DNA of 64,000 nt from Ophelia neglecta. Taxonomy: Eukaryota. The stretch spans positions 1,240,001 through 1,304,000 of the forward strand of contig OZ260663.1 of assembly GCA_965285935.1 (NCBI GenBank), written 5' to 3'. Below the pieces are notes generated by a model that had not been told where the DNA came from, did not search any database, and saw nothing but the letters and a program-made list of their open reading frames with translations. Below, piece after piece: positions 1 to 64,000 of the stretch. The stretch's first letter is position 1. Every line of letters starts with the position of its first letter. The position numbers were made by a program, and so were the translations under genes.

Positions 1-505
1 GTTAAGAATACCGATGGAAACTAGGGGTTTCACCTAACATATGTCAGACTACCGAGGGGCCCTAGCGGATTCAACCGTCAAGTTTTAGACTATCGAGGGT
101 TGATCGGTAATGTGTCAGACTACTGAGGGAGTCAAGGTAGTTCACCAGTTATGTGACAAATAATCAAAGGAGACTAGGGGGTTCACTAATTATATGTAAG
201 GCAACGGAGGGAGCAAAAGGGTTTCCCCAAACATGTGTCAGACTACCGACAGAGCCAAGATGCTTAACCATTCGTGTCAAACTACCGAAGGCCCCAAGGA
301 GGTTCACCAGTATGTGTTAGACCACAGAAGGGCACAAGGGATTTACCTGTCACGTGTCAGACTATCGAGGGTCCCAAAGGCATTAATCAATCATGTAACA
401 TGTATCAGACTGCCGAGGGAGCCTAGAGGGTTATTCAGCCATGTGTTTGTCTTCCGAGATAGCCAAGGATGTTCACCAGTCATTGTTCAGAATACCGATG
501 GAAGG
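1..505. repeat. Degenerate ~41-bp satellite (ttcaccagtcatgtgtcagactaccgagggagccaaggg-like) in an NLR intron
   Basis: agactaccgaggg-type motifs recur at ~40-41-bp spacing. Confidence 0.85.
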
Positions 506-798
506 GATGGGGTTGCAATGTGCAATTTTGATAACAATAACATGTGCTCTGTGCCAAATATCAGTCAGAACAAAGGTGTAAAAATGACCTGATCTTGGTT
601 TGTAGAGCAAAGCTATATAGGTGACCTGGACGTAAAGCTACTATATACTGATGATCAATATTGGTTGAAATGGGAATGAATTTAAATGCGCGCCTATAGT
701 AGAACAAAACGATTAACATGAAATAAGACATCAAAGTAGAATCACAGCATGTGTAAACAGTCAAAGAATATCTTAATCAGGTACTTCATTTGACTTAC

Positions 799-999
799 TC
801 GAGACGGGATATATCCGTGGAGTGTGTGACATACTGGGCCACTCCTTTGAGGTCCTCCACAGTCAGTGTCATTCCCTCGAGGTCCAGCGTCCCACCCTTT
901 CGTCTCTCTAACACACACCCGTCTAACAGAGGTACCAGACGGCCCTGGTTCTCGGGAGTTATCATCCTCATCAAACTGACACAGTACTGCTTCTCCAAC
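799..999 (-). CDS. NLR C-terminal repeat-module exon, copy 2 (67 codons, phase 2-2)
   Basis: ttacag acceptor, GA|gtaagt donor; near-identical to 2001-2219 with an in-frame 18-nt deletion. Confidence 0.8.
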
Positions 1000-3900
1000 C
1001 TGTAAGTATTGACTATGCCTACCACAAATATATATATTTGAATTCATATACGTATGACCAAGTGACACAAATATCATTATGACATTGCGTGTTTTGTGGG
1101 AGCTTTCGTTGCTTTCTTCTACCGAAGTTCTGTACTACAACCAGGATAAAAAAGTTGCATCTAAACTGAAAATAATATAATGAAGTATTGAGAGTTTTGT
1201 TTTTCATAGTCAGGCAAAAATGTCATTTGCCCCTTAACTCTATTACGCTCTTCGTGGATCACGTGTTGTTTGGTGAATATACACGTCACATGTCAATGAC
1301 GTGTTCATGACCACTTTGTTATGAATGCCAGTAATGGCGATATCTTGGGGAATTGGCAAGTGTTTGATTATAATAACAGGAAAAGACGGATTGGGGGTTT
1401 AGCGTGGCATTGATGATCAAATGCATCTTGTTGTACGAAATGAAGAGAGTTTCAGCCAGGAATGCTCTCCAAACACTACAATTATTATCAGTTTGATTGG
1501 CCAAAATTCGCGAGGAAACAATCCACAAACATTAATCCCCAGTTTCTAAAGTGTAAATAAGTAAAGAAATAAAAAAGATAACCATCACTTTCAATGTTGT
1601 CTACAGTGTTCCATGGTGAGAGTCAAAGCACAAAACAAACTAGGAACAAAAAAATAACACGCTGGTTCCGCCTGGACAACATAGAGCAATATACAATGTG
1701 GGATTTTGTGGTCCACCTCAAACGGCGGAGGGGTGTTCTGTGCCCTATAGATGCCAAATATCAGTCAGCACAAGTGAATGAAAATTATCTGATATTGGTT
1801 TGTAGAGCAAAGCTATATAGGTGACCTGGACGTAAAGCTATTATATACTGATGATCAATATTGGTTGAGAAATGGGAATGAATTGAAATGCGCGCCTATA
1901 GTAGAACAAAAAGATTAACATGAAATAAGACATCAAAGTAGAATCACAGCATGTGTAAACAATCTAACAATATGTTAAATAGGTACTTCGTTTGACTTAC
2001 TTGAGACAGGATATATCCTTGGAGTGTGTGACATACTGGGCCACTGCTTTGAGGTCCTCCATCGTCAGTGTCATGTCCTGGAGATCAAGCTTCCCACCTC
2101 GCTCTGTGTCTATGTCCTGCCCTCTCTCTAACACACACCCGTCCAATAGAGGTACCAGACGGCCCTGGTTCTCCGGAGTTATCATCCTCATCAAACTGAC
2201 ACAGTACTGCTTCTCCAATCTGAAAGTATTGACTGTGCTTATCGCAAATACAAAAATAGCACTGTCATGTAGGTTTGATGAATAAGATATATATGGAACT
2301 ATCATATTCATGTATAATTGTTCCAGACTTGAGAGAATCTAACTACCAAGGGTACAGGGTTCACTAGTCCATGTCGGACTAGGCAGAGGGATAAGGGATT
2401 TTACCAGGCATGGTTTAGACTTCCGATGGGGACATGGGGGTTCTCCAGTCATATGTCAGGCTTCCGAGCTTACTGAGGGAGACAAAGGAGTTTGCATGTT
2501 CTATGTATCACTGCCGAGGAAGCCAAAGGATTCGCCTGTTATGTGACAGACTGACAGGTAACCGAGTAAGCAAAACTGTTCACCAGCAAGGTATTAAACT
2601 ACCAAGGCACCAAAGGTATTTTTCAGTCATGTTTCATACTACCAAAGGAAGCAGTAATGTGGTAGACTACCGAGAGAGTTATGAGTTTTCACCAGTCATG
2701 GTTCTGACTACCTAGGGCAGCGTGGTTATTCACCAGTCATGTATAAGTCTATCCAAGGAGTCGGAGGAATAACCAGCATGCTACAGTTAAGCCAAGGAGG
2801 ACATTAACCAGCCATGCGTCAGTCTACTGAGGGAGCATAGGTGTTCATCAGTCATGTGTCGGTCTACCTACCCAGTCAAGAGGGTTCACCTTTCATGTGC
2901 AGCCTGCCGAGGGGTTCCTCAGTCATATGTAAGGCGATGTACTTAGGTGTTCACCAGCCTTATTTCTGACTACCATGTGAGTAATACGTGTTCACCAGTC
3001 ACGTGTTTGACTATCGAGGAAGCCAATGGTTTTCAATATTCATTAGTCGGTCAAAAGAGGGAGCTAAGAGTAAAATTTAACGGTCTACCGATTGAGCAGA
3101 ATGTATTTACCAGTCATGCGTCAGACTACCTAGAGTCGATTTTCTTCCCCATATCAAATACTTGAGACAGAGTTGCCAAAAGGCGTTGAACCTCCTTCGT
3201 GTCGTGTCTAGCATGGAGGAGAAAGTGGCGGCGGCAGCTGTCGCCCATGCCTTCGCCTCCAGGATGCGCTCCCCGATCACAGCTCCATTTTTACTGCCGA
3301 AATAACGGCCATAGATCTTGCTCTGGACCATATCATCCAGTCTAGAGACAGAAAATTTGTTATCGCCTCAGACTCAATGTCGTCCCTCCAGGCACTAGAA
3401 GGGTTAAGCTGGTCTAACCCTTTGGTTCTCTCCCGGCGAGAAACCTTAAATAAAATCCCCAAAAGAGGAAAAATGTTGTACTTGGGTGCCCAGCCACGTG
3501 GGCATCAAAGGCAACGAGGCTGCCGACAAATGTGCAATAGGGCACTGGAAGATCCCATCTTCCAATCAAAATCCCGTCTTCTGACTTCAAGAGCCCAATA
3601 AACCAGTATGGCTGGAAACAATGGCAAACCGCCTCGGACCAGGCCATAGAAAACAAACTGCACTCTGTCTGCCCCACCATACCTAAATCATTTCAACAGC
3701 CACTGGCCTCGCCGAGGGACGACTTGATCATGGCTTGTCTGCGCATCGGCCACTCTCATTTTACACACTCATCTTCTGAGAAGAGAGGACCCAACTTTTT
3801 GTGAGGGCTGCCAATGCCAGATTACCATCCAACACATTCTGTGGGAATGTAGCGATTTCGCCGAGGCTAGATACCGTTTTTATAACGTTAACAGCCTCAA

Positions 3901-6900
3901 AACATTATTCGACAAGATCTGCCCACAGCAGATCGTTGGTTTCTTGAGGTCTATAGATGTCTACTACTAAATGTAGTAGATCTTAAACGTGAAAACCATA
4001 CTTAAAGTGCGAAAGTTTATGGAACTTTTTAGTCAGAAAAACATCTGACCCACCCGCCTAGAAGATATCTTTATAAAATAGAGCACAATAACCGCTTACT
4101 TCTTACTATTATCCCCATGTTAATAAAAATAGACATTACAATAAACGATAAACTATACCCAACTTAAGACACTAAATGACCCACATGGTGTCTATGTGTC
4201 GTTAAGCCCCAAAAATCCAAATCCAATCCTAGAGTCGAAGGAGCAAATGCGGTTCCCAGTCCTGTGATATTCTATTGTGGTAGACACGGGGTTTCTAGAT
4301 GACCCAGGAGATCAAAGGGTTTCACCAGTCATGTCTCAGACCACCGAGAGTGCCATGAGAGTTCATCAGTCATGTGTTAGTCTACCGAGGAAGCCAAGGA
4401 TGTCCACCAGTCGTGTTTCAGAATACCGAGGTAAGCGTTTGGGTTGGAATTTTTGCATCATTAACAATAGGATGTGGGTGTGGCTAATAGCTCGTAAATA
4501 TCAGTCAGAACAGGGGGACAAAACGATTTGATATCTATGTATAGCAACAACTACACACTAAAATACTGCAATGTCTTAGAATGATCAATACCGCTCGTTT
4601 TAGACCTAGGGCCTTGTGCATCTACTTCAACCTGATATACTATCTTGTGTTGAAAATGCACGTGTTCAGTCACAATAAGCGTGACTGGTTCAATTTACAG
4701 AAGTAATATTATCAAGTACTATCGAGGAGACTTTACATCAATTTCCTCTAGTATTCAGGAGCAATTTTACACCTTTCTTTGGTCTTGTGTTTACTGAGAC
4801 ACTTTCGTTTGTTTTGTAACCTGACTCGAATAAAAAATAAATTGACTATTTCTTTCGGCAAGTGAAATCAATTGTTTGTTTTGAAATATTTTTTTTACAT
4901 GTTTATTTACTGATTGTGTGCTGGAGATTGATTTATTATTGTGTGTAGTGCTGTGGCAGCTGGTTCCTGATTTTGACCAATTTAATGGACTGTTCTTGAC
5001 TAATGATTGGCCTTTCTCTGCTGGGCTGGTATTAAGGTATTTAGACAATCTGGAAAAAATTGACTTTGCTCATCCTGAGTAAAAGAATGTGTATATATCG
5101 CTGTGAATATGTTGCCAAATGTACAAATATCTTTTTTGTTGTTTCTTCAGTATGTGTACCAAGAAAATTAGCGTCAGCAATTGATACAATCAAGTTACAA
5201 GCGCAGCCTAAATAAAATAACGAATCATTAGAAGGATTAATTGTTCATAATGCATTGCTAGGGTGCTCTGTAAGCACAGCTGCAAGTAAATGTCATTGTC
5301 AATGTACATGCTTCCCGGAAACATTATTACAGTTCTTGTAAACGTCACTGGAAAAGGAATAAGAAATCAGATTGACCCTAATAGTTATGTCATGTACAAG
5401 AATTAACCCGTTTCTTGTTCTTTTAATAGCCAGTGTATTCCCATGCTATAAGTTCAGGCCATATGTTAACAAATAAGCAATATGTGAACATCTGAGATGT
5501 AAGTTAAAACACGTACCTCAGGGACTTGGCCGCCATGGACCATTGGAGGCAAAAGGCCACTGCCGGCATGTGCTCCGGCAGGAGCCCCCCCGGCATGTTG
5601 GTTAAATCCAACACGCCAGATTTAATCACCAAAGGATCTATCTTCTGAACAAGTTCTATGTGGTTACCCTCTGCAGCACATCTTAGTAACTGGAGTCGTC
5701 CCAGCTTGGTGTTATCTTTTCCTTTTCTGGTGAGAGACGGTAGAAATTTAAATCTTCCTTCATACTCAAGAACCAAAGCATCAAAAAGTTGAGTCAAGCG
5801 CTTGTGGAGAGTTTTGGTTTTGATGGTGTTGTCTATCGTTTGAATCAGTTTCTGCCCTAGAGGGTTTCCCATGAGTCCGGACAGATATAAGAGAACCATA
5901 TTGAACGTGTGGGATGATGAGCGACTGGTTATCATTTTGATGTCAGCCTTTCTCCATGTAGTAGCAATTTGTAGAGCACAAAGAAACTCTTGTAAACTAA
6001 AGTGTAAGAATGCCCCAATTTTCTTCGTGGGCTCTTGAGGCATGTCCGGACCATCCGCATCAACGTCCAAAAGACCGCAAGGGAGGTCGCTTTCGTCAAT
6101 GGCATGTTTTAGCAGTGTCTGACTGTCAAATATAATCTGAGGTGAACTCTGAAGCATGCCCCAAGCAGCCAGGGACATCATTTTGAGTAATGTTTTGCAC
6201 CATACCAAGACACCTTCAAACTTATCTTTTATTCTGGTAGTTTTTTCCCCGCGCCTGTTTAAGAAAACCAGAAGAACGTAGATATAAAGTAATGTTGCAC
6301 AGTTGATGGTTTCATGTTGCTCTAGGTCCTTGGAGCTGTAACTCAGTTCATCCAATACGACTTTGCCAGTCATGATGCATCCAAGTGGCAGTGTGCAGAA
6401 CAAATACAGTTGAGGCCGATGATCTAAATACTCCAAAACTGCCTTCTGTTGATCTGCATTCCCTTTTGCTAGGGCGAGGATGCATTTTTCGATAGATTGT
6501 CTCCCGAACCCAAATATTCTGACGGTTGTGTCAAATTCATCAGGATTAATCCTGTCGATCGGCCTTGATGTAAACAAGACACGGCTCTCTCCCATTAACT
6601 CTCCGACCATTAAGCTGTGGACGAGTTCAAGGATCCCTGCATTGTGAAGTATGTTTGTGGTAGGAAGGACTTTATCAGGAGAAAATTCTAACCAGCCTGA
6701 CAACTCATCCACTCCGTCAACAAGAAGCAAAATGTCTTGCTGGTTGGAAAAGAGTTCCTGCCTTACAGTCTCCCTTTCGGCTTCGGAGACGTTCGGACCA
6801 TGTTTCAGGAGCAGATCAAGCATGCTTATTTCAGTATTCCTTTCAACCATTAGATTAAGACAACGACAAGTCAAGGTAAAAACATACCTGAACTTTGTCC

Positions 6901-9900
6901 ATAAATAGCCAAGACCCCACTGTTCACAGGAATGTTGGACCAAAGTGCTTTTGCCGGAGCCAGCTGCTCCTAGGATCAATACTCTGCGAGGATAATCTCC
7001 CTTCTTATCAGGATCGAACAGCCTTGGCATGCCTATGTAAAGCGTGTGCTGCTGCTCAAAGCCCTGCTGTACGTTCTCTTGCCCGTGGAGCAAGACGTTC
7101 CTCGGCACTAATAAGAGAGCAATGGAAAAACACGGCTTTACCAACATCCAAGCCAAATTCCTTCTGAATTTGGCGGTTAGAATGTCCAGACTGCTTTTGT
7201 TGCATTTGTTTCAGCGAGTTTTGGTAGAAACTTTCAGCAGGTTTTCCTAAAATAATGAATAAACCACATATAACAGAAATCAGTTATACTCAATCATCTT
7301 AATAATTATCGTGAAATTATTAACTCTCAAGACTTAAATAAAATAGGCAAAGATGTAACTCGACAAAAAGTCAATTAAAATAAATATTAATTGTCTAGTT
7401 ACGCCTAACGAGCATGCCAAGCATACCGATCTATTGATTTCCTATTAAACCAAAGTGAAACAAAGACAAGGAAAGGAGTATTAAAAAGCCGCATCATTAA
7501 TGAATTGCAATACTTGCCTGGCCGTTCATTGGTGTTCATGGTGCCTGGGTTCAGTCTACCACGTCTTAGCGATCTAGTATCATGCGCATGGCCGGATTCT
7601 GGCATGGAGGAGGGGAAATGAATACCTTCAGGCTGCAGTTTTGTACTGGGAGAAGCTGAGTAACATATTAAAAATAAATCATAAAGTCTCGGGATTATAG
7701 TAACCATTTGAGAGAGGACAATGTCTTATTGACAACTAAATCTCAGAAAACCATGCAATGCTCTTGCCTTGAGGACTCTTTCAACACTACTGCCTGTAGA
7801 AGGTAGATACCCATGTAGAAACATATATTCGGAGACGGAAGTGTTAAAGTAAGTAGAATCGTGTATCTCGAATCTAAACTATATATTATGACTATTTGGT
7901 AGTTCTAGCTACCAATGTGTACACCACTAGCCCGTCATGCGTTATGCCTGTAATAAGTAACACACCCGGATGTTTGTGATCAATATTAATCGGTGGTCGG
8001 TGTGTTTATAGTTACCCAACGAGACAAGCTAGTTTTCTTCGCATTCCTCAAGCTAATTCTAATCTGGTCAATATAACTATATGACACCAAGGCTTTAACT
8101 TTTACGACCTACTGCGCCAATGTGTAGATTTTAGTTTCTCTTTGCCATTTCTTTGCTCTTTGTTATAAGCATCCGTGTTCCTTGTTTAGATGTACCTACA
8201 CCATTAGCTGCTGTTTTATTATCTGTATTATTAAATATGTGAGCCATTTATGTTTATGGCCCTCTGTGGACTCTTAATGGGGCATATAAGTAATCTTAAC
8301 TTCTGCCCCAATTGCCTTGGGAATTCCACTGCTTTCATTAATTATACCTTCAGTATACTGATGTTACAATTATTATTAATTTGTTTTTGTATTATATTTT
8401 ATGTCATTTATAAGAGTGATCTAATATTCTTTTTCTTCTCGCCGAACCCTATTAATTTCATGTTATTCTACATTACTACTACTGTTAACCTTTACACTGT
8501 ACATATCCCTTTGGCAATAAACAACATCAACATAAAAACAAACGAGATATGATACGTTTACAACCGCAACAAGGGAAACCTGCTCCCAAGCCTCCACATA
8601 TGCTTCAATGATGCGGCCAATATAGGAGAAGAGTCGCCCGGAAAACGATTGGGGGGTTCTGCGGCCCAATGCCATGAGGTATATGCCTAATGACACTCCA
8701 TCGACACACGACAGTATGGGACAAAAACAATAACTAAACCCTAAAACTTTGTCATAGAACCTTTAATGATTGGCAGTACTGGGAGGCACCTAACAAACAC
8801 CACTGTATATGTGAACTGAGGTAGGGACATAATTCAGCCATACTAGACGCCAGCTTATCTTAGGCTGTGCAAACTTTGTAATGATGGTGTAAAGGACGAG
8901 AAGCATTTTCTGCTAACTTGTCGGGATCTTCATGAAAAAAGATAATTTTTCATGTCGAAATTATTGGATCTTTCGTCACCTCTTATGTACTTCTCAGACG
9001 CCGAGAAATTTACTTACCTTATGTCATCAAAGGACCTTAACATTGTGCACATTGTAGCGAGGATGGTGTTCTTGCTGCTTCAGTTGAGAGATGAGTATCT
9101 CTCCCCCGGGACAGCCAGATCCCCTTCCTTGAATTGACTTGAAAATACCTCGTGTCACCGAAATACATCGGCGTAGGCTTGGCGGGGGTTGTGTTTTAGG
9201 TGGGAGACCAACGTCTCTCGCTTGTGGCAGCGAGAGCGCTATCTTTGAATTTAATAGTGCAGGCTTATGTGTAATTCCGTAGTGATTTTGTGCCAAAATT
9301 GATTTTTTTTGACGGATTTGGGACTATTGTGAACCATATTAACTGAAAAGCTTAGGGTCCAAATTTATCGAGCCGTGGAATCCTCTTTTTCGGCCATTTT
9401 TCAAAATGGTATAATGGTACTATGTGCATGTGTGTGCCTTTGTTGCATGACGTTGTATTTGATAGATGTTCATGTGTGCTACATGCATGCTTTATATTTG
9501 AAATTTATGTTGTTTAAATTGTATGGACGTCCATAAAAACAGCCCAATATTAACGGGTGTCGTGCTTGTGTGTGTAAATGCGACAATTGTATTTTTAGAA
9601 TGTACATTATAAGTCAGTGATGACTTCAATAAATCATAAAATCTAAACCTAAACCTATAAAATACATGTGTGTAAAATGTGTTAATTGTCAGTGGTACGG
9701 ATTTGTAAAAATTGTGGATTATTGGATTAATGGAATTAACACTAACGCCACTGAGCCTGGGTGTGAAATGTGTAGCTATGTCTAGAGAACTTTTCTTCAT
9801 TATACAACCTGTGTGTAACTGTTTGTGTGTTCTGTCTTCTTCTGATGCAATGTGTCCTTTCAGTCATGCATTTCGTGAAGATGGTTACAAATATTTATAT

Positions 9901-12205
9901 GATGTGCGCTATTGCTTCTGGGTTGTATTGTGTGATAAAAACAATCTGGGAACTTTGTCAAAGCATGAAGGATAATGATGTTGTTGCAATGCATTTGGCC
10001 AGTAAGTTATCTTTGCAATAAGATAGCAGAGAAGAATTGTTAAAATTAATTTGCCAATCATTTGGGCATCTCTGTGACAAACATGTGTAAATTTGATTTG
10101 TTATGAAAGCTTAATAAATCGTTTTTAATAATTTGCTTGATTTACTATGTTTTTCGTATTCCAATAATGAATTGTGCAATACACTGATTTACTATGTATT
10201 CCATCTTCTCATTGTTAATTCTACAATATGCGTATCAAGTTGTAAAAAAAACCCATTCAATCTCTATTAAGACACCTGTGGTATATGATAACCACCCAAT
10301 ATGGTTTCTAACCAAGGTCTGCTGGCTAGTACACACCAGTTGACTAGACATGCATATATAGTGTGTATGTGATAAATGTTTACATGTTACTCACCTGCTG
10401 TGACCTTTTTGGAAAAGTTCTCCCTATGAGCTGACCCTGTCTCCTTGTCTCCTTGCTCTCCGTGTCTCCTTGTCCACACTGGTCGGGGCAATAGGAATTG
10501 TCCCAGCTGCTCGGACGAACCCGGTAATCGCCCTGTGGTGAAATCAAAACTACCTAAATGACTGCAAGTACCAATGCATTATTTTTGCAACTGCGAATCT
10601 TTGCATTTATCCGTAGTTGATGTTTTATACCTTGTCTAGTGCGTGTCCCAGCATTAATATGTTCTTGTAGCTGCTTTAATGCGCTGATAGGTCTACACAT
10701 CAACACGTCTAACAGTAGTTCAGCACGTTCATGTGTTGTTTTCCTGTGTTGAATTTCTTCTTTCTGAGCTGCAGTGACGGCCCCTATTCCTACTAGTTTA
10801 TTCAGGTTGTCAGGTGCACCAATCTCCTTTAAGCCATCTACATAGTTTATCATATGCGGTCCCATGGACCTTTTATCCTTTTTTGTAAGAACGTCGAGGT
10901 GGCCTGGAAAGTGAATAAAAGATATCGACCAACGCGTGTAGTGAAGTTAGGTGGAGGCATTACGTAGTTGTAACTATAATGGCTAAGCGTGGGTTGTTGA
11001 CACGGTATTAAGTCTCATGTGCTAGTATAAGCTAAGGCCGATGTAATGTTGTGCCTCATTGCTCAATCTTATTAATACCCTAATATATGATGTTTAAATA
11101 CCTTCGCGTATGATAAGGGAACTTAAATGTTCCTGGGATGACTTGGTCAACGCATCACAAAACTTCTCTATCCTAGCATCATTGGCGCCCTTTTGTACAA
11201 TCAGCACAAGAGCTTCGGCTTTAGTTAACCTTCCGACTGTGGCTTCTATAGTCTGCCTTTGGTTGTCAGTGATAACGTCGTTTGCGCAGAGCTCTAGGAG
11301 GAAATGTCCCTCAAATCGGATGTTGTTGATTAGGGTGTCTTCGTGCATTTTCAATTTTGCCAATAATCTAGATTGTACTTTTACGATGGCACCTGTAATA
11401 TTTCAACAGTGTATTGTGAGTCAGGAAATGGAGGCTAAAGGAAAACTTTGATATATACAAGATAAGCTGTAAGACCAAATCGACTATATGTTCCATTTCC
11501 TTTGTTTCATACAGTATGTTTGCAGTATGCCTATATTTATCTTATTGTATACACTATTTGGGCTCGGTTTGCCTTCTACAATTACTTTTGTGACATACTG
11601 TGCGGGCCGGTAGGCCTGTTATATTTACTTTTATGACCCACTGTATGGGTCGGCCGGCTTGTCATATTTACTTTTATGACCCACTGTATGGGCCGTCCGG
11701 CTTGTTATATTTACTTTTATGACACACTATATAGGCTGCCGGCTTGTTATATTTACCTTTATTTTTGTGTCTTGTTTTCATGACTCTCAGAACTTCATAC
11801 TGCTTGGATACCTCTAATGTGTCAAGAATTGCAGCGAATTGATATTTGGAGCCTCTGTGTATTATATCAAGTAGCGCGGCAGCCTGCCGCCCGGGCGTGG
11901 TTCCAGATTTGATTTCGTCTTTCTGCTCTGTAGTAATCACTTTCAGCTGACAGAGAGGCTGGAGCATGGGAGCTGTATCGAGATTCCTGACCAGATAATC
12001 ACGGTGAGATAGCAGGTGTTCGCGTGTCTCTTTGTCGAGACGTTCATTGTCTTCTACAAATAATGGGACAGGGAACTTAGAGTTTAATATCCAAGATTTT
12101 CTTGTCTAAAAGACAGAAATGTTTATATCGACAGACGAATTCGACGATTAATGTGAGTTTCTTACCTAGGGCGACATTGCCTTCATACACATAGGAGGTG
12201 GCCAT
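799..12205 (-). CDS. NLR-family gene (CARD-CARD-CARD-linker-NACHT-WH-HD2 plus repeated LRR-like modules), multi-exon; 3' end lies beyond the window start
   Basis: Phase-compatible exons: 12205-12166, 12053-11757, 11392-11102, 10903-10631, 10532-10395, 7655-7518 (or 7626), 7107/7246-5517, 2219-2001, 999-799. NACHT motifs are unambiguous. Confidence 0.85.
2001..2219 (-). CDS. NLR C-terminal repeat-module exon, copy 1 (73 codons, phase 2-2)
   Basis: tttcag acceptor, AA|gtaagt donor; LEKQYCVSLMRMITPENQGRLVPLLDGCVLERGQDIDTERGGKLDLQDMTLTMEDLKAVAQYVTHSKDISCL carries an LxLxxxxLTxED first-LRR-like motif. Confidence 0.8.
2320..4432. repeat. Second array of the ~41-bp satellite, interrupted by a LINE insertion at 3140-4227
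   Basis: Same consensus at 2320-3139 and 4228-4432 (ttcaccagtc-like motifs at 4321, 4362 and 4403). Confidence 0.85.
3140..4227 (+). mobile_element. 5'-truncated, internally deleted I-group (I/Nimb-like) LINE with RNase H and CCHC domains
   Basis: FLPHIKYLRQSCQKALNLLRVVS, SSIFTAEITAIDLAL, FVIASDSMSSLQAL, WVPSHVGIKGNEAAD, LRIGH...CEGCQCQITIQHILWEC; (aatcc)n tail; 11-bp TSD cctagagtcga at 3129-3139 and 4228-4238. Confidence 0.9.
5517..7246 (-). CDS. NLR NACHT-WH-HD2 exon (5' boundary 7246 or 7107)
   Basis: Walker A RVLILGAAGSGKST, Walker B ILLLVDGVDEL, sensor-1 VLFTSRP, IFGF, CTLPL, winged-helix FLHFSLQEFLCAL; CTGAG|gtacgt phase-2 donor. Confidence 0.95.
7518..7655 (-). CDS. Probable second NLR linker exon (138 nt with GC donor, or 30 nt with GT donor at 7626)
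   Basis: ttactcag acceptor; open frame SPSTKLQPEGIHFPSSMPESGHAHDTRSLRRGRLNPGTMNTNERP; CAG|gcaagt or GAAG|gtattc donor, both phase 1. Confidence 0.5.
8862..9090 (+). mobile_element. Remnant of a CR1/L2-group LINE ORF2 C-terminus
   Basis: Translates as RLCKLCNDGVKDEKHFLLTC...KFTYLMSS, the zinc-finger tail typical of these LINEs. Confidence 0.65.
10395..10532 (-). CDS. NLR linker exon (138 nt)
   Basis: cacag acceptor, CAG|gtgagt donor, open in phase 1 (RLPGSSEQLGQFLLPRPVWTRRHGEQGDKETGSAHRENFSKKVTA). Confidence 0.65.
10631..10903 (-). CDS. NLR CARD-like exon 3 (divergent)
   Basis: LNKLVGIGAVTAAQKEEIQHRKTTHERAELLLDVLMCRPISALKQL matches CARD helices 2-5; ttccag acceptor, CAAG|gtataa donor, phase 1-1. 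Confidence 0.75.
11102..11392 (-). CDS. NLR CARD exon 2
   Basis: LKMHEDTLINNIRFEGHFLLELCANDVITDNQRQTIEATVGRLTKAEALVLIVQKGANDARIEKFCDALTKSSQEHLSSLI is CARD-like; ttacag acceptor, GAAG|gtattt donor, phase 1-1. Confidence 0.85.
11580..11756 (-). repeat. 42-43-bp tandem repeat starting at the CARD-1 exon donor
   Basis: Minus-strand gtaaat/gtaatt recurs at 11756, 11714, 11671, 11628 and 11585. Confidence 0.85.
11757..12053 (-). CDS. NLR CARD exon 1
   Basis: REHLLSHRDYLVRNLDTAPMLQPLCQLKVITTEQKDEIKSGTTPGRQAAALLDIIHRGSKYQFAAILDTLEVSKQYEVL fits the CARD pattern; tgtag acceptor, AAG|gtaaat donor, phase 1-1. Confidence 0.85.
12166..12205 (-). CDS. NLR first coding exon (MATSYVYEGNVAL)
   Basis: AAAATGG start context; CTAG|gtaaga phase-1 donor; tttgcag acceptor upstream with the exon starting at 12267, so 5'UTR exons lie further upstream. 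Confidence 0.7.
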
Positions 12206-13499
12206 TTTGCTCTTTTAGTTTGATCTTATAGTGGCCTCGAACAGATACCAAGGCATTTATTCCCGGACTGCAAACACTATAGATAATATTATATGATGTG
12301 ATTACAGTAAAATCGTTAAACAATTCGATTTTTCCAATAAAGTTTTATTTAACTGTAAAAAAGTACCAAAATAACTTGAAATGAAAGGCAAAACATCCAC
12401 ATACAGCTGATTAGTATTGTTAACCAACACACTACGCAAGAGGCAAACAAGAGTCTATCGCAGAACGCGCTTAATAGAACAGTGATTAATAGAAAAGTAT
12501 ACATACATAATTCCAAAAGCATGGAAGCATATTAACACTTTAATACTACTATTTTTTCATAATTGTGGAGTTAAAGCTTAACCCCGATAAACATTTCTTT
12601 ATAATCTGCCAAAAAACGTAATCTGACAACAAATATTTATAAATATTATGGAACCATTTTTGAAAAATAAACAAAATTTCGAACGGCTCGATAGATCCAA
12701 TGACAAACTTGTAAATTCTATTAAGGAAACATGTCAAATCCATATTATATAATTATTTAAAATAGCATAAACCACTGCAATTCTCATGAGGCACGGCTGT
12801 AGTTTTCCCATGCACAGTACTTTCTTGAATATCGCACGCTTTGTCAGTTATTCTGTACACCGGACCAGACCGGAGGTGTTTGCATTTTTACATTTGTATT
12901 TGTAGCCACATGTATATACGGTTACCCACTTGTTATTCTCAATTTCGGACTGTATTTCGTCCGAGTTGTCGACTTAGTCAACCATGTTGGCTTTCTATTG
13001 CGGCTTTGTCGCTCTGCACGCGAATTGCCTAGATACGTTGTTTAGCAGTTATTTCCGTATTAAAGTGCATGTGTTTGTGTTATTCATATATTTTATTCTT
13101 ACTCTTTGCCTACATGAGTGTTTGAGGGGATTTACGCAGGTGCTTTACTTTTTTTGCCCATTTTGAGTTGTGATGATAGGTGTTGCTCGTCGCCCTTCAT
13201 CAGCCAGGAGCTTGTGACCTATCTGACTTTACCGGACCTTATAGGACCTCACAGGACATTCCAGGATCTCTAAAAACCTCGCTATGCTTCATTTCCCCTT
13301 ATCTTTGGCGGAGGCCTCCGTTATCCTCACTTTAATACCTACCTGCACCTGCTTAGTCCTCATTGCCCTGTCTTCTACAGTTCCTAGCACAAGGCTCAGC
13401 TCATATAGCTGTTCATTAGGATCTACACAAGCGTGTGGCAAGGAGTAACACCGGTGCCTTACCATGTAACATTGTATATTGTCGTTATTCACTTGCATG

Positions 13500-16400
13500 T
13501 TTGATTGGTTCAATCCCCGCCATTTGTGTCACATCGTGGTTATTATTGATGTTTGCTTATCAGGGCTGAATAAATGGTGAAATTTACCCACTGCTTTATC
13601 ACTGGCTTACATATACTTAGTGAGGTATAGAGACGAGGGATTAGTCAATAAGATGTAGGAATTTTATCGCCATCGTAGTAGGAAACGGTGACTTCTTTCA
13701 ACCTTATTCAGCCTAATATAGCCCCATAGTATCAACAGCTGGCCGCAATCGGTGATCGTAACAATGTGATCATAATCTTTCCGTTTATTTTGTCGTGTAT
13801 GGGGGTATCACTTCGGGGGGGTATCCTTCATAATGTTTACTTGGAATCACTGGAGGCTTCGACGGGGTATCCACGGAAATGTCGAGAGGAAAATTTAGAG
13901 AATCAAAATGGATATATCAGGGGGGAGTTGATGGGGAAGCAAGGAATGAGGAATGTGGAGGCGGGAATTTCCAGGGAGAACGCCGGTGTGTGCAATGGTC
14001 AAGGGGGCGACCATCGAATGCGTATAATCATTATATGGTAAATTGGTGTGTGCATGTGATCATTTGACTGGTATTAAAATGTTTGTGGCATCCAGTTTTG
14101 AAAGTGAGGTCCATTCTTTTTTAAATGCGTGTCAAAATAATGTCCACGAAGTTCGTTTTAAATTTGCTGCGAGCGCAGCGCCTGCAGCTCAGCGCTGACT
14201 TCGGGTAAGACGCGCAATGACAAAGCTTTATACACCTAGTTGTGTAGGGATATTAACTGCGGGGTATAAAAAGAACTGACAGCTGGCAAACAACCAGCGA
14301 TGTCTGTGTCAGCATCGGCGGGTAATTAACAAGATAAAAAGTGATAAACAAGTCATTAACAAGTGTCCTGAGACGTGATCGGACTAGGTGCCCGGCTGCG
14401 AGGAAAGAAATACGATATAACTAACCTTAATCAAATCAGGTAAACCGGGTTGGCCACTAAATGACGCCGGGTCTTTATATGATAGAAGCCCTTCGCAACT
14501 TAAACACTATATTATTCGGGGATGCAGCAGGTCTCAAAATTGGGGGTGGGGCTGCGGGGTAGGAAGGTCAGGAAGAAAGGAGCCTGAGGGGGTAGGAAGG
14601 TCAGGATAAAAGAGCCTGGGGGCGGAGTTAGGGAGGGTTGGTCGGAGACCATATGGGTTTAGTGGTTAAGGCCATATTTGGGCATGGGTATGCGGGAACG
14701 TGTATGGGTGTACGAAAGTGTGGGAGGGAGGAGTTAGTGCGCTAAACCTGTTTGCAACATGACAACCAGGCTTTTGGCTTGAATGTAAAGCTATACCTAA
14801 ATCTGCGCGTGACCCCTACACAACTGCTCCCAAACAAAGCTAATTCTATCCAGGCCGGACATTTAACGACACTGCTTAGCCCGAACTAATAAACTTGCAT
14901 CTTAATGTTCTCCTTACGACACGTCACACGACTAAACCCCCTCTAAATCCGTCCCAGACATCTGACGCCACTCACCATTGGACACCTACAGCTAATACAA
15001 CCAAAGGATCCCATACCCCCCCCCCCCCCTCCGGCTAACCACTTCTAAACCACCCGGACACATAGGGTTAAGCTGTCCCACCGCCAAATCTGCTCCTGCT
15101 GAGTCATTATCATAAATATTGGTCAATGATCAAATTGATCTACAACTTTAGCCGGCGATGACTGTGCCAGGATCGACAGGTAATTAACGAGACAACAGGT
15201 GATAAACAAGTCACAAACAAGTGTCGTGGGACGTGATCTGACTATATGCACAGTTGTATAGACGGAAACACGATATAACAGCAACAGAACATAGCGTAAA
15301 ATTACAAAAAATCTATAAACTAAAAACAATAGTTACCTGTGCAATATCCCAAGTAAATTGCCCATGGAATTTCCCAGATAATGGTAAAAGGTGTAACTTC
15401 AAATTGATTCCTTAGCTTTACCTATAATAGTGCACTTAAAAAGTCTCATGCACCTGTGTTTTCTGGGTTTGGGGCCACTTACTAAATAGCTGAAATTTCC
15501 TTTAGTACGGTAAACTTGCCCTCTGTACTTCAAAGAACCTGTGTTTTAATGCAGTCGGTACAAAAGACACTGTAATTAGGGACCCTTTATTATTTGTGCC
15601 AAAGAGGCATGCATGTTGATTTTGTGTGCCCGTGTGGGAGAAGGGGGGATTATTTTTTGTCGGGTGGGGGGGGGGGGGTAACATTTCTTTTACTATCACT
15701 GCCTCACTTAGCCCTCTAAAAAGGCAAACATAAAGAATAATGGAAAAAGTGCTCATCTTATCAAAAAAGGTGTCTCACAGTACTAAAATACAAAACCTAT
15801 CTTACAGCTCCCCCTAACCACCAGCTGATGCACGCTCGCACCGCAGCACTTGCATTCTTCAACTTATTATTTGCCTCCCCCCTCCCCCCCCCCCCTCCCA
15901 ACTGTCTCGGATAGGAAAAATACTAGGATCAAGGATCTGGTATTTTCCTTACTGCATAGGGGGGGGGGGGGAGGGGGGGGGGTCAAATATCTTTTAGGAC
16001 CTATCGTGGGGAGTGGTCAGGATTTGTTACCGGGACACTTACATGTAGGTTCTATTGGCCTGGACTAAATAATATCTAGCAGTTTGGAAAAAATCACATA
16101 TTACAGATGGTAATGAACAAGTTGAAGGAACAATAACAAATTGGTTTGTTTCTATTGATTCCCAGGCATTTACTAGAGTTTACACCGTAATTGCAATTAT
16201 TTTACAGCTTTACACCCGCTTTGACCTCCGCCTCCGTGGCACCTCCGCGTTGTATCGTAAGCCGTGCAGATTTTATGCGCACTTTATTTTCCAAGCAAAA
16301 AGGTATGGCACCTCAATTAAACAAGCAATGTCTTGGCGGGGTGGGGCCAAATACGGCAAAGCGTTAATAAGAAATATGACATTTGTGTTTGGTAACAAAG

Positions 16401-19400
16401 AGGAATAAAACAGGGTTCGTGCCAGGCGGAGAAGAACATGGGTTAGGTATATGGGTCGATTTAGAGAGCTAGGTCAGTCCGAGTGAAGTGAGTTATGGAG
16501 GTTTGGGACGGATTTAGGGGCGAGTCTATTAGAGAGTGTTGGGTTAAGGGCCCTGAGTTGTTTGTAGGAGGTGGGCCGGCTAGAGGCAAGTGGGTTAAGG
16601 TGCGTCGGCCAGCTGTAGGGGTTTGTTTTTTCAGGGGGAGGTGGGGAAAGGGGCCTGAGCCGGCTGTAGGTGGGTCGGTAAGATGGAGGTCGCGTATAAA
16701 TTAGATGGTAAATTGGGGTGTACATGTTTGTGGGATCCATTTTTGAAAGTGAGGTCCATTTTTTTATATGCATTTTGGCTTTTGGGAAAGTGCGGTTTAG
16801 TTAATGCTACCTTTATGATAAAATTATTGTTTTCAATTTGGCTTGGCTTTTTTTGCTACGGACAAAGGACATTGCATCTATACAATGACCTCAGTACAGT
16901 TCAGCCTTTGTAAATTCACTGCTCCGTAACGAAGAATTTGTAAGGGCTGCGCCTCGTTGGGGCACTGTTGATCGGGCACGTTTTGGGAACGTCGGCGAAA
17001 GGTTAATGTAATGATAAGTTATACAGTGGCGCTCACGTGGAACTGTAGTCATCCCCGCGGGCCACGTAAGGGGAAAACAAGGGGATTACACGTGGAATTT
17101 GATTTCGGCCGAGGCCAATTACGTGGAAATACGCGGAAATGCGGGGCATTATTTTCACACTTGTCGGCAATCCACGCATTTATCAATGCGGGGGAAATAC
17201 GTGGTTGAAATTCTGCAGCTCCACACCGTAATAACCATCTGAACTGTTTCCTATGTTAATCATTCACTTTGCTAAAAGGTCGTTTTATAATCCCGTTTAC
17301 TTGTTTACGTTAAATTGGCATCAATCGTTGTAGCATACACGCTTTAGGCGGGTTTGAAAATGGTATTTGACAGCGGTAATTTAAGAATATATAACACAGT
17401 AGTTTTTGTTGGATAACGTAAAATAATTCATCACTATCTATAAATCAATAAATAGGTCTAAAACGCATATCGGAAAGATTTAACGCCGCCTGGAATTGTA
17501 TCACTACTGTCACACCGCGATCGCCGTCCATTTATTCATTCATCGTGGCGCGAACATCTTTAGTGGTGTTATATCTGTCCAGTTGTGATAATTATACATA
17601 TACCGGGTATATCCTTTGAGTATTCGTAATTTGATAAATCAATTATTCTGATTTAGTGATCAATGCAATACACAAGATTGTGTATAAAAAGACAAATATC
17701 TGAAACGTTGGCACTTTACATTAGTTTTGGTCTGGGATGGGAAGGAATTAATCGTGATATCTAGAGACAAATTAAAATTTTAGTGACCCGTGATGAATCC
17801 TCACCCACCCTCTTCTTCACACTAAACTGATTGGAATTATTTGTTTTAAAAGATTGCGCTCGCGTTTCTCGTAAGCATGCAGAACTATGCTGCATAATAC
17901 TCAAGTTTAATTAGATCATACATGCAGTAGCGGCAATCCACTCCCAAATTTAGCTATTTTACTTCTGAATTAAATTATAACCCCGCAATTAAACAGCAAA
18001 AAAGCCATTTAGACACGGCTTCTGTTTAAATGGGTCACAATATTTAGGGACATTCAGTGGCAGAGCTTCATAAAAGTGTTCAAAAACATCAACCGCCTCA
18101 AAGACACGTGGCCGGTAGCTTTTATGCCAATAGGCCTCTACACTAGGAGTACACAGTGCGCTGTGGCTATTTTTAGTCGGCACGTGGCCCGTAAATCCAG
18201 AGCGCTCTTTCGCGCCAAAAGAATGTAAGTGAAAGCAGGGGGGGGGGGGGGACTTTTACAAATGGTACGATAATGACCCCTGATTGTGCTACGCATTCAG
18301 AGACGCCGTCGAGGACATGTTATGTTAAAACTGTCAAATTTTAATTTACCATTCTAATTTGAACGCTGACTGAAAAGAATCCATATTATATGTCGGGCCT
18401 TGAAAGGAAACACGTCGAGATTGACCGTGAATTTAACCTTGTGAATCAAACAATAGATCACTGTAAGACTTCAGAAGACTTTGAAGGGATGAAACAGTCA
18501 AGACTATTTTCAAGTTATGCACTTCTTTATTATGCTTAAGACACAATGATAAATACAAACAAATATGCATATACCTATAAAAGGCAAACAATCATTACCA
18601 ATTGTAAAAACCCAAGTGTCAAGTAAAATTGATTTTTAAAAAGTCTGCATTTGGTGCTCTGTGAAATGTAGGTGTTAATTAATTACTACTAAAATGTATC
18701 AGGGTGTCTCTGTCATATTAATGAAATTGAAATCATAGAACTAAATCTCCCACGCACAGGCCTACATGCTCAATGTTAAATTGGGTATTTCATTTTGATA
18801 TTCTGTCACTGACATATTTTTATTTTGATCTAGTATATACACGCTCAAACATTCCCATCTCGCTTAGAGATTTATTTTTTGCTATAATTTCTTCTGAGGA
18901 AGGCCAGGAAGAAAGGAGCCTGAGGGGGTAGGAAGGTCAGGATAAAAGAGCCTGAGGGGCGGAGTTAGGGAGGGGTTGGTCGGAGACCATATGGGTTTAG
19001 TAATTAAGGCGATATTTGGGCATGGGTACGTTGGAGGACTACAAGTGTATGCGCGCGCCCATGGGCGTGGTTGCGTGCGTTCTTGTGTTTGCGCGCGGGA
19101 ACTTGTATGGGTGTTCGAAGAGGGGCAGGGGCATTAATGCGCTTAACCTTTTTGCAAAATGACAACCAGGATTTTTGGCTCGAATGTAAACCCATACCTT
19201 AATCTACACCACTGCTCCCCAACACACCAATTTGTAATTTCCAGGCCGAACATGTAGCGACACTGCTGGGCCCGAACTAATGAACTTACATTTTACGACA
19301 AGTCACACGACTTCTAAATCCGCCCCAGACCACTGACGCAACTCACCATTGGAAACCTACAGATAATACAACCAAAAGATCCCATGCGGTATTCCCGAAT

Positions 19401-22400
19401 TTTTCCCTATCAATTGGGTATCTTTTTCATAAGGATTCTATCTAATGGGTTTTTTCACAAATATGCTGGCAAATGGGTCATCGCATTTGTATGCCTATCA
19501 AAACCGCTTTATTTTAACTTTAATACAGAACATTGACCATACAGTGATATTATGAAAAATAGCTACGGCAAACATAAAAAAGGTTTCAAAATACCGTTTC
19601 AAAATTGTTTCTATCATGATGACCCCCTTTTTCAAAGCTATGTGGAGCACGCCTAATATAAAATATATTGATTTTTATATAATTTTAACCGGACCGTTAG
19701 TACATCTAGTATAAGACCGGCCAATAATTTTCTTCTAATTTTGATAAAAATGCAAGTAAATAATATTAATAAACATTATCAATGTGTGCTTACTTATAAA
19801 TTGAAGTGGCCAATATATACATATTGATATGGTCAGTAGGGCCTAATGTATTTGATATAAGCACACAGAAAACAAGGCGTTTAGAAACCAGTTGAAAGGG
19901 ATAAGAAGCATGTCTGTCGTAAAATCACTTTTGGAAAAAGTCAAAGCAAGAGTAGGATCCCCCTCCCCTCCCAAATTATTTTATTTGTTTAAAACACTGC
20001 GAATCGCCTGAACTGCAAGAACAATAAAAGTGCTTGCTCAAATTTTGTGGAAAAAGTCCCAGATCACCCCCCCTCTAAACAGACCACCTCCAAAATGAGT
20101 CCAGTATTTTCCAGTCTCTATGGTGGTCTCAATTCACAGATTTCACTGTATATATATACCCGACACCTCCCCCCTTCTGCTCTCCCAAGTAGGAGAGTTT
20201 TCATCCCTCCCCCCGGTGATCATTAAATCCAAACCGTATTAACACTTTCTCATATGAGAAATGGGGAAAAATGCGCCAAAAAATGTTCATGCTATGTGAA
20301 ACTCTAACACATCCCCTGGTTTCCAAAGAGAGTAACTGGCCCATTGGTGATCGTTAAACCACAAGGCAACATTGTTTTTACGCGCGAATCACCCTCCACT
20401 CTAGTGATCATCTGCAACACCCCCCCCCTCCACCCACCTGTGTAATTTTCTCCATACCTGACCCCCCCCCCGTCCGTCCCCCAGTCCATTTTTCCTGAGT
20501 CCCCTGTTGATCATTGAACTTTAGATCCGCCAACCCCAAACTTATGAATGTAATAGCCCTTACACTGTTTAAGGAAGGGAATCAAATATTACCTACAAAT
20601 ATTTAGCTTTTCATAGATTTATTTTGAGGTCAAACTATATAAAAAACACATATAGTATGAATTGTGAAAATATATATTCTTTCCAATGACCAAATTGACC
20701 TATAACTTCATCCGGCGATGACTGTGCCAGGATCGGCATGTAATTAACGAGATAACAGGTGATAAACAAGTCATAATCAAGTGTCGTGGGACGTGATCTG
20801 ACTATATCCACAGTTGTAAAGACAGAAACACGATATAACAGCAACAGAACATAGCGTAAAATAACACAAATTCTATAAACTAAAATCAATAGTAACCTGT
20901 GCAATATCCCAAGTCAATTGCCCATGGAATTTCTCAGATAATGGTAAAAGGTGTAACTTCAAATTGATTCCTTTGCTTTATCTATAATAGCGCACTTAAA
21001 AAGTGTCATGCACCTGTGTTTTCTGGGTTTGGGGCCACTTAGCAAATCGCTGAAATTTCCTATAGTACGGTAAACTTGCCCTCTGAACTTCACAATTAGG
21101 GACCCTTCATTATTTGTGCCAAAGTGAGGTGCATGTTAATTTTGTGTGCCCGTGTTGGGGAAGGGGGATTATCTTTGGTCCTGGGGTGGGGTGGGTGGGT
21201 TGGGGGGGGGGGGGGGTTGTTGATGTAAAGGTTGGGGGTGGGGGGTGGGGGTGGTGGATGTAACATTTTTTTACTGTCACTGCCTCACTTTAGGAATTAG
21301 GAATAGCGTCACAGCAGGTAACTAGGGGCAACATAATATTGTTTGGATTTGGGTAGGCAACATGAACAGACTGAGGAAGGCCCCTACATGGGCCGGGACT
21401 AAATAATATCTAGCAGTTTGGAAAAAATCACATATTACAGATGGTAATGAACAAGTTGAAGGAACAATAACAAATTGTTTTTTCTATTGATTCCCAGGCA
21501 TTTACTAGAGTTTACACCGTAATTGCAATTATTTTACAGCTTTACACCGGCTTTGACCTCCGCCTCCGCGGCACCTCCGCGTTGTATCGTAAGCCGTACA
21601 GATTTTATGCACAATTTATACTCCAAGCAAAAAGGTATGGCACCTCAATTAAAGCAGCGATGGCTTGGCGGGGTGGGGGTGGGGGAGGGGCTGTTTTGGT
21701 TAGGGCCAAGTACAGCAAAGCGTGAATAAGAAATATGACATTTATGTTTGGTAACAAAGAGGAATAAAACAGGGTTCGTACCGGGCGGAGAAGAACATGG
21801 GTTAGGTATATGGGTCGGTTAAGAGAGCTAGGTCAGTCCGCGCGAGTTTAGGAGGTTTGGAACGGATTTAGGTGCGAGTCTTTTAGATGGTGTTGGGGTA
21901 AGGGCCCTGAGTTGTTTGTAGGAGCTGGGCCGGCTAGAGGCAGGTGCGTTAAGGGCCTGGGTCGTATGTAGAGGTTTGTTTTTTCAGGGGGAGGTGGGGA
22001 AAGGGGCCTGGGCCGGATGTAGGCGGTGGGTCGGTAAGGTGGACGTGGGGTAAGGGGCCTTGGCCGAATGTAGGGGTTGGGTCGGTCAGGAGGATGTGGG
22101 CTAAAGGACGTGGGCCGGATGTAGGTAGTCGGCCTGTCGGAGGGAAATGCGATTATAAGCTTGGGCAGGATGCAGGGGGCCGGTCGGTCATTGACTCGTA
22201 TACGGAAAACGGTGATGTAAGAATCAATGTAAGAATGAGTGGAACATTTCATATAGGTTAAACGGTTGAAGGGGATGCAAGGATCAGTGCAGATTCTCCT
22301 TGAGGATATACGGGGTTGGTCGGGTAAAATCAGGGAAGTTTTCCTCTGGGCACATACGGGGAATGGAATTGTGATAACATGTCCTAGGGGATTTACGGGG

Positions 22401-24250
22401 ATAGGGCGTGCAATAATCAGTGCTGCATCTCGTATGGTAAATAGTCGTGAACAATCATGGGAGAATTCCTCGGGGGATATACGGGAGAAGGTGGTGTAAG
22501 GATCAGTGGAATGTGCCCTAGGGTATTTACGGAGGAAGGGGGAGAGGAATTTGCTAGCGAGATATACGGGGGAAGGGGGTGTGATAATCAGTGGAAAATT
22601 TCCTCGGGAGGTATATAGGGGAAGGTGGTGTAAGAATCAATGCAGAAAGAACTCGGGGGATAAACAAGGGAGAGGTCGTGTACGATACAAGGGAGAATTT
22701 ATTTGGAAGATATAAGGGTAAAGGTGGTGTGAGATTCAGTGGAGTAAGAACTCGGGGGACATACGGGTGAAAAGGTGTAGGAATCAGTGGAGAATAGCTT
22801 CGGGGGACAGAGAGAGGAGAGTCAGAGAGGAATCAGTGAAGAATGGCATAGGAGACAGAGGCAGGAGGGTCGTAGATAATGGTTTTCTCGAATTAAATAC
22901 TGAGAATCAAGCGAGAATTTAGGAATAATAAAGAGAGGGCGATAAGTTAAAGTTAAGTGGGAATATCCAGAAACATCGTTGGAAAGTAAAGGGAATATAG
23001 GAAAGAATGTCAAAGGAGAACGTCGAGTAGCGCATGGATGTGAGGGGCGGTTATCGAACGTGGGCTTATTTTAGACGGTACAAGATGTTTTCATATGATA
23101 ATTTCCCGGTATTTAAATTGATGTGGCTCCTTCTTTTTGAAATAAGGACTGTACTTTATTAAATCCGTTATTCCTATTGCGGGGAACAAGTCAACTCTAG
23201 TAAATAGCCCTTAACCAATTAAATAGCAGGCTTTTCGTGGTTGCATACCAATATTATATTGCAGCTCAATGCTGGCGACTCATCGCTGAATACAGTTAAT
23301 AGGTTCACGACTTCACATATAAGGCTGCTAACACTTACGAGATCATAAAGTCATAAGTGTTAGGTAATAAACTGCGTTGTATAAACAGCAGTCCCGGCTG
23401 GCAAATAGCCGGCGGTGGCTGTGTCAGGGTCGGCTGGCTATAAACGAGGCAATAAGTGATAAATAAGCAATTAAACATCCCTAACAACTGTCCTGGGACG
23501 ATATCTACCTAGGTTCACAGTTGTAAAACAGCAATACGATATTACATCAACCAAGTTAGGTAAAATCGAGTGGGCTTATACATAATGACACAGGGAAATT
23601 CAAAATGAGCTCGGCTGCTCATAGTCATACAGAATGAGGTGGGTGTGTGTGTGGGGGGGGGGGGTTGGGGGGGGGGGATGGAGGGCTTGCGGCGGTGTGG
23701 GCGGGGGTGGGGGAGGTGTGGGTGGGGGGCTTCAACATCACAGAAAGCAGGGTTCGATGGTCGAATTTAGCTGTAGGTGTGTTGGGTAAATGGGGTTGAC
23801 AGGTCAAGGCATAAGTTAGGGGCGTGAATCGGAGTACACTGCAAAATACTTGGTACCAGAGTGTTAGTAAAGGTGTCTTATCCAAGTTTTTTGTTTAAAA
23901 TGAGGAGGGGGTGGGAAAGGGGGGCAGATTACAATTGTTTTTAAATTGGGGAGGGAGTGGGGGGAAGGGGTTGCAAAACTCGAAACTATAGCTAGCAAAC
24001 TGACAAAATGAAAAGATTTGACAAACTTGCAGTTTTAAGTAAACATGATAATAAATCCGGAAACTACCAGCCTAGTTGAAAAACTCTATGTAGATTTAGA
24101 CTGTATGTTGTTCCTAGTGTATCAAGTTTTGTACCTGAATTTTTTATGTGGCAATCATTAAACCTTTGCCTGCATTAACCTTTGTCCAGTTTAAATTGTT
24201 TTAATTATATTAAATAGATTCCACTTGGCTTCCTGACCTAAGCGAGGAGA
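13500..24250. repeat. Mosaic of duplicated G/C-run-rich segments (probable nested copies of a repeat family)
   Basis: Near-identical pairs: ~14565-15012 with ~18902-19384; ~15120-15710 with ~20685-21290; ~16060-16660 with ~21395-22020. Related motif at 14270-14420 and 23395-23545; degenerate ~40-bp purine-rich repeats at 22200-22830. Confidence 0.75.
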
Positions 24251-24363
24251 TTAAAATCACATAAACTGACACTATCAACCCAGATAAAATAGAACTGTCA
24301 GATATATTTCAAAATTCAAGTGACTACGTTGTCTGCACTCGTCTGCAACTACAACAGGGGTGA

Positions 24364-25320
24364 CCTGATATCTTTTCTTGTTGATTGCTATATGCTGGTA
24401 TGGAGTCACGTGGTCGTGTCGAAATGGACACACCCTACCCTCCGTGGGGTCTGACGGTCAGGGAGAAACCCGGGGATTCAGAAGTGAATTTGATCGGGCA
24501 TCCTGTGGAATTTAGCCTGACAATCAAGAGAGATTTCAACAGATTATCTGAGGAAATATCGATAGTGAAGCAAGGAGACATTATCCAGCAGGGGTTATCC
24601 GTGGCAATGGATGGGGACTAAAGGTGTGTGGAAAAGGGAGAAAGGTCTACACAATATGGACTGTTTAAAAATTCAAACGAGCATGGATACGAAATCTAAT
24701 ATAAACATACAAGTGTCTAATTATACCTTTAGAAAGAGATGAGATGCAATAGACCACTTGACATATTATTAAGTACAGATTTACTTATCTAATATTGTTT
24801 AATTTATATGGGAAAATCAGGAACACGCCTTGAATATGTTGTGTTTAGCGGCAATCCATTCTATGTTTGCTCCGTGCCGAACCACGCAGATTCAATCAGA
24901 ACGGCCGATCCCTAAATATAATCAATTCTAAATGATTACACAGAATGAGATCCCGGGAGCCGGTCGTTTATCACCCACCCACCCCTTCCCCTGCCCGGTA
25001 ATGAGCTAATGATCCGTAATGTAAACAAGACATAATGCCATATTTTATGGTATCCTCTCACTGTTCAAATCCTCACCAGATTTTTCCAAAGGAAAGGCCA
25101 GTCTAAACATTCATTGTAAAACCGTAAAAGAAATGTTAAAACATTTGATCACTCACCTCACTGTCTGAAGCTCTGGTCTGAGGAGTAAACAACTCACCCC
25201 GGGTGGAAACTGCTCGCCCTGGGTAGACACAACTCACCCCGGGTGGAAACTGCGCGCCCTGGGTAGACACAACTCGCCTTGGGTGGAAACAAGCAGCCTT
25301 GAAACTGCCAAAAGGATTCG
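24364..25320 (-). other. Possible 5'UTR exons of the NLR gene
   Basis: Minus-strand donors (GAG|gtgagt at 25157 and within the 40-bp repeat) and a strong polypyrimidine acceptor cctttctcccttttccacacacctttag with the exon starting at 24617. No recognisable protein. Confidence 0.3.
25190..25290. repeat. 40-bp tandem repeat, ~2.5 copies
   Basis: aactcaccccgggtggaaactgc(t/g)cgccctgggtagacac repeated. Confidence 0.85.
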
Positions 25321-26269
25321 TCGAAAATATCGCCCCGGAAAGTCTTTCCGTTGATAAAGTTTATAACCAAATCCCAAATATGGTGAGAGTCTAGAGAAAC
25401 TAACGGAGTGAAATAAATTTTAGAATGTTATAGTCTGCTTGCAGAATCTATCAAAGGATTAGAAATGTGTAATCCGCACAGGGCGATCCTCCTGAGACGA
25501 ATGACAACGCTCACTTGAAAAAACTTACCAACTTAATGAGGGTCATATATTTCTTTTAAGTGCTTTAGGTGCATATAACTGCTATAGTCTTATGATTTAT
25601 ATTGTACTATACACTTGTTCATATAACGTGCAAGCGTAGAAAAGCCACCTCCTTGGGGACGGTCCTTTGTATAATCCGGGGGGGGGGGGGGAGGGGGAGG
25701 GAGGGGGGGTTAGGACCCTTGCTCAGTGATGGTGCAGAGGATATAAACGGTGTTTGATGTTTTGGGTTTTTGGGGTTGGGTGGGCATTATTTGCCCATGG
25801 TGATCAACTACATATAATCAGCCTTCCCCATTACCCCCCCCCCCACCCCCACCCCCAGCTCGTCACCCTACTCGGGCCAGGTAAGAAAATATTCTATGAA
25901 GAGAGAAAGGTAGTATCTACTTTTTTCGTTCTGAATTGAATGATCAATTGTCATAGATTTGTAGAGAGCTGGAGCTTACTTGATTAAGATGTGTACCATT
26001 ACATATACATTAAGGGCCATTTGATTATGCTGATATGTGATTGTGGGATCAATTAACGTTTTTACATCAATTATGTTTAGCTAGATATAAACATTTCGTC
26101 TTTGCTTATTGGAATTAAATGCATTTATTTCGAGCTAAATCAAACCTCATTGGCCCGGGTTTTGCCATTTAGGCCGTTTTTTTTCGGGATCAAAGATTTT
26201 TATTTATTATTACCCGGGAAAGTTCTGTGTAATTTCCCCTAATTAGGGATTCATTCAGTTTATCAGGAT

Positions 26270-28640
26270 ATAATTATAAGTTTATTCTCCTGAACTAAAT
26301 CAGAGCTACATATAGTAAACATATATACAATTCAGCGGGCACAATATTCAGCAACTTATCAATTTAAAGATATATTCAGTAGACATTATGACATTCAAAG
26401 ATAAATACATTCAACAGACATAGTGGCATTCATAGCGTTACAATTCAATAGATCTGCTATATACGAATCAATCAATCTGGTATATACGAATATGAAAAAA
26501 CATAACCTTGGCATATCTTCCGTAGGTAGCTACGACTAGTTCGACTAGGTCAACCTAACTATTTACCATCTGACAACTTTCATCATTCCCAAGGAAGACT
26601 GGGACTAGCCGTGGAGAGTCTGACAGATTATACAGCATGACAAAGTCTGCCGGCCCTAGTAAATTTACGATGTCTTCCCACAGTATATTCCTCAAATCAG
26701 TGAGGACTGGGCACCCTCCGTCACAAAACATGTGTTCAAACGGGTTAATTACATACTCGTCACACAATACACACGAGACTTCTAAACTTTCATTAAACAG
26801 TGAGAAGAGATATACCAGATTCATGACATTGTTAAGTAAAGATGGACTGACCTTCGCAATCTCATACAAAACAAAAGGAGTTTCAATAAAATGCGGGTGT
26901 ATTTTTTGAAACATAGCGCAACCAGGCTTTGAAATTGCAACAGAATTTCGCTGGACTGACTCTTTGGATGCAATCGCCTCCTTTACAATTTGCTTCCACG
27001 TTTGTTTTGTAGGGAAACTTAGGGAGGAAAAAAATTGCAACCAAGTTTCCTGCAGATCATATTTTTGGAGAATTCTCATAACATCGGGCACGAAACCTTT
27101 ACAACTATCTTTGGTATCGGTGCAGTCATAATTCTGGAGTCGAATTTCAAACAATGGCGCAGCTAGGTGAGTCTGTGGAAGTGTGGCGAGTTTTAGCATG
27201 AACATGAGCTTTTTCTGGTCTATGATCGCTTCGATAGAGGTCCAGCCAATGGCTGACAAAACAATCTCTGTGTGCGTCCGTGGTTAGAAACCTTGTATGG
27301 ATTTTGCAGCTTTCCGATGGACAACTTCCAGTTGGCTGTTCCCTGATATCGACAGGTCATTCCAGATTTCAGCGCCGTGTAACATCGAAGGGAGACATAT
27401 TTGTGTCCACACCTTCGACGACGTTAATGGGTTAAGCCGGTTATTGACGACACCAATGCCAGACAGCCTCCCAAATAACTGCCTACCCTTTTTACACATT
27501 GAATCTGTCCGAGAACTAGAGACAAAATTTGCCGACAGTTCTATTCCAATATGGGTAAGTCTAAAAACTTCTTCAATGGGTTTGCCATTAAGACACCGTT
27601 GGCGATTTTCTTTGTTTTTCTATGTTGAGCAGTGCTTTCTCCAAATACAACGACTTGACTTTTTGATGGCGAGAAAATTAACCTCCATTTACGGCTATAT
27701 TCTCCGGCCATATCCAGCATCCTTTGAAGGCCGTCATGTGTAGCAGAGAGGAGTGCAGTGTCATCTGCCAGTGTAGGAGTTCCAACGTCCACTCCTCTGA
27801 CTTGGAGTCCGTCTCCTGTTTGTGTCATCGTTTCATGTAGATCGTAGTAGGCTTTAGCCATAAACAATGTTGATAATACTCCACCCTGTTTAATGCTACG
27901 TGTGACTGGGAAGTAGTCAGAATATTCTCCGCTTACCCAAACACACGAACTTGAGCCATCGAGCCATTCCCTGATCAATCTCCACAGCCAGCCGCGAATC
28001 CCAAGCTTAAACAGCTTGAGTAGTAGACCGTCCCACCATACTCGATCAAAAGCTTTTTCTATATCAAGAAATGCAGCAAATACTTTGCCTCCGCGTTCAT
28101 TGAAAAACCGAATGCTCTCCTGAACACTGAAAGACAGGAGTACATTATTTGACAGTTTTTTGCAATGTTGCAGTGGACCGGGGAAACAGCTCTCTTCCAT
28201 CCAGGGCTCTAAACGCCTCATAACAATTTTTTCCAAGAGTTTGTTCAAGACTGACATCAGAGATATACCCCTGTATGAGTTTTTGTCCGTCTTGTCCTTC
28301 TTTTTACCCTTGTAGAGGGGGACAATCACACCTTGCTTCAAGGAACGAGGTATATGGCATGTGAGAATGATATCATTATAGAGCATGGCCAGTAGTTTAT
28401 ATAAGCTGAGACTTCCGAATTTAGGTGCTCATAAACTATTCCATCCCGTCCCGATGCCTTGCCGTTGGGGAGAGATTTTGCTATCTCTTCCACTTCTTCT
28501 GCAGAGATAGATTCCAACGGAATGTCACAATCATGCTCTGGCGAATCAGCTGATTCTGTACAAATCTGCAGTTCACTTTTCACAGTATTAGCAAAATCAT
28601 TATCAAAACAGTCTGACTCATTAACTTGCTTTTTTTTACT
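26270..28640 (-). mobile_element. Frameshifted non-LTR retrotransposon ORF2 (RT plus C-terminal Cys-rich region), 5'-truncated
   Basis: LPNGKASGRDGI, IVPLYKGKKKDKTDKNSYRGISL, FLDIEKAFDRVW, IKQGGVLST, PTLADD, CVLCDE...EHMFC spread over four broken ORFs; AATAAA-type 3' end near 26285. Confidence 0.92.
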
Positions 28641-29299
28641 TATTTTTTTAGGGGACTTATTTGAAAATGTTGGAAATATTTGAACCGGGAAACTCTCAAT
28701 CGTTTTATTATGCTTTCTTATATCCTTACCTCCATTATTGGAATGTAGTATGGGGGAATTATCATTGTTATTTAAAACCACTGTTCATGGTCAAGAAGAG
28801 TGTTACAATATAACTAACAGGTCTTAGCTGTAGAGGTTTCACTATGCCACTGTTCTGTCAGCTGGATATATTTGTGTTGCACAATGTAAGTATCGCTATC
28901 ACCATGGCCTGCTTCCATCACCATTCTTTTCGATGTTTAATACCAACTCTAATACGCATACCTATGTAACTAGACAAACAGGCCAGCTCGCTACTCCCTT
29001 TGCTAGACTGAACCTGGTGCGTAGGCCTTAAGATTTCACGGGGCTTGTTTATATAATTGTTAACGCCATGATAGAATTTATGTTGTCTTTGCCTGATTTT
29101 AGATAAAATATCAAAAAATCTCCAAACTTCTCCAATGATATATCTGCATCATATTTTATTACAAACCATTTACATGTCCACTTATCATATCCATTTGCAC
29201 AATTATAGCAAGTGTTTGACCAACTGTAAAGGGGCATATAAGCACCAGCTTCAGCTCCGATTGATATATCTTTTATTTCAGTATTTTATTCAGGATAAG

Positions 29300-30900
29300 A
29301 ATGGTATTAAATACTTACAAATCAGTACGTTGTCTCGGGTGTTATACATTAACACAGTGGTTGTCTCTGAAAGATTCTGGAAAGCACCACATTTGCATCA
29401 ACTCTGGTCTCCAGTATTCACAAAAGCAAGCCACAGAGAGGCCACACTGTCTTGGCCACATCCACTCTGGGAAATCCAGAAAGGTTTATATCACAAATCT
29501 TTACCAGATCCGCCACATACACATTACCTTTACTAGGCCAATGTTTATAGAAAAAGCTCTCTTCGTTTATTTTGAAATGAGAATTTTACTACAAGGGTTG
29601 CTGTACTAGTTGATTCCAATTAACAATCTCCTGTTTTGTACATAAATGTGACCATGAATTAAGCACGTATTTCAAAAAAAAGAAGATTTTAGTGTGAGCT
29701 TTACAAATGTCAATATGGTCCCACCAAACTGGTAAACTCTGTTTTCCAGTTTAAGTTCATACTAGATGATTACTTTCCACATACCTACAGTGCTAAGTAC
29801 CCCCATTGGCAAAGTTACCCTCAGAGCATGTATGGAGGCCCATCCGGATAACTACAATATTTTTTTTGCATTTTTATTTTATCAACCGGTCCCCGCCACA
29901 GAAACCTGAAAAGCATGATTGTAACCAAAATTAATATTTGACTTAATTACAGTAATACGACCGTATGGTGTCAAATGCGTCTAGACCACATAGCTAGTGT
30001 TGTTTTGGTTTTAAACAGGACATTGTCATAGTTAATTTGTGGCATATTGTATGAATTACCACGAAACGAGTAAATTAAATTTTGTTTTCCCCGACATGAG
30101 AATCCACCGAGCCCCCATTTTATCCAAACTGAAACATTTACTACCCAAGCAAATGATCAGTGTTTTCGAAAAAAATAATTTTGTGTGCAAAATCTCCCAG
30201 CACTGGCATGGCATCATCCAGAGATTTCTCAGAGCCATTCAGTAACATTGATGTATGGTCTGCAAATTGCGATATCAAAATTTCTTCTTCAGCTGTGTCA
30301 TTCCCTTTAATGCCTTTATTCAGTTTAATCATTTGGGAAAGAATTTCTGCACACAGTACAAACAGATATGGCGTTAGTGGGCCCCCTGCCTGCAGGTCCG
30401 CTTGACACTTAGCTGCAAAAATGCAGATACAGATAAGTACCCTCCTTTTGTTACAGTAGAGGATTTATTATTATAGAAAACTTGGAACCATGATTTACTG
30501 GATCGTTCAATTAAAAAAAATCCAAGACCTGGTATATAAACCTCAACGAGTGCTTTCTTGAAGTCTATGAGAAGAAGATGCCATTCATATTGTTTGTTTC
30601 TGTGTACTGCATTACATCATAAATAAGTCGTGCGTTTTCAGCCATTATTCGACCAGGAATGAAATCAGTTTGAACATTACTTGGTATGGAAGGAAGTTTT
30701 TTTAATTCTTGAGGCAATACATTCCGAAGCAATTTTATAAACAATATTAAGTGGCGCAATTGGACGCCAGTGTTTAAAAAAAATTGTGTCGGTTTACCCC
30801 CTTAAGCAGACAGATTATCATATTATCATTACGCTTGATATTTCTTCACTAACCGTTTGGTTAAATCAAAAGTGCTGTCTCAATCTCTTCCTAATATAAA
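29300..30900 (-). mobile_element. Degraded L1/Tx1-like LINE ORF2 fragments
   Basis: QTDFIPGRIMAENARLIYDVMQY and NKGIKG...ILISQFADHT (FADD motif); many stops and frameshifts. Confidence 0.8.
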
Positions 30901-31299
30901 TATCGATTAAGTTAGATCGCTTCTTCAAGAACATCTTCATGTTTATATACCTTTTCTCCAGAACATTTTTTTATACTAGGGAAACATACAATTTTACGGT
31001 TTTACGCTGTTCAGGTCACCTACTCAGACTGTTGCCCAGACAATTAATCGCCTCAATTTGCACTAGCTTAGTAAAATGAATTTAGTTTCACACTAGAGAG
31101 ATAAGGATACCGATAATTGCATAAGCTTGGATAAAAAAAAATCGTAAAAATGTCAAAAGAGATATATATTACTCAAGACTAGGTTGAATTATTGCTTACA
31201 AGCATCAGCACATACCTTAGTACAATATAACCAAGTTCAATACAACGTTAGGGAAAGTTTCGAGACTGACCACTAGAAGGAGGAGGAGGGCTCGTGATT

Positions 31300-31850
31300 T
31301 TGCTAAACGAAGCCCTAGGACACGGCTCACTAACTGGTCTAGATTGCTCATCTTCACAACTGAGATTTTAACAGAAGCAAATGCTTTTCCGTTTATTGCC
31401 TCGCTTTTTTGACGGAGGATGAGGGTGTGTGTTTCAGCTTATGCAAGATTTCACCAATTGCTTTTTTTATGTCTTCCTGTATCCAGATATCCGGAGCTGT
31501 TGTCTTCAGTGATTTACGAGCCCGGAGCACGACGGATTTAGTCTCCAATCTCACAAATTTACACACAATGGTTACTTATTCGGTCACTCCATGATCTGGG
31601 CAGTCACTGGGCTACACATCTGTCTTCTGTCTTCAGATCAACTCCTAGTTTGTCTCGTAAGAGAGAGTCTAAAGCATATGCCTATGCAGTGTTCCGGTTT
31701 CTTATGCCTGGCAGCGGCTGATACAGAGAGATACTGGCAGTCCTGAGATACGAACCGCGGATTTCCTTGTCCAGGCTTATAACAACATTGACCTTCACGA
31801 TCTGACCCCGACCTACCTGATGTCTGGTTAATTGTCTGATAATAAGAGTA
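31300..31850 (-). mobile_element. Degraded LINE ORF1-like remnant
   Basis: Minus strand reads LLRDKLGVDL...IVCKFVRLETKSVVLRARKSLKTTAPDIWIQED, resembling the L1/CR1 ORF1 RRM-CTD region. Confidence 0.55.
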
Positions 31851-32256
31851 CAGTGGGCTACGGAGATACTCTCACACAGACTAGTACCACCAAACTACGC
31901 TCCCAAAATTCAAGGTGAAGTTTTATTTATGCACATACATGAAAACTGAAGGTCATTGCAAACATATGCCACAGTGAGACTGTTTTATTATCTCCAGGTA
32001 TCAGATGAACGTGGTGACGATACTAGCAAGACTCACCAACTAGTATGTACTGTATGTATCGTTCCATAGACCTACCGTCCTTATGAAACAAATCTTTGAC
32101 ATTGTTGAGCGATGAACATTAAGTAATGATATGATTGGTGGGATTTGGAGATAATATGGGAATTTGATAACCTAATGCTACTACCAACAAAAAACGTCTA
32201 AAATATACATAAACACTGTAATAGAATACATAAAATGTTCCTGTAAGAAACGTTCT

Positions 32257-32625
32257 TGGTAAAGTATATAAGAAGAAAAGGTTGCTTTGGTCAGATGTTG
32301 GTAAAGTATATAAGAAGAAAACGTTGCTTTGGTCAGATTTTGGTAAAGTATGTAAGAAGAAAAGGTTGCTTTGGTCAGATGTTGGTAAAGTATGTAAGAA
32401 GAAAAGGTTGCTTTGTTCTGATGTTGGTCAAGTATATAAGAAGAAAAGGTTGCTTTCTTCAGATGTTGGTAAAGTATATAAGAAGAAAAGGTTGCTTTCT
32501 TCAGATGTTGGTAAATTATATAAGACGAAAAGGTTGCTTTGGTCAGATGTTGGTAAAGTATATAAGAAGAAAACGTTGCTTTGGTCAGATGTTGGTAAGG
32601 TTGCTTTGGTCACATGTTGGTCATT
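32257..32625. repeat. 42-bp minisatellite, ~8.5 copies
   Basis: tggtaaagtatataagaagaaaaggttgctttggtcagatgt repeated. Confidence 0.95.
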
Positions 32626-33506
32626 AAACTTCTGGAGAAAAATACCTCAGACACATAAAACTATCTATTGTGATCTTATTTGTTTCCTTACAATTGACAT
32701 ATTGTTGAAATCATCTCAATAGCTCATTTTGAAGGATGGAATTAGATGCGAGATAGGGATAGGTGCTGGTGATTGGATAAACGGCAAAAAATTGGCACCT
32801 CAATCGAAGAGCAGACATTTAAGTTATTCATTGGTTTTTGAAGAGTGAAATGTATACCGCTGTGGATGTAATTTAAACTTGGATAGGGTTCAAAGCGGCC
32901 GTACCCGAGCTAGGTTGATGAATTGTGATTGGTGTTTTCACCGTGAAAGTCCAAGATTTAATGTATTCAAAAATATTAAATGAAAGAACTAGTTCGAGTC
33001 ATACGTGTATGTATTATTGCACCACATGAGTGGTGCGAACGATGTAGGAATACAGCAAAACAAGACACAGATTAATCATTGTGCACAGCATCTAAAACTT
33101 TGACTTAAAAGGAGGTGTACCGTTCATGATATGCTTAGCATTTTGTTGTGTGACATGCAAGTGTGACTTGCCAAATCTATTTGTTTTGCACTCACTAGTG
33201 GTATTCCTCCGCCCAAAGGGCCCCTTCCTCCATGGTATGTTATGATGGTCTGTTAAGTTTGAATGAGAGTTGCACAGACGACAAAATCCTCATTGGATGG
33301 TGACTGATACTCTCAGCGGATTAATCTATTACATGTTTATGAAAATGTGCAGTCAGCCAGTTAAGCCGGTCCATTTCTAGAATAAATCTGTTTATAATTT
33401 GTTACCCTGTCCTGAGACAGATTAAATGACAAATTATCAGTGAACTTACAAGGCTTTTAATCTTATGTTAGGGACATGTGGGGCATGAGTGTCATAACTT
33501 ATTTGG

Positions 33507-33919
33507 TTTTTAATAAATCAGACCTCTGGATTGTAGGTTAATTTAGGGATGGTAAAGGAACAATAGATGTTTAGGTTCTGCTCAAGCCTTGGAATTGTAA
33601 CAAGGGAAAGGATACTCGGTGGACAACCCCGATCACTATTACAAATAGTCCACTAAATTGGTCCAATACTATCAGGAACTGTGCGCATGGGCCCACAAAC
33701 TTCAATCCCCAGTTTTAATAAATCAGACCTCTGGATTGTAGGTTAATTTAGGGATGGTAAAGGAACAATAGATGTTTAGGTTCTGCTCAAGCCTTGGAAT
33801 TGTAACAAGGGAAAGGATACTCGGTGGACAACCCCGATCACTATTACAAATAGTCCACTAAATTGGTCCAATACTATCAGGAACTGTGCGCATGGGCCCA
33901 CAAACTTCAATCCCCAGTT
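33507..33919. repeat. Perfect ~205-bp tandem duplication
   Basis: aataaatcagacctctgg... starts at 33512 and 33717. Confidence 0.95.
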
Positions 33920-34072
33920 CTCTTGATGTCAATAAACAATATGAAAAGTATATGTTATGTTACATGGGCGCTCTATATCTGTTTTGACAGTGAGAGTCAC
34001 CACATCAGGCTTAAGACATCAGGCGTCTATTGTAAGGTGCGTGGGACCTCCACGCACCTTTCATTCAGACTT

Positions 34073-34597
34073 GATCTACTGGGTATCCACTCCCGTATTA
34101 TAACATGAGGAGAAGGCTCTACATCCATGATCTACTGGGTATCCACTCCCGTATTATAACATGAGGGTACGACTCTACATCTATGATCTACCGGGTATCC
34201 ACTCCCGCATTATAACATAAGGGGACGGCTCTACATCCATGATCTACTGGGTATCCACTCCCGTATTATAACATGAGGGGAAGGCTCTACATCTATGATC
34301 TACCGGGTATCCACTCCCGCATTATAACATAAGGGGACGGCTCTACATCCATGATCTACCGGGTATCCACTCCCGTATTATAACATGAGGAGAAGGCTCT
34401 ACATCCATGATCTACCGGGTATCCACTCCCGTATTATAACATGAGGGGAAGGCTCTAAATCCATGATCTACCGGGTATCCACTCCCGTATTATAACATGA
34501 GGAGAAGACTCTACATCCATGATCTACCGGGTATCCACTCCCGTGTTATAACATAAGGGGACCGCTCTACATCCATGATCTGGCCGGTATCCACTCC
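34073..34597. repeat. 56-bp minisatellite, ~9.5 copies
   Basis: gatctaccgggtatccactcccgtattataacatgaggggaaggctctacatccat repeated. Confidence 0.95.
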
Positions 34598-36862
34598 AAG
34601 AACAGCTATAGGCATTATATATGTTAATGATCTCCCAATTAATAAAAAAAAACATGCATTTAATATATAAATGAAGAGTTTTCTGGTAGATAATGTTGTT
34701 TTTTTTGGAAGATACAAGCATTAAGGTATTTTCTTTTATTGATATCGATTTGATTGTTTTCAAGATTATAAGAATTATTATTGTTATTTCCAAAAAGCGT
34801 AGTTCTTCACTTTAAAAAAAAATCTGTGTTCTGATTTCTGTCCGAGACCAGTGTATTCCCAGATTCTTCAGTTATATAAAACCATGCACTTTAGGCATTG
34901 CTTACTATTATGTGTGTTGTATGATGAGGGGACATATAAACCTGCAGGGGTCAAGTCCCCATTGTCCAATGACAATTAATATAGATAAATGAACCTGTAT
35001 ATATCGTTTAAGTTGACTCAGTTGTACTTTTGTTGGACATTACACACTCATAAAGGGCCATGGTATATTAAGTAGAAAGAAGTACCCAGCTTAAGAATAG
35101 AATCAGTGACGTGGCCTATTAAGACTTAGGCCCAGATTAAAGAGAATACTGTATAATAGTTGACAAATCTATGCAAGACGGGCCACCCAAATATTATTAA
35201 AGTGGTTATGTATAAAAGGCCGATTAACTGTGTGCCAAGAAGGAAGAAACTGATAGACTATACCCGTCTCACTTAACTTTAATACAAGCTTATTTTCAGT
35301 TGAGGAGCTGGTTATGGATGTTTGTTGGCCTGATATTGATAGTTTCTGATGATTTCGGACCCATTTAAAGACTATTTTGGATCAATGACTTTGCTATGTC
35401 AACCGGGTATCCAATTCCGTTTTTCATATTCTTTGTTTTATACAGCAGTGCGTTATGCATATTTTGTTGTAAAGGTAGTTTTTTTTCATTATTTTATGAT
35501 TTATTATAAAACCTGAGCAGCATTGGAGAGCAGTTTTATTAATAGAGCTACCCAGGATAAACCACTAGCTATGTGCTTCAAAAGGCTCTTTTGATCTACG
35601 CATAAACTTTTTATCAAAATGAAACTTCCGCGTCTGTTAAAAACTTTGATTGATTGATTGATCCATTGATTGATTGTTTATTAATAATATTCGATAACAT
35701 GATGAGAAATATATTCAAAATGTATACTTAAAAAACAAATCGCTTTAATGTAGACATAGGTACTAAAACGTCAATGCTTTATTTCGCAAAATTCGCGACC
35801 ATATCCAGCGAGCGACAACTGTCTTGTTTCAGCTGCTATTGTGTCTGCTCTCACAGTGTGTATTGAAAGGATTTCACTAGTTCCGTTGTTGATCTCAAAG
35901 AAGGGACCTAGATGTGAGTTGTGTGCATCTGTCCGCTTGTCCTTTCACCTATCTCCAGAAGGTTCTACTTAAAGGTTGTTTGTGTTTTTTGATTCAAATT
36001 GACTTCATGTAAAAATAAGTTCCTTCCTTCATAATCCATAAAACCCTAATACAGCTTTGCTGTATCACTAAATAAGTTAACAACTATAAAATTGTTAAAA
36101 GCTGTGCACTGTGTATGCCTGTGTGCAGTATACAGTGTGGTGACATGTAAAAATTACTTACATTTTCAGATTGTGCCTTTGGTGCCACATCCTGGGCATC
36201 ATCTCTTTAGTAATCTATTCACATTATTCACTTTGTTTCCCTTTTCCTTTGCACACAAATATTTCCCATGAAATGTGTGCTGTCGTTAGGGGTACACAGT
36301 TATCCAGTGTGCCCATACCATAAAGATTTGGGCATATAACGTTTTAAAGTATTAACTATTCAAATTAATCAACAATTGTAGAATCCCCTCATTGGTACTT
36401 TCTGTTTTCTGAAAACTACTGTCTTTGTCTTGGTTACTACTGGGTTTGATAGCGCTGTATTTGATACTACTGTTTTGCAATGTCCTGTTCTAGGTAATAC
36501 TGATTTGGAAAGTCCTGCCTTGGATACTACTGTCTTTTCCCTTCAACATAAAGTTGTACTACTAATCTACTTGCTATAGCTTACCATTCATTATTCATGC
36601 GTTTTGGCAAATTTACATTGATAAGCCACCACCAAGAAAATAAAAGGCACAATCGCACTCGCCGGTATCTAATCTCGAAATGGGCGGCATCTTGCCTAGA
36701 AAATTGATTATATATTCCAAATTAGTGTCACGAGACAGGTAAGCGCAAGACACCACATTATTCCAACCTCTGGCTCAGCACTGGCAGATCTAGAGGCCAA
36801 AGGGTCGGCACGACACCCTTTCTCTCCTCGCGAGATCCCAGGCAGCCTCTTAAGCTTGTGGG

Positions 36863-55800
<18,938 letters not shown>

Positions 55801-58775
55801 GATCACTGGCGTCTTCAAGCACAGGCCAACAGCTAGGTCAATATTTACACATTTTAAAATCCATATATATCAGAGTTGACCCTTTTTACAGAAAGTAACT
55901 ACTTGTTCTTAAATATATTAACTGCTTCTACCAATTACTCTACCAGCATCATTATATAATGCTTAACATACTATTTAACCATATACTTTGTAAATGTCTA
56001 ATACTCTACGCTGTTTATAACTTAACTTGCTTCTTTCTACCTTACTTAACTGAATTTCTCCAGGTTATAAAGGCCATTCAACCATCAGCACCAAATAATA
56101 TTTGACGACAGATTTGGACACCTTCACTAATAACACGCCTGATTATCACGAATGTCCCGAGAATGGAATATGAAGCTGAAGGCACCTCTAACACATCGTA
56201 TATAGGACATATTTATTGTTATGGTTTAAAATAAAATTTGGTATGGCGATCTGCAATGAATTACGCAAAGTTCCTTTTTGTAAACCATTGGTTAAAATCA
56301 TGTCTTATTTACGGAATGCAGCTAAATAAAGTCACAGACACTTTTTGCTTAAGGCAATATTTTTCTTAAATCTAGTGTACAACTTTCTACGTTGTTCTTT
56401 CTACGTTGTTGCCGCATTTCGCTGCTGATGTTTAAACTAATCAAAGTGAACGTGTTTGCAAAAACCAATAAATGCGTACAAGCTGTACAAAATGGACTCA
56501 ATAACCGCTTAACCAAATATTGATCAAATAGTAATTGGTTTTTAATGGACAAGGTGCCATTTGTTTATGTGTGTGAACGAATAGCGTTAAACTGCTTCTG
56601 GCACTTTGTTTACTATGATGAAGCATTTTCCTAGTCATCTGGTGAAGATGACCATGATAAATGGCTTGTTGGCGCGATTGGTGAGGTTTTTCCGGGGTCA
56701 ATTCAACTACAAACTAAAGGATGGCTAATTGACCATTTCTTAATAGCTCAGATACATATTTAGATTACTGCTGTACATACTATCAAACTCATAAAACCGC
56801 GCTATGCAACCGTTAACAGTATTAGACCAAGTAGATATTTTCATTTGGTAGTGCCAGTTCAAACTCGCAGTTTTATGTAAGCACGTATCATTTATTGCTG
56901 GTTACGGTATGTGCCCTTTCTTGTATTTTGTGTGAGTAAATTATATAATATGCCTTATAGCATTTGTTAAAAGATGTAAATAACACTTATTGTCATATGT
57001 TTGTTGTGGGATGTAGTCGTCCGGTGAAAGGACAAAAATGGCAGTTGTAAGTTAAGTCTAAGATCATTTGTATTGTTACTTCGTGTTGATTTAGTTATTT
57101 ATGTCTAACTTAATCCCAATCTTTTTAGAATTTATTAAGAAACTAAGGTATGCGCCGTTATAGAAATGCAAATGTTGGATTTCGATTTTGTAAACATATA
57201 ATTATTACATAGTAAATGTTGATTTCGGCATTTGAATAAATTGAAGATATTATAATGTATCAGGCGTTACCTGCTGAAGATACATTAATTTGTTCTAAAG
57301 GCTAAGGTCAGCAAACTGAAAAGAGATCTGTTGCCATCAAATCTTTAAAATAGCATCAACGGAAAAGTGTTATATAAATTTTCAATAAACATTTTTGTTT
57401 AAACTTGGTTGTAATATGAAATCCCATAAGAACGGTTTATCTAAGAAGATAATCACTGATAATATTGTAATACGTCTACAGGTACTCATCTCAGGTTGTG
57501 TGTACGTACGGCTGCTGTATTGATTTGGTTTTCACGCAATTTTTAATTAATTGAAATTGCGAATTATTTCAAGGCATCATGTTTATTTTGGCTTCAATGT
57601 TTTATTTTTTTTTCTTTACACTATATTGGTATTTTAAACATTTCTCTGAATTAATTTTATTAATACACGTTTGAAAAACATAAGATATGAATCCTGCAGA
57701 TTGTTAATTCAGCCTAAGTCACGTTAAAATAGTTTCCTCGAGAATCACAATTTGTATAGATTAGTAAGTAATAATGCGATTATACACTGACGATTCTGAT
57801 AGAGATAATCTGAAATATCTTCTAAATATCTTGTCAAACTAGGGGAGAATTTAAGGTATCCTAGTTCGCTTGGCACCTATTTTATCTCGTAGCGGCTGCT
57901 GTCTGCATCCATAATGAAACAAGAAAACACGCTACCTGTTTAAGGCAAGCAACAGTATCTATCGCTGTTAACGATGACTGACGTAGGTTACTACTAATAT
58001 TACGCAAAGAAAGATCAAATATGTTAGAATTATTTAAAAATAATTGTATATTTCCATTTGAATGCATTATTGTACACATCTGTGATCCAGGACTGCAATA
58101 AATCTGCACCAGATACTCACAAACTTGGTAGTGTTTGTTACATAATTAACTATATCTGACGGAAGAAGAAATTAGACTTAAGTTTAAGGATAGAGAAACG
58201 AGTTCTCTCCAAATTTATGTAAGTCATGGATATGTCTTTATGCTTCAGAACGTTTTAGCATAAGTGTGAAGACAGTTGACAATTGCAGTTTGCTGAGAGT
58301 CGTTAAATGTCTATGGTGACGTAAAAAAATCCCTTTATAATAGCAATTTCACCCTCATATCTTAAATTATGTATAACAACGGGTTACCTGGCTTAAGAAA
58401 TTCACTTACAAGACTTGTTCATAAGACTACATGGCACATTCATATGAATACAAAATTAAACATCCTGACCGGAATTGACCATAACTATAAGAAAGGTTAC
58501 TGATGATGCTCTATGCGAAAAACATTTATTGTGAAAAAATTATAATTACAAAAACATTACTTTTTACTAATTAACACTGATTTTGACCATTAAAGTACGC
58601 CAAAAGTTTCAAATTTTATATTTGAGCCTTTTAGTTACATGAAACGCCATTTTTGACGACAAAGCCGATATCATATCATAGAAACATTCGGTTATGGTAT
58701 TATAACACGTCATATTATCAGTCACATTATCAAAGCCATTGGTGACTATGTTATAATGATTGTAATTAAAATTTT

Positions 58776-58776
58776 G

Positions 58777-58837
<61 letters not shown>
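58776..58837. repeat. (ATA)n microsatellite
   Basis: About 20 ATA units. Confidence 0.98.
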
Positions 58838-58838
<1 letters not shown>

Positions 58839-59157
58839 CACATTTATTAAGGGCTCGGTATCTGGTTTATTACAGTTCAAAGCCATTTCACTTTTTTATA
58901 TTCTTATGTTTCATTTTTCAACCAGTTTACGGCAAATCAAGGAAATACAAGCTTGCCATATATACACCATACCTATATACACACAATGAGCAACCACTCC
59001 ATCTTTTAGCCACACGCAATCCTCAATTTCAACAGCCTCATCTAGAAGCATCGGGGATCCTTACAACACCAGATAACAAGAGAGCTACCACCTATGCAAA
59101 GGACGACTGGGCCTGGATGTGGGATCGAATGCTGGTCGCAAGTGAAGCAGGACGATA

Positions 59158-60513
59158 GGACGGTACCAAGCTTATTTACAGTTGGGGGGCTGGAGATCCA
59201 TGCTTGTGGGGCGAGGGGACGGTTCCAAGCTTGTTTACTGTTGGGAGGCTGGAGATCTATGCTTGTGGGGCGAGGGGACGGTTCCATGCTTATTTACATT
59301 TGGGAGGCTGGGGATCCATGCTTGTGGGGCGAGGGGACGGTTCCATGCTTATTTACAGTTGTTAGGCTGGAGATCCATGCTTGTGGGGCGAGGGGACGGT
59401 TCCAAGCTTGTTTACAGTTGGGAGGCTGGGGATCCATGCTTGTGGGGCGAGAAGACGGTTCCATGCTTGTTTACAGTTGGAAGGCTGGGGATCCATGCTT
59501 GTGGGGCGAGGGGACGGTTCCATGCTTATTTACAGTTGGGAGGCTTGAGATCCATGCTTGTGGGGCGAGGGGACGGTTCCATGCTAACTTACAGTTGTTA
59601 GGCTGGAGATCCATGCTTGTGGGGCGAGGGAACGGTTCCATGCTTGTTTACAGTTGGGAGGCTGGAGATCCATGCTTGTGGGGCGAGTGGACGGTTCCAT
59701 GCTTATTTACGAGGCTGGGGATCCATGCTTGTGGGGCGAGGGGACGGTTCCATGCTTGTTTACAGTTGGGAGGCTGGGGATCGATGCTTGTGGGGCGAGG
59801 GGACGTTTCCATGCTTGTTTACAGTTGGGAGGCTGGGGATCCATCCTTGTGGGGCGAGGGGACGGTTCCATGCTTGTTGACAGTTGGGAGGCTGGGGATC
59901 CATGCTTGTGGGGCGAGGGGACGGTTCCATGCTTGTTTACAGTTGGGAGGCTGGGGATCCATGCTTGTGGGGCGAGGGGACGGTTCCATGCTTGTTTACA
60001 GTTGGGGGGCTGGAGATCCATGCTTGTGGGGCGAGGGGACGGTTCCATGCTTATTTACAGTTGGGAGGCTGGGGATCCATGCTTGTGGGGCGAGGGGACG
60101 GTTTCAAGCTTATTTACAGTTGGGAGGCTTGGGATCCATGCTTGTGGGGCGATAGGACGGTTCCACGCTCATTTACAGTTGGGAGGCTGGAGATCCATGC
60201 TTGTGGGGCGAGGGGACGGTTCCATGCTTATTTACAGTTGGGAGGCTGGAGATCCATGCTTGTGGGGCGAGGGGACGGTTCCAAATTTACAGTTGGGCGG
60301 CTGGAGATCCATGCTTGTGGGGCGAGGGGACGGTTCCAAGCTTGTTTACTGTTGGGAGGCTGGAGATCCATGCTTGTGGGTCGAGGGGACGGTTCCAAGC
60401 TTGTTTACTGTTGGGAGGCTGGAGATCCATGCTTGTGGGGCGAGGGGACGGTTCCATGCTCATTTACAGTTGGGAGGCTGGGGATCCATGCTTGTGGGGC
60501 GAGGGGACGGTTT
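59158..60513. repeat. 59-bp G-rich minisatellite, ~23 copies
   Basis: ggacggttccatgcttgtttacagttgggaggctggggatccatgcttgtggggcgagg repeated. Confidence 0.98.
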
Positions 60514-63500
60514 CTGAGTAATGCAGATCAATTAAATGAACTATTTTGATTACTGATTTTGCTCTGTCTTCCTGGTCCATTGGTTAGCAGCGACACCTAG
60601 AGCACCAGGCTAGTCCAGCAACATGGAGGCCTTGTGTATAATTCTCTGATGAAGGTTGTTTCCTCCTGTTGATCATTCACGAATGGGGATTATGTTAATA
60701 CATTAAGATGAGCAGCGATAGTCATTATAAGGCAACTTACCCAAATGTGATGCAAATTGTCATCAACAGATTATGGTTCAAATTGTCACCTTGTTACTAA
60801 ACAATGAGCTAATCTATGGCATCTGGTCTTTTAATTTAAGGTGTCGTGAGAGTGTTGCCTGGCAGGAAGCAATGGACAACTTTAACTGTAAATGTAGTTG
60901 ATCCACAAGGGTACTCTACGTAATTTCTTTCAGTAAAAGCAGACCAGCAGCAGGAGCGCCAGCATACATCACATGCCAATGATGGGCTTTTATTTACTGT
61001 AAGGTCATGTAGTCCAGAAAATACTATTAACCATAAGGTACAAGATTGGTGTATCAATATTACAGTAAACTGTGGGGGGTTTCTAGAGCACAAAGGTACA
61101 CCACAACTCCCCACCCCCCGCACTCAGATGCTTAGTTCCAATCTAGGAAGTTCAAATAATAAATCCGAGAAGAGCACATTAGATTTCATAGCATTACTAA
61201 GAGACACTCAGAGATCTTGGTCAAGAGGGTCTTTTTTTGCACATATATTATAGTTTGCAATACAATATGATATTTATTATACAATAGAGTCAATTAATTT
61301 TAATACATCAGTCACAATAATGAATGTATTTAAGTTTTCATTTACTTTTTATGTGCGTTGTCCGATTTTCGCCGATTTTCGTAATGTTTTTGCAGCATTT
61401 TTGCTTCCAATAGCAGGCAATATTTACATTATTATATCTAATGTTATTGTTTCACCTACACAGTATGGATTTATCAATGGAAATTATTCATGACACGAGT
61501 CAGAGCATAAAACAAAAGATTCATTGGCCGACAAAGGAAAACATGAAAGATGGAACATATTTCCTCTTTGTCTTCTGTGAACTCTGACGGTTTTATTTTT
61601 TTTGCGCATCATGTGACACTATTGAATTCTAAGGAGAGTTTATGTTGGACTAAATTTATAACCATAGATCTTGACTGAAAGATCAGCCCGGAGTGTTTTT
61701 TTTAGGTATATCATTAATGAATTTCTTGGTTTTTCCTCTGTAAGCAGGGAACTTGAACATCCATCTTAAGTTTTAGCAAATTTCACATTCAGTCTCACAC
61801 TTGTGAGAAAGCTTACTCCAACATGGATCTCTCTGTTCTACGTAGAACTCTAACTCGTTTGCTTTGTGCTTTGACTCGCATCATGTTCAATGGATGATTA
61901 CTTCTCATTGCAGGTGAAGTCGTTTATTGTTATTACTAATTTCAAAACCACCTTAGTAACGGGTAGAGAACCAGAGATTGATGTCGGTTCGACTGCAGCT
62001 GACAGTTCCGGATGATTTCGAACTGATTTGATAGACTATTCAGGGTTAATGGTGTATATAAGTATACATTCCATAGCAATAGATAATAGGAAATTATGTT
62101 TATTGTCCATTGTGTGTCGGCAGTGTCTCACAGGTAGCATCTAAATTGTTCCAAAAGAGTTCAAAAAAAGAAGGATCATATCAAGTTTAATCTAAAAATT
62201 AGTTAAAGAAAAAGTCATGATGAGAATGAATGGAATACATGGCAAAATCATTAAAAACCTAGAGTATGCACAGGGTGATCATAACCATTAAAATACATGT
62301 TGAACAAATAATAACTCGCGCAGTTTATTGACCATATTACACATGAAGATACACAACACACAAGCAAGTAGGTATACGGTTTGTGTGATTCCAGCACACA
62401 AGAGTGTCTGATTTATTTTCTTTGAATGTATATGTATATAATCATAAAGAATTATACTACGTTATTGCATCTGGTATATTCTGATTTATTAACATTAATA
62501 TACGGCTGACAGTATTAAGGTCACAGTACCCCGTTATGTTTTATTGTAAGAGGAGGGCGTGGAAGTGGGTCGCTCCTTCTTAAAACATCTATTGCCAAAG
62601 ATGGTCCAGAGAACCTGTTTATATTCAGCGGCAACAATCACAAATGGTTTGGTCCTACAGTCAATAAGCCCAGGTACTTAACCCGAGATATGAATCCAAG
62701 AATATACACATCATACCTCACAGACTATAACAAGAGATACCAGGGCGTCTAGCTCAACATGGGTTGTCTACGGTTTACAGCAGCAAACATAAGTTGTATA
62801 GTAATGTTTCAAATATAATAGTTCATATAACAATAACATAGTTGTGTGGGGCGTTATGCATTCTCATTAGCCGAACTTGAATAATTAGCAGCCCAACTTA
62901 GCTATTTGCTCAGGACCACGGAGGGCTGCTAATTATTTATTTAGGTACACTGTGAAATAGTATGTCCCAGAGACTACTACAATCTTAAGAGTATACTGAA
63001 CCCCTACTGGATGTAACATGTTATAATTAATTTCTGTCGACGATTACCATATATACAACAAACTTTCATAATATATAGTGCCCACTAGGTACCAAGAAGC
63101 CAATGAGTGGAAATTTCTGAAAAAAAAAAAAAAAATTATGACTTTGTAGCACCTTTTGTCAGAAAATATAGGTTTTTTTTCAAAGGTTGCCATGGAGCAC
63201 TTAAATTATTTATAAGTGTGACAGTTGTGCCAATGTGTTCCTAAGATTGTAAACTAGTAAAGGGTCATTCAGATTTTCCTTATTCCTCTCCTAACCAGTG
63301 ATTTTAATAGGCTTTGTAAGTAGTCATCTAATATAGTACTCATTATTGGCTATCTCAAATTTGGCGATTGATTACTAATTGATTGAAAATCTTATAACAA
63401 ATCTGAATGACCGTTTACTAGATCTAACTCTTGTTGACAAGTTCCCGTTTGCGGATTCTAATTCGGATAAAGTTTGACGAGGCCAGCGTTGTTTGAAAAT

Positions 63501-63774
63501 GATGAAAAGCTTCCGATTGACACCAGCTCATCTTCCCGGCTAATCAACAAAGAAGGCGCCGGAACACTGTTTTTCTCACTTGGACGCCTGGATTTGGCTT
63601 GATGCGTTCTCACCTTTTCACTAGCCACTAGGGCAGTATAGTCTGCTACAATCTCACAAACTGACATTTTCTTTCCACCAATCATAAGCGTAATTTTGGG
63701 ACTTTAGTCGGTGAGTTTAAGTCTGTTGAATTGTCACTTGTTCAGTTCCACGTGGTTAGCCACGCCGACAGATT

Positions 63775-63820
63775 TTGATTGGCTGTGATGCCGTCGCGTC
63801 AGCCCTTGTGGGCGGAGCCA
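63775..63820. promoter_or_regulatory. Possible promoter elements (CCAAT box in reverse orientation and a GC box)
   Basis: gattggc and gggcggag in a locally CpG-rich patch; no associated gene identified. Confidence 0.25.
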
Positions 63821-64000
63821 AGTAGGGGAGATTAGTGGTATCAGACAGATCATCTGGGGCCGGTTTCTGGTGGCGGTATTAAGCCTTAATCCGATTAAAA
63901 AATGGTATGAAATTGCTTAATCGGTATTAGCTAATTAATCGGGTTTCTGGAAAGTGTATTAGGTATTAAATATTGGTGATTTGGTATTAGATCTTAATCC

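Follow-up and report, generated by a model that had tools for sequence, protein, structure and literature searches.

NLRs are usually described as combining NACHT with LRR, and those of fungi and some early-branching animals as combining NACHT with WD, ANK or TPR repeats. In NLRP3, the LRR exons measure 171 bp, each encoding a pair of LRRs of 28 + 29 residues, and alternative splicing of these exons has been shown (Hoss et al. 2019, PMC6642158). The WD, ANK and TPR repeats of fungal NLRs are highly conserved and variable in number, and in Podospora individuals have been shown to differ in repeat number, with positive selection formally demonstrated (Dyrka et al. 2014, PMC4986451). Lineage-specific NLR expansions are known from invertebrates and include the CARD-NLRs of annelids, with 55 NLRs in Capitella teleta (Yuen et al. 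2014, PMC3879445).

The window of this study, meaning the whole stretch of 64,000 nucleotides of Ophelia neglecta DNA that was analysed, is compared here with these systems. The collective evidence is best explained as a whole, probably though by no means certainly, if an intact receptor gene of the NLRC type (CARD-CARD-NACHT) lies on the minus strand and the region represents its 3' part; at its C-terminus the receptor would carry lineage-specific modules of 62-73 residues in an array, not a canonical LRR domain (Table 1). The NACHT exon is matched by Pfam NACHT (E 7.7e-24; 84.8 bits, cut-off 26.7) and NOD2_WH (E 5.5e-6; 26.8 bits, cut-off 23.1), the match to NLRC4_HD2 being weak (E 0.03; 15.3 bits, cut-off 33.1), and its open reading frame contains the motifs GAAGSGKS (P-loop) and LLLVDGVDE. 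Searching the PDB sequences with this exon returned NLRP3 and NOD2 chains (E 1e-18 to 1e-19), in alignments that end at the winged helix, none extending into the tail of the exon; in a protein word search, the nearest named proteins are NLRC3-like proteins of fish with 23-26% identity. The exon ends at position 5517 with 2 extra nucleotides before the donor GT (5516-5515), which is the same phase as in the module exons, and this donor (AG/GTACGT) is kept in 30 paralogs. The NACHT exon and both CARD exons are intact, and the CARD exons would be spliced to the NACHT exon. A candidate third CARD-like exon, the open frame at 10557..10946 of the minus strand, gave zero Pfam matches at E<=1. Intron 1 additionally holds a decayed retroelement fragment, and DNA contigs join or break off at many points within the same interval.

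Table 1. Features of the receptor locus, in window positions unless a contig is named.
Feature	Position	Strand	Details
First CARD exon, within open frame	11677..12105	-	Pfam CARD E 1.3e-8, 35.1 bits (cut-off 23.9)
Second CARD exon, within open frame	11097..11402	-	Pfam CARD E 7.1e-6, 26.4 bits (cut-off 23.9)
NACHT-WH-HD2 exon	5517..7107	-	1591 nt; in phase 1, out phase 2; putative acceptor ...ttattag/TG
Module 0, last 66 codons of NACHT exon	5519..5716	-	hhalign homology to repeat modules
Decayed retroelement fragment in intron 1	3000..4400	+	weak RVT_3/RNase-H-like match, E 0.011; not receptor
Module exon A	2001..2219	-	219 nt, 73 codons, phase 2-2; 6-residue acidic loop insertion
Intron stretch co-duplicated with exon A	1740..2000	-	~260 nt; 91.7% identical to 545-798
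Module exon B	799..999	-	201 nt, 67 codons, phase 2-2
Intron stretch co-duplicated with exon B	545..798	-	~260 nt
Two-module exon (exon C)	C5:1233559-1233957		same gene; 399 nt, two fused units; 6.0-6.4 kb to the left of the window start

A sequence-only reading of the window had proposed that two near-identical exons of phase 2-2 (2219-2001 and 999-799) were duplicated along with ~250 bp of downstream intron, and in most respects the splice sites and the alignment bear it out; the peptides of exons A and B likewise agree with those it quoted. Exon A lies between an acceptor AG at 2221-2220 and a donor GT at 2000-1999, exon B between an acceptor AG at 1001-1000 and a donor GT at 798-797 (all on the minus strand), and each exon begins with one nucleotide completing a codon and ends with two extra nucleotides, hence is of phase 2-2 and preserves the frame. 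Similarity between the two copies extends from ~20 nt 5' of the acceptor to ~260 nt 3' of the donor and is then lost, the shared intron stretch showing 91.7% identity across 254 nt. As the divergence of this intron piece across the family equals the synonymous rate, it is understood as a passenger of the duplication and not as a conserved element. The 18-nt, in-frame indel noticed earlier is the sole gap in the A/B alignment. The proposed concentration of substitutions in the C-terminal half, after an identical start of ~30 residues, is also recovered: residues 1-32 of the peptides are identical and the three nucleotide differences in codons 1-31 are all synonymous, compared with 17 differences in the remaining 35 aligned codons (dN 0.153, dS 0.280). 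The term near-identical suits the first half but is overstated for the second, where nucleotide identity is ~84%.

Counting modules past position 1, as had been advised, added two more, fused in one exon 6 kb beyond the window. Unit lengths in the gene are 73 (A), 67 (B) and 62 + 71 residues (two-module exon); these three exons are each of phase 2-2 and of a length divisible by three. Five units would thus make up the array of this gene, namely the NACHT tail, A, B and the two fused in the two-module exon. The 3' end of the multi-module exon has a phase-2 donor conserved in three lineages (at C5:1233558 in this gene), and at least one further exon is therefore expected. Within 23.5 kb downstream of the two-module exon, none was found by tblastn with NLR queries from fish, by scanning for motifs or by tblastx with a metagenomic relative, nor did Pfam identify an exon among 138 open pieces of at least 38 aa on the gene strand downstream of the two-module exon. 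Long open frames in the downstream region were rejected as a translated 33-nt minisatellite, and their matches to UCR_6-4kD as spurious. The picture of just two copies followed by 28-aa LRR exons, which would have spoken against the sequence-only reading, is not what the locus presents: there are more modules, standard 28/57-aa LRR exons are absent from the 23.5 kb downstream, and none of the 14 LRR_6 matches genome-wide lies downstream of any family member.

The modules belong to a large family. At least 40 exon-plus-intron copies were scored in the genome from 159 first-look candidates, and 163 matches to the NACHT tail, in open frames of 580-660 aa, indicate at least 160 NACHT exons. Counts and architectures of paralogs, taken from coordinates and strand alone, range from 2 to at least 7 modules, with 1 to 7 single-module exons per gene (four in a 91% identical paralog on contig C1). 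Multi-module exons present open frames of 145, 207, 268, 331 and 567 aa, equivalent to 2, 3, 4, 5 and ~6 units, and have a 62-aa (186-nt) unit as their building block. The earlier idea of an expandable cassette array is upheld by this range in module number, but the modules are not always separate exons and much of the variation resides in the multi-module exon. Array length appears to change in two ways, through duplication of single-module exons with flanking intron and through in-exon gain or loss of 186-nt units. The region of exon A is 98.9% identical to its counterpart in one paralog, and identity between the NACHT regions of these two genes is 93%. Paralogs also hold relics of the first module half that contain stops. 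From the sequences at hand, varying module number looks like a way of varying the sensing end of the receptor. Outside this genome, a NACHT exon with 40-51% identity occurs on a metagenome contig, where one three-module exon follows ~190 nt later; a JGI metagenome scan with the module alignment revealed no relative.

The sequence-only reading had further aligned the module with the end of the NACHT exon and noted their common donor phase. Both observations hold: the phase is 2 in each case, and hhalign of the module profile against the NACHT tail gave a probability of 92% (P 6.7e-7) over 55 collinear columns. A separate profile comparison scored 32.8, versus 10.5 +/- 2.5 for column-shuffled controls, with signal in both the helical half (z 3.8) and the LRR-like half (z 8.0), and the module HMM also detects the NACHT tail of the metagenomic relative (E 7.6e-4). 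AlphaFold, at low confidence (mean pLDDT 53 for the NACHT C-terminus), arranges the tail as helix-helix-strand-helix, the order seen in the modules. Judged by these profiles, the NACHT tail is the first, diverged repeat unit of the array, its repeat number zero, and the end of a NACHT exon can serve as the first unit of a repeat array. Neither the NACHT tail nor intron 1 shows nucleotide similarity to a module or module intron; recent copying of the tail into modules is therefore rejected, and the proposed re-use of the NACHT end stands as an old relation. From its spacing relative to the winged-helix match to NLRP3, the tail would sit where the first LRR of vertebrate NLRs begins.

The first half of the module (~30 residues) displays the conserved motif LMRMITPENQxRLVPLLD, is predicted to fold as helix-loop-helix and lacks LxxLxL; the second half resembles one LRR of the ribonuclease-inhibitor type, with a short LDL strand and then a 13-residue helix. 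The modules could accordingly be viewed as ordinary NLR LRRs, that is, as the usual two-LRR exon drifted and lengthened in its loop, in an architecture that is not unusual. Such a view draws on the phmmer matches of the second half to LRR proteins (confined to query residues 93-133, best E 2e-10), on symmetric frame-preserving exons like the 171-bp LRR exons of NLRs (PMC6642158), on the AlphaFold model of the two-module exon (mean pLDDT 68), whose only strands lie at LDL and the exon end, and on LRR_6 clusters among the weak neighbours of that model in the Atlas shape search (TM<=0.45). We consider it unlikely given that the units comprise 62, 67, 71 and 73 residues as opposed to 57, that the conserved half has the non-LRR features just described, that Pfam assigns exon A, exon B and the two-module exon to no family, LRR included, at E<=1, that Foldseek retrieved no horseshoe-type structure from the PDB (no match at E<=0.001; ribonuclease inhibitor probability just 0.14), and that 1.84 billion representative proteins, among which LRR proteins abound, include one true relative of the module. 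Replacement of the LRRs by an all-helical repeat (HEAT/ARM/TPR-like), as in other invertebrate and fungal NLRs, would leave the LRR motif as an echo without a beta-solenoid; the model consists largely of helices, three per module, the top rows of the wide VIA-align search are generic helical repeat proteins (best Z 4.0-4.7), and HEAT clusters occur among the Atlas neighbours. Z<5 is background for helical models, however, the LDL-plus-helix half aligns to true LRRs with the E value given above, and the unit is homologous to a NACHT tail placed by spacing at the vertebrate first-LRR start, making this alternative quite unlikely in our estimate. ESM features of the relative P0006 offer LRR_6 as a weak lead, with recognition below a useful level. 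Searches and folds were run on single exons, and an alignment that spread single modules over both halves of the two-module exon was excluded from folding. The suggested likeness of the module to the HD2/LRR junction is retained as profile homology to the NACHT tail but has no significant structural match by Foldseek, VIA-align or Atlas; with a query model of moderate confidence, the absence of such matches does not show a new fold.

Evidence of coding constraint bears on another alternative, in which segmental duplication left the module exons as dead by-products outside the mature mRNA and the gene is truncated or a pseudogene. The sequencing runs matching the locus, none of them RNA, consist of short DNA contigs, covering exon and intron sequence without distinction and containing no exon-exon joints; together with dN/dS of ~1 in half of the module, the terminal exon not found and the stop-bearing relics in paralogs, they would be compatible with dead exons. 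All 30 full-length module copies nevertheless have an open frame, compared to 0 of 81 intron frames; indels in the exons are of 18 and 24 nt only and hence in frame, those in the introns being out of frame in five of seven cases; and the AG/GT splice sites are kept in 27 of 27 distinct copies. The order of NACHT then modules is retained in a 35-50% identical relative, the upstream exons are undamaged, and the first module half evolves with omega of 0.43-0.51, so that we regard dead exons as very unlikely. The comparison of dN and dS among copies, proposed along with the sequence-only reading, returned a divided answer: across the family, codons 1-31 show a dN/dS of 0.43 and codons 32-72 one of 0.93, dS being equal in both (intron distance 0.135), and parsimony counts yield omega of ~0.5 and ~1.5 for the first and second half, respectively. 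As read from these substitutions, the first half is under purifying selection, and the second undergoes fast amino-acid change, its dN/dS near 1 fitting relaxed constraint too. Substitutions concentrate in the loop (columns 33, 34 and 42) and after the LDL strand (columns 47, 48 and 50); by parsimony the latter three columns, picked post hoc, accumulated 29 nonsynonymous changes and not one synonymous change.

Under the preferred explanation, a CARD-CARD-NACHT receptor with a C-terminal module array, the NACHT, A, B and two-module exons would be spliced in series, and the array would form a solenoid continuing from the NACHT tail, serving the receptor as its ligand-sensing or auto-inhibitory end, where the variable residues beside the LDL strand would provide a binding face. 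Beside cassette-exon duplication and expansion or contraction of the 186-nt unit, sequence appears to be exchanged among paralogs. An interpretation reaching further, which we offer tentatively and with more doubt than conviction, is that of an undescribed class of NLR sensing repeat, composed of a helical hairpin plus one LRR turn, seeded by the NACHT exon end and diversified in fungal style by cassette-exon duplication, in-exon unit turnover, paralog exchange, positive selection next to the beta-strand and perhaps the skipping of exons. If true, it would imply a germline-encoded receptor repertoire differing in length and surface. This repeat without a family model is shared by some 50 or more genes of a single invertebrate genome, which, if expressed, would provide a compact natural system in which to ask how innate recognition in an animal depends on repeat number and on a few variable positions.

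Regarding the known systems, there is an analogy in exon structure with NLRP3: the repeat domain is C-terminal, after the NACHT-WH-HD2 exon, the repeat exons are symmetric and frame-preserving such that gain, loss and skipping are possible without frameshift, the border between exons coincides with a short predicted strand, and the module resembles an LRR in one of its halves. Different from the 57 residues (171 nt) of NLRP3, the units here have 62-73 residues on exons of 219, 201 and 399 nt, the conserved half is not LRR-like and is missed by Pfam LRR models, and part of the array consists of tandem units within one exon, uninterrupted by introns. The repeats of fungal NLRs are paralleled in nearly alike units, in their differing number between related genes, in signs of exchange between family members and in amino-acid change at few positions; the host, however, is an animal, and the modules have no Pfam match to WD40, ankyrin or TPR. 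The likeness is one of evolutionary mode, not of family membership, and the number variation observed here is between paralogs. With the invertebrate NLR expansions and the NLRC3-like genes of fish the locus shares the large clustered family, the one big NACHT exon and the CARD effectors, but their LRRs, as described, fit the Pfam LRR clan, whereas the repeat after NACHT in the present case is without a family model. It follows, all the same, the known logic of receptor repeats, in that its exons are symmetric, its units stand in tandem and a scaffold half that is conserved adjoins one that varies.

The gene on the minus strand near position 1 of the window has the organization of an NLR receptor whose predicted sensor region is an array of 62-73-residue modules, five units in total with the NACHT tail (last 66 residues of the NACHT exon) included. 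The NACHT exon retains both its P-loop and its Walker B motif, and NLRP3 and NOD2 are its nearest solved structures; we infer its acceptor from a pyrimidine tract and ttattag|TG, while its donor AG|GTACGT leaves 2 nt after the last full codon. Exons A and B each begin with 1 nt and end with 2 nt outside full codons, which makes them phase 2-2 and keeps them in frame with the NACHT exon. Their mutual similarity extends from ∼20 nt before the acceptor to ∼260 nt of downstream intron (91.7% identity in the common intron stretch) and decays beyond. Within the exons we find a single 18-nt gap, 3 differences in codons 1-31, all synonymous, and 17 differences in the other 35 aligned codons. Boundaries and alignment thus bear out the sequence-only reading of two phase 2-2 exons duplicated together with intron, distinguished by an 18-nt indel and by substitutions in the C-terminal half.

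The array is also longer than two copies, in keeping with the expandable array proposed in that reading. In the 30 kb examined past position 1 of the window (C5:1240001-1304000 of the 762-Mb assembly), there is one further piece, an exon of two modules (62 and 71 residues) without an intron between them, and a module HMM matched nothing more in this stretch. A strong phase-2 donor closes the multi-module exon in this gene, in the paralog at C5:3269411 (L066) and in a distant relative, so that a further exon is expected; none was found in 23.5 kb. No standard 28/57-aa LRR exons follow within this 23.5 kb; canonical RI-type LRR matches are few genome-wide and none lies downstream of any family member. 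A UCR_6-4kD Pfam match in the same flank (E 8.9e-10, 0 stretches) was dismissed as spurious, its frames being minisatellite translation. Three sequencing runs matched the locus, all as DNA contigs spanning introns and none as RNA.

Features of the receptor gene, its surroundings and its paralogs. Unprefixed positions refer to the window, C-numbers to contigs of the assembly and L-numbers to fetched DNA pieces; paralogs are placed by their NACHT tail, with module counts from coordinates and strand only, except where marked direct.
Feature	Position	Strand	Particulars
CARD-matching open frame	12105-11677	minus	above Pfam CARD cut-off
CARD-matching open frame	11402-11097	minus	above Pfam CARD cut-off
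Third open frame	10946-10557	minus	no CARD match (Pfam)
NACHT exon	7107-5517	minus	one large exon; Pfam NACHT E 7.7e-24, NOD2-type winged helix E 5.5e-6, weak HD2
Exon A	2219-2001	minus	219 nt; AG and GT boundaries
Exon B	999-799	minus	201 nt; AG and GT boundaries
Two-module exon	C5:1233559-1233957 (L031:3559-3957)	minus	acceptor type as exons A/B; donor GA|GTAAGT
Minisatellite, 33 nt	L032 5955-8139 (C5:1225955-1228139)		open in several frames, ≤302 codons
Satellite arrays	1-560, 2340-3140, 4230-4560; L031 5300-7900		∼40-50 bp, GACTGGTGAA motif recurring
Decayed retroelement fragment, intron 1	3000-4400	plus	weak RNase-H-like RVT_3 match, E 0.011
Retroelement reverse-transcriptase frame	27541-28386	minus	Pfam RVT_1 E 5.4e-27; more open frames 26555-28781
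Overlapping long open frames	59094-60549	plus	∼38-residue peptide repeating (GWRSMLVGRGDGSMLVYSWEAGDPCLWGEGTVPCLFTV)
First-half module relics	L004 3359-3442, L009 451-525, L010 2813-2896, L014 3277-3357, L023-L026 ∼2937-3043, C1:146663359-146663544		
Open frames on L067	L067 13515-13949, L067 19921-20301	plus	transmembrane-looking segments, 3-9 kb past module exon
NLR gene of window			2 single-module exons; multi-module exon of 2 units
Paralog	C5:1863003		1 single; multi-module 3 units
Paralog	C5:2718319		1 single; multi-module 5 units
Paralog	C5:10611008		2 single; multi-module 4 units
Paralog	C5:10803720		3 single; multi-module 2 units
Paralog	C5:102348308		2 single; multi-module 5 units
Paralog	C5:3269411		0 single; 2 units 430 nt past NACHT exon (direct, L066)
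Paralog	C1:146658063		4 single (direct); no multi-module exon in 7 kb beyond
Paralog	C2:107922622		up to 7 single; no multi-module units

The introns around the module exons are filled by satellite arrays that yield many spurious plus-strand open frames. The retroelement fragment in intron 1 lies antisense to the NLR gene, and DNA contigs over it show many joints and loose ends. The repetitive frames at 59094-60549 probably translate a further tandem DNA repeat.

The modules bear the marks of coding constraint. All 30 full-length copies are open, compared to 0 of 81 intron frames of equal length; indels in module exons are of 18 and 24 nt only, those in introns are out of frame in 5 of 7 cases, and acceptor and donor are preserved in 27 of 27 distinct copies. 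The intron distance of 0.135 lies near the dS of 0.149, and the co-duplicated intron is therefore understood as a neutral passenger. Pairwise dN/dS among copies is 0.43 for codons 1-31 and 0.93 for codons 32-72 at similar synonymous rates, and parsimony counts on the tree give omega of ∼0.5 for the first half against ∼1.5 for the second. The changes cluster in the loop and in three positions after the LDL motif, the latter with 29 nonsynonymous versus 0 synonymous changes (a post hoc count, uncorrected for recombination). In an LRR, positions after the LDL strand would be exposed and strand-flanking; the pattern suggests fast change at positions of this type.

Regarding the origin of the module, the proposal that it re-uses the end of the NACHT exon holds for homology and fails for recency. 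In hhalign, the 27-module profile matched a profile built from 18 NACHT exons (last 66 residues of each) at probability 92% (P 6.7e-7, 55 collinear columns), and a separate profile alignment scored 32.8, compared to 10.5 ± 2.5 (maximum 20.2) in 100 column shuffles. Both halves contribute, the helical alone at z 3.8 (exceeding 60 of 60 shuffles) and the LRR-like alone at z 8.0. At the nucleotide level, neither the NACHT tail nor its intron showed similarity to the module or its intron. Profile homology without nucleotide similarity rejects recent re-use and argues that the NACHT tail is the array's first unit, which is old and has since diverged.

Each module starts with a stretch that hardly varies across the family (residues 1-∼30, LMRMITPENQxRLVPLLD). 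Next come the indel-bearing loop and the LDL motif, and after these a variable portion and a helix-forming segment that is conserved. Modelled by AlphaFold from a 3-row alignment (mean pLDDT 68), the two-module exon has in each module two helices, a short LDL strand, a 13-residue helix and an exon-end strand, and the NACHT C-terminus, modelled at low confidence (pLDDT 53), has its tail elements in module order. Pfam recognised no LRR in the modules, and structure searches with the two-module model returned nothing significant (Foldseek best E ∼2, VIA-align Z <5, Atlas TM ≤0.45), the Atlas rows including LRR_6, HEAT and NACHT clusters. phmmer, run exhaustively against 1.84 billion representatives, matched three proteins; two are ordinary LRR proteins whose alignments are confined to query residues 93-133, which correspond to a module's second half. 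With moderate confidence, the module is predicted to be a helical hairpin plus one RI-type LRR turn.

Across the genome, 159 first-look candidates gave 40 scored copies of the exon-plus-intron unit (85-95% identity), all within NLR clusters on C5, C2, C1 and C12. The NACHT tail has 163 matches (∼50 at ≥55% identity, >100 at 30-40%), nearly all within 580-660-aa open frames. For the two-module exon there are 160 matches, and its relatives form open frames of 145, 207, 268-269, 331 and 567 aa, corresponding to 2, 3, 4, 5 and ∼6 units by stacked 186-nt matches. A paralog 620 kb away (C5:1.86 Mb) shares 98.9% identity with the gene of the window around exon A (L019, C5:1857726-1861196, against window 1752-3727) compared to only 93% around the NACHT exon (L051), which indicates exchange between paralogs; past its single module exon, L019 resembles the sequence beyond exon B, and this mosaic pattern suggests that paralogs have undergone gene conversion or unequal crossing-over. 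In many paralogs, a full module exon is also preceded, at a distance of 1-1.5 kb, by a first-half-only relic that lacks 2 residues and often contains a stop codon; we detected no such relic in the NLR gene of the window.

The third phmmer match, P0006 (35% identity), is the only true relative among those representatives. Its metagenome contig L067 has a NACHT exon 40-51% identical to ours, then ∼190 nt, then a single three-module exon, and the module HMM matches the L067 NACHT tail (E 7.6e-4); the layout is thus older than the split of the two organisms. The transmembrane-looking frames on L067 probably represent neighbouring genes, not NLR exons. JGI metagenome contigs scanned gave no additional relative.

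Vertebrate NLRs have strictly modular, frame-preserving LRR exons of 171 bp (28 + 29 residues; PMC6642158), and fungal NLRs have highly conserved repeats, variable in number and positively selected (PMC4986451). The array described here follows the logic of both, yet its unit fits neither: it differs in length, one half of it is not LRR-like, no family model covers it and public proteins almost entirely lack it.
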